Part shown: positions 1 to 64,000 of the stretch, piece after piece
Numbering within the stretch: the first letter of the stretch is position 1
Layout: each line of letters opens with the position of its first letter
From: Deltaproteobacteria bacterium
GTDB taxonomy: Bacteria; Myxococcota_A; UBA9160; SMWR01
Length of the DNA: 64,000 nt
Assembly: GCA_019310965.1 (NCBI GenBank)
Contig: JAFDDG010000007.1
Location: 62,240 to 126,239 of the forward strand
Direction of reading: 5' to 3'
Notes under the pieces: model-generated
The model's database searches: none
What the model saw: the letters and a program-made list of their open reading frames with translations, nothing else
What the model was told of the DNA's origin: nothing
Position numbers and translations under genes: made by a program

Positions 1-1
1 C

Positions 2-154
2 TGCGGCGATCGCTTCACGATCGCCGACATCCTGCTCTTCGCCTTCCTCGAATTTGGCGGACAGACGGGCCAGCCCCTGGATCCGAAGCTCGAGACGCTC
101 CAGAGCTGGTTCACCCGCGTGGCGGCGCGCCCGGCAATCGAGGCGAGCCAATAG
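2..154 (+). CDS. Glutathione S-transferase, C-terminal fragment (5' end outside window)
   Basis: Frame 2 reads CGDRFTIADILLFAFLEFGGQTGQPLDPKLETLQSWFTRVAARPAIEASQ, then TAG at 152-154. The FTIADI..F and L..W...V..RPA pattern is typical of the GST C-terminal domain. It is not in the ORF track because no start lies in the window. Confidence 0.6.
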   Translation, partial: CGDRFTIADILLFAFLEFGGQTGQPLDPKLETLQSWFTRVAARPAIEASQ

Positions 155-159
155 CCTCG

Positions 160-1581
160 GTGGAGACGCACGGCGTCGGCACCGTCGGCATCCTGGCGAA
201 CCCGATGGCGGGGCGCGACGTGCGCCGCCTGATCGGGCGCGCCCTGCAGCAGACGCCCGACATGAAACGCAATCAGATCCAACGCGCCGTAGTGGGTGCG
301 GTGGCGGCGGGTGCCCGACGCGTGCTGTTGATGCGCGACGTGTTTCGCGCGGCGGAGAGCGCGATCGAGAGCCTGCGACTGCACGCCGACGTTGCACTCC
401 TCGACGGACCGATCGAGACCAACGCCGGCGACACGAGGCGCAACGCCCTGGCGCTGCGCGATGCCGGCTGCGGTGCGCTGATCGTGCTCGGCGGCGATGG
501 CACCAACCGTCAGGTGGCGCTGGCCTGGCCCGACGCGCCATTGATCCCACTCTCGACGGGCACGAACAACGTATTCCCGGAGATGCTCGAAGCCACCAGT
601 GCCGGCGCCGCCGCGGGGCTCGTGGCGGCTGGCGCGGTGAGCATCGACGAGGTTTCGCGACGCTGCAAGGTGGTGGAAGTCGAGTATCCGAACTCCGAAA
701 CCGACCTGGCACTCGTCGATGTTGCGCTGCTGGAGGGAGATCACCCCGGCAGCCTGCTGGCCTTCGACCCGACGCAGCTGCGCGACCTGGTGCTCACCCG
801 CGCGGAGCCAGCCGCGGTGGGCATGTCACCGATCGGAGGCCTGCTGCAACCGGTGGGCCGCGACGATCCGGGGGGGATCACCGTGCGCTGCACGGCGCCA
901 GACGCCGGCGGCAGGCCGCTCCTGGTGCCGATCTCGCCGGGGCTCTATCGCACCGCCTACGTAGCCCACGTTGCGCCGCTGGAAGAGGGTGTCTGGACGC
1001 AGGTTTCCGGGCCCGGCGTGGTGGCCACCGATGGCGACCGCATGCGCATGCTCGGCCCGCGCGAAACGGCGCGGGCGCGCGTGATGCGCCGCGGCCCGCG
1101 GGTCATCGACGTGCCGCGCACGCTGACACTGGCCGCGAAGCGCGGGATCTTCCGAGAGCGCCCGCCCCACCTACCCTGCATCTGCTGCCTGAGCTGCTTT
1201 CGGGCCGCTTCCCGCCGGTGTTTCCCACGGACGGCGCGCAACGGCACAGCCTCGCCCGCCATCTGCGCGAGCGCCTCCCTCGAGACCCCTCGGGACGAGG
1301 AATCTCCTGCAACCATCAGGGCCCCGGCACACGCCGGGGAGACATCAGGCGAGGCGCGAGCGCGCAGCCTCGATATCGCCGTCCATGATCGTCTTGCGCT
1401 TGTTCTGATCGGCGGAGGCGGAGGCCTCCTGTGCCAGGCGCGCGACGTAGCCTTCGACTGCAGCGACCGCCAGCCCGAGAGCCGTACCCGATACGCGCAT
1501 GCCATTTCCATGCTTCGTGAGAAGCCGCTTGATCACTGCATTCGGAAGATCAGCCATGGGGTCCCTCCATCTATCTGGTGA
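160..1581 (+). CDS. ATP-NAD kinase / AcoX-like protein (3' end uncertain)
   Basis: GTG start 5 nt after the GST stop. Motifs GILANPMAGRD, LIVLGGDGTNRQV and PLSTGTNNVF match the NAD-kinase/AcoX family. Recognisable protein-like sequence fades near nt 1165. The remaining tail is Cys/Arg-rich and antisense to the histone-fold gene. Confidence 0.7.
   Translation: METHGVGTVGILANPMAGRDVRRLIGRALQQTPDMKRNQIQRAVVGAVAAGARRVLLMRDVFRAAESAIESLRLHADVALLDGPIETNAGDTRRNALALRDAGCGALIVLGGDGTNRQVALAWPDAPLIPLSTGTNNVFPEMLEATSAGAAAGLVAAGAVSIDEVSRRCKVVEVEYPNSETDLALVDVALLEGDHPGSLLAFDPTQLRDLVLTRAEPAAVGMSPIGGLLQPVGRDDPGGITVRCTAPDAGGRPLLVPISPGLYRTAYVAHVAPLEEGVWTQVSGPGVVATDGDRMRMLGPRETARARVMRRGPRVIDVPRTLTLAAKRGIFRERPPHLPCICCLSCFRAASRRCFPRTARNGTASPAICASASLETPRDEESPATIRAPAHAGETSGEARARSLDIAVHDRLALVLIGGGGGLLCQARDVAFDCSDRQPESRTRYAHAISMLREKPLDHCIRKISHGVPPSIW
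1345..1557 (-). CDS. Histone-fold protein (archaeal HMf-like bacterial histone)
   Basis: The 70-aa sequence MADLPNAVIKRLLTKHGNGMRVSGTALGLAVAAVEGYVARLAQEASASADQNKRKTIMDGDIEAARSRLA aligns by eye with archaeal HMfB (LP.A.I.R, RVS, RKTI, DIE.A). A strong SD (GGAGGGA) lies about 5 nt upstream of the ATG. Confidence 0.75.
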   Translation of the reverse strand: MADLPNAVIKRLLTKHGNGMRVSGTALGLAVAAVEGYVARLAQEASASADQNKRKTIMDGDIEAARSRLA

Positions 1582-1588
1582 CCGGATG

Positions 1589-2431
1589 CTAGGAGGGCAC
1601 GAGAGGCGCTGTCAATCGTTCTCTGCTGCGGTTACAAAACACTGTCTCATTTCGTCCGGGATGCGGTGGGCGTCCCACCAGAAAGCGGACCGCCGCTGCG
1701 GCCAGCGCCGGGCCGTCGAAATCCACCGGCACCACGTGCCCCGAGCCCGGGAGCAAGAGGTGCTGCTTCTCGGCGGAGGCCACTTTCTGGAGGATGGTCT
1801 CCGCGTCTCCGGGGTGGGCGGTCTCATCCCGCGCGCCGTGGGCGGCCAGCAGCGGCACGTGAATCTCCGTCAGCCGCGCGCGCACCACGCGCTGCAGCTT
1901 CTGCAGCTCGGCAACGGCGGCGAGCGGCATGACGGGCATGCCGGGGTGGCGTGCCCGCGCCTCGGGATCGCAGATGTCCGAGCCGTGGCGCTTCGGCAGC
2001 TCGCGGACCAGGTACTTCGCAAAGCGCGCCAGGGCGGCGCCGGGCTGGCGCAGCGCCAGGGGCACGCCGACGCAGACGACCGCGTCGAAGCCGCACTCGG
2101 CGGCGAGCAACAGCGTGACGAGGCCCCCCATCGAGAGCCCCACGCCAAACACGACGTCGTGATTTCCGTGCAGGCGAAGCACCTCGGCACGCGCAGCGTC
2201 CAGCCAGGCGGTGTAGGGCGTGCGACGCAAGGCGGCCGGCTCGCCGCCGTGACCCGGCAAGAGGGGGCCCACTGCCCGCACACCGGCGCGCGAGAGGGCC
2301 TCGCCGAGCGGGCGCACCTCGTAGGGGGTGCCGGTCAGGCCGTGGAGGCACAGCGCCGCCGCCCCCCCGTCACCCGGCAGGTCGAAGGCGTGGGAGTCGA
2401 ACGCGCGCTCAGCTCCCTCAGTCGAGCTCAC
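1589..2431 (-). CDS. Alpha/beta hydrolase (carboxylesterase / monoacylglycerol-lipase-like)
   Basis: LHGLTGTPYEVRPLG oxyanion region, GLSMGG nucleophile elbow and a C-terminal GSGHVV His motif. The start overlaps the larC stop by 14 nt. Confidence 0.8.
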   Translation of the reverse strand: MSSTEGAERAFDSHAFDLPGDGGAAALCLHGLTGTPYEVRPLGEALSRAGVRAVGPLLPGHGGEPAALRRTPYTAWLDAARAEVLRLHGNHDVVFGVGLSMGGLVTLLLAAECGFDAVVCVGVPLALRQPGAALARFAKYLVRELPKRHGSDICDPEARARHPGMPVMPLAAVAELQKLQRVVRARLTEIHVPLLAAHGARDETAHPGDAETILQKVASAEKQHLLLPGSGHVVPVDFDGPALAAAAVRFLVGRPPHPGRNETVFCNRSRERLTAPLVPS

Positions 2432-3656
2432 GCCCGGCTTCCTCGGCAGCCCGCACCACGTCGCGCAGCGCTGCGCCGGCCTTGCGGGCGGCTGCAGCGC
2501 AGTCGTCGTACTCGGCCGACACGCGCAGCTCGCCGTCGGGGGTCCAGATGCGTTTCACGCGCACCCGCCCGTAGGCCGTGGTGACGCGGGTCTCCTCCCG
2601 GCGCAGCACGACACGATCGCTCTCGGTCACCCGCACACCGATGGCCGTCGATTCGGCAAAGAGCAGGTTCGCGAGCGGCATGCGATCCGACGGCTTTGCC
2701 AGCACGCGGACCAGGAAGCCCGGACGATTCTTCTTCATCTGCAGGTGCTGCAGCGACACGTCGAGGGCGCCGGCCGCAAAGAGGCGCTCCATCAGATGGT
2801 CGAAGTGCTCGGGCACCAGATCGTCGAGGTTCGTCTCGAGCAGCACCACGCGGTCGGCGTGCGCGCCAGGGCCTCGGCCGAGAACAGCGCGCAGTACGTT
2901 GGGCATCGGTCCCTGTCGATCGTTTCCAGCGCCGTAGCCAATCGCCTCCACGGTCATGGCGGGCAGCGGGCCGAACTCCTCCACCAACGTGGCGACGATC
3001 GCGGCACCGGTCGGCGTCACCGTCTCCCATGCGACGTGCACTGGCACCACTGGGATGCCGCGCAACAGCTCGAGCGCTGCGGGCGGCGGAACCGGCAGGC
3101 GACCGTGGTCGGTCTCCACCGTGCCATTGCTGCCGACGCCGATCGCCGACGCCGTGACCCGCCGCACGTCGAGAAGTGCCAGCCCGGCCGCCGCACCGGT
3201 GACGTCGACGATGGCATCGACCGCGCCGACCTCGTGAAAGTGCACCTTCTCGACGGGCACACCGTGGATCCGGGCTTCCGCGCGGGCCAGGGACTCGAAG
3301 ATCAGGAGTGCCCGCTCGCGAATGCCGGCATCGAGCTTCGCCTTGCCCAGCAGCTTCACGATATCGCCGAAGTGCCGACCGTGGCCATGTACGTGGTGAT
3401 GCCCGTGGGAGCGCTTCGACGCCGCTCGTCGGGGCAACTTCACATCGACGAAGCGCGAGGCGATGGCGCCGCGCATCACGTTCTTCACGACCAGCTTGAA
3501 CTCGACCCCGAGACCGGCAAGCTCCGCATCGAGCGCCTTGCGCGAAAGCCCTGCGTCGAGCAGTGCACCCAGGAACATATTTCCAGCGATTCCGGAGAAA
3601 CAGTCCAGGTACAGAAGACGGCCGCCCTCGGTGGCCCTCTTTCGCCGGGGCGCCAA
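2418..3656 (-). CDS. larC: LarC, nickel-pincer cofactor nickel insertion protein (DUF111 family)
   Basis: N-terminal LLYLDCFSGIAGNMFLGALLDAG, His-rich stretch SHGHHHVHGHGRH, and HFHEVGAVDAIVDV. The ORF-track entry 2418-4424 is extended 5' by an Arg/Gly shadow. The best start is TTG at 3656, next to the larB stop; no ATG or GTG is available. Confidence 0.85.
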   Translation of the reverse strand: MAPRRKRATEGGRLLYLDCFSGIAGNMFLGALLDAGLSRKALDAELAGLGVEFKLVVKNVMRGAIASRFVDVKLPRRAASKRSHGHHHVHGHGRHFGDIVKLLGKAKLDAGIRERALLIFESLARAEARIHGVPVEKVHFHEVGAVDAIVDVTGAAAGLALLDVRRVTASAIGVGSNGTVETDHGRLPVPPPAALELLRGIPVVPVHVAWETVTPTGAAIVATLVEEFGPLPAMTVEAIGYGAGNDRQGPMPNVLRAVLGRGPGAHADRVVLLETNLDDLVPEHFDHLMERLFAAGALDVSLQHLQMKKNRPGFLVRVLAKPSDRMPLANLLFAESTAIGVRVTESDRVVLRREETRVTTAYGRVRVKRIWTPDGELRVSAEYDDCAAAARKAGAALRDVVRAAEEAGRELD

Positions 3657-3658
3657 GA

Positions 3659-4408
3659 TCAGAGCCGATTGATCAGCGTCGCCACGTAGGCTGCGCCGAA
3701 GCCATTGTCGATGTTCACCGTGGTGACGTTCGAAGCACAGCTCGTCAGCATGCCCAGCAACGCCGCGACGCCGCCAAACGCGGCGCCATAGCCAACGCTG
3801 GTCGGCACGGCGATGACGGGCTTGTCGACGAGGCCACCCACCACCGAAGGCAACGCGCCCTCCATTCCCGCCACCACGATCAGCACCCGGGCCGAGCGCA
3901 ACACCTGGCTCGAAGCCAGCAGTCGGTGGAGGCCCGCCACTCCGACATCCACCAGCAGCTCGACCTTGTTGCCGAAGCGGCTGGCAACGCCAACGGCTTC
4001 GGCAGCGACGGGCAGATCCGAGGTCCCGGCACACACGACGGCGATGCTGCCCTTGCCCGTGTTCGGCACCTCGGCCGGGCCGAACCAGAGAAGGCGGCCG
4101 GCGGCATCGTACTCGCCGAAGCCGAGGGAGGCCAGCACCTGATCCGCCACCTCTGATTCCACGCGGGTGGCCAACACCGACTGTTCCGCGGCGCGCAGGG
4201 CGCCCACGATCTCCTCGATCTGCGCGACGGTCTTGCCCGGGGCGTAGATCACCTCCGGCAGACCCGTGCGCAGGGCCCGGTGCGTATCCACCCGCGCGCC
4301 GGGCACATCGGCAAAGGGCAGGCTCGCCAAGCGCTCGAGCGCCTCGTCCAGCTCGATCTCGCCTGCGCGCACCCCCACGAGCATCTCTCGGATCCCGTCG
4401 CGGTTCAT
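3659..4408 (-). CDS. larB: LarB, pyridinium-3,5-biscarboxylic acid mononucleotide synthase (AIR-carboxylase-like)
   Basis: Full-length 249-aa ORF with VDTHRALRTGLPEVIYAPGKT, SIAVVCAGTSDLPVAAEA and VVAGMEGALPSVVGGL, typical of LarB. Confidence 0.9.
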   Translation of the reverse strand: MNRDGIREMLVGVRAGEIELDEALERLASLPFADVPGARVDTHRALRTGLPEVIYAPGKTVAQIEEIVGALRAAEQSVLATRVESEVADQVLASLGFGEYDAAGRLLWFGPAEVPNTGKGSIAVVCAGTSDLPVAAEAVGVASRFGNKVELLVDVGVAGLHRLLASSQVLRSARVLIVVAGMEGALPSVVGGLVDKPVIAVPTSVGYGAAFGGVAALLGMLTSCASNVTTVNIDNGFGAAYVATLINRL

Positions 4409-4433
4409 GCGCGCACGGTATCAAAAGTGGGCT

Positions 4434-4949
4434 TCAGAGCGACTCCACCGCAAGCACCAGCACCACGTCGGGCGTCTCGCCGGCGGCCCAGAGCTCGGTG
4501 GCGGTCACGACCACGTCCACACGCCGCGCCAGCAGCCGATCGATCAGGCTGCCTGCGTCTTCTCGCACGAGGGTCGGCACCGATAGGGTGACCCGAGTGC
4601 CGAGCCGATCCGCCACCGCCGAGACCGAGTGCGATGCGACGATGTTGCCGGCCTCGCGCAGCGCCGAGTCGGCCAGCAACTCGGCATCCAGAGCCTCGAG
4701 CACGGTCGCTCGCCCGACGCCCGATAGCAGCAGCGCGACGACGCCGCGGACGGCCCCGTCCACCTCGAACACGATGCCGGTGTCGAGCTTGCCCGCACCC
4801 GCGGAGATCGAGCCCTCCCACATGAGCACGTCGGCGACTCTCATCGGCTCTCCACAGAGCCGGCCGAAGGCCGCGGCGGCGGCCGCGGCGCTCTCCTGCG
4901 CCAGCGCGCGCACCCGCGTGTCCTGTGTATCCGCCTTCGATCGCGTCAT
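4434..4949 (-). CDS. CheC/CheX/FliY-family CheY-P phosphatase
   Basis: SALREAGN followed by exactly 22 residues then P gives an exact match to the family motif D/S-x3-E-x2-N-x22-P in the C-terminal half. The N-terminal copy is degenerate. The ATG overlaps the cheA stop (ATGA). Confidence 0.7.
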   Translation of the reverse strand: MTRSKADTQDTRVRALAQESAAAAAAAFGRLCGEPMRVADVLMWEGSISAGAGKLDTGIVFEVDGAVRGVVALLLSGVGRATVLEALDAELLADSALREAGNIVASHSVSAVADRLGTRVTLSVPTLVREDAGSLIDRLLARRVDVVVTATELWAAGETPDVVLVLAVESL

Positions 4950-6172
4950 AGCAGGTGATTCGGCTCCAACACGAAGACCGGGCGCCCGTCACCAAGGATC
5001 GTGAGACCGGCGAGTACCTTGACCGAGGCCAGCAGCTCGGGAACCGGTTTCACGTAGATCTGCTGCTGTCCGAGCACCCGCCGGACGCATACGCCCAACA
5101 TCTCGCCACGCACTTCGGTGAGCACCAGCGTGACGACTCTGTCCGCAACGACCTCCGGCAATCGCAGGCACTGGGCAAGCGAGAGCACCGGTACGGGTTC
5201 ATCGTCGACCAGCGCAAAGGCCTCGCTGCCACTGGTTTCGACGGCTTCCGCCTGCAGCTCGACGATGCGCTCCACCCGCGCGATCGGCAGGGCCACGCAC
5301 TCGCCCTCGACCTCGAGCAGCAGGACGCGCTGCACCGCCGCGGTGATCGGAACGGTGAGAGTCGTGGTGGTGCCCTGCCCCGCGTGGGTCACCACTTCGA
5401 CACTGCCGCCCAGGGAATCGAGCGTCGCGCGCACCGCATCCATGCCGACACCGCGCCCGGAGATTTCGGACACCGTTTTGGCGGTGGAGAGCCCCGGGTG
5501 GAAGACGAAGGCGGCGAGCTGCTCCGCTGCCAGGTCTTCAGCAATGCCCGGATGCACCAGACCGGCCTCCACCGCGCGCTCGCGCACCGCCTCGAGATCC
5601 ATACCGGCACCATCGTCGCGAACCGCGATGCGAATCGTGTCGTTCTCGCGCCGCGCGTCGATCACCACGCGCCCTGCCTCCGGCTTGCCGGCCGCCAGCC
5701 GAGCGGCGGGCTCCTCGATACCGTGGTCGACCGCGTTGCGCACCAGGTGCACCAACGGATCACTCAGCCGGTCGAGAATCGAGCGATCGAGTTCGAGGTC
5801 GCCACCCCGCAGCTCCACCTCGACACGTTTGTCGAGCCGCTGTGCCACGTCGCGGGCCATACGCGGCAGGGGCTCTACGATGCGCAACAACGGAGTCGTG
5901 CGCAGCTCGAGCGCACGGCGCTGCAGCTCTCCCACCACGCGATCCATGCGGTCCAGGCCGGCCGCGTGATTGCCGGCATCACCCGACTCCGCGGCGGTGC
6001 GCACCTGGCTCGAGTTCAGGATGACCTCGCCAACCGTCGAGAGGAAACGGTCGAGGGTCTCGGTCGAGACGCGAACCGAAGGGGGCGGTCGCGGGGCATC
6101 GACATTGGCGGAGCGGGGTGAGGCCGCCGCGGGGGCGGCGGCCTCAGGCCTTTTTTTCCGCGCCCTCCCCAT
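4946..6172 (-). CDS. cheA: CheA histidine kinase core (dimerisation, HATPase and CheW-like P5 domains), separated from its HPt domain by a frame change
   Basis: LDRFLSTVGEVILN, DPLVHLVRNAVDHGIE (N box), DDGAGMD (G1), GRGVGMDAV (G2) and a C-terminal CheW-like domain. The listed ATG at 6172 has no visible SD. Confidence 0.85.
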   Translation of the reverse strand: MGRARKKRPEAAAPAAASPRSANVDAPRPPPSVRVSTETLDRFLSTVGEVILNSSQVRTAAESGDAGNHAAGLDRMDRVVGELQRRALELRTTPLLRIVEPLPRMARDVAQRLDKRVEVELRGGDLELDRSILDRLSDPLVHLVRNAVDHGIEEPAARLAAGKPEAGRVVIDARRENDTIRIAVRDDGAGMDLEAVRERAVEAGLVHPGIAEDLAAEQLAAFVFHPGLSTAKTVSEISGRGVGMDAVRATLDSLGGSVEVVTHAGQGTTTTLTVPITAAVQRVLLLEVEGECVALPIARVERIVELQAEAVETSGSEAFALVDDEPVPVLSLAQCLRLPEVVADRVVTLVLTEVRGEMLGVCVRRVLGQQQIYVKPVPELLASVKVLAGLTILGDGRPVFVLEPNHLL

Positions 6173-6548
6173 CGGGCGGATCGACCAGGGCCGCAGCAGC
6201 GGGGTTCAGCTGCAACGCATGCGCCGGGGCCTCACCGGTCTCGCGCACGCTGGCCACCATGCTCTCCAGCATCTCGAGCCCGCGAAACAGCAGCGCCATG
6301 CCCGCCACATCGACGGCGACACCAGCGCTGCGCACTTCCTGCATGTGGTCTTCGAGACGGTGTGCCACCTGGGTGATCGCGTCGTACTCGAGCGAAGCCG
6401 CCATGCCCTTGATCGAGTGCGCCATGCGAAACAGGAGGTCGATGGATTCGGCGCGAGCCGCATCCTTCTCGAGCTCGAGCAGCGCCCGGCTCATCTCCGC
6501 GAGATGCTCCGTGGCCTCCTCGAGGAAGACGTCCCGATACTTGGACAT
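6144..6548 (-). CDS. cheA: CheA HPt (P1) domain ORF
   Basis: MSKYRDVFLEEATEHLAEMSRALLELE...LFRMAHSIKGMAASL carries the HSIKG phospho-His motif. It ends GAEKKA-TGA inside an A7 tract (T7 at 6151-6157 on the plus strand). Confidence 0.8.
   Translation of the reverse strand: MSKYRDVFLEEATEHLAEMSRALLELEKDAARAESIDLLFRMAHSIKGMAASLEYDAITQVAHRLEDHMQEVRSAGVAVDVAGMALLFRGLEMLESMVASVRETGEAPAHALQLNPAAAALVDPPDGEGAEKKA
6151..6157. repeat. A7/T7 homopolymer at the cheA frame break
   Basis: The plus strand reads ggcc-ttttttt-ccg. Removing one A restores a single CheA reading frame. Confidence 0.95.
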
Positions 6549-6556
6549 ATCCAAGG

Positions 6557-6928
6557 CTACTGGCCGCCCTTCTCCAAGGCCCTGGCGAGGGTCTCGACCA
6601 CGGTATCGGGCTTGAAGGGCTTCACGATGAAGTCCGTGGCACCGGCCTCCATGGCCTCCGTCACCAGTGACTCCTGTCCGAGCGCGCTGCACATCACGAC
6701 GGCCACGGTGGTGTCCAGCTCGCGAATGCCCTTCACGGCATCGATGCCCGAGCACCGCGGCATCACGATGTCCATCGTCACCAGATCCGGGTGGTGCTCC
6801 TTGAAGCAAGCCACCGCCTCGACGCCATCCGACGCCTCGGCCACTACCTCGTGCCCTTCCGCTTCGATGATCTCGCGAATCATCTGCCGCATGAAGGACG
6901 CATCGTCTGCAACCAGGATTCGAGCCAT
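6557..6928 (-). CDS. cheY: CheY-like single-domain response regulator
   Basis: MARILVADDASFMRQ..., phospho-acceptor context LVTMDIVMP, and conserved KPF. 123 aa. Confidence 0.9.
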   Translation of the reverse strand: MARILVADDASFMRQMIREIIEAEGHEVVAEASDGVEAVACFKEHHPDLVTMDIVMPRCSGIDAVKGIRELDTTVAVVMCSALGQESLVTEAMEAGATDFIVKPFKPDTVVETLARALEKGGQ

Positions 6929-6947
6929 AACTCTCCCCTTCTCTGGG

Positions 6948-7412
6948 TCATTCGCTCCATTCGAGCGAGGCTTCGATCGCCTCCGCGGCGCGGGCAACCA
7001 GTCTCTCCGCGTCCAGGACGAACACCAGGCGGCCGTCAATCGACCGCCTCTCCGCAACGGGTCCCGCGCCCACCGAGCGAGCACCGTCGCCAACCACCAG
7101 CCCCTCGATGCGATCGGCACACAGGCCGAGCTTCGCGCCACCATTGGGGCGCGGGGCCAGAACGAGCACATGGCTCGGCTCCGGCAGCTCCTGCGCATCG
7201 AGATCGAGCAGCGTCTCGCGCCGCATCACCGGCAGTGCGTCGCCGTGAAAGTTGAGCACGCCAGCCAGCTCTAGCGGCAGCATCGGGATGCAGGCCAATG
7301 CGCTGGCTTCGGCCACCTCGACGACGCACGCGATGGGCAGCGCATAGAGACTACCCGCCACCTCGAAAGTGAGCAGCCGCTCTTCGGCAGCGACGGCCGC
7401 GGGGGCGCTCAC
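6948..7412 (-). CDS. cheW: CheW coupling protein
   Basis: [21 protein letters not shown]...[12 protein letters not shown] is CheW-like. The GTG start overlaps the MCP stop (GTGA). Confidence 0.85.
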
Positions 7413-8689
7413 GACGCGGCCCGGCCGTCGACGTCTCCGGTCTCGAAGCGACGTAGGACCTCGGCCAGCTGCTCGGCCAGCTCGGTCACCGTCTCGGAGC
7501 AACCCTCCATTTCCTGAGTGGAGACGATCTGCCGCTGCGAGGTGTTCACGACGCCCTCGATGGCAACGCCGTTGGTCTCGGCAGCGCGGGAGACCTCGTC
7601 CATGGCACCGACCATGCGCTCGATGTCCTGGGTCTGCGAGTCGGCGCCCAGGAAGATCTCTTCGGCGCGGGTGGCCGCCTCCCCCACCGCGGAACGAATG
7701 TGCTCGAGCGAGTGCGCGATGGTGTCGATGTCCTCGCGGCCCTCCCGCACACCGAGGCTCGACTCGCGCATCTCGTCCGCCACCTCGTGGGTGTCGGTCT
7801 CGATCTCCGAGATGAGCTTGGCGATCTCTTCCGCGCTCTCGCCGGCGCTCTCGGCCAGCTTGCGGATCTCCTCCGCCACCACCGCAAAGCCTCGACCGGC
7901 CTCACCGGCTCGCGCCGCCTCGATCGAGGCGTTGAGCGAGAGGAGGTTCGTCCGCTGCGCCACGCTGGTGATGAACGAGGTGATCTGGTTGACGTGCCGC
8001 GTCTTCGCTTCGAGATCGAAGACCCGCGCAACGCTCTGTTCGACCCCCTCGAAGACCATGCGCATCTTCTCGATGGCCAGGCGGGCGACGTCGACGCCGG
8101 AATTTGCCTTCTGATTTGCCTCGGCAGCAAATCCGAACGCCTCGCGGGCGCGATCGGAGTTGCGCTCGATGGTCGATGCGATCTCCCGAATCGCCGTGTT
8201 CGCGTCGTGCAGCAGCTTCTGCTGCTCGATGACACTGCGCGCGAGCTCGGAGACGGTGGCGGAGATCTCTTCGTTGCCGGTGCTCACCTGTCCGGTCGAA
8301 CGCATCAGCTCACCGGCCGCCTGGGACACGCGATCGCTGGTGGTCTGCACGTGCTCCACCAGAGCGCGCAGGCCGGCGACCATGCCTTCGATGCTGTGCA
8401 CCAGCGAATCGATCTCGTCCGGAAATTGCGACACGCGCTCGATGGCGACAGGCTTCGACAAATCGCCGCGCGCGATCGCGTCCGTGACTCCGTGCAAGCG
8501 CTGGAACGTGCGCGTCAACTGACGTGAAAAGAAGTAGCCGAGCGCGCCGCCCACGAAGAGCGCCACAAAGGGCGTCGCCCAGGGCGCCACGGCCACGCCC
8601 GCTCTTCCGAGCAGCAACGGAAAGCCGACCACAGCGGCGCCCACGACACACGCGCCCACCACGAATTTATGGGTCAGAGATACCCGCAT
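7409..8689 (-). CDS. Methyl-accepting chemotaxis protein, two TM helices with no periplasmic sensor domain, plus HAMP and signalling domains
   Basis: The ATG at 8689 gives [14 protein letters not shown]... Two hydrophobic helices are joined by a roughly 10-aa loop. A HAMP domain follows, then the highly conserved hairpin [35 protein letters not shown]. The track ORF 7409-9127 is 5'-extended shadow. Confidence 0.9.
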
Positions 8690-8795
8690 CCATTGAGGTA
8701 TCGGTGAAAGGCTGTGTGGCCTTGAAGCACCGCTGGTGCAGAAACCACAAACGAACCGGCAACTTGGAGGCAAATGACCCGCAGCCAGAGGGCCC

Positions 8796-9734
8796 CTAGG
8801 CCCGGAAATGGCTCCAGCCCGCCGCCTTCCGGCGCGGGGCCCGGCCCGCCGCCACGTGACCGATGCAGGTGACCGACACAGCCAGCCGCCGGGACAGCGC
8901 GGCTTCCGAGAGGGCGCCGGGCCGCAGCGTGAAGAGCAGCTCGTAGTCTTCACCGCCACCGCGGGCCAGGGCTTCCGGGTCGAGCCCGAGCCGCGCACAC
9001 GCCGCGCGAAAGCCCCGCACCACGGGCAACCGCTCGACGTCGAGGTGCGGCCGGAGCGGCCGGCCGCCAAAGAGCTGCGCGAGATCGGCATCCAGGCCAT
9101 CCGACACGTCGATGCATGCGCCCACACCTCGCATGCGCGCCAGCGCGCGGCCCGCCGCGAGACGCGGCTCGGCTACGAAGCGCACCCGCCCTCCCCGCTC
9201 AGCTCGCGAGCGATCCAGCGCGGCGGCACCCAGCACGCCGGTGACATAGATCCCGTCTCCCGCCCGCGCCCCGCGGCGCGTCAGCGCGCACCCGCGCTTC
9301 ACCGCGCCCAGCACCGTGAGCGTCAGCGACACTTCCCGGGCCGCGCTGCAGTTGCCGCCCACCAACGGACAGCCGTGGAGCTCCGCCTCGTCGAGCAACC
9401 CGCGCAACAACCCGTCCACGACACGCACATCGAGTCGAGGCGGCGCGGCCAGGGCCCACAAGAACCCCAAGGGCCGCGCTCCCATCGCCGCCAGATCCGA
9501 GAGGTTCGCCACCAGAGCCCGCCGCCCCACCGACCGCGCACTCTCGTTGCCGAACCGGAAGTGCACCCCCTCGACCATCGCATCCGTGGAGGCGACGATG
9601 TCCTCACCCGTGCGCGGCCGCAACACCGCAGCGTCGTCCCCGATCCCGAGCGCCACCGCACCCGCCGGCCGCCGCCCCGCCGCGCGCCGAATCCGCTCGA
9701 TCAACCCAAATTCCCCAAGCTCCCGCAACTCCAC
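8796..9734 (-). CDS. thiL: Thiamine-monophosphate kinase
   Basis: [40 protein letters not shown] and a C-terminal [10 protein letters not shown]. Confidence 0.85.
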
Positions 9735-9943
9735 AAGCCAAGCCTAATCCAATCCCCCCCCAAACCGCGCAATCGCCCACGCACACACCCGCACTCTCAC
9801 CCCTCAAAGAAGCGACGGGACTCGGAGGAGCGCCCGCAGCCAGGCCGCTGGAGGCGAACTCAGCGCAGACGAGCCGACTGCCCCCGACACGAATCCGGGC
9901 ACCCACCCGTCCCCACCCACCGAGCAGCACGAAGCGAGACGAG

Positions 9944-10039
9944 CCATTCGCCGGAAGCGGCCTGGCGGAGGGCGCGTCAGCCCGAGACCACCCCCCCCAT
10001 TCGCCGGAAGCGGCCTGGCGGAGGGCGCGTCGACCCGAG
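9944..10039. repeat. Two copies of a 43-nt direct repeat (2 mismatches, 53-nt period) in the lon-thiL intergenic region
   Basis: CCATTCGCCGGAAGCGGCCTGGCGGAGGGCGCGTC(AG/GA)CCCGAG occurs at 9944-9986 and 9997-10039. Each copy contains an imperfect hairpin, CGCCGG..CCTGGCG. Confidence 0.85.
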
Positions 10040-10052
10040 GTTGGCGCCCCGG

Positions 10053-12464
<2,412 letters not shown>

Positions 12465-12525
12465 GCCCTGTGTAATCGACAGGGCTCCGACCCGGCTTGA
12501 ACGATTTCAATAAACTTTCAAGAAT

Positions 12526-14553
12526 TCAGTCGACGGCGAGAATCTGGCCCCGCTCGACGCGCAACAGGAAGGGACGCTTGCGAGCGTTGCCGTCGGCACT
12601 CATGCTGAGCGTGCCAGTGACTCCGGGGTAGGAGGCGACGTCGAGCACGCCGTCGCGCACCTCCTCGCGTGACTCGCGACCCCTGGCGAGCTGGATCAGC
12701 ACCAGGTTCGCCGCATCGAACGCCTGGGCGGCCAGCACGTCCGGCGGGTGGGCGTAGGCGGTGTGGAAGCGACCGGTGAACTCGCGCACCGGCGCCACCT
12801 CGCTCCCGCCGTGGAAGTGCACGGTGTAGTGCGCACCCTCGACGTGCTTGCGGGCGATCTTCACCAGGTCGGCGTGATGCCAGCCGTTCGGACCGAGCAA
12901 AGTGGCGCCATTGGCTTCATGAAAAGCGAGCTGCGGCGCGATCAGCACGACCTTGTCGTGCGATTCCGGAATGAAGAGGGCGTCGTAGTCGACCTGCGGC
13001 GGCAGGGGAGCGCCGTCCGGACCCGTGAGCTCCCGTGCCTCCTGACGCAGCTCGATCGCCTCCTCCGGCGGCAAGCGACGGGCCCGACGCTCCATCTCCT
13101 CACGCGTCTTCAGCACCTGCTTCTCGTCGTCCGTCAGCAGCTCGTACCCCACCAGACGTCGGATTGGCTTCGCGAAATCCGTCGCGCCGGAGTCGTAGCC
13201 CGCCACACCGACGATGCGTCCACCCCGCCTCTCGACCTCTTCCCAGAAGAGCCGGCGCAGGCCACGCCCGTACGCGTCGCGCGGGTAGAGAATGGCGAAG
13301 CGCTGTGCACCCAGGTTGTGAATTGCATGGTGAACGAGCGCCTGTACTTCTTCCTCGGCGCGAGTACGCACGCGGAAGACGAAGGGTCGCCGCGCGCTCA
13401 CATCCTCCCGGGCGGTGAGTGTGATGAGCGGCACCTCGCGGCGCTCGGCGGCCCGGGCGGCGGCTTCACATTCCTCACGCAGCAGGGGGCCGACGATCGC
13501 CGTCACGCCTGCATCGGCGAGCTCGTGCACGGCGCGCGCGGCCGCTTCGGGCCGGCCGCCACTGTCGCGCACCAGTACGCGCATCCGCGGCCCGTCGGCT
13601 CCGATGTCGAAGATTCCCGACGCCAACAACACGCCCTGCAGGCTCTCCTCCCCGAAGCGCGCGAAGCGACCGGTCAACGGCAGGACCACGCCGATCGCAC
13701 CCGACGCCCCACCCGTCGAGTGAGTAAAGCGGCTCGCCGCATCCGCGAGGCTCGGCAGAGCCACCGGATCGACCGGCCCCTCCTCGCGCAGTCGCAGACG
13801 CTCGGTCACGGCGGCGAGACGCGCCGCGTACGCCGGCGCGACCCCCAGCCGCGAAGCGCGGGCCAGCTGACGCCGCGCGTCCTCGATGCCGTCGGCATCG
13901 AGAGACAGCTCGGCCGCCTTGACGAGTGCGCGGCCCGCCGGCACGGCGCGCCCAATTTCATCCGCCGCACTCAGCAGCGCGCCGCGATCGAGATACAAGA
14001 GTTCCTGATCGATCTCCACGTCGACGAGTGCAACCGCATCGTCGTCCGCCGCATCCGCGCGCACCCGAGCGAGCCAGCGCAGGCGCTCCACCGGGTCGCC
14101 CGCCGCATCCACCAGCAGGCGGTGTGCAGCGACGCGCTCCGAGTCGGTCAGTCGCGCCAGTCGAATCGCGCGCAGGCGCACCGCAGCTGCGTCCCGGTTG
14201 CCGCGGGTCAGCTCGATGCGAGCAAGCGCGAGCCGCGCGGCGTCGCTGCGGTCGCCGTTCGGGTGATACTGCACGGCCCACGCGTAATGCATGGCCGCCC
14301 TCTCCGTATCGCCGCGCCGCGCCGCCATACCCGCCAGCCGCACCGCGGCGTCGTCCGCCAACGCGCTGGCCGGGTGGCTCTCGAGAAAGGCGGCCAGCGC
14401 CGCCTCGGTTTCGGAGCTGGAAGCCCGGGTCGTCGCCGCGTAGGCAGCGCGCTCTTCGTCGCTGACCCGCGGACCCCTGCCCACGGGTAGATTCGCGCAG
14501 CCGGCCACGAGCAGCAGGGCCAGGACCCCGCCGGTCCGGCGCCACGCGCTCAC
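12526..14553 (-). CDS. LpoA-like lipoprotein (N-terminal TPR-like region plus type-I periplasmic-binding fold)
   Basis: Lipobox LLLVAGC. A helical Ala/Arg-rich repeat region is followed by a LivJ-like domain ([16 protein letters not shown]...). The size (675 aa) and architecture match E. coli LpoA. The GTG start overlaps the dnaJ stop (GTGA). Confidence 0.55.
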
Positions 14554-15683
14554 TCGAAGAGATCTCGCAACTTGTCGAGGAAGCTTCGGGTCACCGGCGA
14601 CACCTCTTCGCCAGCCTCGCCGGCGAACTCCTCGAGCAACTCGCGCTGGCGCTTCGAGAGCTTCGACGGGACCTCGGCAAAGATGTGCAAGAGCTGGTCG
14701 CCGCGGACCGATGAGCGCAGCGTCGGCACTCCCTTGCCCCGCAGGCGGAGTATCTTTCCCGTCTGCGTGCCGGCGGGAACCTTGAGCGTGACCTTGCCGC
14801 CGAGAGTCGGCACTTCGATCTCATCGCCCAGTGCGGCCTGCACGAACGACACCGGCACCTGGCAGTGCAAATCCGCGCCGTCGCGCTCGAAGAGCGGATG
14901 CGGCTTGAGCGAGAGCACCACGAAGAGGTCACCTGGCGGTCCCCCGGCGATGCCGGCTTCGCCCTCGCCCGACAGACGCAGCCGCATGCCGTCGTCGACC
15001 CCGGCAGGCACTTTGACACGGATGGCTTGCTGACCCTCGACGCGCCCGGCACCCCGGCAGTCGCTGCAGCGTTCGCGAACGATCTCGCCGGCGCCGGCGC
15101 AGGCATCACACGGGCGACTCACCCGGAAAAAGCCCTGCTGGAAGACCACCTGCCCCATGCCGCCACAGCGCGAGCAGGGCTCGGGCTGCGTGCCGGGCCG
15201 AGCGCCACTGCCGGAGCAGGTGCCACAGGGACGCATCTTCGGGATCTCGATCGAGGCTTCCAGCCCATCGACCACTTCGGCCAGCTCGATTTCCAGGTTG
15301 TACCGCAGGTCCGCGCCGCGCTGGCCGCGGCCCGCGCGGCGGCGCCCGCCATGCTGGCCGCCGAAGAGGTCACCGAAGACGTCGCTGAAGAGGTCCGTGA
15401 AATTTCCGAGGTCGCCGAAATCCTGGAAGCCGCCGGGGCCGCCCGGGCCACCCGCAGCACCAACCCCGTCGAAGCCGAAGCGATCGTAGGCACGTCGTTT
15501 CTCGTCGTCGGAGAGCACCGCGTAGGCCTCGGAGGCCTCCTTGAAACGCTCCTCGGCCGCCTCATCCCCGGGATTGCGATCCGGGTGGTTCTCGAGCGCG
15601 GTCTTGCGGTAGGCCTTCTTCAGCTCGCCCGACGAAACGTCGCGCGGAACGCCCAGAACTTCGTAGTAATCGCGCTTCGCCAC
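14550..15683 (-). CDS. dnaJ: Chaperone DnaJ
   Basis: J domain DYYEVLGV...HPDRNPGD, a G/F region, and four CxxCxGxG zinc-finger repeats. Confidence 0.95.
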
Positions 15684-15757
15684 GTGACGGGGCCTGCGGC
15701 CGGATGGGCTCGGTGGAGAGGAAGGTGTCGGGAAGCGGCGTCCGAAGGGGACGCGCT

Positions 15758-17581
<1,824 letters not shown>

Positions 17582-17630
17582 GATCGGTGCGCCCCCCCCC
17601 TTTTTCTCGGAGAGGCGGGCGCCGCTGGGC

Positions 17631-18353
17631 TCAATCCGCTTCCCCCGCAGCCTCTTCCGGCTGCTCTGCTTCGTCGTCCTTCGGCGATTCCGGCGCCACA
17701 GCCGTCGACACGATGACCCGCGCGGGGCGCAACAACCGGTCTCGCAGCCTGTATCCCGTTTGCATCTCCTCGATGACCGTGTTGGCGGCCACCGAATCGT
17801 CTGGTACCTGGGCCATTGCCTCGTGAACTGCCGGGTCGAAGAGTTGCCCCTCGGCCTCGATGCGTACGACTCCGTGTTTCGTCAGAGCCGCCAGCAGCTC
17901 CCGCTGCACGAGCTCGACACCCTGCAAAAGACCATCCAAGTCCCCGCCCTCGCTCTGTCGAGCGTGGTCGGTGGCGCGCTCCAGGTTATCGACCGTGGCG
18001 AGGAGATCCTTGACGAGATTCTGATGACCGTACTGGTTGCTCTCCGTGCGCTCCTTGGTCGCGCGGCGCCGAAAATTCTCGAAATCCGCCTGGAGCCGCA
18101 GCAGCCGGTCCTCGGTGGCCTTGAGCTGCGCCGCGACGGCTTCCGGCAGCTCGGCGTCCGGTTCGCCGGGCTCGTCACCCGCGGGGGAAGCGTCCGCGAC
18201 CGTCTGGTGCGCGTCCACCGCGGCAGCAGCCTCGCGCAGGGCCTCCTCGAGCTCGGGGTTCTCGGGAAGGCTGGGGCCATCCTCGGCCAGGGATTCCCAT
18301 CCCTCCGAGGGCTCGCGCTCCGTCTCGGGCGGCTTCGACTTCTTGCGGCTCAT
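17631..18353 (-). CDS. grpE: Nucleotide exchange factor GrpE
   Basis: The ATG at 18353 overlaps the hrcA stop (ATGA). [13 protein letters not shown] and FDPAVHEAM motifs are present. The track ORF is 5'-extended shadow. Confidence 0.9.
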
Positions 18354-19375
18354 GAAACCAGCTTGCCGGTGACGCTCTGGGACAGATACTCGACCAGCGG
18401 AATCACCCGGGCGAAGTCCATGCGGCTGGGCCCGATCACCCCGAGCACGCCGAGCGGGGCGCGCCCGCCGCCGCCGCCGTAGTGCGAAGCAACCAGCGCG
18501 CAGCGGCGCAGGGCCGGATCGTCGAGCTCTTCGCCGATGGCAACGCTCACGCCGTCGAGGTCGAGCACCTCGTCGAGCACGTCGAGCAGCCCCGTCTTGG
18601 TCTCCAGTGCCTCGAAGAGATCGCGCAGCCTGCGCGGATCGCTGAACTCCGGCTGTTCGAGCAGCATGAGATGCGTCTCGATGATCAGATCCGCCGGCTC
18701 GCTGCCGGTGGCGGCCAGTGCGCGGCAGCCGAGCTCGAGCGCCTTGGCGAGCAGTGCGTTGGCCTCGCGTCGCAGCTCCCGCGCCTCGCACTCGAGGCGC
18801 TCGCGAACATCCTTCAGGGTGCGCCCCGCCACGCGCTCCGAGAGCAACGTCGCCATTCGATCCAGGCGCGTCTGATCGAGATCAGGGTCGGCGGCGATCG
18901 CTCGCCGCACGACGCCGGTGTCCGTTACCAGCACGACCAGCAGGCGATCGCTCGCCACGCGCACCAGGCTCACATGGCGCAGCACCGCACGATCGACGCG
19001 CGGCGCCGAGACGAAGCCGAGCTGGCGGGTATGCTGCGACAGCATGCGCGAGGCCGCCGCGACGATCCCCTCGCCTTCTGCCGTCTCGAACTCGTAGTCG
19101 ATATCGCGCTGCTCGGAGCGCGGCAGGTCGGCGGGAGCCAGCAGCTCGTCGACGAAGACCCGCAGGCCGGCCTCCGTCGGCACGCGCCCGGAGGATCGGT
19201 GCGGCTTCTCGACCAACCCAAGCTGGGTGAGCTGCGCCAGGGTGTTGCGCACGCTGGCCGCCGAGAGCGCCACAGGCAGCAGGTGCGCGATCATCTGCGA
19301 GCCCACCGGCGCCGCCGCGCCCACGTAGCTCGCCACGACGGCGCGCAGGACAGCGGCCTGGCGTTCGCTGATCAT
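18350..19375 (-). CDS. hrcA: Heat-inducible transcription repressor HrcA
   Basis: MISERQAAVLRAVVASYVGAAAPVGSQ... followed by SAASVRNTLAQLTQLGLVEKPHRSSGRVPT. The internal ATG at 19375 was chosen as the start. Confidence 0.9.
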   Translation of the reverse strand: MISERQAAVLRAVVASYVGAAAPVGSQMIAHLLPVALSAASVRNTLAQLTQLGLVEKPHRSSGRVPTEAGLRVFVDELLAPADLPRSEQRDIDYEFETAEGEGIVAAASRMLSQHTRQLGFVSAPRVDRAVLRHVSLVRVASDRLLVVLVTDTGVVRRAIAADPDLDQTRLDRMATLLSERVAGRTLKDVRERLECEARELRREANALLAKALELGCRALAATGSEPADLIIETHLMLLEQPEFSDPRRLRDLFEALETKTGLLDVLDEVLDLDGVSVAIGEELDDPALRRCALVASHYGGGGGRAPLGVLGVIGPSRMDFARVIPLVEYLSQSVTGKLVS

Positions 19376-19424
19376 TTCGGAACCGGTGGCGCATTCGCGC
19401 CAAGACACTCTCACCACGCCCCGG

Positions 19425-19453
19425 AGAGTATTTCCGGCATTGCCACGCGTCAA
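19425..19453 (-). promoter_or_regulatory. Candidate sigma70-type promoter of hrcA with an overlapping inverted repeat
   Basis: The minus strand reads TTGACG (19453-19448), a 17-nt spacer, then TACTCT (19430-19425). The inverted repeat ACTCTC-N11-GAGAGT (19407-19429) overlaps the -10 and the predicted start site. Confidence 0.3.
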
Positions 19454-19467
19454 TCAAACGCGGCGCA

Positions 19468-20640
19468 TCAGACGAAATATCTGAAGACCGTGTCTGCGAG
19501 CCGGCGCCCCGCGGCGGTGAGCTTGAGGTCGCCGGCGGCGGTCTCGTCGAGCAGCTGCTCCCGACGGCACGCATCGATGGCATCGGGCCAGAAACCCCGT
19601 GGGGGTTCGCCGAATTCGCCGGCAAAGCGCGCCGCGTCGACCCCATCCGCCGCACGCAGCCCGAGAAACACGGCCTCGCCCCGGGCGATCTGCGGCGTCA
19701 GCACCTCCACGTCCGCCGCCGCGTCGAAAGCGCCCCGCGCCGCCGCGCGCTCGTACTCCGCGAGATCGCGCGGGTTGGCGCGACGGACGCCATGGGGCAT
19801 CCCGACTCGGGGCGGATCCGTCGAGAACGCCCCCACCCCGAGCCCCAGCACCGGCCGCCGCAACCAGTAGCGACGGTTGTGCACGGCCTCGAAACCCGGC
19901 TTCGCGTAGTTGCTGATCTCGTAGCGGCGGTAGCCAGCCGCCGTGAGCCGTGCCTCGCAAGCATCGAGCATGTCGAGGACCGCATCCTCATCCGCACGCC
20001 GCAGTTGCCCGCGCGCAGCGGCCAGAGCGAACGGCGTGCCCGGCTCGATCGTCAGCTCGTAGGTCGACAGGTGCTCGGGAGCGAAAGCCAGGGCTTCTTC
20101 CAGGTCGGCGGCAAACTCCGCCGGCCCCTGGCCCGGCGCCGCCAGGATCAGGTCCACGGAGAGATTGGCGAAGCCCGCCGCACGCGCCGCGGCCAGGCTG
20201 GCCCGAGCCTCGTCGCCGGCGTGGGCACGTCCGAGGCGCTTGAGCGTCGCATCGGAAAAGGACTGCACGCCGATCGAGACGCGGCTCACGCCGGCCTCGC
20301 GAAAGCCGGGCAGCCGCTCCCGCTCGAGCGTGCCCGGGTTCATCTCGAGCGTGACCTCGGGTTCGGCCGCTGCCGCGGGGAAGCTCGCTCGGATCGCCTC
20401 CACCAGCCGCGCCACGCTCGCCGGCGTCAGCAACGAGGGCGTGCCGCCGCCGAGATACAAGCTCGCCAACCGGCGCCCGGCGAAGGCGGAGCGACGCTCC
20501 TCGAGCTCCGCGAGCAGCGCGTCGACGTAGAGCCCCTCGCGCTCACTGGCGAGCACGCGGGTCGCCACCACCGCAAAATCACAGTAGGGGCACACGCGAT
20601 CGCAGAACGGCACGTGCACGTAGACGCCGACGTTCTCCAC
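19468..20640 (-). CDS. hemW: Radical SAM heme chaperone HemW / oxygen-independent coproporphyrinogen-III oxidase-like protein
   Basis: The GTG at 20640 gives VENVGVYVHVPFCDRVCPYCDF (CxxxCxxC radical SAM motif). LYLGGGTPSLL and HLSTYELTIEPGT are also present. Confidence 0.85.
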   Translation of the reverse strand: MENVGVYVHVPFCDRVCPYCDFAVVATRVLASEREGLYVDALLAELEERRSAFAGRRLASLYLGGGTPSLLTPASVARLVEAIRASFPAAAAEPEVTLEMNPGTLERERLPGFREAGVSRVSIGVQSFSDATLKRLGRAHAGDEARASLAAARAAGFANLSVDLILAAPGQGPAEFAADLEEALAFAPEHLSTYELTIEPGTPFALAAARGQLRRADEDAVLDMLDACEARLTAAGYRRYEISNYAKPGFEAVHNRRYWLRRPVLGLGVGAFSTDPPRVGMPHGVRRANPRDLAEYERAAARGAFDAAADVEVLTPQIARGEAVFLGLRAADGVDAARFAGEFGEPPRGFWPDAIDACRREQLLDETAAGDLKLTAAGRRLADTVFRYFV

Positions 20641-20661
20641 GCACCCAGGGTACTTCGCCGC

Positions 20662-23238
20662 GTGCTCCGTTACTCTTCCGATGCCTTGAGCATCTCCGCC
20701 GAACGATTCGACAACGGCCTCACCCTGCTGCTGTGCCAGACGCGCCTCGCGCCCGTGGTGGAGGTCCAGGTGTGGGCGAACGTCGGGGCAGCGGACGAAC
20801 GCGAGGGCGAAGCCGGCCTGGCGCACTTCCTCGAGCACATGCTCTTCAAGGGCACCGAGCGACGCGGCGTCGGCGAAGTGGCCGGAGAGATCGAGGGAGC
20901 AGGCGGGCGCATCAACGCCTACACGTCCTTCGACGTCACCTGCTACCACGCGACACTCCCCGCCTCCGAGGCGACGCTCGGGCTCGACGTTCTCGCAGAC
21001 GCCACCACCTGCTCCCGCTTCGACGCCGATGAGATCACACGCGAGATCGAGGTGGTGCTGGAGGAGATCCGCCGCGGGGAGGATTCGCCGCTCTCCGTGC
21101 TGGGCGACACGCTCTTCGCGCGGGCGTATCGCACGCATCCCTACCGCGCACCGATCATCGGCTCGTCGGAGAGCGTCGAGCGCTTCGATCGCGCGTCGGT
21201 GCGGTCATTCTTCGAGCGCTGGTACACGCCGGAGCACCTGACTGTCGTGGCGGTCGGCGACTTCGATCCGGACGCCCTACGCGAGCAGGCGCGCGCATGC
21301 TTCGGCACTCTGCCCCGGGGCTCGGCACAGCGCGCGCGGCCAGTCGAGCCGTTGCCCGATGGCTTGCGCACCACTCTGGTGACCCGCCCGTTCGAGCGGG
21401 TGAATGTCGAGCTGGCACACCCGAGCGTCGGTCTCAGCCACCCCGACGCGGCGCTGCTCGATCTGCTCGCCTACGTCCTCGGCAGCGGAGACAGCAGCCG
21501 TCTGGCACGACACGTGCGCGAGCAGGCCGGTCTCGCCGATCGCATCGACGCCTCCTGCTACACCCCATTGGATCCGGGAGTCTTCTCGGTGGGCTTCGAA
21601 ACCGATGTGGAGCGCGCCGACGAGGCACTCGCCGCGGCGGTGGTGGAGCTCGAGCAGCTGCGCTCCGAGCCCGTGGCGGACGAAGAGCTCGAGAGGGCGC
21701 GCGCCAACTTCCTGGCCAGCGAGGACTTCGAACGCGAAAGCGTGTCGGGCCTCGCGCAGAAGTTCGGCAGCTTTCACCATCTGGCCGGCAGCACCCAGGC
21801 CGAAGCTCATTATCTGGCAGCGGTTCGCAAGGCCAGCGCCGGAGATCTCCTCCGCGTGGCGCGCGAACATCTCGCGCCAGAGCGCTTGACGGTGGCCGCC
21901 GTCGTGCCGACCGACGCCGCCGAGTTCGACGATGCGCGGCTGCAGGCGGCCGTGGCAAGCGGCGGCGAGCGCGCGGCACGCATGCGGCGGGCCCCGGCCA
22001 CCACCCGCAGCAGCCCGGAGTTGCACAGCTACCGCCTGGACAACGGTGCGCAGCTGCACGTGCTGCCGCGGCCGGAGGTGCCGGTGGTGGCGCTGCGCGC
22101 TGCCTTTCTCGGCGGACTGCTCGCCGAGACCCGCGACAGCGCCGGGCTCTCGGCATTCCTCTCGTCCATGTGGCTGCGCGGCACCGCCACGCATTCAGCG
22201 GCAGACTTCGCCCGCGCCAGCGAGGCGTTGCCGGCGGAGATCGACGGCTTCAGCGGTCGCAGCTCGATCGGCCTCACGCTCGAGACCACTGCCGCCAAGC
22301 TGCCGGCCGCCCTGGATCTCGCCTGCAAAGCGCTGCTCGAGCCCGCCTTCGACCCGGCGGAGATCGAGCGCGAGCGGCGCGAAACACTGGCGGCCATCGA
22401 GCGTCGAGAGGACCGGCTGGCACAGCGCGCGCTGATGCTCTTCACGGAGAAGCTCTTCGGCTCGCACCCGTACGCACGACCCATGTTGGGTTTTCGCGAG
22501 AGCGTGCCCCGCTTCGACCGCCAGGCTCTGGTGGCGCATCAACACAAGCTGATCCGCGGCCCGAACCTGGCCCTGGCCATCGCCGGCCAGGTGGATCCCG
22601 ACGAGATCGCGCAACGGGTGGCAGCGCGACTGGCCGATCTGGAGCCGGAGGCAGCCCCGCTGCCGCGGAGCACACCGGCGCCGGCGCTCGACACCGTGGT
22701 GCAGACCGAGCTGCGCAAGCAACGCGCCCAGGCCCACCTGGTGATCGGCTTCCTCGGGGTCAGCGTCGACGACAGCGACCGCTTCGCGCTCGACGTGCTG
22801 GCCCAGCTGCTCGCCGGCCAGGGGGGACGGCTCTTCCTGGAGCTGCGCGACCGGCAGGGCCTCGCCTACTCGGTCGGAGCCCACAACATGGAGGGTGTCG
22901 ATCCGGGATGGTTCGCCGTCTCGATCGCCACGGCACCGGAGAAGCTCGAGCGAGCGCGCAGCGGCCTCGTCGACGAGCTGCGCCGGCTGCTCGACGAGCT
23001 TCCCGGCGAGGCAGAGCTCGCGCGCGCGCGCCGCTACCTGATCGGCAATTTCCTGATCGATCGTCAGCGCAACGCGGTACACGCGGCCCAGGTCTCGCTC
23101 GATGCACTCTACGGTTTGGGCGCGAACGCGGCGTCCAGCTATCCCGATGATGTCGCCGCCGTTACCCGCGACGCCGTGCAACGCGTGGCCCAACGCATCG
23201 TAACCCTCGAGCGTTACGTCGAGGCACGAGTCGTCTGA
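20662..23238 (+). CDS. Tandem M16 (pitrilysin/insulinase) zinc peptidase, PqqL-like
   Basis: HFLEHMLFKG (HxxEH) plus the downstream EIRRGEDSP motif. The second half repeats the M16 fold without the zinc motif. The start is GTG 20662 or TTG 20686. Confidence 0.85.
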   Translation: MLRYSSDALSISAERFDNGLTLLLCQTRLAPVVEVQVWANVGAADEREGEAGLAHFLEHMLFKGTERRGVGEVAGEIEGAGGRINAYTSFDVTCYHATLPASEATLGLDVLADATTCSRFDADEITREIEVVLEEIRRGEDSPLSVLGDTLFARAYRTHPYRAPIIGSSESVERFDRASVRSFFERWYTPEHLTVVAVGDFDPDALREQARACFGTLPRGSAQRARPVEPLPDGLRTTLVTRPFERVNVELAHPSVGLSHPDAALLDLLAYVLGSGDSSRLARHVREQAGLADRIDASCYTPLDPGVFSVGFETDVERADEALAAAVVELEQLRSEPVADEELERARANFLASEDFERESVSGLAQKFGSFHHLAGSTQAEAHYLAAVRKASAGDLLRVAREHLAPERLTVAAVVPTDAAEFDDARLQAAVASGGERAARMRRAPATTRSSPELHSYRLDNGAQLHVLPRPEVPVVALRAAFLGGLLAETRDSAGLSAFLSSMWLRGTATHSAADFARASEALPAEIDGFSGRSSIGLTLETTAAKLPAALDLACKALLEPAFDPAEIERERRETLAAIERREDRLAQRALMLFTEKLFGSHPYARPMLGFRESVPRFDRQALVAHQHKLIRGPNLALAIAGQVDPDEIAQRVAARLADLEPEAAPLPRSTPAPALDTVVQTELRKQRAQAHLVIGFLGVSVDDSDRFALDVLAQLLAGQGGRLFLELRDRQGLAYSVGAHNMEGVDPGWFAVSIATAPEKLERARSGLVDELRRLLDELPGEAELARARRYLIGNFLIDRQRNAVHAAQVSLDALYGLGANAASSYPDDVAAVTRDAVQRVAQRIVTLERYVEARVV

Positions 23239-23263
23239 GGCCCCGCCGGCCCCGAGCTGCCGG

Positions 23264-24991
23264 TCAGCGCGGGTTGTAGCCGATGGCGGCGCCGTCGCCG
23301 CGCGGATCGCTGCCCCCGAGATGCAGGCCCGTCTCCGCGTCGACCACGATCGACTGGGCGCTCGACCAGGGGCGCTTCGCCACCTCGACTTCGTGCCCGC
23401 GCTCCCGCAGACCTTCGACAATGGCCGGGGACAGCAACGGCTCTGCGAACACCTTGTTGGGGATCCACTGGTGGTGGTAGCGCGGCGCCGCCACCGCTTC
23501 CTGCACGTCCATCTCGAAGTCGACGACGTTCAGGATCGTGTGCAGGGTCGTGCTGATGATACGCGGGCCGCCGGGGCTGCCGGTCACCATGAAGATGCGA
23601 CCGTCGCGAGACACGATGGTGGGTGTCATGCTCGAGAGCGGGCGCTTGTTCGGCGCGATCGCGTTGGCGCCGCGCTTGTCGACGAGGCCGTAGATGTTCG
23701 GAGTGCCCGGCGCCTTCGAGAAGTCGTCCATCTCGTTGTTCAGCAGGATGCCGGTGCCCGGCACCGTGATCCCCGAGCCGAAGGGCGTGTTGATGGTCAT
23801 GGTGAGCGCCGCGGCGTTGCCGGCGGCGTCCGTCACCGAGAGGTGCGTCGTGCCCGAATCGTTCGCCGGCAGACCCGACCCCTTCACTTCGATGGCGCGG
23901 TCGCCCCGGGGCAAGACCTTCTTCCAAAAGGGCGGCTCGATGCGGCTGCGCAGGGTGGCGGCGTAGCGCTTCGACGTGAGACGGGACACCGGTACGCCGA
24001 CGAAATCGGGATCGCCGAGCCAGGCCGCCCGGTCCGCAAAGGCGAGCTTCATCGCCTCTGCAATGCGGTGGGCTGCGCGCGGCTGAGCCGGCCCGAGCTG
24101 GGCCAGGTCGAAGCCCTCGAGGATGTTCAGGATCTCCACCAGGGCCACTCCCCCGGAAGACGGCGGCGGAAACGACAGCACCTCGAGGTCGCGATAGCCG
24201 CCTTTGACGGGCTCGCGCAGCTTGGGCTCGTAGGCGGCGAGATCCTCGAGCGCGAGAATGCCGCCCCGGGCCTTCACGGTCTGGGCGATCTGCACGGCGA
24301 TCGCGCCGGTGTAGAAGGCATCCGGACCCTCGGCCGCGATCCGCCGCAGGACCCGAGCCAGATCGGGCTGCAGCAGCCTCCAGCCCTCCCGCGGCGCGGC
24401 GTTCTCCGGAGGGAATTGGATGCGCGCCGTCTCGGGGAAACGCTGCGGGAGCCCGACCTTTCGCATGTACTCGAGCATGCGCACGTGATAGCGACCGATG
24501 GCGAAGCCCTGCTCCGCGAGCTCGATGGCCGGGGCCAACACGTCGGCGAGCGGGCGCGTGCCCCACGTCTCGAGCGCCCGGGCCAGACCGCGCACGAAGC
24601 CGGGCGTCGCCACCGCGAGCCCGCCGGCCAGCGAGGCGCGTTCGGGGACACCCGGCCGCACGTACATGTCGCGATCGGCCGCAGCGGGGGCGGTTTCGCG
24701 TGCATCCAGCGCCCAGGTCGCACCCTCGGCGGTCTGCACCAGCAAGAATGCACCGCCGCCGAGGCCGGCGGAAAAGGGCTGGGTCACCGCCAGGGCGAAG
24801 GCCGTCGCCACGGCCGCGTCCACCGCATTGCCGCCGGCTGCGAGCAGCGCGAGGCCGGCGCGGGCGGCGTCCTCCTGGGACGCGACCACCATGCCGCGCG
24901 CGCCAGTCGCGGGTTGCGCCGCCGCCGGTGCCGCGCACAGGAGAAGAATGCAAACAGTCGATTGCGGGATCAACCCGTGGCGCCCGATCAT
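23264..24991 (-). CDS. ggt: Gamma-glutamyltranspeptidase
   Basis: The ATG at 24991 gives a signal peptide, MIGRHGLIPQSTVCILLLCAAPAAA. PFSAGLGGGAFLL and the autoprocessing site DSGTTHLSVTD are present. Confidence 0.9.
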   Translation of the reverse strand: MIGRHGLIPQSTVCILLLCAAPAAAQPATGARGMVVASQEDAARAGLALLAAGGNAVDAAVATAFALAVTQPFSAGLGGGAFLLVQTAEGATWALDARETAPAAADRDMYVRPGVPERASLAGGLAVATPGFVRGLARALETWGTRPLADVLAPAIELAEQGFAIGRYHVRMLEYMRKVGLPQRFPETARIQFPPENAAPREGWRLLQPDLARVLRRIAAEGPDAFYTGAIAVQIAQTVKARGGILALEDLAAYEPKLREPVKGGYRDLEVLSFPPPSSGGVALVEILNILEGFDLAQLGPAQPRAAHRIAEAMKLAFADRAAWLGDPDFVGVPVSRLTSKRYAATLRSRIEPPFWKKVLPRGDRAIEVKGSGLPANDSGTTHLSVTDAAGNAAALTMTINTPFGSGITVPGTGILLNNEMDDFSKAPGTPNIYGLVDKRGANAIAPNKRPLSSMTPTIVSRDGRIFMVTGSPGGPRIISTTLHTILNVVDFEMDVQEAVAAPRYHHQWIPNKVFAEPLLSPAIVEGLRERGHEVEVAKRPWSSAQSIVVDAETGLHLGGSDPRGDGAAIGYNPR

Positions 24992-25034
24992 CGATAAGCA
25001 ACCTACCACGGAGCCTCCGGAGGCAGGAACGGAA

Positions 25035-25682
25035 ATGGGCTGGAACGGTTTCGCGCGCGCAGGCCACCTCGTGGGCCTGTGCGGCGCACTGCTGGCGATC
25101 GCCTGCGGCGCAGAAGAGGAGCCCTCTGCGCCCCAGCCCGTGCAGGCGCCCTCGGCGCAGCTGCTCGACGGCCCCCACCCCATGGCGCGACTCGACCTGG
25201 GCGAGCTCGGCACGGTGCAGATCCAGCTGCTTCCGGAGATCGCACCCCAGACGGTCGCGCGCTTCGCAGAGCTCTCGAACGAGGGCTACTACGACGGCAC
25301 CACCTTCCACCGGGTGATCCCCGGCTTCATGATCCAGGGCGGCGACCCGCTCACACGCAACAACGACCCGCGCGACGACGGCAAGGGAGGCACCCCGGAC
25401 GTCCTTCCGGACGACTACAGCGATTTCCCCGCGCTGCGCGGCAGCGTGGCCATGGCCAATCGCGGTCACCCGAAGACCGCGCAGGGACAGTTCTTCATCG
25501 TTCACGCGGACTCGCGTCACCTGGACGGCAACTACACGATCTTCGGCCGGGTGGTCGAGGGCATCGAGGTGGTCGACGCCGTCACCGAGCTCGAAATCGA
25601 CACCTACGGGCGCTTCGGGCCGCTGAACCGCCCTTACCCCCGGGCAGCCCGCATCGCCTCGCTGCGCGTGGCCGGTCCCTAG
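25035..25682 (+). CDS. Cyclophilin-type peptidyl-prolyl isomerase, lipoprotein
   Basis: Lipobox LLAIAC, then FHRVIPGFMIQGGDP and GSVAMANRGHPKTAQGQFFI. Confidence 0.9.
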   Translation: MGWNGFARAGHLVGLCGALLAIACGAEEEPSAPQPVQAPSAQLLDGPHPMARLDLGELGTVQIQLLPEIAPQTVARFAELSNEGYYDGTTFHRVIPGFMIQGGDPLTRNNDPRDDGKGGTPDVLPDDYSDFPALRGSVAMANRGHPKTAQGQFFIVHADSRHLDGNYTIFGRVVEGIEVVDAVTELEIDTYGRFGPLNRPYPRAARIASLRVAGP

Positions 25683-25737
25683 GCATCCGAACCGCCTCGA
25701 CCCGCTCCCGGCGAGGAGCTAAATTTCTCCGCCCGGT

Positions 25738-25813
25738 GGCCCGGTAGCTCAGTTGGTAGAGCACTTGACTGAAAATCAGGGTGTCGGCAGTTCGATTCTG
25801 CCCTGGGCCACCA
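25738..25813 (+). tRNA. tRNA-Phe (GAA), CCA encoded
   Basis: 76 nt: GGCCCGGTAGCTCAGTTGGTAGAGCACTTGACTGAAAATCAGGGTGTCGGCAGTTCGATTCTGCCCTGGGCCACCA. It folds as a cloverleaf with a 7-bp acceptor stem (one G-U pair), anticodon loop CTGAAAA and T-loop GTTCGATTC. Confidence 0.95.
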
Positions 25814-25882
25814 CCTTTTCCAGCACCGACGGCGCGCAGCGTGCGTCTTGCTGACCGGCCATCGAGCCAGAGCCTCTGCGGC

Positions 25883-26083
25883 ATGGCGAGCCCGATCATC
25901 CGGCGCGTGGCGCGGGAACCCAGCGCAGCGCTCGTCGACCTCGAAAGCGTGTCCGACGAGATCTGCCGCGACGAGGCGTGCTCGAAGTACCTGTTTCCCG
26001 ACCAGCATGCCAACGCTCGCGGACACCGCAACGCCATCTTCCCGCGCGCCTTCACGCTTCCCAAAACGCTCGGCCAGGGTCGG
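25883..26083 (+). pseudogene. Possible remnant of a coding sequence next to tRNA-Phe
   Basis: About 67 codons (MASPIIRRVAREPSAALVDLESVSDEICRDEACSKYLFPDQHANARGHRNAIFPRAF...) have G/C-rich third positions. Codon quality collapses where the frame enters the antisense of the antiporter gene. There is no in-frame stop before 26407 and no family was recognised. Confidence 0.2.
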
Positions 26084-27094
26084 CTACCCGAGCACGTACA
26101 TCACGTAGAGATTCAGCAGATAGATGGTGACGAGCACCGCGCTGGCGCTTCCCATGCGCGGGAAGAGATTCTGTCGTGGGCGCACCAGCACCGCGAGCAT
26201 CGCGACGGCACTCATGGTGACGGCGGAGACGACGGACAGCAGGTGCAGCTCGGAGACGCCGGCCAGCAAGGGCCCCTCGCGGTACAGGACATCGAGGGGC
26301 ACCAGGATCAGGATGTTGAAGATGTTGCTGCCCAGGACGTTGCTCACGGCCAGGTTCGGCGCGCCCTGACGCAGCGCCGCCAGGGCCACGACGATCTCGG
26401 GAAGTGACGTGGCGAAGGCAATGAAGAGGGTCCCCGCGAAGGTGTCCTGCACGGCGAGCTGCACCGCGATTCGCTCGCCCACGAAGGGCAACCAGATGCC
26501 GGCAGCCACCACGGCCAGCGCAGCCAGGGCGAACCCCCGCCAGGCGCCCGCGGAATCCATCTCCGGCTCATCGATGACGCGATCGGCGAACTCGGGGTCG
26601 ACGAAGCGTCCCTCCTCCACCATCAGCGTGTGCACCGCCACCCAGTAGCCGAACAACAACACGGGGGTGTAGAGGCCGATGGAGGCGATTCCCGGGATCG
26701 CCCAGTCGATCCTGCCGAACATGCAGAAGCCGACCGTGCCGATCAGGAGCACGCCGAAGCACGCCGAGAGCACGTGGGTGCGGCTCACCCGGTCGTAGAG
26801 CGACACGCGCTCGAGCGCAAAGTCGAGGATCGCAATGATCATCACGTTGAAGACACAGCTGCCGAGGATCACACCGACGGCGATGTCCGGGGCGCGGGCG
26901 AACTGCACGGCGCTGACGCCCGTGACGAGCTCCGGCAGCGAGGTGACCGTCGCCAGCAAGAAGAGCCCGACCCCGGTGGTGCCGAGCCCCGTGTGATGGC
27001 CGATCGCCTCTCCACAGCGGGACAGTCGCGCTCCGCCGAAGGCGACCAACCCGAGTGCGGCGGCGAATTCGATCCAGACGGTCGACACGCCCAC
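26084..27094 (-). CDS. Ca2+/cation antiporter (CaCA, YrbG-like) family protein
   Basis: Two alpha-repeat motifs, TSLPELVTGVSAV and TSLPEIVVALAAL, with GSNIFNILILV. Polytopic. The start is GTG at 27094 or 27088. Confidence 0.8.
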   Translation of the reverse strand: MGVSTVWIEFAAALGLVAFGGARLSRCGEAIGHHTGLGTTGVGLFLLATVTSLPELVTGVSAVQFARAPDIAVGVILGSCVFNVMIIAILDFALERVSLYDRVSRTHVLSACFGVLLIGTVGFCMFGRIDWAIPGIASIGLYTPVLLFGYWVAVHTLMVEEGRFVDPEFADRVIDEPEMDSAGAWRGFALAALAVVAAGIWLPFVGERIAVQLAVQDTFAGTLFIAFATSLPEIVVALAALRQGAPNLAVSNVLGSNIFNILILVPLDVLYREGPLLAGVSELHLLSVVSAVTMSAVAMLAVLVRPRQNLFPRMGSASAVLVTIYLLNLYVMYVLG

Positions 27095-27182
27095 CCCATA
27101 GCGCAGTGACCGCAGAGCGGCATTCGCGGTAGCTTGTGCGCATGCGCGGCACCGCGAGCTTCTGCCACGCTCGCGGCGCCGC

Positions 27183-28550
27183 GTGAGCAGCGACGCCTCC
27201 GAGTCCCAGCGGGTGATCGGCCCGCTCGGCGGCTTCACCATCGTCGCGGGCTCCATGCTCGGCATCGGCATCTTCCTGTCCCCGCCAATCGTGGCCCGGC
27301 ACGTGGCAGACCCGCTGCTCTTCCTGGCGGTCTGGACGGCCGGTGGGCTCACCGCGCTGTCCGGGGCGGTGGCCTGCGCGGAGCTGGGCGTCCTGTTCCC
27401 CCGGGCCGGCGGCGACTACGTCTTTCAACGCGAGGCCTACGGGCCCTCGGTGGCATTCGCCAGCGGCTGGGCGCTGTTCGCAGCCATCTTCAGCGGCTCG
27501 ATCGCCACCATGACCGTGGCGCTCTGCACCTACCAGCTGCCGGCGCTGATCGGCATCGACCTCGGCGCGCACGTCTGGTCCCCGGGCGGGGGCCTGACGC
27601 TCTCGGGGGCGCAGCTCGCAGCGCTGGGGCTGATCCTGACCCTGACGGCGCTGAACACGGCGGGGGCCGGCCCCTCGAGCCGGACCCAGAGCGTGCTGAC
27701 CCTGCTGCCGATCGCGGTGCTGACGGTCTTCGCCGGCTTCGCCATCGCCCGCGGCGGCGCGCCGGCGGCGACGACCCCGGCCGCCACCGCCCCGCTGACG
27801 CTCGGCGGTCTGGTGCTGGCCTACAACGCGGTCTACTTCGCCTACTCGGGCTGGATCAACGTGATCTACGTCGGGGGCGAAGTCACGCGGCCTCAGCGCA
27901 ACATCCCCTTCGCGCTGATCGCCGGCACGCTCGTGGTCACCGCGCTCTACTTGCTCCTGTGCACGGCATTTCTGCGAGTTCTCGGACTCGGCGGCATCGG
28001 CGCCGCGATCGAGGCAGGCTCGGCGACGGCCGGCGCGCTGGGCGGCGACGCACTGCAGACCGGCCTCACACTGCTGATCGCCAGCGCGCTCCTGGCCAGC
28101 GTGAACGGCACCGTCCTCGGCGGCGCACGCGTTGCCGTCGCCATGGCCGAAGGCGGCGCCATCAGCCGGAGCCTCGCCGGCCTCGATCGGCGCAGCGGCG
28201 CGCCACGGCGCGCGCTTTGGCTGCAGGCTGCCATCGCCTGCGCGCTGGTGCTGAGCGGACGCTTCGAGGAGCTGCTCAACCTGGTGAGCCTGACGATGGT
28301 GCTGACCGGAACGCTCACCGTATCCTGCGTCTACGTGCTGCGACGGACGCGTCCCGAGCTGCCGCGCCCCTACCGCACCAGCGGCTACCCCTGGCTGCCG
28401 GGCATCTACGTCGTGTCGTCGATCGTGGTGATTGGCGTAATGCTCGAGCGCATGTTCGCCGGCGAACCGGACGCTGCGTATCCGCTGCTCGGGCTGGCGC
28501 TGTTCGCGATCGCCTACACCGCACACCGCCTGAGCGCGCGCCGCGGGTAA
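27183..28550 (+). CDS. APC-family amino acid permease
   Basis: 455 aa with about 12 hydrophobic segments. The N-terminal FTIVAGSMLGIGIF is typical of the APC family. Confidence 0.85.
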   Translation: MSSDASESQRVIGPLGGFTIVAGSMLGIGIFLSPPIVARHVADPLLFLAVWTAGGLTALSGAVACAELGVLFPRAGGDYVFQREAYGPSVAFASGWALFAAIFSGSIATMTVALCTYQLPALIGIDLGAHVWSPGGGLTLSGAQLAALGLILTLTALNTAGAGPSSRTQSVLTLLPIAVLTVFAGFAIARGGAPAATTPAATAPLTLGGLVLAYNAVYFAYSGWINVIYVGGEVTRPQRNIPFALIAGTLVVTALYLLLCTAFLRVLGLGGIGAAIEAGSATAGALGGDALQTGLTLLIASALLASVNGTVLGGARVAVAMAEGGAISRSLAGLDRRSGAPRRALWLQAAIACALVLSGRFEELLNLVSLTMVLTGTLTVSCVYVLRRTRPELPRPYRTSGYPWLPGIYVVSSIVVIGVMLERMFAGEPDAAYPLLGLALFAIAYTAHRLSARRG

Positions 28551-28930
28551 GATCGAATGCCCTGGCGCCGCGGACACTCGACTATCCTGTCCGCACCAGC
28601 TCCAGGAGACCTCCTTGCCGCAGCTGTCCCGGCTGCGCCGGCCCGTGCCTCTCGCAATGGAAGCTCAACAGCACGACGCTCTACCTCGATGAGCATCTCG
28701 GGGGGTCTGACATCGCGATCGATGCGCTGGAGCGGTTTCTCGCAGGTTGCGAGGAGAAGCGACCCCGCACGCCCAGACCGCATCCGGATGCACTTTCCCC
28801 TCGGGGAAGAACGCCCCACGGTGCCGGCTCCGGCTCACGCGTGTATACTTCGTTGCCCCCTGCGCCGGCACAGCTGGCGCCCCCCGACAGCCCAGTACCA
28901 TCTGAAGCTACCCAGAGGGTGGAGACGAGC

Positions 28931-29191
28931 ATGGCACGCAAGAGCAGGACCGCCGTACTGAAGCGCCAACGCGAGGCAAAGAAGGCCGAGAAGGCCTCCA
29001 TGAAGCGCGAGAAGCGCGAGATACGCGCCGAGGACGAGACTGGAGGCCAGGTCGCCACGACCGACGATCTCGCTGGCTACGGCTTTGCAGGCGACGAGGA
29101 CGACGCCGTCGAGGAACCTTCGGACGGCCCACCGCGGTCCCCATCCGCCCCCATCCGCCCCATCCGAGCGCAAGGAGATCGCCGTGGCTGA
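28931..29191 (+). CDS. Small hypothetical protein with a basic N-terminus and acidic centre (86 aa)
   Basis: The ATG is preceded by GGTGGAGA. The sequence is MARKSRTAVLKRQREAKKAEKASMKREKREIRAEDE...DEDDAVEE. Third positions are mostly G/C. The 3' end overlaps the NYN gene start by 8 nt. Confidence 0.4.
   Translation: MARKSRTAVLKRQREAKKAEKASMKREKREIRAEDETGGQVATTDDLAGYGFAGDEDDAVEEPSDGPPRSPSAPIRPIRAQGDRRG
29141..29170. repeat. Tandem 10-nt repeat CCATCCGCCC x2 plus a partial third copy
   Basis: ccatccgccc ccatccgccc catccgagcg is seen directly. It lies in the 3' end of the small ORF, 14 nt upstream of the NYN start. Confidence 0.85.
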
Positions 29192-29972
29192 AGAGCCCCG
29201 CATCGCCGTTTTCGTCGACTACGAGAATCTGGCCATCGGGGCGCGGAGCCTCAAGCAGGGCCAGTTTCGCATCGACCTGATCCTGCAGCGGCTGCTCGAG
29301 AAGGGCCGCATCGTCTACAAGCGCGCCTACTGCGACTGGGGCCACTACCGCAGCGCGGTGCGGGAGTTCCACACCCAGGGCATCGAGCTCGTCGACATCC
29401 CGCAGTCCAAGGCCAGCGGCAAGAACAGTGCCGACATCCGCATGGTGGTGGACGCCCTCGACCTGAGCCACCAGAAGGCGCACGTCGACATGTTCGCGTT
29501 GATCTCCGGCGACAGCGATTTCTCGCCGCTGGTCGCCAAGCTCAAGGAGAACGACAAGCGCGTGCTGGGCTGTGGCATCAAGAGCTCCACCTCGGAGCTG
29601 CTGATCAACAGCTGCGACGAGTTCATCTACTACGACGATCTGCTGCGCAAGTCCGAGAGCGAGAAGGCCAAGAAGAAGACGTCGAGTACCCGGCGCAAGA
29701 GCACCAGCAGCAAGAGCGACGGCGGACTGCTCGACGATGCCGCGGACAAGGTGCTCTCGATCGTGCGCTCTCTCGAGCGCGATTACGACACCGTCTGGGG
29801 CTCCATGGTGAAGCAGGCCACCCGCCGCGTGTACCCGGGCTTCAACGAGGAGTACTACGGGCACACCAGCTTCGCCGAGCTGCTGGAGGGGCTTCGCGAA
29901 GCGGGGGCCATCGAGCTCGACTTCGACAAGGAGCGCGGCAACTACGTCGTGCGTGCACCCCGGGCCGGCTGA
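29184..29972 (+). CDS. NYN-domain (LabA-like) ribonuclease-fold protein with a C-terminal OST-HTH/LOTUS domain
   Basis: The GTG is preceded by AAGGAGA. RIAVFVDYENL, AYCDW, KNSADIRMVVDA and LISGDSDFSPLV are NYN motifs. A K/S-rich linker follows, then SIVRSLERDYDTVWGSMVKQATRRVYPGFNEEYYGHTSFAELLE (OST-HTH). Confidence 0.8.
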   Translation: MAEEPRIAVFVDYENLAIGARSLKQGQFRIDLILQRLLEKGRIVYKRAYCDWGHYRSAVREFHTQGIELVDIPQSKASGKNSADIRMVVDALDLSHQKAHVDMFALISGDSDFSPLVAKLKENDKRVLGCGIKSSTSELLINSCDEFIYYDDLLRKSESEKAKKKTSSTRRKSTSSKSDGGLLDDAADKVLSIVRSLERDYDTVWGSMVKQATRRVYPGFNEEYYGHTSFAELLEGLREAGAIELDFDKERGNYVVRAPRAG

Positions 29973-29979
29973 ATCCGGC

Positions 29980-30753
29980 TCAATCCGCGGCGGGAAGCCG
30001 CGCGCGCAGCAGCCCGATCGACACGTCGAAGCCCCACTCGGGGCCGGTGCGCAGGGCGAAGTACTCGGTCACTGCCCGCGTGGCACCCCGGAACAGAGCG
30101 CGCAGCGCGGCGCGCTCGACCTCGGGTGTGCCGATGCGCTCGACCCAGTCCTCGAAGTCGAGGGGCACGGCGTAGGTGTCGAGATGCTCGGCCACGAAAC
30201 CCGCGGCGAGGAGCATGCTGCACCACTCGCTGATCCGGTGGTTGCGCACGTGGCAGCGGTCGCGCAGCAGCTCGATGGTGTTGAAAAAGGTGTCCTGGGC
30301 CGGATCTTCCGGCGCCACGCTGTCGACCAGCAAGAAGCGACCCCCGGGCCGCAACACCCGCGCCACCTCCAGCACGGCTTTGGCCGGGTCCGCAAAGTGG
30401 TGGGCACACACGCGGCAGGTCACGAGATCGAACGAATCGGCGGCGTAGGGAAGCGCCATCGCGTCGCCCTCGTCGAAGCGAACGTTGGCGACGCCGCGCT
30501 CGGCGGCCAGGCGCCGAGCCTCTTGGAGCATGGCCGGTGTGAAGTCGACCCCCACCACCTCGGCGACGAAGGGCGCGAACGCCAGCGCCGTATGCCCCGT
30601 GCCGGTGCCCACGTCGAGCACGCGTTCGCGGCCGTCGCAGAGCGCCGCGGCGAGCATGGCGTCGAGGTCCGGACTGATCTGATGGTACGAGCTCGTGGCG
30701 TAGCGAGCGGCGGCTGCGCCGAACTGCTGCTGGATCGCTTCTCGAGTCTCCAT
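29980..30753 (-). CDS. Class I SAM-dependent methyltransferase
   Basis: VLDVGTGTGHTAL (motif I), DAMALPYAADSFDLV and LRPGGRFLLVD. Confidence 0.85.
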   Translation of the reverse strand: METREAIQQQFGAAAARYATSSYHQISPDLDAMLAAALCDGRERVLDVGTGTGHTALAFAPFVAEVVGVDFTPAMLQEARRLAAERGVANVRFDEGDAMALPYAADSFDLVTCRVCAHHFADPAKAVLEVARVLRPGGRFLLVDSVAPEDPAQDTFFNTIELLRDRCHVRNHRISEWCSMLLAAGFVAEHLDTYAVPLDFEDWVERIGTPEVERAALRALFRGATRAVTEYFALRTGPEWGFDVSIGLLRARLPAAD

Positions 30754-30795
30754 ATGCCTCCCCTCTCGGCCGCCCCCGACGGTCGAGCCGTATGT

Positions 30796-30831
30796 TTGAC
30801 TTGAATTTATGATTAATTATTATTAAATATT
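30796..30831 (+). promoter_or_regulatory. AT-rich promoter/operator between the methyltransferase and marR
   Basis: TTGACT (30796-30801), a 16-nt spacer, then TATTAT (30818-30823), with the ATG at 30832. The inverted repeat TTAAT-N4-ATTAA (30813-30826) overlaps the -10. The surrounding genome is GC-rich, so this patch stands out. Confidence 0.4.
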
Positions 30832-31299
30832 ATGGCGAACGCCGCAACTCCTGCGAAACCGGTTTCCGACGAGATCCACCGCGCAATCGAAGCCCTGCAG
30901 CGCCTGTCCGAGCTGTTCGGGCAGCGACGCGCCCAGCTCGCCCGAGAGGCCGGCGTGACCGAGGCCCAGTGGCGCATGCTCGAGCAGGTCGACGACGCCG
31001 ACTTCCTGCCCTCCCTGTTCGCCCGCCAGCGCGCCTGCACCCCCGCCGCCGTCTCGCGCACCCTGCGCCAGCTCCTCGACGCGGACCTGGTGCGCGTCAG
31101 CATCGGCGCCGAAGATGGGCGCCAGCGCATCTATCAGCTCAGCGCCCGGGGCCGTCGCGTGCTGGGAGGCCTGCGGCAAGGCCGAGCAGCGGCCATCGCC
31201 AGCGTCTGGCAGCCCCTCGGCAAGCGCGCACTGGCACAGTTCGCGCGCTTCGCCGAAGGCCTGGCCGACCGGCTCGAGGCCTACGCCGACTCGGTGTAG
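30832..31299 (+). CDS. MarR-family transcriptional regulator
   Basis: 155 aa. The winged-helix core TEAQWRMLEQV...AAVSRTLRQLLDADLVRV...DGRQRIYQLSARG is present. Confidence 0.85.
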   Translation: MANAATPAKPVSDEIHRAIEALQRLSELFGQRRAQLAREAGVTEAQWRMLEQVDDADFLPSLFARQRACTPAAVSRTLRQLLDADLVRVSIGAEDGRQRIYQLSARGRRVLGGLRQGRAAAIASVWQPLGKRALAQFARFAEGLADRLEAYADSV

Positions 31300-31327
31300 G
31301 CAGGCGAGCCACTGGCACGGTGGCGCC

Positions 31328-34222
31328 TCAGCCCGCGCGCGGCGCCGCGAGCGAGCGGCGCCGCAACCACCACCAGAGCATGCCGAACGCCGCGACCAGA
31401 GCGATCCTCCAGAAGAGCTGCCCGCTGGCGCGCGCAGGAGCGAGCCCCGGGGCCCGCGAGCGCCCGTCCCCATCGACATCGACGTAGATCGGATTCGAGA
31501 GCGCGGTCGACACGGCGCCCGGCGCCAGCCGGGTGTAGAGCCCGGCGTGGGCTGCGGCCCAGGCACCGGTCTCCGCATCGAGCGGCGCACCCGCTTCGAG
31601 AGTCAGGAAGGCGTCGCGCTCGAGCACGAGATCGACCTCTCGCTCGAGACGCAGCACGTCATCGCCGGGGGCCAGGTCGCGAAATCGCCGCACCACCTCG
31701 CCGTCGCGCAACAGGCGCACCTCCTCGACAGGCACCCAGGGCGCGGCCGCCACGGCCAAAGCGACCTTCACCCGGCCGGCGGGCGCCGCGACGGTGTCGC
31801 CCATGCCCCCGCCGTTGGCGCGAAACGCCACGAGCAGCGGTCCGGTGGTGGCAAATAGACGCCCCTCGCGAATGGCGGCATCGAAGCCCTCCCCACCGCT
31901 GTGATCGCTGGTGTAGACGTAGTTGCGCGGATAGCCGGCGCTCTCCGACGGCGCGTGAGTGTCGGAGTTGCCGGTAGCAGAGCGCCGAAAGCCCTGCCGC
32001 TGCAGGGCATACCACACCTCCCGCAGGCGCAGGAATTGCGAATACCGCAGACCGTTCATGACCTCCATGGCGTCGAAGTCGATCGCTCGGGTGTCGCCAC
32101 CGGCAGCCCGGTCCAGGAGCGCTCGGTTCGGCTCGGCGTGGATCGGGAGGCTCGGGTCGAACGCGTCGCCCACCCTGCCGAGGTGCATCAGGTAGGAGCC
32201 ATCGCGCTCCTCCTCCTCCCCTCCGACCTCCGGCAACGCGTGGTTGAGCTGCAGCACCCTCGCGCCATAGGTCTCGCGCAACATCGCGTACAGGTCGGCC
32301 ACTCCTCCAGCCTGGCTCGGCGGCGCTCCCTTGCGGTGGGCGTTTGGCCGGTAGGGGATGGGCCAGGCATTGTGATGTCCGACGGTGTACGGCGCCGCGG
32401 CGCTCGGCGTGCTGCCCGTGACCTCTACGCCGCCGATCACGCGAATGCGATCGCCGGCCCGAAGCTCCGCCAGAGCATCGGCGTAGTTGCCCAGGTGGTC
32501 GTGATCCGTCGACACCAGCACATCGACGTGCTCGGCCAGGAAGCTGCGCAGACGCGCGACATTCGACATGCCGGAGTCGTCGCTGGCCTCGGCATGTACG
32601 TGAAGATCCGCCACCAGCGCGTCCTCGAGATCGATGAGCCGCGGGAGCGCGAACGGCTCGACCCGCACCTCGGCAGCGGACTCCGGCACATCGACCACAC
32701 TCTCCTCGACATCGAATTCAATGCCGCGGGTCGCGGTCAGGCGATAGCGACCCGGTGCGATCGGCACCCGCCGCGCCGCTCCCCCCACCAGGTGCAGCTC
32801 GCCGTGCTCGATGCCGCTCTTCACCGGCGTGCCGTCGAGGCGGAAGTCGAGCATCTCCGGGTCGAAGCGCGGGTCCGGCGTGCCGTCGAGGCCGTGCACC
32901 AGGACGCGGCCCGCTCCACCGTCGCTGAACGCCGGATCGAAGAGCAGAAACCCCGTCGGAGCGTAGCGTTGCACGGGGACCTCGAAGAAACCGCCGGCCG
33001 CCACGTGCGCGCTGAGGCGCCGCTCCTCCCGGTGGGGGGTGCGCACGATCAGCCCATACTCGCCCGGCGGCAGGATGGCCCGGTAGCGACCGGCCTCCGG
33101 ACCCGAGGTTTGCGATGTGATCTGGGTGACGGGGTGCCCGGCGGCGCTCTGCACGTGGATCACCGCACGCACCTCCGCTGGCTCGATGCGGCCGGTGACG
33201 CCGCTCGAGCCGTCCGCGAAGCCCAGCAACGGAAACACCACATCGGTAGCCGAAGCCACGTCGGGGCCAGGCGTGACGACGAGGCGCCGCTCGTAAACCA
33301 AGGCTTCGCCGGCCGGGATCTCGCCGGTGAGCGCCTCGGCCATACGCAGGTAGCCGAGTTCCGCCCACCCGGGGTCTTCGACGAAGGTACTCATCAGGTG
33401 GATGTGTGTACTCGTCACCCCGAAACTGCGAAGCCCGCGCGCCACTCGCTCGGGGCTGGTGATCGCGTAGGTGATCGGCGGCCACGGCGGAATGCCACTC
33501 ACCGCGATGAAGGTCGCCGGCGTCATCGCGGATATGGCGGTCAGCGGACGCGCGCGATCGAAGTCGCGGTGGTGGAAGCCCGAGGAGAGCTCCGGATCGA
33601 GGGTGTTGCCGACGAAGCCGTGGGGACCGCGTCCTCCGCGCATCCAGGCCTCGCCGTATGCGAAGATCGGCACCGAGCGTCCGCTGCGGTTCTCGAGCCG
33701 CGTGGTTATGCGCACGAACGGCTCCCCGGGACGCACTTCGTAGAGCGTTTCAGGAAACACCTGCGCGATTTCGTCGCTGTCCGGCACCAACGGGTCGATG
33801 AATGCGCCGCGCTCGATCGTGCTCATGCCCTGCTGGCTGGAGACGACGAGCCGAGCGGCGGAGCCGTCGGGCTCGCGCTCCACCCGCAGGGCGTCGTAGT
33901 TCAGCTGCACGCGTTGATCCATGTTCACTATGGGGAAGATCCGCGCGAACTGGCCGTCGCCAGGCCGACCGGGCACGCCGGCCGCCACCAACGTGCCTCC
34001 GTAGTTGAGCTTGCCAAAGCGGCGCGCCGGGTCGTCGACGATCACCTCGACGAGGTCGTTCGCCAGGTACCAGTCCCCGACGCCACCGATGGAATCGGGG
34101 CCACCGATCGAGAACGCCGCGAAGTTGGCATCGCTGATGCGCTCGGCGACCAGCTCCGCACGCGCTAGCGACGCCGCACACAGGGCGGCGGCGAAGACGG
34201 CCGCGATCGCCGAGGGATTCAC
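31328..34222 (-). CDS. Exported PHP-domain (CehA/McbA-like) metallohydrolase-family protein with a C-terminal membrane anchor
   Basis: Signal peptide MNPSAIAAVFAAALCAASLARA. PHP motifs DLHVHAEASDDS, LVSTDHDH and GNSDTHAP. The C-terminus LFWRIALVAAFGMLWWWLRRRS is a TM helix plus an Arg cluster. The GTG start overlaps the upstream acd stop (GTGA). Confidence 0.7.
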   Translation of the reverse strand: MNPSAIAAVFAAALCAASLARAELVAERISDANFAAFSIGGPDSIGGVGDWYLANDLVEVIVDDPARRFGKLNYGGTLVAAGVPGRPGDGQFARIFPIVNMDQRVQLNYDALRVEREPDGSAARLVVSSQQGMSTIERGAFIDPLVPDSDEIAQVFPETLYEVRPGEPFVRITTRLENRSGRSVPIFAYGEAWMRGGRGPHGFVGNTLDPELSSGFHHRDFDRARPLTAISAMTPATFIAVSGIPPWPPITYAITSPERVARGLRSFGVTSTHIHLMSTFVEDPGWAELGYLRMAEALTGEIPAGEALVYERRLVVTPGPDVASATDVVFPLLGFADGSSGVTGRIEPAEVRAVIHVQSAAGHPVTQITSQTSGPEAGRYRAILPPGEYGLIVRTPHREERRLSAHVAAGGFFEVPVQRYAPTGFLLFDPAFSDGGAGRVLVHGLDGTPDPRFDPEMLDFRLDGTPVKSGIEHGELHLVGGAARRVPIAPGRYRLTATRGIEFDVEESVVDVPESAAEVRVEPFALPRLIDLEDALVADLHVHAEASDDSGMSNVARLRSFLAEHVDVLVSTDHDHLGNYADALAELRAGDRIRVIGGVEVTGSTPSAAAPYTVGHHNAWPIPYRPNAHRKGAPPSQAGGVADLYAMLRETYGARVLQLNHALPEVGGEEEERDGSYLMHLGRVGDAFDPSLPIHAEPNRALLDRAAGGDTRAIDFDAMEVMNGLRYSQFLRLREVWYALQRQGFRRSATGNSDTHAPSESAGYPRNYVYTSDHSGGEGFDAAIREGRLFATTGPLLVAFRANGGGMGDTVAAPAGRVKVALAVAAAPWVPVEEVRLLRDGEVVRRFRDLAPGDDVLRLEREVDLVLERDAFLTLEAGAPLDAETGAWAAAHAGLYTRLAPGAVSTALSNPIYVDVDGDGRSRAPGLAPARASGQLFWRIALVAAFGMLWWWLRRRSLAAPRAG

Positions 34223-35367
34223 TCGAGACCGAGATGCCGCGCGATGATCACCTTCATGATCTCGTTCGAGCCGGCGTAGATCGACTGCACCGCGGCATCG
34301 GCGTAGTCACCCGAGATCGCGTACTCGCTCATGAATCCATAGCCACCGTGGAGCTGCAGGCATTCGCCGGTGAGCCGCTTCTGCAGATCGGTGGTCCACC
34401 ACTTGGCCATGCTGACCTCGCTGACGATTTTTTCGCCGTGCGTGTGGGCCTTGCTGAGCTTGTCGACAAAAGCTTGACCAACCTCGACATGGGTGGCCAG
34501 CTCGGCGAGCTTGAATTGCGTGTTCTGGAACTGCGAAAGGCGCTGGCCGAAGGCTTCGCGTTCGCGCACGTAAGCGATGGTGTCCTCGAGAGAGCGCCGA
34601 CAGGATGCTATGGAAGCCACCGCGATGGAAAGTCGCTCCTGCTGCAGCTGACTCATCAACAGCTTGAAGCCCTGACCCTCCTCACCCAGCAGGTTCTCGA
34701 CCGGAACAGCGCAATCCTCGAAGAAGAGTTCGCTGGTATCCTGTCCCTTGAGCCCCAGCTTCTCGAGATTGCGGCCCCGCTGGAAGCCCGGCGTGTCGGC
34801 ATCGACCAGCAACAGGCTGATGCCGCGATGCGGCGGATCCGCCGCCGGATCCGTCCTGGCCACGACGATGCACATGTCGCAAATCTGTCCGTTCGAGATG
34901 AACGTCTTCGCGCCGTTCAACAGGTAGCGGTCGCCATCGCGGATGGCGCGGGTCTTGACGTTCGCGAGATCCGAGCCTGTGCCGGGCTCGGTCATCGCGA
35001 TGGCCAGCAGGGTATCACCAGAGATGGCACCGCTCAGATACTTCTGCTTCTGCGCTTCGCTTCCGTAGGCCACCAGGTACGGCATGCAGATATCCGAGTG
35101 CAGAGACAGCATCATGGCGTGCGCGCGCAGCGCTGCCATCTCTTCGATCAGAACCACGTCGAACAGAAAGTCACCACCGGCACCGCCATACTCGACCGGC
35201 GCGGCCGCACCGAGAAAGCCCTCCTCGCCGGCGCGCCGCCAGGTGTCGCGGTCGGAGCTGCCGGCCCGATTCCAGGCTTCGACCTTCGGCACGATCTCGG
35301 CCTCGGCAAAGCGGCGGAACTGCGCCCGGAAGAGCTCGTGCTCTTCGCTGAAGATGTCTCGCTGCAT
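34219..35367 (-). CDS. Acyl-CoA dehydrogenase
   Basis: The ATG at 35367 gives MQRDIFSEEHELFR... AMTEPGTGSDLA, a C-terminal QLHGGYGFMSEY and the catalytic-region motif IYAGSNEIM are present. Confidence 0.9.
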   Translation of the reverse strand: MQRDIFSEEHELFRAQFRRFAEAEIVPKVEAWNRAGSSDRDTWRRAGEEGFLGAAAPVEYGGAGGDFLFDVVLIEEMAALRAHAMMLSLHSDICMPYLVAYGSEAQKQKYLSGAISGDTLLAIAMTEPGTGSDLANVKTRAIRDGDRYLLNGAKTFISNGQICDMCIVVARTDPAADPPHRGISLLLVDADTPGFQRGRNLEKLGLKGQDTSELFFEDCAVPVENLLGEEGQGFKLLMSQLQQERLSIAVASIASCRRSLEDTIAYVREREAFGQRLSQFQNTQFKLAELATHVEVGQAFVDKLSKAHTHGEKIVSEVSMAKWWTTDLQKRLTGECLQLHGGYGFMSEYAISGDYADAAVQSIYAGSNEIMKVIIARHLGLE

Positions 35368-35478
35368 GGGACCGGGCCAGTCTAACGGAGTGCAGCGGGA
35401 CCGCGAGTCAGCGCTCGGCCTCGGCGCCACTGGCGGGTTGCGCACGCGCACCGGGGCACGCGGTCGGGCACTGCCGCA

Positions 35479-37788
35479 TCAGAGACGACGCCACACCCGT
35501 GCGGCGTAGAACGCGGTGGCCAGGCTGGCCAGCGCCACGGGTCCCCAGGCAGCAGCCACCGGGGAAATCACATCGCCTCGACCCAGAGAAGAGGACACGG
35601 CGCCCAGCAGAATGTAGGCGACACCGACGATGCCGCTCACCAGCAACGTCTGCGCCGGACCCGGAAACGGCGGTCCAGCCACGGCAAACAACAACATGAG
35701 AACCGGTAGCACCACGCAGGCAAACGGCTCCGCGAGTCGCACTTGATAGTCGACCCAGAACTCAGTGGCCGGGAAGCCGTCCGCCTCGATTGCGCGCGCC
35801 TCCTCCGCGATGCGGTGCACCGGCAGATGCATGGTATCGACCTCGGCGGCCACGATCTCGCCGAGCTGCTGGTGGAGCGGTGCGTCCACGACCTTCGCGC
35901 CGGCGCCGTTCAGCTCGACGCGGGTCGGATCGATGAAACGCCACCAACCATCTCCGATGTGGCGGCCGCGCGCGGCATCGGTGCGCGCCGTCGGCATGCC
36001 GTGCTCGCCGAGCTCGTACAGCGTCACGTCGCGCACGTGACCGAGATCGGTGTCGAAGTAGCCCGCTTGCAACAGCTGACTGCCGGATCGCGCCCAGAGG
36101 CCAGCCTTCTTCAGCTCGTTCTTGGCCGCGGACCGCTCGCCCTTGATCTCCGTGACCTTGAGATCGTCGGCGATCGCGTTGGTGCGCGGCACCACCACAT
36201 TGTTCAAGAGGAAATAGAGTGGGGCCACGCTGGCCGCCAGGAGCAGCACCGGCAGCATTCCGCGCACCGCGGGAATGCCACAGGCCCGCATGCCTATCAG
36301 CTCGCCCTCCACCGCGAGAAGGCTCACTGTGAGCGCCGTGGCGATGAGCAGCGACATCGGAACCGCGCGGGACGCGAGCAACCACACCCGCGCGCTGTAG
36401 AAACGCACGATCTCGAGGGAGGTAGCCTCGTGGCGCGCGAACCACGAGAGCCGCTCCATCAGATCGATCATGAAGTAGGCAACGAACAACACCGAGAAGG
36501 TGAGCGCCGCGAGCTGCAGGAAGCGCCCGCTGACGTAGCGGGCCAGCGCAAGACGGTGTGGGCGCCCGCGCCACGCTTGCAACTCCGGGGCCGGCCGCTG
36601 CTTGCGACGCGGGAGACGCCAGCGCCGGCGCCTGCCATCGAAGTTGTAACCCGCGACGCGTTCACGCAGCGCGCGCAGCAACAAGAGCAGCGCTACCGAG
36701 ACCAAGAGCAGGTTCGGGAACCAGGCCCCAAACCCGACGGAGAACGTGCCGCGCCGAATCACGCCGTCTGAGAACTGCACGACGCTGAAGTAGACGATGG
36801 TGCATAGCAGCCCCATGACCCCGCCGCTGGCACGGGAGAATCTTCCCCGCGCCAAGAAGAGCGGCACCGCCAGGAATCCAAAGCAGAGCGTCGCCGCGGG
36901 GAAGGCGAAACGCCGGTGAAGCGCCAACAGCGACCAGGACACGCGACTGTTCTCGCTCTGCTTCCACGCGGCGGCCCTGCGCATCAGCACATCGATGGGA
37001 AGCCCCGCGAGCCGCTGCTTGTTGCCGCGCCGCAACCCGCTGTCGCTGTCCGGCAACAGGGTGGTCGCGGATTCGAAGCGCATCACCCGCGCTTGATCCG
37101 CTTTGGGGCGCAACAGCATCACGCCGTCGCGCAGCGTCAGCTCGATGGCGCCGCCCTCGCCGGCGCCGAGGGAGCCATGTCGCGCAAAGAGCGTCTCACC
37201 GGCATCCGGGACGAACAACATCACTCCGCGCAGCTCGTCCCCAGCCGGCAACGCTTCCCGTGCCTCGAGCTGCCAACCGCCGAACTCGTTGACCTGCCCC
37301 GCCTCCAGCTGGGCCCAGGGCTTCGTGCGCGACACCTCTTCGAGGATTGTGTCGAAGCTGCGACTGGCCCAGGGCGTGGCGTAGACCGAGAGCAGCAGCG
37401 CCACCAGTGTCATGACGCCGGCGAACGAGACCACCGGCCACACGAGCCGAGCCGCCGCGACACCCGAGGCCTCGAGCACCAGGATCTCGCGATCCGCCCC
37501 GAGCCGGCCTAGCGCCACCAGCACGCCGACGAACATCGCGAACGGAAGGATCTGGCCCGCCACCGGGATTGCGTCGCATAGCGCCATGCGCAAGATGTCC
37601 GCGCCGTTGACTCCGCGATTGATCACCAGCTCCGAGTAGCCGAGGAAGTTGGCGGTGAGCATCACGATGGTGAGGCCCAACAGGGCGAAAAGCGTGGGAA
37701 CGAAGGCCTCCCGCGCCACGTAGCGAAATAGCGTGGCACGCAGGCGGCGGTGCTTCGGAGGCGGGTGCTGAAGAAGATCTGAACTCAT
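35479..37788 (-). CDS. Fused LptF-LptG-type (YjgP/YjgQ) LPS export permease
   Basis: A single 769-aa frame holds two YjgP/YjgQ units. Unit 1 starts LFRYVAREAFVPTLFALLGLT and unit 2 starts LARYVSGRFLQLAALTFSVLF. An Arg-rich linker joins them with no stop between. The ATG at 37788 is preceded by GAGGG. Confidence 0.8.
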   Translation of the reverse strand: MSSDLLQHPPPKHRRLRATLFRYVAREAFVPTLFALLGLTIVMLTANFLGYSELVINRGVNGADILRMALCDAIPVAGQILPFAMFVGVLVALGRLGADREILVLEASGVAAARLVWPVVSFAGVMTLVALLLSVYATPWASRSFDTILEEVSRTKPWAQLEAGQVNEFGGWQLEAREALPAGDELRGVMLFVPDAGETLFARHGSLGAGEGGAIELTLRDGVMLLRPKADQARVMRFESATTLLPDSDSGLRRGNKQRLAGLPIDVLMRRAAAWKQSENSRVSWSLLALHRRFAFPAATLCFGFLAVPLFLARGRFSRASGGVMGLLCTIVYFSVVQFSDGVIRRGTFSVGFGAWFPNLLLVSVALLLLLRALRERVAGYNFDGRRRRWRLPRRKQRPAPELQAWRGRPHRLALARYVSGRFLQLAALTFSVLFVAYFMIDLMERLSWFARHEATSLEIVRFYSARVWLLASRAVPMSLLIATALTVSLLAVEGELIGMRACGIPAVRGMLPVLLLAASVAPLYFLLNNVVVPRTNAIADDLKVTEIKGERSAAKNELKKAGLWARSGSQLLQAGYFDTDLGHVRDVTLYELGEHGMPTARTDAARGRHIGDGWWRFIDPTRVELNGAGAKVVDAPLHQQLGEIVAAEVDTMHLPVHRIAEEARAIEADGFPATEFWVDYQVRLAEPFACVVLPVLMLLFAVAGPPFPGPAQTLLVSGIVGVAYILLGAVSSSLGRGDVISPVAAAWGPVALASLATAFYAARVWRRL

Positions 37789-37826
37789 GGTTCCCTCGAG
37801 GGGAATCCCGAGGCGTCGAGGTCGCC

Positions 37827-38600
37827 TCAGCAGCGCGCCGCGGCGGCTTCCAGCGGCGGCGGTGCCTCGGAACGCGCGCCGAAGCTGCGCCGCGCCTCTT
37901 CCAGATCCTCGGGTGAATCGATCTCGCGCCACCAGAAGCCGCGCACCGATGCGGTCTCGATGGCGACCTCCTGTGCCAGCTCGTTGACCACCGAGAGGTA
38001 CCAGGCCTTGAGCGCCTCGGGCCGGCGCATGGCGCGCTCGAGTACGTCGCTGAAGAGCCCGGGGCCCTTGCCGCGGAAACAGAGCAGGCCGATCGATTCG
38101 CCGTTGACGATCTCCGGCTTCAGTGTCTTGCCGATGGCGAGCAGCCGACCCGTCTCGCCAATCGACACCTTCATGTCGTCGGCGTCGTAGTCGCGCTTCT
38201 GATCGATGGTGACGGTGACTGCCGCCGCCGGCCCTCCCAGCACCCGGCGCAGCACGCGATCCTCGAAGATCGTGTCGCCATTGAGCAGCAGGAAATCGTC
38301 GAGCATCTCGTGACGAGTGAGCCAGCAGGTGGCGAGATTGTCGCTCTGGGCGTAGAAGGGGTTGTACTGAGTCGTCACCCTCAGACCCGGGATCGGCGTA
38401 GCGGCCAGCAAGCGCTCCACCCGCTCGGCACCGAACCCGATCACCACCGTGGCTTGCTTCACACCGCAGCGCGCCAACGCGTGCAGCTGGAGCTCGAGCA
38501 CGTTGACTTCATCCGACAGCGGCAACAGGCACTTGGGGGCTTCCGCCGTGAGCGGCAGAAGCCGCTTGCCCTGACCGGCACTGAGAACAATGGCCTTCAT
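37827..38600 (-). CDS. Sugar-phosphate/phospho-alcohol nucleotidyltransferase (LicC/RmlA-like fold)
   Basis: The ATG at 38600 is preceded by AGGAG. MKAIVLSAGQGKRLLPLT is the GxGxRL signature, followed by LLNGDTIF. It is not KdsB-like. Confidence 0.8.
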   Translation of the reverse strand: MKAIVLSAGQGKRLLPLTAEAPKCLLPLSDEVNVLELQLHALARCGVKQATVVIGFGAERVERLLAATPIPGLRVTTQYNPFYAQSDNLATCWLTRHEMLDDFLLLNGDTIFEDRVLRRVLGGPAAAVTVTIDQKRDYDADDMKVSIGETGRLLAIGKTLKPEIVNGESIGLLCFRGKGPGLFSDVLERAMRRPEALKAWYLSVVNELAQEVAIETASVRGFWWREIDSPEDLEEARRSFGARSEAPPPLEAAAARC

Positions 38601-38644
38601 GCGTCTCCTCTGGCGCGCCGCCCGCGACGGCGCGGGCGCTCGGC

Positions 38645-39469
38645 TCAGCCTTGGGCCGAGCGCGCCTGGCCCAGGGCATCCTGGATGGCGCTCACTTCTC
38701 CCAGCAGACGGTCGAGATCGGCGATGCGAATCTGGCACTGACCGTCGCAGGGGGCGTTCTCGGGGTCCGGGTGCACCTCGATGAAGAGCGCGTCGATGCC
38801 GGCGGCAACCGCGGCGCGGGCCAGCGGCGCGACCTCATTGCGATTGCCAGCGCTGGCGCGTTCGCCGGCGCCGGGCCGCTGGGCCGAGTGCGTTGCGTCG
38901 AAGCAAAGGGGTGCAAACCGACGTTGCTCTGCAAAGCCCCGAAAGTCGACGACCAGGTCGTGGTAGCCAAAGAGCGCACCGCGCTCGGTGATCATCACAC
39001 CCGCCGCCCCGAAAACCCGTGCTTTCTCGACGACGTGATGCAGGTCATCCGGCGCCATGAATTGAGCCTTCTTGAGGTTGATGGGCGCGCCCGTGGCCGC
39101 GCAGGCCGCGATGAGATCCGTCTGCCGCGACAGGAACGCCGGCACCTGAAGGCAGTCGACGACCTCGGCGACCAGCTTCGCGTGACCGGGCTCGTGCACG
39201 TCGGTCAGCAGGGGCATCCCGGTCGCCTGCTTCACGGCATCGAGAATGCGCAGCCCCTCATCGAGGCCCGGCCCGCGGTACGAATGGAGGCTGGTGCGAT
39301 TGGCCTTGTCGAAGGAAGCCTTGAACACCACGGGAAAGCCGTGGCGCTCAGCCACGCCCTGCACCGCCAGGGCAGCCTCAATGGTGGCTTCCTGGGATTC
39401 AATGACGTTCAGACCGGAGATGAGAGCGATCGGGTGACCCTTGCCGACCCGAACATCACGAATGCGCAT
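38645..39469 (-). CDS. kdsA: 3-deoxy-8-phosphooctulonate (Kdo8P) synthase
   Basis: The ATG at 39469. FKASFDKANRTS, LQVPAFLSRQTDL, FDATHS and IEVHPDP are present. Confidence 0.93.
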   Translation of the reverse strand: MRIRDVRVGKGHPIALISGLNVIESQEATIEAALAVQGVAERHGFPVVFKASFDKANRTSLHSYRGPGLDEGLRILDAVKQATGMPLLTDVHEPGHAKLVAEVVDCLQVPAFLSRQTDLIAACAATGAPINLKKAQFMAPDDLHHVVEKARVFGAAGVMITERGALFGYHDLVVDFRGFAEQRRFAPLCFDATHSAQRPGAGERASAGNRNEVAPLARAAVAAGIDALFIEVHPDPENAPCDGQCQIRIADLDRLLGEVSAIQDALGQARSAQG

Positions 39470-39729
39470 GGACTTCTGCCCCCCCGACGCGGCAGTAGTT
39501 AGCGAGATCGCGCCCCACTGACTAGCCCACAACCCGCAATAATGTGGTTTTTTACACCCATTCAAATCCCAGCTCCCGCGCAAGTTCCCGTTCGGATGAC
39601 TAGAATCCCGCCGCAGATGACACTCCGGCAAAGCCACAAAAGCGCCCAAAACGGCCGTTCTATCCGAGTGGCGGCCGCCACCCCGCCCAGCCCGGGGTCG
39701 TTCTGAGCCCGAGCCCTCCGTTCGAGGCG

Positions 39730-40509
39730 TTGGTGCTGGCCGGTAGCAGGGGCGAGAGCGACCCCCTGGCCGCGATCCAGGGCGTCGGCCACCGAGCGCT
39801 GCTGGAAGTGGCTGGCGTGCCGATGCTGCTGCGCGTACTGCGCAGCCTCGAGGCCACTGCCGGCGTTGGCCGCTTGCGCGTCAGCATCGACGATCCCGCG
39901 GCGCTCGACAGCGTACCGGAGCTGAAGGCGAGGGTGAACGCGGGCCAGCTGGCGCCGCACCGCAGCCTCGCGTCGCCGAGCCGCAGCGTGCTCGACGCGC
40001 TGGCGGCACACACGGACGCCCCCGTGCTCGTCACCACAGCCGACCACGCGCTGCTCACACCGGAGATGGCAGAACACTTCCTCACCCGGGCCAGCGCTCT
40101 GGAAGCCCACGTGTGTGTCGGTGTCGTCGCGCAAGGCGTAGTCGAAGCCCGCTTTCCAGCAGTGCCGCGCACCTGGCTCCCGTTTCGCGATGCCCGCTAC
40201 ACGGGCGCCAACCTCTTCGTCTTCCGCACACCCCAGGCGCTTCGCGCCGTGGAGTTCTGGATCCGCGCCGAGAGCTTCCGCAAGAAGCCCTGGCGCATCG
40301 CATCGACTTTCGGTCCGCTGTCACTGCTGCTCTTCGCCCTGCGCCGCCTGACCCTCGACGCCGCGCTGGCGCGGGCATCGAAGGCGATCGGCTGCCGCAT
40401 CGAAGCCGTGCGGCTGCCGTTCGCCGAGGCCGCCGTCGACGTCGACCGCCCCTCGGACCTCGCGCTTGCCGAGCGCGTGCTGAGCGAGCGGTTGGCCGCG
40501 CAAGACTGA
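39730..40509 (+). CDS. MobA-like (NTP_transf_3) nucleotidyltransferase family protein
   Basis: LVLAGSRGESDPLA...HRALLEVAGVPML and VLVTTADHALL. TTG is the first available start. Confidence 0.65.
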   Translation: MVLAGSRGESDPLAAIQGVGHRALLEVAGVPMLLRVLRSLEATAGVGRLRVSIDDPAALDSVPELKARVNAGQLAPHRSLASPSRSVLDALAAHTDAPVLVTTADHALLTPEMAEHFLTRASALEAHVCVGVVAQGVVEARFPAVPRTWLPFRDARYTGANLFVFRTPQALRAVEFWIRAESFRKKPWRIASTFGPLSLLLFALRRLTLDAALARASKAIGCRIEAVRLPFAEAAVDVDRPSDLALAERVLSERLAAQD

Positions 40510-40553
40510 GCCGCCAAGCAATAGACGGGGAGACGGGACGCCCTTGCGCGGGG

Positions 40554-41444
40554 CTACGCCCGCAATACCTGCTCGCCGAGCGCTGCAAAGCGCCCGTCCG
40601 CGGCGTAGCCGCGAATGCGGGCGGCGATGCGGAAACCGTTGGCGCCGCGCTCGATGTCGTACACGTGGTACTGGGCGCGCTTCTCGGACCGCTCCGTGGC
40701 GTCCGAGGCAGAACGGACCCCCACCACGGGAATGTCTCCAGACGGACCCGGCAACGACGCGAAGAGCGTGCGGTGCCCGTGCCCGTGGAGTACCAGCTCG
40801 GCGCCGGTTCGCAGCAAGATCGCGCGCAACGCCGGCGCGTCGCGAAGCGCCCGCCGCGGCGAGACGGCGCCCTGTGTCACGGGATGGTGGATCAGCACGA
40901 TCCGACACAGGCCCGCGTCGCGCAGCTCGACGAGCCTGCGTTCGAGTCGGCCGAGCTGCACCTCCCCCACGCGACCCGTGGCCAGGAAGAGCGCCGTCGG
41001 CAGCGCCGAGTTCACGCCAACCAGCGCCAACCCGCCGCGCACGCGCAGGCTCGGAAATCCCGGCTCTCCCACCGCGTCGTCCGAGCGCAGGTACTCCAAC
41101 CACAGATCCCAGGAGCGCTCCGGCGCGATGGGGGCGTAGGCATCGTGGTTGCCGGGCACGACCGAGACCCGCTCGGGGCCGCCCAGCTTCTCGAGCCAGC
41201 CCCGCGCCTCGGAGAACTCCTCCGCCGTCGCGACGTTGGTGAGGTCGCCGGTGACCGCAACGTGGTCGGGCCGGGCAGCGGCGAGATCCCGGGCCAGCGC
41301 CTCGAGCACCTCCGGCCGGTAGACGAAACGCCGCTTGCTGCGCCAGGAGAGCCATCCAAAGAAACGCTTGCCCGCAAAGTCGAGCGGGCGATGCATGGCC
41401 ACCGAGGTGCCGTGCAGGTCCGACAGGTGCGCGAGCGTCGTCAC
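40554..41444 (-). CDS. Calcineurin-like metallophosphoesterase
   Basis: LSDLHG, VTGDLTN, PGNHD and LHGHGHR metal-ligand motifs appear in canonical order. Confidence 0.85.
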   Translation of the reverse strand: MTTLAHLSDLHGTSVAMHRPLDFAGKRFFGWLSWRSKRRFVYRPEVLEALARDLAAARPDHVAVTGDLTNVATAEEFSEARGWLEKLGGPERVSVVPGNHDAYAPIAPERSWDLWLEYLRSDDAVGEPGFPSLRVRGGLALVGVNSALPTALFLATGRVGEVQLGRLERRLVELRDAGLCRIVLIHHPVTQGAVSPRRALRDAPALRAILLRTGAELVLHGHGHRTLFASLPGPSGDIPVVGVRSASDATERSEKRAQYHVYDIERGANGFRIAARIRGYAADGRFAALGEQVLRA

Positions 41445-41572
41445 TCGGGTGCTGCCCCTCGGCTGGTGGGCTGCGAGGCTAACTCACTTTCCGGAGCCTG
41501 CCCCAGGGGTTAGGCGTGTGATATCCTGCGCCGCCCGCACCGGCATCCCGCGCATGCGAGGGCTTCGAAATC

Positions 41573-42739
41573 ATGTCCGAACCCGCGCGCGCTGGAGCAT
41601 CGGCCGCCTGGATCGTCGCCGGCGAAGCCGCCGCCGGCTTTTCAGTGTGGGGGCTCAGCCCGGCGGAGCGCCTGCGCCGCGCGCTCGCAGCGGCCGGCTG
41701 CGACGACGTGCGGGTGCTCGATGCCGCCCAGCCGGCACCGACGGCCTCCGCCCGCCCCGCCGTGCTCCTGCGCGCCGACTGGATCTACGACGACCGGCTC
41801 GTCGCCGCTCTGCTCGCCGCCGAGAACGACGTGCTGCTGGTCGCGGACGACGCCACTCCGGTGGCCGCACGCTGCGCTCCCGCAGCGTTCTCTGAGAGCC
41901 TGGCCGCGCTGCGAAGCGGCTCGACGCCGGCGGGGCTCCCGGCCAGGCGGGCCGCACAGGTCGCAACGGCCTATTCGGCCAAGCTGCGCAAGACCGATCC
42001 GCCGTACCTGCTGCCCGCGCTCTGCGAATCCATTCCCGCCATCGAAGCTCGGACGTTCAGCGCCTCCTACAAGGGCGCAACGGATCTCGTCACCAAGTGG
42101 GTCTGGCCGATCCCGGCGCGTTGGGTGACGCGCCATCTGGCGCAAGCCCAGACCCACCCGAACACGGTGACGCTGGTGAGCTGGCTGCTGGCGATCGCGG
42201 CGTTCTGGGCCTTCGGTACAGGCGCCTACGGCTGGGGCCTCACCGCCGCCTGGGGCATGACGTTTCTCGACACGGTCGACGGCAAGCTCGCGCGGGTAAC
42301 GCTCACCTCGAGCCGACTCGGCGACATGCTCGACCACGGCCTCGACCTGGTGCACCCGCCGTTCTGGTGGTGGGCCTGGGGCGCCGGCATGGGCTGGGGA
42401 TCGCACCCGGCCACCTGGATCGTGATCGGCGGCTATTTCGTCGGGCGCGCGCTGGAGGGCGCCTTCCTGGCGGGTTTCGGCTTCGAGACCCACAGCTGGC
42501 GCCCCATCGACACGCTCTTCCGCACCATCACGGCGCGGCGCAATCCGAACCTGATTTTCTTCATGGTGGCCGCGGCCGGCGGCCGCCCCGATCTCGGGAT
42601 GCTGCTGGTGGCCGCCTGGACGCTGGCCTCGCTCGCCTTCCACAGCCTGCGGCTGGCCCAGGCAGGACTCGCCCGGAGCCGAGGCGACCGCGTGGAGCCC
42701 TGGGACAACGACACGCCCCGGCCCGCCAGAGACGAGTGA
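41573..42739 (+). CDS. CDP-alcohol phosphatidyltransferase with a roughly 170-aa N-terminal extension
   Basis: DTVDGKLARVTLTSSRLGDMLDHGLD matches D-G-x2-A-R-x8-G-x3-D-x3-D. A polytopic C-terminal half follows. The N-terminal region (WIVAGEAAAGFSVWGLSPAERL...) resembles a nucleotidyltransferase fold lacking the GxGxR signature. Confidence 0.85.
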   Translation: MSEPARAGASAAWIVAGEAAAGFSVWGLSPAERLRRALAAAGCDDVRVLDAAQPAPTASARPAVLLRADWIYDDRLVAALLAAENDVLLVADDATPVAARCAPAAFSESLAALRSGSTPAGLPARRAAQVATAYSAKLRKTDPPYLLPALCESIPAIEARTFSASYKGATDLVTKWVWPIPARWVTRHLAQAQTHPNTVTLVSWLLAIAAFWAFGTGAYGWGLTAAWGMTFLDTVDGKLARVTLTSSRLGDMLDHGLDLVHPPFWWWAWGAGMGWGSHPATWIVIGGYFVGRALEGAFLAGFGFETHSWRPIDTLFRTITARRNPNLIFFMVAAAGGRPDLGMLLVAAWTLASLAFHSLRLAQAGLARSRGDRVEPWDNDTPRPARDE

Positions 42740-42961
42740 CCCCATCCCCGCGGGGCAACAAGACGCTTGCCCTCCACGCCTCCCATGCTGTACTTCTCTC
42801 TCGCCAGGCCTCCCGGATGAGGGGCCACAGCCAAGCAAGTGAAGTCGACGCGGCGTCGGACCGAATCCAGTCCAGGTCCTCCGCCAGTCTTCCCGGCCCC
42901 CTGCCGGCCCGCGTCGTTTCCCACTGACAATCCGCCCAGGCGAGGAGTCCACGTGCAGATC

Positions 42962-43909
42962 GGCTTGATCAACAACCTGCGTGCCGGACGCAGCGACCGC
43001 CTCGTCTCCCGCATGCTCGGTGTGCTTCGGGACTTTCCCGAAGTACACCACGTGGAAACCAGCCAGGCGGGAGCGCTGCCCGATGCGGTCTCCGAGCTGG
43101 CGCGCCGCGGTGTGGAGCTGGTCATCGTCAACGGTGGCGACGGCACGCTCCAGCACACGCTCACCGAGATCCTGACCAGCGACGAGTTCACCCAGGCGCC
43201 CTTCGTGGCGCCGCTGCGTGGTGGGCGCACGAACATGGCGGCCAAGGACCTGGGGGCCACCCGCGACCCGGTGTGCGGCATGCGCAACGTGGCCGAGGCT
43301 GCCCGCGCCGGCCGCCTCCACGAGCGCTTCGTGCACCGCCCGGTGCTGCGGGTCTCCTTCGACCGCGGTCGTCGTGTGCAGTACGGCATGTTCTTCGGCG
43401 TCGGGATGATCCACCGCGCAATCGCGCTGACGCACTCCATCTTTCCGCAGGGCCGCACCCAGGGTTCGCTGGGAGCAGGCCTGGTGACCGGGGCACTCAT
43501 TGCAAAGAGCGCGCTGAACCCATACGACGGCATCTTGCAGCCCGACAAGGTCGACCTGAGCCTCGACGGCGCGCTGGTGCCGGGCGGCGAGTTCCGCGTG
43601 GCCATCGCGACGACGTTGCAGCGGCTCTACTGGAACATGAACCCCTTCTGGGACCAGGGCCGTGGCGACGTGCGCACCACCTGCATCGCCGGCAACGCCA
43701 AACACCTGGCGGTGGCGGCGCCGATGCTGATGTGGGGCCGGCTGCCGCGCTTTGCCACCGAAGAGAACGGCTACATCAGCCGCAACGCCGACCGCGTGGC
43801 ATTGCGGCTCTCGTGTGGCGTCACCGTCGACGGCGAGATCTATCCGCCGCGGGCGGACGAGCTCTTCACGCTGACCTCCGACCGGCGCGTGACGTTCGTT
43901 CGCGCCTGA
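42962..43909 (+). CDS. Diacylglycerol-kinase-catalytic-domain lipid kinase (YegS/BmrU-like)
   Basis: The GTG is preceded by GAGGAG. LINNLRAGR and VIVNGGDGTLQH are present. An alternative upstream GTG lies at 42839. Confidence 0.8.
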   Translation, partial: GLINNLRAGRSDRLVSRMLGVLRDFPEVHHVETSQAGALPDAVSELARRGVELVIVNGGDGTLQHTLTEILTSDEFTQAPFVAPLRGGRTNMAAKDLGATRDPVCGMRNVAEAARAGRLHERFVHRPVLRVSFDRGRRVQYGMFFGVGMIHRAIALTHSIFPQGRTQGSLGAGLVTGALIAKSALNPYDGILQPDKVDLSLDGALVPGGEFRVAIATTLQRLYWNMNPFWDQGRGDVRTTCIAGNAKHLAVAAPMLMWGRLPRFATEENGYISRNADRVALRLSCGVTVDGEIYPPRADELFTLTSDRRVTFVRA

Positions 43910-43916
43910 CCGGCCG

Positions 43917-44861
43917 GTGACCGCCGGCTCAGACACGCTCGCCGGCCTCGTGCGGGACGAGCTGACGCGCCCGGCGCCAGAGGCAGCTGCCTGCATCGCC
44001 GGCGCCATCCGCGACGAGCTCGGCCCCACCTGCGCTTCGGTGCTCTTCTACGGCTCGTGTCTGCGCAAGGACACCGCCGAGGGAGTGCTCGACTTCTACG
44101 CCGTCGTCGACGAATACGCAGCAGCCGGGCTCCCGCGCTGGAGCCATGGGTTGCCGCCCAGCGTGCTGTGGATCGAGTGCGACGCGCCGGACGGCAGCCG
44201 GCTGCGCTCGAAGTACGCCGTCGTCACGGCCGACGACTTTGCGCGGGGCGTCGCACCCGGCGGCTACCGCACTGGCTTCTGGGCGCGCTTCTGCCAGCCT
44301 GCATTGTCCGCCTGGCACCGCGACCCGGCCGCACTCGACGACCTGGTGCAGCTGTGCGAGCAAGCCGTGCTCACCGCCGTCGTGACGATCGCGCCGCTGC
44401 TCGACGATCCCGCAGATGCGCAGCAATTCTGGCAGCGCGCGTTCTCCGAAACCTACCGGCGCGAGATGCGCTCCGAGAGCCCGGAGACGATTTCGAGCAT
44501 CTTCGACGCCTCTCCAGAACGTTTCGCCGTGGTACTGCGCGTGGCCCTCGACGAGCTCGAGAGCCGTGGCGCGCTACCCGTGGCATGGGATGGCGCGCGC
44601 TTCGAGCTGACGCTTCCGGCGCACGAGCGTGACGCACGCCGAAAGACCTGGAACCGCCGCCGCCCCCTGGCCAAGGCGCTCTACGTGGCCCAGCTGCTTC
44701 AGACAGCCTTCCTCCAGACCGACTGGCTGCCCTACGCCCTGTGGAAGGTCGAACGCCACACCGGCGTTCCCATCGCCCATTCGGCACGCCAGCGCCGCCA
44801 TCCCTTCATCTTCGGCTGGCCCCTGCTCTTCAAGATCCTCCGCGCCCGCCAGATCCGCTGA
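43917..44861 (+). CDS. Nucleotidyltransferase-fold protein resembling Tam41/Mmp37-type phosphatidate cytidylyltransferase
   Basis: By-eye correspondence to remembered Tam41 landmarks: VLFYGS, LDFYAVVD, SKYAVVTADDF and FWARFCQPA. This needs HMM confirmation. Confidence 0.5.
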   Translation: MTAGSDTLAGLVRDELTRPAPEAAACIAGAIRDELGPTCASVLFYGSCLRKDTAEGVLDFYAVVDEYAAAGLPRWSHGLPPSVLWIECDAPDGSRLRSKYAVVTADDFARGVAPGGYRTGFWARFCQPALSAWHRDPAALDDLVQLCEQAVLTAVVTIAPLLDDPADAQQFWQRAFSETYRREMRSESPETISSIFDASPERFAVVLRVALDELESRGALPVAWDGARFELTLPAHERDARRKTWNRRRPLAKALYVAQLLQTAFLQTDWLPYALWKVERHTGVPIAHSARQRRHPFIFGWPLLFKILRARQIR

Positions 44862-44934
44862 GCCTCTCCGCCCGCACCGGCCTCTGCGCTCGAGCCGCTC
44901 GGCGTGCGTCTCGTCAGCCCGAGCCACGGCAGAG

Positions 44935-45459
44935 TCAGCGCGCCAGAGCGGCCAGCGCGTCGATGTCGAGGGCGATTGCGTCTCCGACCGCCACACCCAG
45001 TGAAGCCAGCCTGCCGCCGGCCACTTCGATGGCGAAGCGCACTGGCACGCCGCTGCGGTAGATCGGCAGACGCCTCTCGTACGCGGCGCTGGATTCGTCG
45101 GAAGCCCGAGGCGGCTCGAGCTCCATCTCCGCCAGCGCCACGATCCGCCCGCCCGCATCGAGGAAGGCCACGTCGAGCGGCGCCGGGCAATCCCGCATCA
45201 CCATGCCGCGCAGCGCCGCATCCGGGTAGACGAAGAGCATTCCGCCGTTGCGACCGATATCGCCCCGACCGGAGAGCCCGCGGTAGCGGGTGTCTGGATC
45301 CGTCGCGAGCTCGAGTGTGAACGTCTCCCCGCCGAGCGCGAGCCAGACACGGCGCGCCCGGCCGGCGTTCGGGGTGCTGGGCGCCGTGGCCTCGTCGGCG
45401 CAGGCCAGCGGGACGCAGGCCAGGCCTGCGAGCAGCAGGGCCGCAATCGGGCGGAGCAT
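44935..45459 (-). CDS. DUF192 domain protein (exported)
   Basis: Signal/lipobox-like N-terminus, then LATDPDTRYRGLSGR...GMLFVYP...MRDCPAPLDVAFLDAGGRIV, typical of DUF192. Confidence 0.75.
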   Translation of the reverse strand: MLRPIAALLLAGLACVPLACADEATAPSTPNAGRARRVWLALGGETFTLELATDPDTRYRGLSGRGDIGRNGGMLFVYPDAALRGMVMRDCPAPLDVAFLDAGGRIVALAEMELEPPRASDESSAAYERRLPIYRSGVPVRFAIEVAGGRLASLGVAVGDAIALDIDALAALAR

Positions 45460-45485
45460 GGCGAGGTGGTAGCATCGCGCCCACG

Positions 45486-46289
45486 ATGCAGCCCTCGGTC
45501 CTGGTCACCGGCGCCTCGTCAGGCATCGGCGCGAGCACGGCGAAACGGCTCGCCGAACACGGCTTCCGCGTCTTCGGCACCAGCCGCCATCCCGCACAGC
45601 ACGTCGCCGCGGCAGCGCACGTCGAGTGGATCGAGATGGACGTGCACGACGACGCCTCGGTCGCGAAGGGGGTCGCGGAAGCTGCAGCCGCGGCCGGGGG
45701 CCTCGACGCACTCGTCTGCAACGCCGGCTACGGCATCTTCGGCAGCATCGAAGAGGTGACTCTCGAGGCCGCGCGCGCGCAATTCGAGACCAATTTCTTC
45801 GGCGTCTTGCGCTGCGTGCGCGCGGCGCTGCCGGACATGCGCCGGGCGGGCCGCGGCCGCATCGTGCTGGTGGGCTCCCTCGCCGGACGCGCACCCATCC
45901 CCTTTCAGGCCCACTACTCCGCAACCAAGGCGGCCATCGAATCCATGGCGCTGGCGCTGCGCAACGAGCTCCACCCGACCGGCGTGAAGGTCGTGCTGGT
46001 GGAGCCCGGCGACATCGACACCGGCTTCAACGACGTGATGGACTGGGGCGACCCCGGGGCCTCGGCCTACGCCGAGCGCGCCCGGGCGGCCGAGCGAGTG
46101 ATCCGCGAGTCGCTGCCCAGGGCCCCGGGCCCGGACGTGGTGGCCCGCGCCATCCACACTGCGCTCTGCGCCCGACGCCCGCGAGTCCGCTACACGATCG
46201 GCGCCGAGACCGCATTGACGCCGATCGGAAAGCGCTGGCTGCCGGACGGCATCTTTCTGCGGCTGATCCGCAAACACTTCGACGTCTGA
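45486..46289 (+). CDS. Short-chain dehydrogenase/reductase
   Basis: TGASSGIG cofactor motif, NAG, and the YSATKAA catalytic motif. Confidence 0.9.
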   Translation: MQPSVLVTGASSGIGASTAKRLAEHGFRVFGTSRHPAQHVAAAAHVEWIEMDVHDDASVAKGVAEAAAAAGGLDALVCNAGYGIFGSIEEVTLEAARAQFETNFFGVLRCVRAALPDMRRAGRGRIVLVGSLAGRAPIPFQAHYSATKAAIESMALALRNELHPTGVKVVLVEPGDIDTGFNDVMDWGDPGASAYAERARAAERVIRESLPRAPGPDVVARAIHTALCARRPRVRYTIGAETALTPIGKRWLPDGIFLRLIRKHFDV

Positions 46290-46553
46290 GTCGGCCACAG
46301 CCCGGATCGCCGCCGTCGTGGCGCCGTACCGCAGGGCCGAGTTCTAGCAGGCGGTGTCGCAGCAATGGCTCGGCGAGCGACGCCAGGGCCGGGTGTGAAG
46401 GCGGTGTCGTGCTCATGCGCCGGCGCCCCTCGCTCCTTCACCCAAGATGCAAGCGCCTGCGTTGGGGCACCTCTGCTTCCGCGCGCCACCGCCTTCACAG
46501 CCGGCACGTTCCTCCGTGAGGCCCGGCCAGGACGCGACGCCCAGCGGTGTGTC

Positions 46554-47090
46554 TCAAGATTCCTCGAGCAGCGCCTCGTAGGAAGTTGCGATCAGGTCAT
46601 CCGGCCGAACGCCGAGCTCCCTCATCAGGTGCTCCAGCTTGCGCTGCTGCGCGGCCTCGGCGCCCGGCGTGCCATCGAAGACGGCTTCGAGCTCGAGAAA
46701 GGTGCCGAGGCCCTCGACCCGGTCGAGATGGATGCGCACGTTGTCGACCAGGAAGATCTCGCGCTGCTTGTCCACCACGCGGTGCACGCCGAGAATCTGC
46801 GAGAGCAGGGCCTTGGTGCCCGCCGGATCGGGCACCGGCAGGATGCGGTAGTCCGAGCGACGGGGCCCCGGCTGATCCGGCCTCAGGTAGGGCACCAGCT
46901 GCCCGCCGGAGAGCGATGATTCCCTCAGCTTCAGCCTTCCCGCGCGCGTCGCGAAGTAGGTGTCGACCTGATGATCCACGCCGACGTGCTCGGTCGCGAT
47001 TCGCTCGGCCCGTTCGCGTGCGGCAGCCAGGTCTGCGCAACGCGCCTTGATCTCGAAGTTGGCTCTCGCCCGCGTCGTTGATGCTGCCAT
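46554..47090 (-). CDS. CYTH-domain protein (class IV adenylate cyclase / triphosphate tunnel metalloenzyme)
   Basis: N-terminal FEIKAR (ExExK-type), with RIHLDRVEGLGTFLELE near the C-terminus. Confidence 0.8.
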   Translation of the reverse strand: MAASTTRARANFEIKARCADLAAARERAERIATEHVGVDHQVDTYFATRAGRLKLRESSLSGGQLVPYLRPDQPGPRRSDYRILPVPDPAGTKALLSQILGVHRVVDKQREIFLVDNVRIHLDRVEGLGTFLELEAVFDGTPGAEAAQQRKLEHLMRELGVRPDDLIATSYEALLEES

Positions 47091-47144
47091 ACTGCGATTC
47101 TACGGCGTCTCCGCACCCGAGACCGCCGGATCACCGAGGCCCCA

Positions 47145-48530
47145 TTGAACCAATCCGTCGAGCGAACCGGCGCCGGCGCCGAGGACGCACGCCTGACGCC
47201 GGCGCGGAAGTCGCTGTACGCGAGCGGCGACTTCACCGTGAACCTGGTGCTCACGTCGCTCAACATGGTCTACGTGCTGTTCTTCCTGACGCAGGTCGCC
47301 GGCCTGCGCCCGGAGCTGGCGGGTCTCGTGCAGCTGATCGGTCGGGCCGTCGATGCCATCACCGACCCCGCCATGGGGCGCTTCTCGGACTCGAGCCGCT
47401 GGCGCTGGGGCAGGCGGCGCCCCTTCTTCCTGATCGGCGCGCTGCCCTTCGGCATCTCCTTCGCCTTGATGTGGACCTCGCCGGGCGGCACGCAGCTGCA
47501 GATGTTTGCCTACTACAGCGTGCTCTACGTCGTGATGAGTCTCTCGATGACGGTGCTCGCCGTGCCCTACCTCGCGCTGCTGCCCGAGATGGCGTGCAGC
47601 TACGACGGCCGCACTTCGTTGAACGCCTACCGCAACGTCGGCTCGATCTTCGGCCTGCTGGCGGCGGCGATGCTGGTGCGCCCCATCGCCAACGCGCTGG
47701 GCGGCGGAGCCGAGGGCTACGCCATGGCCGGCGTGGTGATGGGCTTCCTGGTCTCCGTACCCTGGTTGCTCGCCTATGCCGCCTCCTGGGAGCGCCAGGA
47801 CTTCCAGCAGCGAGAGAAGAAGCTCGGCCTGTGGGATGGCCTCTCCATCGTGATGAGAAACCGCACCTTCAGGCGCCTGACCGGCCTCTACTTGTGCAGC
47901 CGCATCAGCATGGACATCATCGGCGCCCTGCTGATCCTCTACCTGACGTTCGTATTGGGGCGCGGAGAAGATTTCGAGCTCGTCATGGGGCTGTTCATCG
48001 GCGCAACGCTGGTGTCCCTGCCGTTCTGGCTGCGCATCGCGCGGCGTCACGACAAGGGCAGCCTCTTCGCCTTCGGTGCCGTCTGGTGGGCAGTGTCCTT
48101 TCTGCCCTTTCTGCTGATCGATGCCACGTCTCCGCGCTGGATCGCATTCGTGTTGGTGCCCCTCGCTGCGGTGGGATTCGCGGTCGTCGACCTGATGGCG
48201 TGGTCGATGCTCGGCGAAGTCGTTGATGAGGACGACCTGGCCACCGGCGAGCGGCGCGAGGGAATCTACAACGGCGCCTACATGTTCGTGCGCAAGCTCG
48301 GCGGCAGCCTGGCCGTTGCGGCGGTCGCGACCGTCCTCGGCGCCGCGGGTTTCAAGGAAGGGCAGAGCCAGAACGACACGGTGATCTTCGCGATTCGGAC
48401 GCTCACCGCGGTGGGCCCCGCGCTCTTTCTCACGATCGCCTTCGTCCTCGCCCGAAACTACCCGCTGACACGCACGGCCCATGAGGCCATCCGCGTTCTA
48501 CTCGTCGCCCGCGACCAATCCGCTCGATGA
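47145..48530 (+). CDS. MFS transporter, glycoside-pentoside-hexuronide (GPH) family-like
   Basis: DAITDPAMGRFSDSSRWRWGRRRPF loop motif and 12 hydrophobic segments. Confidence 0.85.
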   Translation: MNQSVERTGAGAEDARLTPARKSLYASGDFTVNLVLTSLNMVYVLFFLTQVAGLRPELAGLVQLIGRAVDAITDPAMGRFSDSSRWRWGRRRPFFLIGALPFGISFALMWTSPGGTQLQMFAYYSVLYVVMSLSMTVLAVPYLALLPEMACSYDGRTSLNAYRNVGSIFGLLAAAMLVRPIANALGGGAEGYAMAGVVMGFLVSVPWLLAYAASWERQDFQQREKKLGLWDGLSIVMRNRTFRRLTGLYLCSRISMDIIGALLILYLTFVLGRGEDFELVMGLFIGATLVSLPFWLRIARRHDKGSLFAFGAVWWAVSFLPFLLIDATSPRWIAFVLVPLAAVGFAVVDLMAWSMLGEVVDEDDLATGERREGIYNGAYMFVRKLGGSLAVAAVATVLGAAGFKEGQSQNDTVIFAIRTLTAVGPALFLTIAFVLARNYPLTRTAHEAIRVLLVARDQSAR

Positions 48531-49777
48531 CGCAGGACCCCGCAACGCCCGTTCCCTTTCACGGGTGGCAGATGGTGTCAGTCGCCTTCCTGGTGGACTT
48601 CGTCGCCGTCGGCTTCCTCTTCTACTCGTTCGGCATCTTCTACCCGCACATCGACGCGGATTTCGAGGGCGCCACGGTCTGGGTGGCCGCCGGCATCTCG
48701 GTCTCCAACCTGGTCGGCGGCATCCTGGGCCCCACCGTCGGACGCCTGCTCGACCGCCTGCCTCTCAAGCGCCTGATGCTCATCGGCGCGTGCACCGTGA
48801 GCAGCGGCTTCGTCGCGCTCTCCCAGACCCAGGCAATCTGGCAGTACTACCTGGTGCTGGGCACGTTCTTCGCCATCGGCCTCAGCATGATGGGGGGCAT
48901 GGCGTCGGCGAAGCTCGTCGCCAACTGGTTCGCGCTGAAGCGCGGCCGCGCACTCGGCATAGCCACCATGGGCGTGTCGCTCTCGGGCATCGTCATGCCC
49001 CACGTCGCGACCTGGCTCATCGGGCACTTCGGCTGGCGCGGCGGCTTCCAGATCTATGCCGTGGGCATTCTGCTGATCGTGGTGCCGCTGGTGTGGTTCT
49101 TCGTCATCACGCGTCCGGAGGACGTGGGCGAGCGTCCCGATGGCCACTCGCCGGATGCACCTGCCGCACCGCTCGCCGCTGCGGACGTGTACTGGAGCAC
49201 CCGGGACATGCTCCGCGCGCCGAGCTTCTGGGCCATCGCCCTCAGCTTCGGCCTGGCCATGGCGTGCCTGTCGTCGGTTCTGATCCACTTGCCCGCCTAC
49301 GCCACCGACCTCGGGTTCGACGGCTATCAGCCGGCGTGGCTGCTGTCGGCATCGGCGTTTGCCGGCATGCTCGGCAAGCCCGTCTTCGGCTCGCTGGTCG
49401 ATCGCGGCGACCCGCGCGTGGCAATCTGGACCTCGTTCGGCGTGCAGTTCGCAGGCGTGGTGCTGCTGATGAACGCTGTCAGCTATCCGACGTTGGTCGC
49501 CGGCGGCATCGTCTACGGCTTTGGCATGGGCGGCATCGTGCCACTGCAGGGCGCCGTGGCCGGCCGCATCTTCGGCCGGCTGTCGTTCGGCAAGCTGATG
49601 GGTCTGTTGCGCCCGGTGCAAGTTCCGCTCAACATGATCGGCGTGCCCCTGACCGCGTTCATTCACGATCGGACCGGCAGCTTCGCCTTGGCATTCTGGA
49701 TCTTCCTCGGCGTCTACGCCGCGGGCGCGGCGCTGATCTCGTTCCTGCGCAATCCGGCGCACGACGCCTCAGGCTGA
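48527..49777 (+). CDS. MFS transporter (OFA/MCT-like)
   Basis: 416 aa and polytopic. The ATG overlaps the upstream stop (ATGA). Confidence 0.8.
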   Translation: MTQDPATPVPFHGWQMVSVAFLVDFVAVGFLFYSFGIFYPHIDADFEGATVWVAAGISVSNLVGGILGPTVGRLLDRLPLKRLMLIGACTVSSGFVALSQTQAIWQYYLVLGTFFAIGLSMMGGMASAKLVANWFALKRGRALGIATMGVSLSGIVMPHVATWLIGHFGWRGGFQIYAVGILLIVVPLVWFFVITRPEDVGERPDGHSPDAPAAPLAAADVYWSTRDMLRAPSFWAIALSFGLAMACLSSVLIHLPAYATDLGFDGYQPAWLLSASAFAGMLGKPVFGSLVDRGDPRVAIWTSFGVQFAGVVLLMNAVSYPTLVAGGIVYGFGMGGIVPLQGAVAGRIFGRLSFGKLMGLLRPVQVPLNMIGVPLTAFIHDRTGSFALAFWIFLGVYAAGAALISFLRNPAHDASG

Positions 49778-51193
49778 CGTCAAGCCGGCGCTCGTGAGCG
49801 CTCCCTGCAGCATGCGCGCCACTTGCGGGTGCGCTCGGAAGCTGCAGTGCCCCCCCTGGTACCAGACGATCTCCGGCTCGTGCCAATGACGCCAGAGGTC
49901 GCGCACGTGATCCGGGGGCACGATGCGATCGGCCACCCCGGCGAAGAGATGCCGGTGCGCGTGCGGAACCTGCGGGGCGAGTTCGAGGGGCGAGACCACG
50001 CGCTTGACTTCGCGCATGCGTTCTTCCCCGAGCCCCGCCCCCTCCGCGGTGCGAATGCTGATCGCGGGACCATGGCGATGCACGATGCGCGCGAAGTCCG
50101 CCACGGGGACGCCCGCCACCACACAGGCGAGCTGCTCGTCGAGGCCCGCCAGCAGCGCCGCGTTGTAGCCGCCGAGCGAGAGCCCGTAGACACCCACCCG
50201 GGAGTCGCCCTGCCCGCGCACCCAGGAGAGACAGCGACGCAGGTCCCACATGGCCTGGGCCTCCGCGTGCAGCATATCCATCACGTTCGCACCGAAGAAG
50301 CCCTCGCCGCTGCGGCGGCCCATGCTGCGCTGGCCGTGGAGCGGCAGCACCGGCAGAATCAGATTGAGTCCGAGCTGCTCGTGGAACAGCTCCGGCTGGA
50401 ACACGGCAAAGTCGACCAGCGGCCAGCCCATCACGTAGCCGTGGATGCACATCAACCAGGGACGCTCGGCGCCGGGATGGCGCAGCACCCAGGCGTGGGC
50501 CGTGCGGTTGCGCGCGTAACCGAGCCAACGATCGCGACCCGGCTCTTCGGCATGCGGCTCGTAACCGCTCTCGAAGCTCAGATGCTCGAACTCGCGCGAG
50601 CGCAGGTTGCGACGCTCGATGCGAGGGGCCTCGAGGGCAGGCGGGTTCGCGTGAAACGTCGCCGGCGCAGCCAGCCAGCCGCGCGCGCCGAAGAGATCGA
50701 GGGCGCGCGTCAATTCGCGTCCGAGGTCTTCCGCGGCAGCGCGAGCCGGCATGGCGGTGCGGGAGACCATCTCGGCCACCAGGGCCTCGTCGATCGCCAC
50801 CTGCGCCGCCAACGCAACCGTGAGCTCCGGCGCCGGGACCGCCTCGTGCGGCAGCTCGAGCTTGATCGAATGCCAGCCCGCGGCCACGAAGGAAGCAGCG
50901 GAGACGAGTACCAGCAGCAGTCCCGCCGCAAAACCCACCACGAGAAAGGCGGGGAGCGCGAACAGCACGCCGAGCACGCCGCCACCAGCCGCCCACTGCG
51001 CGCTGCGCCGGTCGCCGGACAGCAGCAGCATGGCCACGCCCGAGCCGAGCAGCAGACAGCCGGGGATCACGGAAAACAAGAAGCCCACGAAGCCGTGTCC
51101 CGGCGCGCTCCACAACCAGGTGAGGCCCGCCAACAACGGCAGCCACGCCTCCCGCGGCCAGCGCTCCGCGGATCCCGCCGCACCCCCATGCAT
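49769..51193 (-). CDS. Membrane-anchored alpha/beta hydrolase
   Basis: The ATG at 51193. Four N-terminal hydrophobic helices are followed by GLSLGG (nucleophile elbow) and a C-terminal GGHCSF. The track ORF is 5'-extended shadow. Confidence 0.7.
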   Translation of the reverse strand: MHGGAAGSAERWPREAWLPLLAGLTWLWSAPGHGFVGFLFSVIPGCLLLGSGVAMLLLSGDRRSAQWAAGGGVLGVLFALPAFLVVGFAAGLLLVLVSAASFVAAGWHSIKLELPHEAVPAPELTVALAAQVAIDEALVAEMVSRTAMPARAAAEDLGRELTRALDLFGARGWLAAPATFHANPPALEAPRIERRNLRSREFEHLSFESGYEPHAEEPGRDRWLGYARNRTAHAWVLRHPGAERPWLMCIHGYVMGWPLVDFAVFQPELFHEQLGLNLILPVLPLHGQRSMGRRSGEGFFGANVMDMLHAEAQAMWDLRRCLSWVRGQGDSRVGVYGLSLGGYNAALLAGLDEQLACVVAGVPVADFARIVHRHGPAISIRTAEGAGLGEERMREVKRVVSPLELAPQVPHAHRHLFAGVADRIVPPDHVRDLWRHWHEPEIVWYQGGHCSFRAHPQVARMLQGALTSAGLTSA

Positions 51194-51262
51194 GCTGCGG
51201 ACGTTACCCCACGAGCTTGTGCACCGGTTCGCGCTCGGCACCGGTGGTAGACTCGGCGAGGG

Positions 51263-53629
51263 ATGCCGGCCGGGGTTCGACGCGCGCTCAGGGACGAGCC
51301 CGACCACGGCGCACGCTGGCTCGGCCTGGGGCTGGCCGCTGTCTACGCGGGCCTCGTGGTGCTGCAATTTCGCGCCTTCTTCCAGCGTTTCACAACCCAC
51401 CTGATCGGTGATCACGGTGACGCACTGCTCCAGCACCTGCACTGCGCCTGGCAGTGGACGGCGCTGGCCGAGGGCCGCTTCGGCGAGCTGTTGAGGCTGC
51501 CGACGCTGCACCCCTACAGCAGCGGCCTCGCGTTCGGGGAGCCCCTGCTCGGCGTCACGCTGCCCTTCGCCCCTCTCTACCTGATCACCGGGAGCAGCCC
51601 GGCGACCTACAACACGGCGCTCGTGGCGGCGTTCCTGCTGCTCGGCTTCGCCGTATTCCTGTGGGTGCGCGAGCTCTTCGATTCGCCGGCAGCGGGGCTG
51701 CTCGCCGCCGTGCTGGTCGTATTCGTGCCCTGGCGGCTGCAGCTTCTCACGAACCTCAACAACATGACGGTGCATTTCGCCGTCTTGGGGGCCTGGCTGC
51801 TGACGCGCTGGGCCCGCGAACCGCGCCCGACGAGCCTCCTCGGCGCCGCGCTCTGCTTCCACGTGCAGCTCATCACTTCCGCGCAGGTCGCGGTGGTTTC
51901 GATCTACCTCACGGGCATCTGGTTCGCGGTGGTCTGGCTGGCCAGCGGTCTGCGCTTCGAGCGACGGCGTGCGCTGCAGCTGACCGCTGCGAGTGCACTC
52001 TTCCTGATCCTGGCGTGGCCCTGGTGGAGCTTTTTCCAGGAGGCCTTCGAAGCGGCCCGGGGGCTACCGCGCACCCGCGAGATGCAGATGTTCAGCTCGC
52101 CGTTCGGCGCCATGGCGAGGCAGTTCGGCCTGCTCGGTCCGTTGGGGGCGATGGCTGTGCTCAGCCTGCCGGCGCTCTTCGTCGCGGCTCGCGAGAAGCG
52201 CCTGCCCGACGGGGCCACCACGCACCTGCTCGGTCTGTGCCTCGGCGCCGCCGTGCTCTTCGTCTGCGGTCGCGGGCCGTACTGGAGCACGGCAAGCCAG
52301 AGCGTGAACCCCGGCTACCACCTCACCCAATGGCTGCCGCTGCTGTCTGCCTACCGCGCCCCGATTCGACTTGCCGCGTTCACACCGATCGTGGCAGCGG
52401 TGCTGGCGGGCGGCGGCTTCGCGGCGCTGCTCGCGAACCTTCGCGTCAGCTCCGCACGCTGGCGCGTCGCATGGCTGTGCGCGCCATTGCTGCTCGTGCC
52501 GCTCTGGCCGAGTCTCGGCACAGATATGGGCGCTCCGATCCGCGAACGCCCGGCCGACCTGGCGCTGGCACGGGCCCTGGCGGAGCTGCCGCGCGACGCG
52601 GTGATCCTACCCCTGCCCGTCGACCTCGATCCGTCCGGTGCCGCCGTCGACGAACGCGTGCTGATCCATCGGCGCGCCCAGATCGGCGGCTTCGCATCGC
52701 TGATCCCACCGGTTTTTCGCAGCGCCATCTCGGAGCTTGGCCAATGGCCGTCGGCCGGTCACGAGATCATCGCGACGCTCGGCGTCACCCACGTGGTCGC
52801 GCCCGATGCCTGGGTGGTCGATCGCAGCGACGAGCTCGAGCGCCACGGCTACCGCCTGGTCACTCGCCGCGGCGGCCACGCGATCGTGGCGGCGCCAACC
52901 GCCGCACCCGCGCACAGCGCCACCTCGACCCGACTTCTGGTACCGCCAGCGGCCGCCGCCGGCCGCTGGCTGACTCTCGCCATCTTCGAGGATCCAGCGC
53001 GCTTCCATCGCCGCGGTCACCAGGTTCTCACTGCGACCTGGCACGCCAGCGACGGCGCAGCGACCGACGTCGAGGCCCTGGCGATCCTGCCCGGAGTCGT
53101 CAGCCGCCACCGGCCGATTCGCCTGCACGTGCCAACACCGGAAGCGCCGGGTCTCGCACGGCTCGAGATCGCGTCCGAGTTGGTGTCGGTGTCGAAGGAG
53201 GTCTCCATCGAGGCGCGTCCGACTTCCTTCGATGCGCCGATCGGGCCGATCGACGTGACACTCGCGGCGGACTTCGCGCAGCCGGCTTCGGTGCGCGCGA
53301 GCGCGGCGTTTCCCGTCGACGTCGAGCTCAGCGCAGCCGGCGGTCCCATCCTGCTGGCGAGCTCCCGAGAGGCGCTGCCCTTCCGTCGGGGCGAGACCCT
53401 CGTCCTGGCGCGCTATCGGCCAGCGCGCGGCAACTCGGGCATCTTCGCGACCCCCGGCCTGTCCGCCGACCTCGTGCCCGGCACGGGTCTCTCGCTGCGC
53501 TGGCATCTCGCGACGCCCGCAGTCAGCGGCATCTACGACCTGGAGGTCAGCTTCCTGGCGCACGGCGCCCCCACCCTGCCGGCGCCCTGGGTACGTCTGA
53601 TCTCCGGGCTGCACGTCGTCGCCGACTGA
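51263..53629 (+). CDS. Large polytopic membrane protein with a C-terminal extracytoplasmic domain (GT-C / YfhO-like architecture, family not recognised)
   Basis: 788 aa. There are at least 10 hydrophobic helices in the first roughly 430 aa, then a soluble beta-rich-looking domain. Codon bias is consistent with coding. Confidence 0.6.
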   Translation: MPAGVRRALRDEPDHGARWLGLGLAAVYAGLVVLQFRAFFQRFTTHLIGDHGDALLQHLHCAWQWTALAEGRFGELLRLPTLHPYSSGLAFGEPLLGVTLPFAPLYLITGSSPATYNTALVAAFLLLGFAVFLWVRELFDSPAAGLLAAVLVVFVPWRLQLLTNLNNMTVHFAVLGAWLLTRWAREPRPTSLLGAALCFHVQLITSAQVAVVSIYLTGIWFAVVWLASGLRFERRRALQLTAASALFLILAWPWWSFFQEAFEAARGLPRTREMQMFSSPFGAMARQFGLLGPLGAMAVLSLPALFVAAREKRLPDGATTHLLGLCLGAAVLFVCGRGPYWSTASQSVNPGYHLTQWLPLLSAYRAPIRLAAFTPIVAAVLAGGGFAALLANLRVSSARWRVAWLCAPLLLVPLWPSLGTDMGAPIRERPADLALARALAELPRDAVILPLPVDLDPSGAAVDERVLIHRRAQIGGFASLIPPVFRSAISELGQWPSAGHEIIATLGVTHVVAPDAWVVDRSDELERHGYRLVTRRGGHAIVAAPTAAPAHSATSTRLLVPPAAAAGRWLTLAIFEDPARFHRRGHQVLTATWHASDGAATDVEALAILPGVVSRHRPIRLHVPTPEAPGLARLEIASELVSVSKEVSIEARPTSFDAPIGPIDVTLAADFAQPASVRASAAFPVDVELSAAGGPILLASSREALPFRRGETLVLARYRPARGNSGIFATPGLSADLVPGTGLSLRWHLATPAVSGIYDLEVSFLAHGAPTLPAPWVRLISGLHVVAD

Positions 53630-53697
53630 TGCGACGGAGCCGCACACGCGCTGGGCTAGCCTGCAGCGCTCGGAGGCAACAGCGGGTGAAACGGACC

Positions 53698-55002
53698 ATG
53701 CGAGAGCGGCTCGCCGTGGGGCGGCTCGGGAGCTGCGCGACATTGCTCGCGCTGGTGGCGGCCTGTGTCCCGGCGCAAGCGCCGGAACGGCGCGCACTCG
53801 TGATCGGTCTCGACGGCGCGACCCTCGCCGTCACGCGCCCATTGATTGCGGCCGGGCGCCTGCCGCATCTGGCACGGTTGGCCGAAGCCGGCGTCCACGG
53901 GCCGCTCGTCTCGTCGCTGCCGATCCAGTCCCCGCGCATCTGGAATACCATCGCGACGGGAAAGACCCCCCGGCGCCACGGCATCCTCTCGTTCACCTTC
54001 GACGCAGCGAACGGCGAGCGCCGCCTGTATCTCTCCCGCCACCGCAAGGTGCCCGCTGTGTGGAACATCCTGAGCCAGCACGGCGTCAAGGTGAGCGCCG
54101 TCAACTGGTGGAACACCTGGCCGCCCGAACGCATCAACGGCGTGATGGTGTCGGACCACTTCTTTCCCGGGCAGCTTTCCGGCCGCGAGGATCTCTTCAA
54201 GGCCGGCGGCGGCGAAGGTGGCCCCAGTGTTTCCCCGATCGACTGGGAGGCGCGCGCAACTCAGGTCGCCGAGCGCGACACGAACCCCACGGCATTCGAG
54301 AATCCCTTTCTCGAGCGCGGCAACCTGCCGCGCTGGACCCACCTCGGGTCGCTGGCGGATGTATTCGATACCGACCGGCGTGTGGCACAGGTCGCTCTGG
54401 AAATCGCCGAGGCCGAGTCGCCGCAGGTGCTGATGGTCTATTTCCCCGGCATCGACCGAGTCTCGCATTCTCTGTGGATCGGAGTCGACGCCACACACAA
54501 CTTCCCGCCGGAGTTCCGCCTCACGGATGCCGAACGCACGGCGGCACGCAACGCGCTCGAGAATTACTACGCCTACACCGACGCGTTGGTCGGTCACCTG
54601 CTCGCGGGCTATCAGACGGACGATCTCGTGATCGTGCTGTCGGACCACGGCTTCGAAGCGCACCCGTTCGGCGATCCGGTCGACGGCCAGCTCGTGCTCA
54701 CGGGTGGCCACGAGTCGCCGGCCGCTCGGGACGGGCTGCTGATCGCGCGCGGCCGCGGCATCCCGCCGGGCGGCGGCCTCGAAGGCATGAGCATCCGCGA
54801 CGTGACCCCCACGCTCCTGGCCTGGCTGGGACTGCCCATCGGCGCCGACATGGACGGCTCACCGGCGCACTTCGTGGGCACCGCCCCCTTCGCCGAGGTG
54901 GCGAGCTACGACGACCTGGCGATCGAGCGAGAGTCCGCCGAGGCATCCGCCGTCGAAGGAGAGATCGTCGAGCAGCTGCGCGGCCTCGGCTATCTCGAAT
55001 GA
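53698..55002 (+). CDS. Alkaline-phosphatase-superfamily phosphodiesterase / nucleotide pyrophosphatase-like lipoprotein
   Basis: Lipobox LLALVAAC. VIGLDGAT, QSPRIWNTIATG (nucleophile region), FPGIDRVSH and VLSDHGF. An alternative ATG at 53629 overlaps the upstream stop. Confidence 0.8.
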   Translation: MRERLAVGRLGSCATLLALVAACVPAQAPERRALVIGLDGATLAVTRPLIAAGRLPHLARLAEAGVHGPLVSSLPIQSPRIWNTIATGKTPRRHGILSFTFDAANGERRLYLSRHRKVPAVWNILSQHGVKVSAVNWWNTWPPERINGVMVSDHFFPGQLSGREDLFKAGGGEGGPSVSPIDWEARATQVAERDTNPTAFENPFLERGNLPRWTHLGSLADVFDTDRRVAQVALEIAEAESPQVLMVYFPGIDRVSHSLWIGVDATHNFPPEFRLTDAERTAARNALENYYAYTDALVGHLLAGYQTDDLVIVLSDHGFEAHPFGDPVDGQLVLTGGHESPAARDGLLIARGRGIPPGGGLEGMSIRDVTPTLLAWLGLPIGADMDGSPAHFVGTAPFAEVASYDDLAIERESAEASAVEGEIVEQLRGLGYLE

Positions 55003-55371
55003 GCCGGGCTCGAGTGCCGCCGACGGATCGCGCTCGGTTGGCTGGCGCCGCCGCACGTGCGGGATTTCCGCTCGGGGCCGCGACAGCTGCCGTACACCGG
55101 CGCAAGGCCACCCAGATGCACCCCGGGGGGACCCGAGCTGGGTTGTCTCCGACGCTCTCGTGAGCACCGGCAAAACTCTTCGCACAGGCCGAGAGACACG
55201 AAGGCATTGACGGAGTAGTACGCCGGGTCAATTTTCAAAACGCGATCTCGTGACCCATCGCTCCGGGCGACAGAGCGGAAAATTCCGCTGCCTGGGCGGC
55301 AAACGCGTAGCAGCCCGATCCCGATCTGGTTAAAATCTGTCGCTTCCCCTAACCCCGCGACCGGCCAAGCA

Positions 55372-58098
55372 ATGTTGCTATCGAGACGTGCATTCGAACG
55401 ACTGATCATTTTCAACACCGCGATCTGGATCGTGGTGGCGGTGCTGGGTATTTCGGCGCTGGAGCGCTCGCGGGACTCACTCGAGGCCTACCTGGCACCG
55501 ATCGGCGACGAGCTCGGTGGCTGGATCGGGCTGGTGCTGGGCGACGCGGCGCCGGGGAGCGAACCGCTGCCGGCCTACGAGCTGCTGGTGGCGCCGCGCA
55601 TACTGCGAGCGGCGGAGTTCTCGAGCCCGGCACACGCGACGCTGCGCGACCGCGGCGCACTGCCCTGGTTCCCGGCACGCTTCCGGGCAGGCGAGGCCGA
55701 ACACGACGTACAAGCTCAGCTGGAGCCCGGGGCGGAGCGTGGCCAGGCGTTCGAGGCCCGGGCCTGGCGGGTGCGCTTCTCGGGCACCGAGGCCCAGCAC
55801 GGGTTGCGCGAGCTGGTGCTCCTGCCGGCGGGCGTGCGCCATCACGCCACGGCACTCGTCGCGCGCAGAGTCGCCCGGGAGCTGGGGCTCGTCTCGCCGC
55901 CCGGCGGCTTCGCCACCCTGCGCATCAACGGCGTCAATGCCGGCCCGTTCTTCTGGAGCGAAAGCATCGGTCGCGGGACCTTCACGCGCCTGGGCATCCC
56001 GGACGGTGAGATCCTGGCTCCCGTCAGCGGCAGTCCGCACCTGCCGCGAGCCCTGGGCAGTGCGGTGCGGGAGGAGCTGACGTTCGCCCACTACACGCTC
56101 ACGGCAGAGAACGGCCCCGCACCGGGCCGGGCGCGCGACAAGCTGCGACACCTGCTCGCATTGACTCGCGACGCCGACGACGCGCGTTTCGGATCCGACG
56201 TGGCCCAGCTGCTGCACGTCGAGCGCTACCTCGCATGGAACGCGCTGAGCTGGCTCTTCGGCAGCTCCGACTCCAACTCCTTCCTCGAGTTGGCCTGGTA
56301 CTTCGATCCGGTGACGGGGCTGCTCGAGCCCAGCGTCGAACGCTTCGGTTCGACGCCGCGACTCAAGGACACCGCCCGCTTCGATGCAGAGGAGACGTCG
56401 CGACTGACCGAGCGACTGCTGCGCATCCCGCGCTACCGACAGCGCCGCAACGAGATCCTCTGGCGCCTGGTCGGCGACCCGGATCGCGACATCGTCGATG
56501 ACGCCGACGCGCAGCTCGGCTCCGTGCTGGTGCGCCTGGCTCGGGCACCGGGCTCGCTCACGCGCCTTCACGCGTTGGCCGAGCTGCGGCGCGATTCGAG
56601 GGAGACCCTCAGCCACAATGCCGCCGTGTTCCGGGCCGCACTGGTGACCGGGCACGTCGACGTCGAACCGACGTTCTCGACGGCCGGGCGCAAGGCGCAC
56701 CTCCGCCTGGCACTCACGCCCCGCGGCCCGGCGGACATCCTGCTGACCGAGATTCGCTTCGACGTGAGCTCGCTGTCGTTCGCTCGCGAGGGGGAGGCGC
56801 TGCTGAGCGTGCGCGACCCGCGCGGTCGCGAAGTGCTGCGCGCCACGCTCGCGCCGGAAATCAGCGGCAGCACGATCATCCTGCGCCCCGACCCGGTGGT
56901 GCTCTCGCCGACTCGCGCGACGATTTCCGAGACCGAGTCGCGCGCCGCCGCCGCTGCGTGGCACGCAGAAATCACGCTGCCGTTCTTCCAGGCGCGCAGC
57001 TGGACGAGCCCGGGCTTCCTCGAGCAGATCGAGATCGCCTACCGCAACTCGATCACCGGGCGCTCCCTGGCGCCCACACAGCTCTTCTTCTCGCCCGAGG
57101 CCGACGACGACGACGCACACGGCAGCGTGGCCAGCCGCAACAGCATTCGCGATGTCGTGAGTGCGTCCGGGCTGCCGCTCGCGATCCGGGGCGACGAGCT
57201 GTGGCTCCGCGCCGGAGACCACGAGCTCGCGTCGACTCTGGTGGTGCCGTCGAGCCATCGACTGCGGCTGGCGCCGGGGGTGCGGCTGCGACTCGGCCCG
57301 GATGTGAGCATCCACACGGTTCGCGGGCTCAGCGCTGAGGGCACCGCGGAGGCCCCCATCGAAATCATGGCGCGGGATCCGCAGCAGCCGTGGGGCAGCC
57401 TCGCGATCGCCCGCGCTCCGGAAGTCTCGAGCCTCCGCTTCGTCGCGATCTCCGGCGGTTCCCAGACGAGCTTCGACGGCATCGAGTTCACCGGTCAGAT
57501 CGCCTTCCACGCAGCCGACGCAATTCTTCGCGACGTGGAGATTCGCGACAGCGTCGCGGACGGTCTGAGCCTGCAGCGCAGTCGCTTCGACATCGCCCGC
57601 TCGCGCTTCGTCGCCAACGCTGGCGACGGACTCGATGCGGGCTGGTCGCAGGGCAACGTAAACGAGAGCCTGTTCGCAAACAACGGCGACGACGGCCTGG
57701 ACCTCGGCACCTCGGAGGCGCTGGTTGCGCACAGCGAATTCCGTCAGATGACCGACAAGGGAATCAGCGTTGGCGAGCGCAGCCGCGCGTCGGTGACGGA
57801 CTGCGCCGTGCTCGACTCCTCCATCGGAATCGCCTCGAAGGAGGATTCGCGGGTCACGATTTCCGGAACACAGTTCCGCGGCAACCACACGGGCCTCGCA
57901 CTCTACAGCGACAATCAAGCCTACGGCGGCGGCTTTGCCGCGGTGCGCAACAGTGTCTTCTCCGGCAACGTGAACGACATGGACGTGGCACCGGAGTCCT
58001 CGATCGAAGTAGCCGACGTGACCCGCGAGCGGGAGAACACGCTGGCCCGCTCCTTCAGCGTGTTCCTTTCGAGCCTGGCCACGAGCGGCGCTCGCTAG
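55372..58098 (+). CDS. CotH kinase-family protein fused to right-handed beta-helix (PbH1) repeats, N-terminal TM anchor
   Basis: TM helix LIIFNTAIWIVVAVLGI. CotH-like ATLRINGVNAGPFFWSE and YLAWNALSWLFGSSDSNSFLELAWYFDP. The C-terminal repeats are of the type ...ANAGDGLDAGWS...NNGDDGLDLG...DKGISVG... Confidence 0.8.
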   Translation: MLLSRRAFERLIIFNTAIWIVVAVLGISALERSRDSLEAYLAPIGDELGGWIGLVLGDAAPGSEPLPAYELLVAPRILRAAEFSSPAHATLRDRGALPWFPARFRAGEAEHDVQAQLEPGAERGQAFEARAWRVRFSGTEAQHGLRELVLLPAGVRHHATALVARRVARELGLVSPPGGFATLRINGVNAGPFFWSESIGRGTFTRLGIPDGEILAPVSGSPHLPRALGSAVREELTFAHYTLTAENGPAPGRARDKLRHLLALTRDADDARFGSDVAQLLHVERYLAWNALSWLFGSSDSNSFLELAWYFDPVTGLLEPSVERFGSTPRLKDTARFDAEETSRLTERLLRIPRYRQRRNEILWRLVGDPDRDIVDDADAQLGSVLVRLARAPGSLTRLHALAELRRDSRETLSHNAAVFRAALVTGHVDVEPTFSTAGRKAHLRLALTPRGPADILLTEIRFDVSSLSFAREGEALLSVRDPRGREVLRATLAPEISGSTIILRPDPVVLSPTRATISETESRAAAAAWHAEITLPFFQARSWTSPGFLEQIEIAYRNSITGRSLAPTQLFFSPEADDDDAHGSVASRNSIRDVVSASGLPLAIRGDELWLRAGDHELASTLVVPSSHRLRLAPGVRLRLGPDVSIHTVRGLSAEGTAEAPIEIMARDPQQPWGSLAIARAPEVSSLRFVAISGGSQTSFDGIEFTGQIAFHAADAILRDVEIRDSVADGLSLQRSRFDIARSRFVANAGDGLDAGWSQGNVNESLFANNGDDGLDLGTSEALVAHSEFRQMTDKGISVGERSRASVTDCAVLDSSIGIASKEDSRVTISGTQFRGNHTGLALYSDNQAYGGGFAAVRNSVFSGNVNDMDVAPESSIEVADVTRERENTLARSFSVFLSSLATSGAR

Positions 58099-61000
58099 TT
58101 CACCGCCGCGTCCGAACGCATCCAGCCGAGCATGTTGTAGAAATCGACACCGGTCAGCGGGAAGAAGCGATAGTTCTCCTCGCGCAGATCGCTCGGATCG
58201 CCCCGCTCGCCCACCACGGTTCTACCTTCCGGCAGGTTGTTCGCACTGTCGAACGTGCGTCCGATGCTCCCGCGAATGAAGACCGTGTCTTCGTCGACCA
58301 ATGCGTCAAAGCCGATACCGCGGTGCAGCGCCGCCACGACGCTCGCATCGAAGGTATGTCCGGTACGAAAGTTGGCGCGCTCGATCGCCCGGACGAGTCC
58401 GCGAAGGCGGGCGCTCTCGTCCGGGGCCTCCCGCGCAGATGCGAGCAGCTGGAACACCTCCAGAGAGCGTAGGATCGCGGCTCGCTCGCGGCCGCGGGCG
58501 AACCGAATGCCGCGGCGGCCGAGCCGGCGGTCCCGTCGCCGCACCTCGTCGACGAGCCGCCGCACGCGACGCACGGAGACACCGAGCTCCTGGGAGAGCA
58601 GCGACCAGAACTCGGCCTCGCTCAGCGCCAGCAGGCGCTCGAGCGCCTCGGCCCGGTAGTGCACACTGGCGCGGGTCACCAGGCGCTGCCAGCGGCCGCT
58701 GGGCTTGCCGCTCACCTCCCAATCGGCCGCATCGAAGTCCCGGGCCACGGCGGCATCGAGCGCGCCGAGACCGGCCAGGAAATCGTAATAGCCGTCGAAC
58801 TCGTCGCTGTGGGCGTTGAGATCCTCCACGTGGTACTTGGACACGACGGTCGCACCGTCGCGACGCATTTCGGCCAGCTGGCTCGCCTTGTTGTACCCGG
58901 TGACCTCGAGAGCCTGAACCTCACCGTTGTCCAGGAATCGCCAATGCGATGAGTGCTGACGCTGCGCCTGAAGCTCGACGCGCAGGGTGTCTCCTGCAAG
59001 CGTGGCGTGGACGATCGTCTCGTCCCGCGCCCGACGAGACGCACCCACGAAGAGGAGCGACCAGTGCAGGTCTCGCGAGGCGAAGCTCGACGACACCCGG
59101 GTGGGATCGCGAAGCTGGATCGAGACGAGCTCGCTCGGATCGTCGTAGCGGACGAGCCGCTCGATCACCGGAGTGCCGTCGGCCCCGATCACGTCGAGCC
59201 TCGCGGGATCGAGATGCCAGGCGAAACCGCTGAGATCGCCGCGGGCGATCTCCCCCCAGGCGAACGGGATCTCCACGACCGCCGGCTTGAGAAAGCCCCG
59301 GACAAGCACGCGCCAGTACTCGGGCCGATCCACCCAGACGAGCGGCACCTCTCCAAGGAGGTCGACGACGCTGCGGTGACGCACGACCCGGTTGAGACTC
59401 ACGGTACCCCCGAGCACGTCGAAGAGGGTGCCGGAATCGTCGCTGCTGACCCGGCCGCCGGCGGCGAAGACGTCCTCTCGCATCAACACGTACTTGTCGG
59501 GCAGGTCACCGCGCCGAACATCGACGGGGAGCAGGAGACTGAGCACCCGATTGCCGCCGAGCAGGCCTTCGTGCCGGGTCGCGACGGGGTACGCCATGAC
59601 GAAGCGTCGGGCCCAGGCACCCTCGACGCTGGCGAAGTATCCGGCGGCCACATTGGCGCCGATGCCGAGCGTGTCGCGGACGATGTACTGGTCGAAGCGC
59701 GCGGTGGGAGCCGGGTTGAGGGTGACCCTGCGATCCAGCTCGATCAGGATCTCCGGGCTGATCACCGCCCGCGCGCCGAGCCGGATGCGCCCCGGATCGA
59801 TGCGGTCGACGGCACCCGCGCCCATCTGCACCGCCGCGATGCCAACGTCCAGGAGATAGCGGCCGACGGGTGCAAACAGGTCGACCCAATGCTCGCCGTA
59901 GCGCATGTTCGAGCCCTGCCAGCGGCTCTGCACCAGGTCGCCGTCCACCACGGCACCGTCGGCGGTGGTCAGCCGCCGCTCGACCGGCAACGGGGAGAAC
60001 TCACGCTCGAGTCCGAAGGCGCGAACCATGTCATTGCGGCGGTTGGCCAGCTTTTCCACGATCAGCTGCGCCACGGAGTCGGGCCAGCTCCCGAGCCGCA
60101 CGGCGGTGTCGATCTGCTCTTTCGTCAGCTGCGCAATCAGGCGCACCATCCATTTCGCATCCGCGTAGGTCGTGCTGTGCTGGAGGGCGCTGCTCTGGAG
60201 ATCGACATAGGTGAGCTCGATCCGGCCGCGCAACTTGCCCATCAGGCGCGAGAACGGATCGGAATCGACGACCTCCCACGGGTAGGCGTCTGGCTTTTCC
60301 GGCAGGACGTAGCCGAACGAATGACCGAGATCTTGCTGGACCAGGTACATCTGCCAGTTACCGTGGGCGTCCTGGCGCAGGCTCAGCTTGTTGTTCTCCT
60401 CGTTCTTCATGTCCGCGTTGGCGATCCACACGTTGAAAATGCCGAGGGCGCGGGCTTCCCGAGCGTTGCTCGCCATCCCATGGCGGAAGCTGAAGTAGCC
60501 GATGCGTTCGATCGCCGGCGCCTTCACCTCGGCCACCGCCTCGAGAAACACCAGGTACTCCCCCCGCTCGTCGCGGCCGCGGCCGGCGTCGCCGGGCGCC
60601 AGCACCGTGTGCAACGGGTAGTAGATGTGCATGCGCTGGCGATCGAAGTAGCCGGCCCACTGCTGCTCGATCTCGCGCATCGACAGCTTGCCGAGATACA
60701 CGCGCACGTTGCGCAAGGGCATCGACACGTCGACGTTGAACCCCAGCGCAGCCAGCAGCGCGTTGGCCGGCGGATCCGCGTGGACCTCCATGCCGAACTT
60801 CAACTTGAGGCGTTGACGGCATGCCTTGGGCTTCGCCTGCGCCGCGGCCAGGCAACCCGGATCGTCGTAGAACGCGTCGAGCTTGGGCTTGCTCTGGGTG
60901 AGACGCAGCTTGTCGAGCTCGAACACGGCACCTTCGAATGGCGGGAACTCGGCCACCAGACCCTCGTGGACCGGATCGCCACCCTCGAGATAATTCGACA

Positions 61001-61727
61001 CGATGTCGACGGCGGCGATGTCCGGCTTTCTCCGCCAGAAGGGCGTGACGTCCGGCGGATCCAGCTCGGACAGATCCGATCCGGCGCGCACCAGATCGAC
61101 CAGCTCCTCGCGGGTGTAGAAGCTGCCGTCCGCGGGATTCACCAGGTTGCCGGCCTCCGCCTCGACGCCACTCGCGCGCGTCCGGTCCGGCAGACTCCAC
61201 TGGTCGAGCATGTTCATCAGGTGGACCGGAATCTTGACGCTGCCGATCGGGTCCGTGTACGACCGCGTGGCGAACTCGATCATCAGGAGGGTGGCGGCCG
61301 CCTCGTACGCAGCCACGACGTCGGCTTCCCGCTCGAGCCGGTCGAGCTGGTCGAGCGCCACTCGCAGCGCCAAGGCCCAGTCGGTCTTGCGCGCCGCCTT
61401 ATCCGCCTTCTTGCGGCTGCGGCCGCGTTCGATCCGGTCCGCGGTCGAGACATGTGCCAGCAGGAAGCGGCGCTTCTTCTCCAGATGCTCGCGGTAACGC
61501 GCCACCTTCTCCGGCGAGACCCGGGTTTCCGTGGGCCAGCTGCCCGGATCCGGCTCGAAGAAGGTGGCCTCGATCTGCTCGCGAAACTCGCCGACGTAGG
61601 GGATCGGCGTCCCCGCGAGCGCCTCCCGGGCCCCGAACCCACTCAGCAACAGCTCGAAACACAGCAACAGGCCCAGCAGGCGAGGCTTGCCCGCCGCGCG
61701 TGCGAGGTCCGTGCGCTGCGGGAGCAT
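58095..61727 (-). CDS. Large secreted hypothetical protein (1210 aa) with a protein-kinase-like motif set
   Basis: The ATG at 61727 gives MLPQRTDLARAAGKPRLLGLLLCFELLLSGFGAREALAG (signal peptide). Internal motifs RLKLKFGMEVH, FNVWIANADMKNEEN and QQDLGHSFG are present. The track ORF 58095-63983 is extended 5' through the antisense of DUF4956 and CotH-2. Confidence 0.7.
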   Translation of the reverse strand: MLPQRTDLARAAGKPRLLGLLLCFELLLSGFGAREALAGTPIPYVGEFREQIEATFFEPDPGSWPTETRVSPEKVARYREHLEKKRRFLLAHVSTADRIERGRSRKKADKAARKTDWALALRVALDQLDRLEREADVVAAYEAAATLLMIEFATRSYTDPIGSVKIPVHLMNMLDQWSLPDRTRASGVEAEAGNLVNPADGSFYTREELVDLVRAGSDLSELDPPDVTPFWRRKPDIAAVDIVSNYLEGGDPVHEGLVAEFPPFEGAVFELDKLRLTQSKPKLDAFYDDPGCLAAAQAKPKACRQRLKLKFGMEVHADPPANALLAALGFNVDVSMPLRNVRVYLGKLSMREIEQQWAGYFDRQRMHIYYPLHTVLAPGDAGRGRDERGEYLVFLEAVAEVKAPAIERIGYFSFRHGMASNAREARALGIFNVWIANADMKNEENNKLSLRQDAHGNWQMYLVQQDLGHSFGYVLPEKPDAYPWEVVDSDPFSRLMGKLRGRIELTYVDLQSSALQHSTTYADAKWMVRLIAQLTKEQIDTAVRLGSWPDSVAQLIVEKLANRRNDMVRAFGLEREFSPLPVERRLTTADGAVVDGDLVQSRWQGSNMRYGEHWVDLFAPVGRYLLDVGIAAVQMGAGAVDRIDPGRIRLGARAVISPEILIELDRRVTLNPAPTARFDQYIVRDTLGIGANVAAGYFASVEGAWARRFVMAYPVATRHEGLLGGNRVLSLLLPVDVRRGDLPDKYVLMREDVFAAGGRVSSDDSGTLFDVLGGTVSLNRVVRHRSVVDLLGEVPLVWVDRPEYWRVLVRGFLKPAVVEIPFAWGEIARGDLSGFAWHLDPARLDVIGADGTPVIERLVRYDDPSELVSIQLRDPTRVSSSFASRDLHWSLLFVGASRRARDETIVHATLAGDTLRVELQAQRQHSSHWRFLDNGEVQALEVTGYNKASQLAEMRRDGATVVSKYHVEDLNAHSDEFDGYYDFLAGLGALDAAVARDFDAADWEVSGKPSGRWQRLVTRASVHYRAEALERLLALSEAEFWSLLSQELGVSVRRVRRLVDEVRRRDRRLGRRGIRFARGRERAAILRSLEVFQLLASAREAPDESARLRGLVRAIERANFRTGHTFDASVVAALHRGIGFDALVDEDTVFIRGSIGRTFDSANNLPEGRTVVGERGDPSDLREENYRFFPLTGVDFYNMLGWMRSDAAVN

Positions 61728-61895
61728 GCCGGCCACCTCCTCCTGCTCTCCATCATCAGATCCCGGCTGGAACACCGGACCGAGGCGGCTCGCCGTGCGC
61801 CCCCGGGCCATCCGGAATCCCGGGCCTGAGCATACGGCACCCGGTATCATCTTCGCCCGATTCGATACCACCGCAATCGGAGGGGGGCAGTCTCG

Positions 61896-62579
61896 TTGGA
61901 AGAACTTCTGCAAGGGGTGCCGTCCGCTGCGCCGCTCTCCCTCTTCCCCCTGCTCCTGAACCTGGGCATCGGCCTCGTCCTGGCGCTGTTGTTGCGCTGG
62001 CACTTCGAGCGCTTCGGTTCGACGCTCTCGAATCGCTCGGAATTCGCCCAGGTGTTTCCCTTCATCCTGCTGACGACCATCCTGATCATCACCGTGGTGA
62101 AGTCCTCCCTGGCCCTGTCGCTCGGCCTCGTGGGCGCTCTCTCGATCGTGCGCTTCCGCACGCCGATCAAGGAGCCCGAAGAGCTCGCCTACCTCTTCAT
62201 GGCCATCGCCATGGGCCTGGGGCTGGGCGCAGCCCAGACGCTCGCCACCATCGTCGCGAGCAGCGTGATCATGGCGTTCGTCGCGTTGCTGCGCTGGCAA
62301 CGCGGCGGCGACGAGCGCAAGAACCTCTACCTGTCGATCGATTGGCCGGACGGGGGAGAGCGCGAGCAACGCCTCGAAGCGGTCAACGAGGTGCTCGAAC
62401 GACACACCGCCGTCACCGACCTGCGCAGAGTCGATTCGCGGGACGGCACACTCGAGATCACCTACTTCATCGACGTGCAGGAGAGCGCCGACATTTCGGC
62501 GTTGCTCGACGACCTCGGAACATCCTTTCCGGGCATGGGCGTCTCCTTCATCGACCAGAACCACCTGCCGAGCGTTTGA
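61896..62579 (+). CDS. DUF4956 domain membrane protein
   Basis: LSIVRFRTPIKEPEELAYLFMAIAMGLGLGA matches the remembered DUF4956 core. There are four hydrophobic helices and a soluble C-terminal domain. The TTG start is preceded by GGAGGGG. Confidence 0.75.
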   Translation: MEELLQGVPSAAPLSLFPLLLNLGIGLVLALLLRWHFERFGSTLSNRSEFAQVFPFILLTTILIITVVKSSLALSLGLVGALSIVRFRTPIKEPEELAYLFMAIAMGLGLGAAQTLATIVASSVIMAFVALLRWQRGGDERKNLYLSIDWPDGGEREQRLEAVNEVLERHTAVTDLRRVDSRDGTLEITYFIDVQESADISALLDDLGTSFPGMGVSFIDQNHLPSV

Positions 62580-64000
62580 TTGAGAATTCGCCCGCGCAAC
62601 GCAGCGCGTAAAACGGCCACGCGCGCTCGCGGCGCGCTCCGCAGCACCGCACTGCGAGTCGCTCTCGCCCTCGCCTGTACGGCTGGGATCGTCGCAGGTG
62701 CCGTCGCGGTGCTGGAAAGCGTGCGGCCGACCCTCGCGCACTCGGGTCTCGAGAGCCCACGAGAAGTCGCGAATGCGCTGCTCCACGCGCCGTGGCACTA
62801 CCTGCGGGCTCTGGCCCGGCCGGCGAACGTCGACGAGCTGCAGATCGACGTGCAATTCAAGTACATGCACCAGATCCACGAGCGGCGGGCAGAGGCGCTT
62901 CGCAGCGGCGTGCTGCAGGTGTCCGACGCCGATCTCGTCCCGGCTACGATCACCCACGCTGGACGCATCGTTCCCGTCGAACTCCGCCTGCGCGGTGAGC
63001 TCGGACCGGGCCTCGAGGGCGACAAGTGGCCGATGCGCATCGAGACCGCTGACAACGCCCATCTCTTCGGCATGCGCCGCTTCTCGCTGATGGACCCGAG
63101 GACGCGGGGCTTTCAGGCCGAACGCTTCCCTCTGGCTCAACTCCGCTCGCTCGATGTCGTAGCACCCCGAGCGTTCTTCGTGAAGGTCGTCCTCAACGGC
63201 AAGAACGTCGGCCTGATGCTGCTGGAGGAGCACATCGGCGAGGAGATGCTCGAGATGCAAGAGAGGCGCGAGGGCGTGATCCTGCGCTTCGACGAGAGGC
63301 CATACTGGGACAGCCTGGCCCGCACCGGCAGCCACGGAGCCTTCGACAACCCGCACACGGCGGAGCTGCTGGCCTTCCGTCGCGGCCGAATCAAGCGTTC
63401 GAAGCTGCTCCGACGACAGCGCGCGACGGCGCTCGGACTGCTGCGCGGGTTCCTGGACGGAGAGTTGCCCGCCCGGGAAGTGTTCGACTTGCCGCTGCTG
63501 GCGAACTATCTCGCCGTCGCGGAGCTGTGGCGCTCCGAGAGCGCGCTGCGCTGGAACCAGCTGCGTTTCTACCTCAACCCCATCACCAGCCGCCTCGAGC
63601 CGGTGGCCTCGCACTTCGACCTCCAGCTGCCGCACGCGGGTGCAGGGCTCGTCAGCTCGGATGCCCCGATCGCGAGCGCCATGCTGGCCGATGCGGAGCT
63701 GCGCCGGGCCTTCGTGTCCGCGGCGCAGAGCATCGGAAGCGACACGCTCGACGGCGATCTGATCGAACGCATGCACGAACTCGAGCGCGCCGACCTGGCG
63801 CTTCTGCATTCCGAGTACCCATGGCAGGCGCCGTTCGATTTCGACCGGGTCATTCGCCGCGCTCGCGCCCTGCACGCGCTCCGCGAGGAGGACGTCGCGC
63901 GTTTCGGCGCCACGGCCAACGCCAGCGAAGGAGCGGCATTTCCGCTGCGGGCGCGCGTTCGGAAGGACGACGCCGGCGCGCACACCCTCGAGCTGACCAA
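62580..64000 (+). CDS. Second CotH kinase-family protein, membrane-anchored, 3' end outside window (not in supplied ORF track)
   Basis: My own translation runs from TTG at 62580, immediately after the DUF4956 TGA and in the same frame. It reads (M)RIRPRNAARKTATRARGALRSTALRVALALACTAGIVAGAVAVLES...DKWPMRIETADNAHLFGMRRFSLMDPRTRGFQAERFPLAQLRSLDVVAPRAFFVKVVLNGKNVGLMLLEEHIGEEMLE...NYLAVAELWRSESALRWNQLRFYLNPITSRLEPVASHFD. The frame is open to nt 64000 with G/C-rich third positions. Confidence 0.75.
   Translation, partial: MRIRPRNAARKTATRARGALRSTALRVALALACTAGIVAGAVAVLESVRPTLAHSGLESPREVANALLHAPWHYLRALARPANVDELQIDVQFKYMHQIHERRAEALRSGVLQVSDADLVPATITHAGRIVPVELRLRGELGPGLEGDKWPMRIETADNAHLFGMRRFSLMDPRTRGFQAERFPLAQLRSLDVVAPRAFFVKVVLNGKNVGLMLLEEHIGEEMLEMQERREGVILRFDERPYWDSLARTGSHGAFDNPHTAELLAFRRGRIKRSKLLRRQRATALGLLRGFLDGELPAREVFDLPLLANYLAVAELWRSESALRWNQLRFYLNPITSRLEPVASHFDLQLPHAGAGLVSSDAPIASAMLADAELRRAFVSAAQSIGSDTLDGDLIERMHELERADLALLHSEYPWQAPFDFDRVIRRARALHALREEDVARFGATANASEGAAFPLRARVRKDDAGAHTLELT

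What the first reader, a model, noticed from the sequence alone, without database searches (positions are those of the whole stretch)
1345..1557. Histone-fold (HMf-like) protein at the tail of a bacterial gene run
The 70-aa ORF shows the landmark residues of archaeal histones in the right order and spacing for a single histone fold: LP.A.I.R..., RVS, RKTI and DIE.A. It has a strong Shine-Dalgarno sequence. Bacterial histones have only recently been characterised (Bdellovibrio, Leptospira) and can bind DNA unconventionally. A homologue in a GC-rich LPS-producing bacterium, placed after larBC and an esterase, is worth structural and abundance analysis.
Basis: partly seen in the sequence, partly recalled or inferred. 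Interest (0 to 1): 0.6.

Follow-up and report, generated by a model that had tools for sequence, protein, structure and literature searches.

The report
Archaeal-style histone in uncultured myxobacteria
This is a real gene for a small histone protein in an uncultured myxobacterial lineage; it has the full-length shape of archaeal histones, unlike the shortened histones studied so far in bacteria, but it lacks the residues those archaeal histones use to stack into nucleosome-like coils.

Summary
Window 1345-1557 (minus strand) encodes a 70-aa basic protein that passes Pfam's thresholds for Histone and CBFD_NFYB_HMF. AlphaFold2 models it at pLDDT 94.7 as a canonical helix-loop-helix-loop-helix histone fold.

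It belongs to a tight family of about 70-aa proteins found in at least 128 species-level genomes. All 80 that were listed are uncultured Myxococcota or "Deltaproteobacteria" MAGs, including the UBA9160 and UBA6930 MAGs of GTDB Myxococcota_A.

The gene has its own conserved sigma-70-type promoter (54 of 80 loci, against 0-1 of 80 in control windows), a GGAGGG ribosome-binding site and a hairpin after the stop. It sits at the end of a conserved che-larB-larC block but does not depend on that block.

The architecture is HMf-like: alpha2 is 28 residues and alpha3 is 11. It is not the alpha3-truncated type of the two characterised bacterial histones, HBb and HLp. All HMfB DNA-contact residues are invariant. 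The three four-helix-bundle positions are Ser, Ala and Ala, as in dimer-only HBb.

Most likely it is a homodimeric, non-specific DNA-bending nucleoid protein. The family is already catalogued: GenBank annotates it, and one member is in a 2023 supplementary table. It has not been analysed. I rate it a new variant of a known kind, of moderate interest.

The parts
1345..1557 (-). Histone-fold gene. 70 aa, pI 9.8, 7.3 kDa. The stop codon is at 1345-1347.
   Evidence: ORF. Pfam Histone and CBFD_NFYB_HMF both above cut-off. AF2 pLDDT 94.7 with helices at 6-16, 24-51 and 59-69. 127 homologues. Codon-position substitution pattern. pI and mass.
1563..1568 (-). Shine-Dalgarno sequence GGAGGG, five bases upstream of the ATG.
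   Evidence: Read directly. GGAGG-like motifs sit at the same place in most related loci (sequences printed).
1586..1615 (-). Sigma-70-type promoter: TTGACA (1615-1610), 18-nt spacer, TAGCAT (1591-1586). The -10 element overlaps the stop codon of the hydrolase gene.
   Evidence: It is the only promoter-like site in window 1000-2600 and matches 10 of 12 positions; shuffles give 0.0 +/- 0.2 sites. A match of at least 9 of 12 occurs within 140 nt upstream of the histone start in 54 of 80 related loci, against 0-1 of 80 in control windows 300-3000 nt further upstream.
1322..1339 (-). G+C-rich hairpin CCCCGGC-GTGT-GCCGGGG starting 6 nt after the stop codon. It looks like a terminator but has no T-run.
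   Evidence: Sequence and RNAfold. Many related loci have strong hairpins after the stop, some followed by T-runs. Overall the folding energy is only slightly below shuffled controls (-24.7 vs -21.6 kcal/mol), so this part is plausible, not proven. The simple terminator scan found none.
1589..2431 (-). Alpha/beta-hydrolase (esterase-like) gene directly upstream. It is a context gene and is present at this position in only 31 of 80 related loci.
   Evidence: Pfam Abhydrolase_1 and Hydrolase_4. No specific NCBIfam family reaches its cut-off. Synteny count.
2418..3578 (-). larC, the nickel-pincer cofactor nickel insertase. It is a context gene, upstream of the histone in 77 of 80 loci.
   Evidence: Pfam Ni_insertion 439 bits. 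NCBIfam LarC1 198.8 bits (cut-off 90) and LarC2 138.7 bits (cut-off 50). Synteny. Gene limits from the public gene call.
3659..4408 (-). larB, a nickel-pincer cofactor biosynthesis gene. It is a context gene.
   Evidence: NCBIfam LarB equivalog 278.5 bits, cut-off 175. Present in 73 of 80 loci.
160..1170 (+). Convergent NAD-kinase/DAG-kinase-like gene. In this window a 52-nt deletion between 1167 and 1168 removes its 3' end and stop codon, so the ORF reads through to 1581, antisense across the histone gene.
   Evidence: Pfam NAD_kinase and DAGK_cat. Alignment with an otherwise identical public contig, in which the gene stops 188 nt from the histone stop. Codon-position G+C looks coding only up to about 1170.

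Best explanation
The ORF is a genuine, separately transcribed gene for a single-histone-fold protein. It belongs to a family conserved in an uncultured Myxococcota lineage whose members include the UBA9160 and UBA6930 MAGs (GTDB Myxococcota_A, class UBA9160).

Shown:
- It has a canonical full-length histone fold of archaeal HMf dimensions.
- The residues HMfB uses to hold DNA are invariant in the family. These are the alpha1 N-terminal K10/R11, the L1 'sprocket' arginine R21, the L2 R54-K55-T56 motif and the R54-D61 clamp.
- It has its own conserved strong promoter and ribosome-binding site.

Inferred:
- Like all histone folds, it forms a homodimer.
- The dimer binds roughly 30 bp of DNA without sequence specificity through its L1-L2 and alpha1-alpha1 sites.
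- It is an abundant nucleoid-associated protein.
- The three positions that build the HMfB four-helix bundle (L46, H49, L62) are Ser48, Ala/Gln51 and Ala64 here. The first two match wild-type HBb, which had to be mutated at these positions before it could wrap DNA. So this protein most likely works as separate dimers that bend and compact DNA, and does not polymerise into hypernucleosomes.
- Its constant position after larC reflects inherited gene order, not a shared function.
For: Fold:
- Pfam hits are above cut-off.
- The AF2 model has pLDDT 94.7, with alpha2 of 28 residues and alpha3 of 11.
- Foldseek's best hits are full-length histone folds, including archaeal HPhA.

Architecture:
- The family HMM aligns to HMfB and a Methanocella histone with no alpha2 gap. 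HBb and HTkC each need a four-residue alpha2 deletion.
- hhalign against an HMf-type set gives probability 99.7%, E 2.7e-25 and 74 aligned columns. Against the HBb family it gives 87.6%, E 3.5e-6 and 51 columns.

Residues:
- K10, R11, R21, R54, K55, T56 and D61 are invariant in 119 sequences.
- Position 48 is Ser in 98 of 119. Positions 51 and 64 vary and include charged residues.
- Hocher et al. report that HBb gains wrapping only after A48H, S45F and I61L (PMC10627809).

Transcription unit:
- Promoter, Shine-Dalgarno sequence, hairpin.

Independence from lar:
- UBA6930-type relatives carry the histone between an AIRS-domain gene and lexA, with no che-lar block.
- The hydrolase lies between larC and the histone in only 31 of 80 loci.
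- Two loci have only fragmentary lar matches but an intact histone.

Charge: pI 9.8, family median 9.3.
Against: - 'Dimer only' therefore rests on three sequence positions and an analogy with HBb.
- Small residues (Ser, Ala) could in principle still allow tight helix packing.
- DNA binding, abundance and nucleoid localisation are untested, and the organisms are uncultured.
- The gene's third-position G+C (0.72) is lower than that of its neighbours (0.83-0.90). This is unexplained. It could reflect foreign origin or expression-linked codon choice.
- Gene order with larC is kept in 77 of 80 loci while the downstream side is not conserved. A functional link is therefore not strictly excluded.
Confidence: 0.65

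Rival explanations
1. It is a wrapping histone. Dimers associate through the C-terminal part of alpha2 and the full-length alpha3, using small-residue packing or a new interface, and wrap DNA in tetramers or hypernucleosome-like polymers as HMfB does. This would make it the first bacterial histone of the nucleosomal type.
For: - Alpha2 and alpha3 are full length, the geometry needed for a four-helix bundle.
- The complete HMfB DNA-contact set is present, including the sprocket arginine that other bacterial histones lack.
- The nearest named relatives outside the bacterial families are archaeal nucleosomal-type histones from Methanocella and Methanobrevibacter.
- A65 and R66 in alpha3 are nearly invariant.
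Against: - The bundle positions are Ser48 and variable residues at 51 and 64, including Lys, Arg and Glu.
- The histidine equivalent to H49 is absent, as in HBb.
- The score against NCBIfam's archaea_histone model is below its cut-off, 36.6 against 50.
Confidence: 0.2
2. It is not a general chromatin protein. Instead it is a histone-fold adaptor or a specific regulator, in the manner of NF-Y or TAF proteins, and is functionally tied to the neighbouring chemotaxis and nickel-pincer-cofactor (larBC) genes.
For: - It sits directly downstream of larC, on the same strand, in 77 of 80 loci, while the downstream gene is not conserved.
- GenBank names it 'NFYB/HAP3 family transcription factor subunit'.
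- NF-YB/NF-YC are the top Foldseek hits.
Against: - It has its own conserved promoter.
- The histone is retained where the che-lar block is absent or where only fragmentary lar matches remain.
- No second histone-fold partner gene or NF-YA-like gene lies nearby: no paralogue was found in the window.
- It lacks the extra C-terminal helix of NF-YB/C, being 70 aa against target chains of 80-98 residues.
- The invariant residues are the DNA-backbone contacts of HMfB.
- The GenBank name simply echoes the Pfam family name.
Confidence: 0.1
3. It is not a real bacterial gene. It could be a chance ORF lying antisense to the long 473-aa ORF (160-1581, plus strand), or archaeal or eukaryotic contamination of a metagenome bin.
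For: - In this window a 473-aa plus-strand ORF runs right across it.
- Its third-position G+C is lower than that of its neighbours.
Against: - The read-through ORF is produced by a 52-nt deletion. In an otherwise identical public contig the convergent gene stops 188 nt away from the histone stop.
- The plus-strand frame loses coding-like composition after about 1170.
- The histone frame shows a third-position excess of substitutions.
- The gene lies in conserved bacterial synteny in 80 loci, on contigs up to 5.8 Mb.
Confidence: 0.01

Closest known systems
Archaeal HMf-type (nucleosomal) histones: HMfA/HMfB of Methanothermus fervidus, HPhA of Pyrococcus horikoshii, Methanocella histones
   Same: - Length is about 70 aa with no tails.
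- Alpha2 (28 residues) and alpha3 (11 residues) are full length.
- The N-terminal LPxAxxxR motif, the RVS motif with the sprocket arginine, RKT in L2 and the R-D clamp are all present.
- It aligns end to end with a single one-residue gap.
- HPhA is a top structural match, TM 0.89.
   Different: - The host is a bacterium.
- The tetramerisation residues L46, H49 and L62 are replaced by Ser, Ala/Gln and Ala.
- There is a one-residue insertion (K15) and a near-invariant His16 at the end of alpha1.
- Met58 is invariant where HMfB has Lys56.
- It scores below the NCBIfam archaea_histone cut-off.
- Identity to HPhA is about 32%.
HBb (Bd0055) of Bdellovibrio bacteriovorus, the 'bacterial dimer' class of alpha3 histones
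   Same: - It is bacterial, basic and has a single fold.
- It has an RKT(V/I)M L2 motif.
- It has Ser and Ala at the two alpha2 positions that are Leu/Phe and His in wrapping archaeal histones.
- It probably works in the same way, as a dimer that bends DNA (inference).
   Different: - HBb has an alpha2 four residues shorter and a one-turn alpha3 (PMC10627809). This family has neither feature.
- HBb lacks the sprocket arginine. Here R21 is invariant.
- HBb-family proteins mostly have no precomputed Pfam hit, whereas nearly all members of this family hit two histone Pfams.
HLp of Leptospira perolatii and HTkC, the face-to-face (FtF) alpha3 histones
   Same: It has the histone fold and the RxTxxxxD motif. 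Asn at position 52 is present in 69 of 119 members.
   Different: - FtF tetramers need the truncated alpha3 and an Arg six residues before the RxT arginine. Here that position is Ser48 and alpha3 is full length.
- The family HMM scores only 9.5 bits against a Leptospira FtF histone and 11.5 bits against HTkC.
72-aa histones of Acidobacteriota / Vicinamibacterales MAGs (uncharacterised)
   Same: This is the closest relative outside the family: 78 bits and a gapless alignment over residues 1-67. It is also full length, bacterial and lacks the H49 histidine.
   Different: It comes from a different phylum. It has Leu at the position equivalent to HMfB L46. Its genomic context was not examined.
NF-YB / NF-YC (HAP3 / HAP5) eukaryotic transcription-factor subunits, the name given by GenBank
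   Same: It has the histone fold, matches Pfam CBFD_NFYB_HMF and NF-YB/C are the top Foldseek hits.
   Different: It has no extra C-terminal helix, no heterodimer partner and no NF-YA-like gene nearby. Identity is 26-29%. The name is an annotation carry-over from the Pfam family title.

Membership tests
Histone-fold superfamily (Pfam PF00125 Histone / PF00808 CBFD_NFYB_HMF) | Significant profile match above the curated gathering score | tested here: met
   43.3 bits against 26.4, and 38.2 bits against 21.4.
Histone-fold superfamily (Pfam PF00125 Histone / PF00808 CBFD_NFYB_HMF) | Helix-loop-helix-loop-helix fold with a long central helix | tested here: met
   AF2 model at pLDDT 94.7 with H6-16, H24-51 and H59-69. 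Foldseek TM 0.84-0.91 to solved histone folds.
Archaeal nucleosomal (HMf-type) histones | Full-length alpha2 and an alpha3 of about 10 residues | tested here: met
   Alpha2 is 28 residues and alpha3 is 11. There is no alpha2 gap against HMfB or the Methanocella histone.
Archaeal nucleosomal (HMf-type) histones | DNA-contact residues R10, R19, K53 and T54, and the R52-D59 clamp | tested here: met
   R11 (with K10), R21, K55, T56, R54 and D61 are invariant in 119 sequences.
Archaeal nucleosomal (HMf-type) histones | Four-helix-bundle tetramerisation residues (L46, H49, L62) | tested here: not met
   Ser48 in 98 of 119. Position 51 is Ala 61, Gln 17, Lys 11, Glu 10. Position 64 is Ala 67, Lys 22, Arg 11, Ser 10.
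Archaeal nucleosomal (HMf-type) histones | Forms the (hyper)nucleosomal tetramer, the criterion of Schwab et al. 2024 | not testable with these tools
Archaeal nucleosomal (HMf-type) histones | NCBIfam NF043032 archaea_histone score above cut-off | tested here: not met
   36.6 bits against a cut-off of 50.
Alpha3-truncated histones (bacterial dimer / HBb type) | Alpha3 of only 3-4 residues and an alpha2 4-5 residues shorter than in nucleosomal histones (PMC11390915) | tested here: not met
   Alpha3 is 11 residues and alpha2 is 28. HBb aligns only with a four-residue deletion and without alpha3.
Alpha3-truncated histones (bacterial dimer / HBb type) | Sequence clustering with HBb, which is how the category was defined | tested here: inconclusive
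   The family HMM scores HBb 21.5 bits, about the same as HMfB at 22.5. hhalign to the HBb family gives probability 87.6%. Schwab et al. list bacterial dimers in Myxococcota_A, but their accession table could not be cross-referenced to this family.
Face-to-face (FtF) histones (HLp, HTkC) | Conserved Arg and Asn (FtF HMM positions R48 and N52) that make the dimer-dimer contacts, plus a truncated alpha3 | tested here: not met
   Position 48 is Ser. N52 is present in only 69 of 119. Alpha3 is full length. Scores are 9.5-11.5 bits.
NF-YB/HAP3 transcription-factor subunits (GenBank name) | Heterodimer partner (NF-YC type), NF-YA partner and an extra alphaC helix | tested here: not met
   The protein is 70 aa and ends with alpha3. 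There is no paralogue in the window and no second histone-fold gene in the annotated neighbourhoods.

The most novel reading that the evidence does not exclude
An entire uncultured bacterial class (Myxococcota_A, UBA9160), and a related Acidobacteriota group, package DNA with a histone of archaeal nucleosomal architecture. On this reading the protein oligomerises through its intact alpha2-alpha3 end despite lacking the canonical His and Leu residues, and wraps DNA. Alternatively, it is the evolutionary intermediate between archaeal nucleosomal histones and the shortened bacterial HBb-type histones. [quoted passage not shown]
Probability: 0.15. Interest if true: 0.75.

Novelty: new variant of a known kind. 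Interest (0 to 1): 0.45.

Why it matters
Only two bacterial histones have been characterised: HBb, a bending dimer, and HLp, a wrapping face-to-face tetramer. Both belong to the alpha3-truncated type.

Recent surveys state that nucleosomal-type histones occur only in archaea (PMC11390915). [quoted passage not shown]

This family is a counter-example in architecture. It is full-length and HMf-like, it has every archaeal DNA-contact residue, and it is conserved with its own strong promoter across at least 128 species-level genomes of an uncultured myxobacterial lineage.

It would be a natural test case for which features decide between bending and wrapping: helix length or the four-helix-bundle residues. 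It also bears on how histones moved between archaea and bacteria. The protein is small and easy to make recombinantly, even though its hosts are uncultured.

Tried and rejected
- Multimer modelling.
- Published classification. The supplements of Schwab et al. hold accession-to-category tables but no taxon names or GenBank accessions. How they classed this family remains unknown.
- Alva & Lupas 2019 is not held in the library.
- A database search with HBb returned only close HBb relatives, the few that are named being Bdellovibrio-like or unclassified bacteria. It did not show whether Myxococcota_A also has HBb-type histones.
- Viral origin is rejected. There is one remote 36%-identity match in 2.9 million viral contigs and no meaningful PHROG hit.
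- Spurious antisense ORF is rejected.
- Functional coupling to larBC or the esterase was considered and judged unlikely.
- A search for HU/IHF in the window and loci found nothing. This is uninformative, because only small parts of the genomes are held.
- The terminator hairpin is plausible, but its folding energy is not clearly better than shuffled sequence in this G+C-rich DNA.
Full report
**The observation.** Window 1345-1557 holds, on the minus strand, a 70-codon ORF (ATG at 1557, TGA at 1347-1345). It encodes MADLPNAVIKRLLTKHGNGMRVSGTALGLAVAAVEGYVARLAQEASASADQNKRKTIMDGDIEAARSRLA. GGAGGG lies five bases before the ATG. The genes upstream on the same strand are an alpha/beta hydrolase, larC and larB, the last two confirmed by NCBIfam equivalog models above their cut-offs. 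The window is 68.8% G+C.

**It is a histone fold.** Pfam Histone scores 43.3 bits (gathering score 26.4, E 5e-11) and CBFD_NFYB_HMF scores 38.2 bits (21.4). NCBIfam's archaea_histone model scores 36.6 bits, below its cut-off of 50. An AlphaFold2 model built on 119 homologues has mean pLDDT 94.7, with helices at residues 6-16, 24-51 and 59-69. Foldseek against the PDB returns only histone folds. NF-YB/NF-YC, the archaeal histone HPhA (TM 0.89, rmsd 1.2 A over 65 residues), H2B, H3 and an Asgard histone all have TM 0.8-0.9.

**It is a real, conserved gene.**
- A search of 5.8 billion proteins found 127 homologues at 59-94% identity. Those aligned are all 70-74 aa and nearly all carry both histone Pfams.
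- In the species-representative genome collection, 128 stretches encode a relative. The 80 kept are all MAGs labelled Myxococcota, Myxococcales or Deltaproteobacteria, apart from some evidently mislabelled bins. Contigs reach 5.8 Mb.
- They include the UBA9160 and UBA6930 MAGs. UBA9160 is a class of the GTDB phylum Myxococcota_A and UBA6930 is a family within it (bioRxiv 10.64898/2026.07.10.737566).
- Across the 80 loci, differences from the window per site at codon positions 1, 2 and 3 are 0.24, 0.19 and 0.53.
- In this window a 473-aa plus-strand ORF (160-1581) runs antisense across the gene. That is an accident. An otherwise identical public contig carries 52 extra bases between window positions 1167 and 1168, and these hold the true end and stop codon of the convergent NAD-kinase-like gene, 188 nt from the histone stop. 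The plus-strand frame also loses coding-like composition after about 1170.

**What kind of histone.** The literature recognises two types.
- *Archaeal nucleosomal histones (HMfB).* These have an alpha3 of about 10 residues and a four-helix-bundle interface.
- *Alpha3 histones.* These have an alpha3 of 3-4 residues and an alpha2 that is 4-5 residues shorter. They include the bacterial dimer HBb and the face-to-face tetramers HLp and HTkC.

[quoted passage not shown] Hocher et al. call the shorter alpha2 diagnostic of bacterial singlet histones and note that the sprocket arginine R19 and the histidine H49 are not conserved in them (PMC10627809).

This family does not fit the bacterial pattern:
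- Alpha2 is 28 residues and alpha3 is 11.
- The family HMM aligns to HMfB and to a Methanocella histone with only a one-residue gap at the end of alpha1. HBb and HTkC need a four-residue deletion in alpha2 and do not align over alpha3.
- Profile-profile comparison gives probability 99.7%, E 2.7e-25 and 74 columns against a set of HMf-type singlets. Against the HBb family it gives 87.6%, E 3.5e-6 and 51 columns. There is a caveat: the HMf-type set was picked from sequences that had matched this family, and the HBb set has little diversity.
- Family-HMM bit scores are listed below.

| Sequence scored with the family HMM | Bits |
|---|---|
| 72-aa Acidobacteriota histone | 78 |
| Methanocella histone | 47 |
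| HMfB | 22.5 |
| HBb | 21.5 |
| HTkC | 11.5 |
| 63-aa alpha3-type histone of Myxococcales UBA727 | 10.3 |
| Leptospira face-to-face histone | 9.5 |

- In the exhaustive representative search, the hits after the family itself are full-length singlets. The ones that carry names are Acidobacteriota/Vicinamibacterales MAGs, Methanocella and Methanobrevibacter.

**Residues and likely mechanism.** In 119 sequences the invariant columns include:
- K10 and R11, where R11 is equivalent to HMfB R10;
- R21, equivalent to the sprocket arginine R19;
- R54, K55 and T56, equivalent to R52, K53 and T54;
- D61, equivalent to D59 of the R-D clamp.

The whole HMfB DNA-contact set is thus under strict constraint. 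That is the main argument that the protein binds DNA as histones do.

By contrast, the bundle positions L46, H49 and L62 correspond to three weaker positions here. Position 48 is Ser in 98 of 119. Position 51 is Ala 61, Gln 17, Lys 11, Glu 10. Position 64 is Ala 67, Lys 22, Arg 11, Ser 10. By the hhalign register these are the positions S45, A48 and I61 of HBb. Hocher et al. had to change those to Phe, His and Leu before HBb could bring DNA ends together.

I therefore infer a homodimer of HMf size with a complete DNA-binding ridge but no conserved dimer-dimer interface. It would be a bending and compacting nucleoid protein and not a hypernucleosome former. The protein is basic, with pI 9.8 and a family median of 9.3. 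This step is inference, because no oligomer model or experiment was possible.

**Transcription unit.** The only sigma-70-like site in 1000-2600 is TTGACA-18 nt-TAGCAT at 1615-1586 on the histone strand. It ends 28 nt before the ATG, and shuffles give 0.0 +/- 0.2 sites. A match of at least 9 of 12 occurs in the 140 nt upstream of the histone start in 54 of 80 related loci. In control windows 300-3000 nt further upstream it occurs in 0-1 of 80. A seven-pair G+C hairpin follows the stop (1339-1322). Comparable hairpins are common in the relatives but are not clearly beyond what G+C-rich sequence gives. The gene is therefore its own transcription unit, with signals suited to strong constitutive expression. 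Expression itself is untested.

**Context.** Matches to the neighbouring genes were counted in the 80 related loci.

| Neighbouring gene | Loci with a match (of 80) |
|---|---|
| larC | 77 |
| larB | 73 |
| cheA | 66 |
| cheC-like | 55 |
| hydrolase, between larC and the histone | 31 |
| downstream NAD-kinase-like gene | 2 |

In the loci with larC, the larC match lies directly upstream of the histone on the same strand. In the window's contig the order is AIRS-domain gene, MCP, cheW, response regulator, Hpt, cheA, cheC, larB, larC, hydrolase, histone. In UBA6930-type relatives the histone follows the AIRS-domain gene directly and is followed by lexA, folE and rpoD. The che-lar block is therefore an insertion or deletion between two older neighbours. 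Two loci have only fragmentary lar matches next to an intact histone. The association with larBC and the esterase is best read as inherited gene order.

**What was already known.**
- The exact protein is GenBank MBW2267727.1, 'NFYB/HAP3 family transcription factor subunit'. Relatives are named 'histone-like protein' or 'histone H3/H4'.
- The UBA6930 member is in Supplementary Table 1 of Hocher et al. 2023 as a 70-aa entry. It is absent from their singlet alignment, which excluded proteins over 65 aa.
- Schwab et al. list face-to-face histones in Myxococcota and bacterial dimers in Myxococcota_A. I could not determine whether the latter are this family.
- The December 2025 overview still shows only archaeal nucleosomal, face-to-face, bacterial dimer and DUF1931 clusters.
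- The family is therefore catalogued and annotated. Its distinct architecture has not been described in the papers I could read.

**Verdict.** It is a bacterial histone of an architectural variant not represented by HBb or HLp. It is full-length and HMf-like with the complete DNA-contact set, and HBb-like at the tetramerisation positions. It is not viral, not contamination, and not functionally tied to its neighbours. Interest is moderate. It qualifies two published generalisations and offers a clean test of what separates bending from wrapping. However, bacterial histones as such are known, and the mechanism here is inferred from sequence.

Noticed in passing
window 1167/1168 (plus-strand gene 160-~1170): Relative to an otherwise identical public contig (JGI Ga0366820_1000054), the window lacks 52 nt. 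These bases hold the 3' end and stop codon of the convergent NAD-kinase/DAG-kinase-like gene. The loss creates a 473-aa read-through ORF (160-1581) that runs antisense across the histone gene. It is either a strain variant or an assembly artefact.
   Followed up: yes
window 2418-9734 (minus strand); L081: A chemotaxis-type cluster (MCP, CheW, response regulator, Hpt, CheA, CheC-like) is directly followed by larB and larC, the nickel-pincer cofactor genes. This order is kept in most of the 80 related loci. No larE or larA was looked for. Why che and lar genes travel together is unexplained.
   Followed up: partly
L083-L085 (UBA6930-type relatives), histone at 6001-6213: In this sub-lineage the histone lies between an AIRS-domain gene and lexA-folE-rpoD, with no che-lar block. 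The same AIRS-domain gene lies upstream of the che-lar block in the window's contig. The block therefore behaves as one insertion or deletion.
   Followed up: partly
L073 and L075, upstream of histone at 6001: Only fragmentary matches to LarB, LarC and the hydrolase remain (32-159 aa pieces in L073; LarC 144 aa in L075), while the histone gene is intact. The lar genes may be decaying there.
   Followed up: no
P0135 cluster (72 aa; contigs up to 5.4 Mb): A related full-length histone family occurs in Acidobacteriota / Vicinamibacterales MAGs. It scores 78 bits against the family HMM in a gapless alignment. It also lacks the H49 histidine but keeps a Leu at the L46-equivalent position. Its context and distribution were not examined.
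   Followed up: partly
window 1345-1557 versus neighbouring genes: The histone gene has third-position G+C of 0.72, against 0.83-0.90 for surrounding genes. It makes notable use of GCT, GAT and AAT codons. The cause could be foreign origin or expression-linked codon choice. This is unexplained.
   Followed up: no
L041 and L078 (both from MAG SOY_38_metabat_69): One MAG carries two contigs, each with cheA-cheC-larB-larC-histone. One has the hydrolase and one does not, and the histones are 69% and 58% identical to the query. This is either a mixed bin of two related populations or a true duplication of the whole block.
   Followed up: no
(database annotation): Nearly all members of this family carry precomputed Pfam PF00808 and PF00125 hits. 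Most close HBb (Bd0055) relatives carry none. Domain-based surveys therefore see the two bacterial histone types very unequally.
   Followed up: no
L086 (IMG/VR UViG_2860317346_000001, 3001-3180): A single 175-kb viral contig encodes a distant (36% identity) histone-fold relative. It was not examined further.
   Followed up: no
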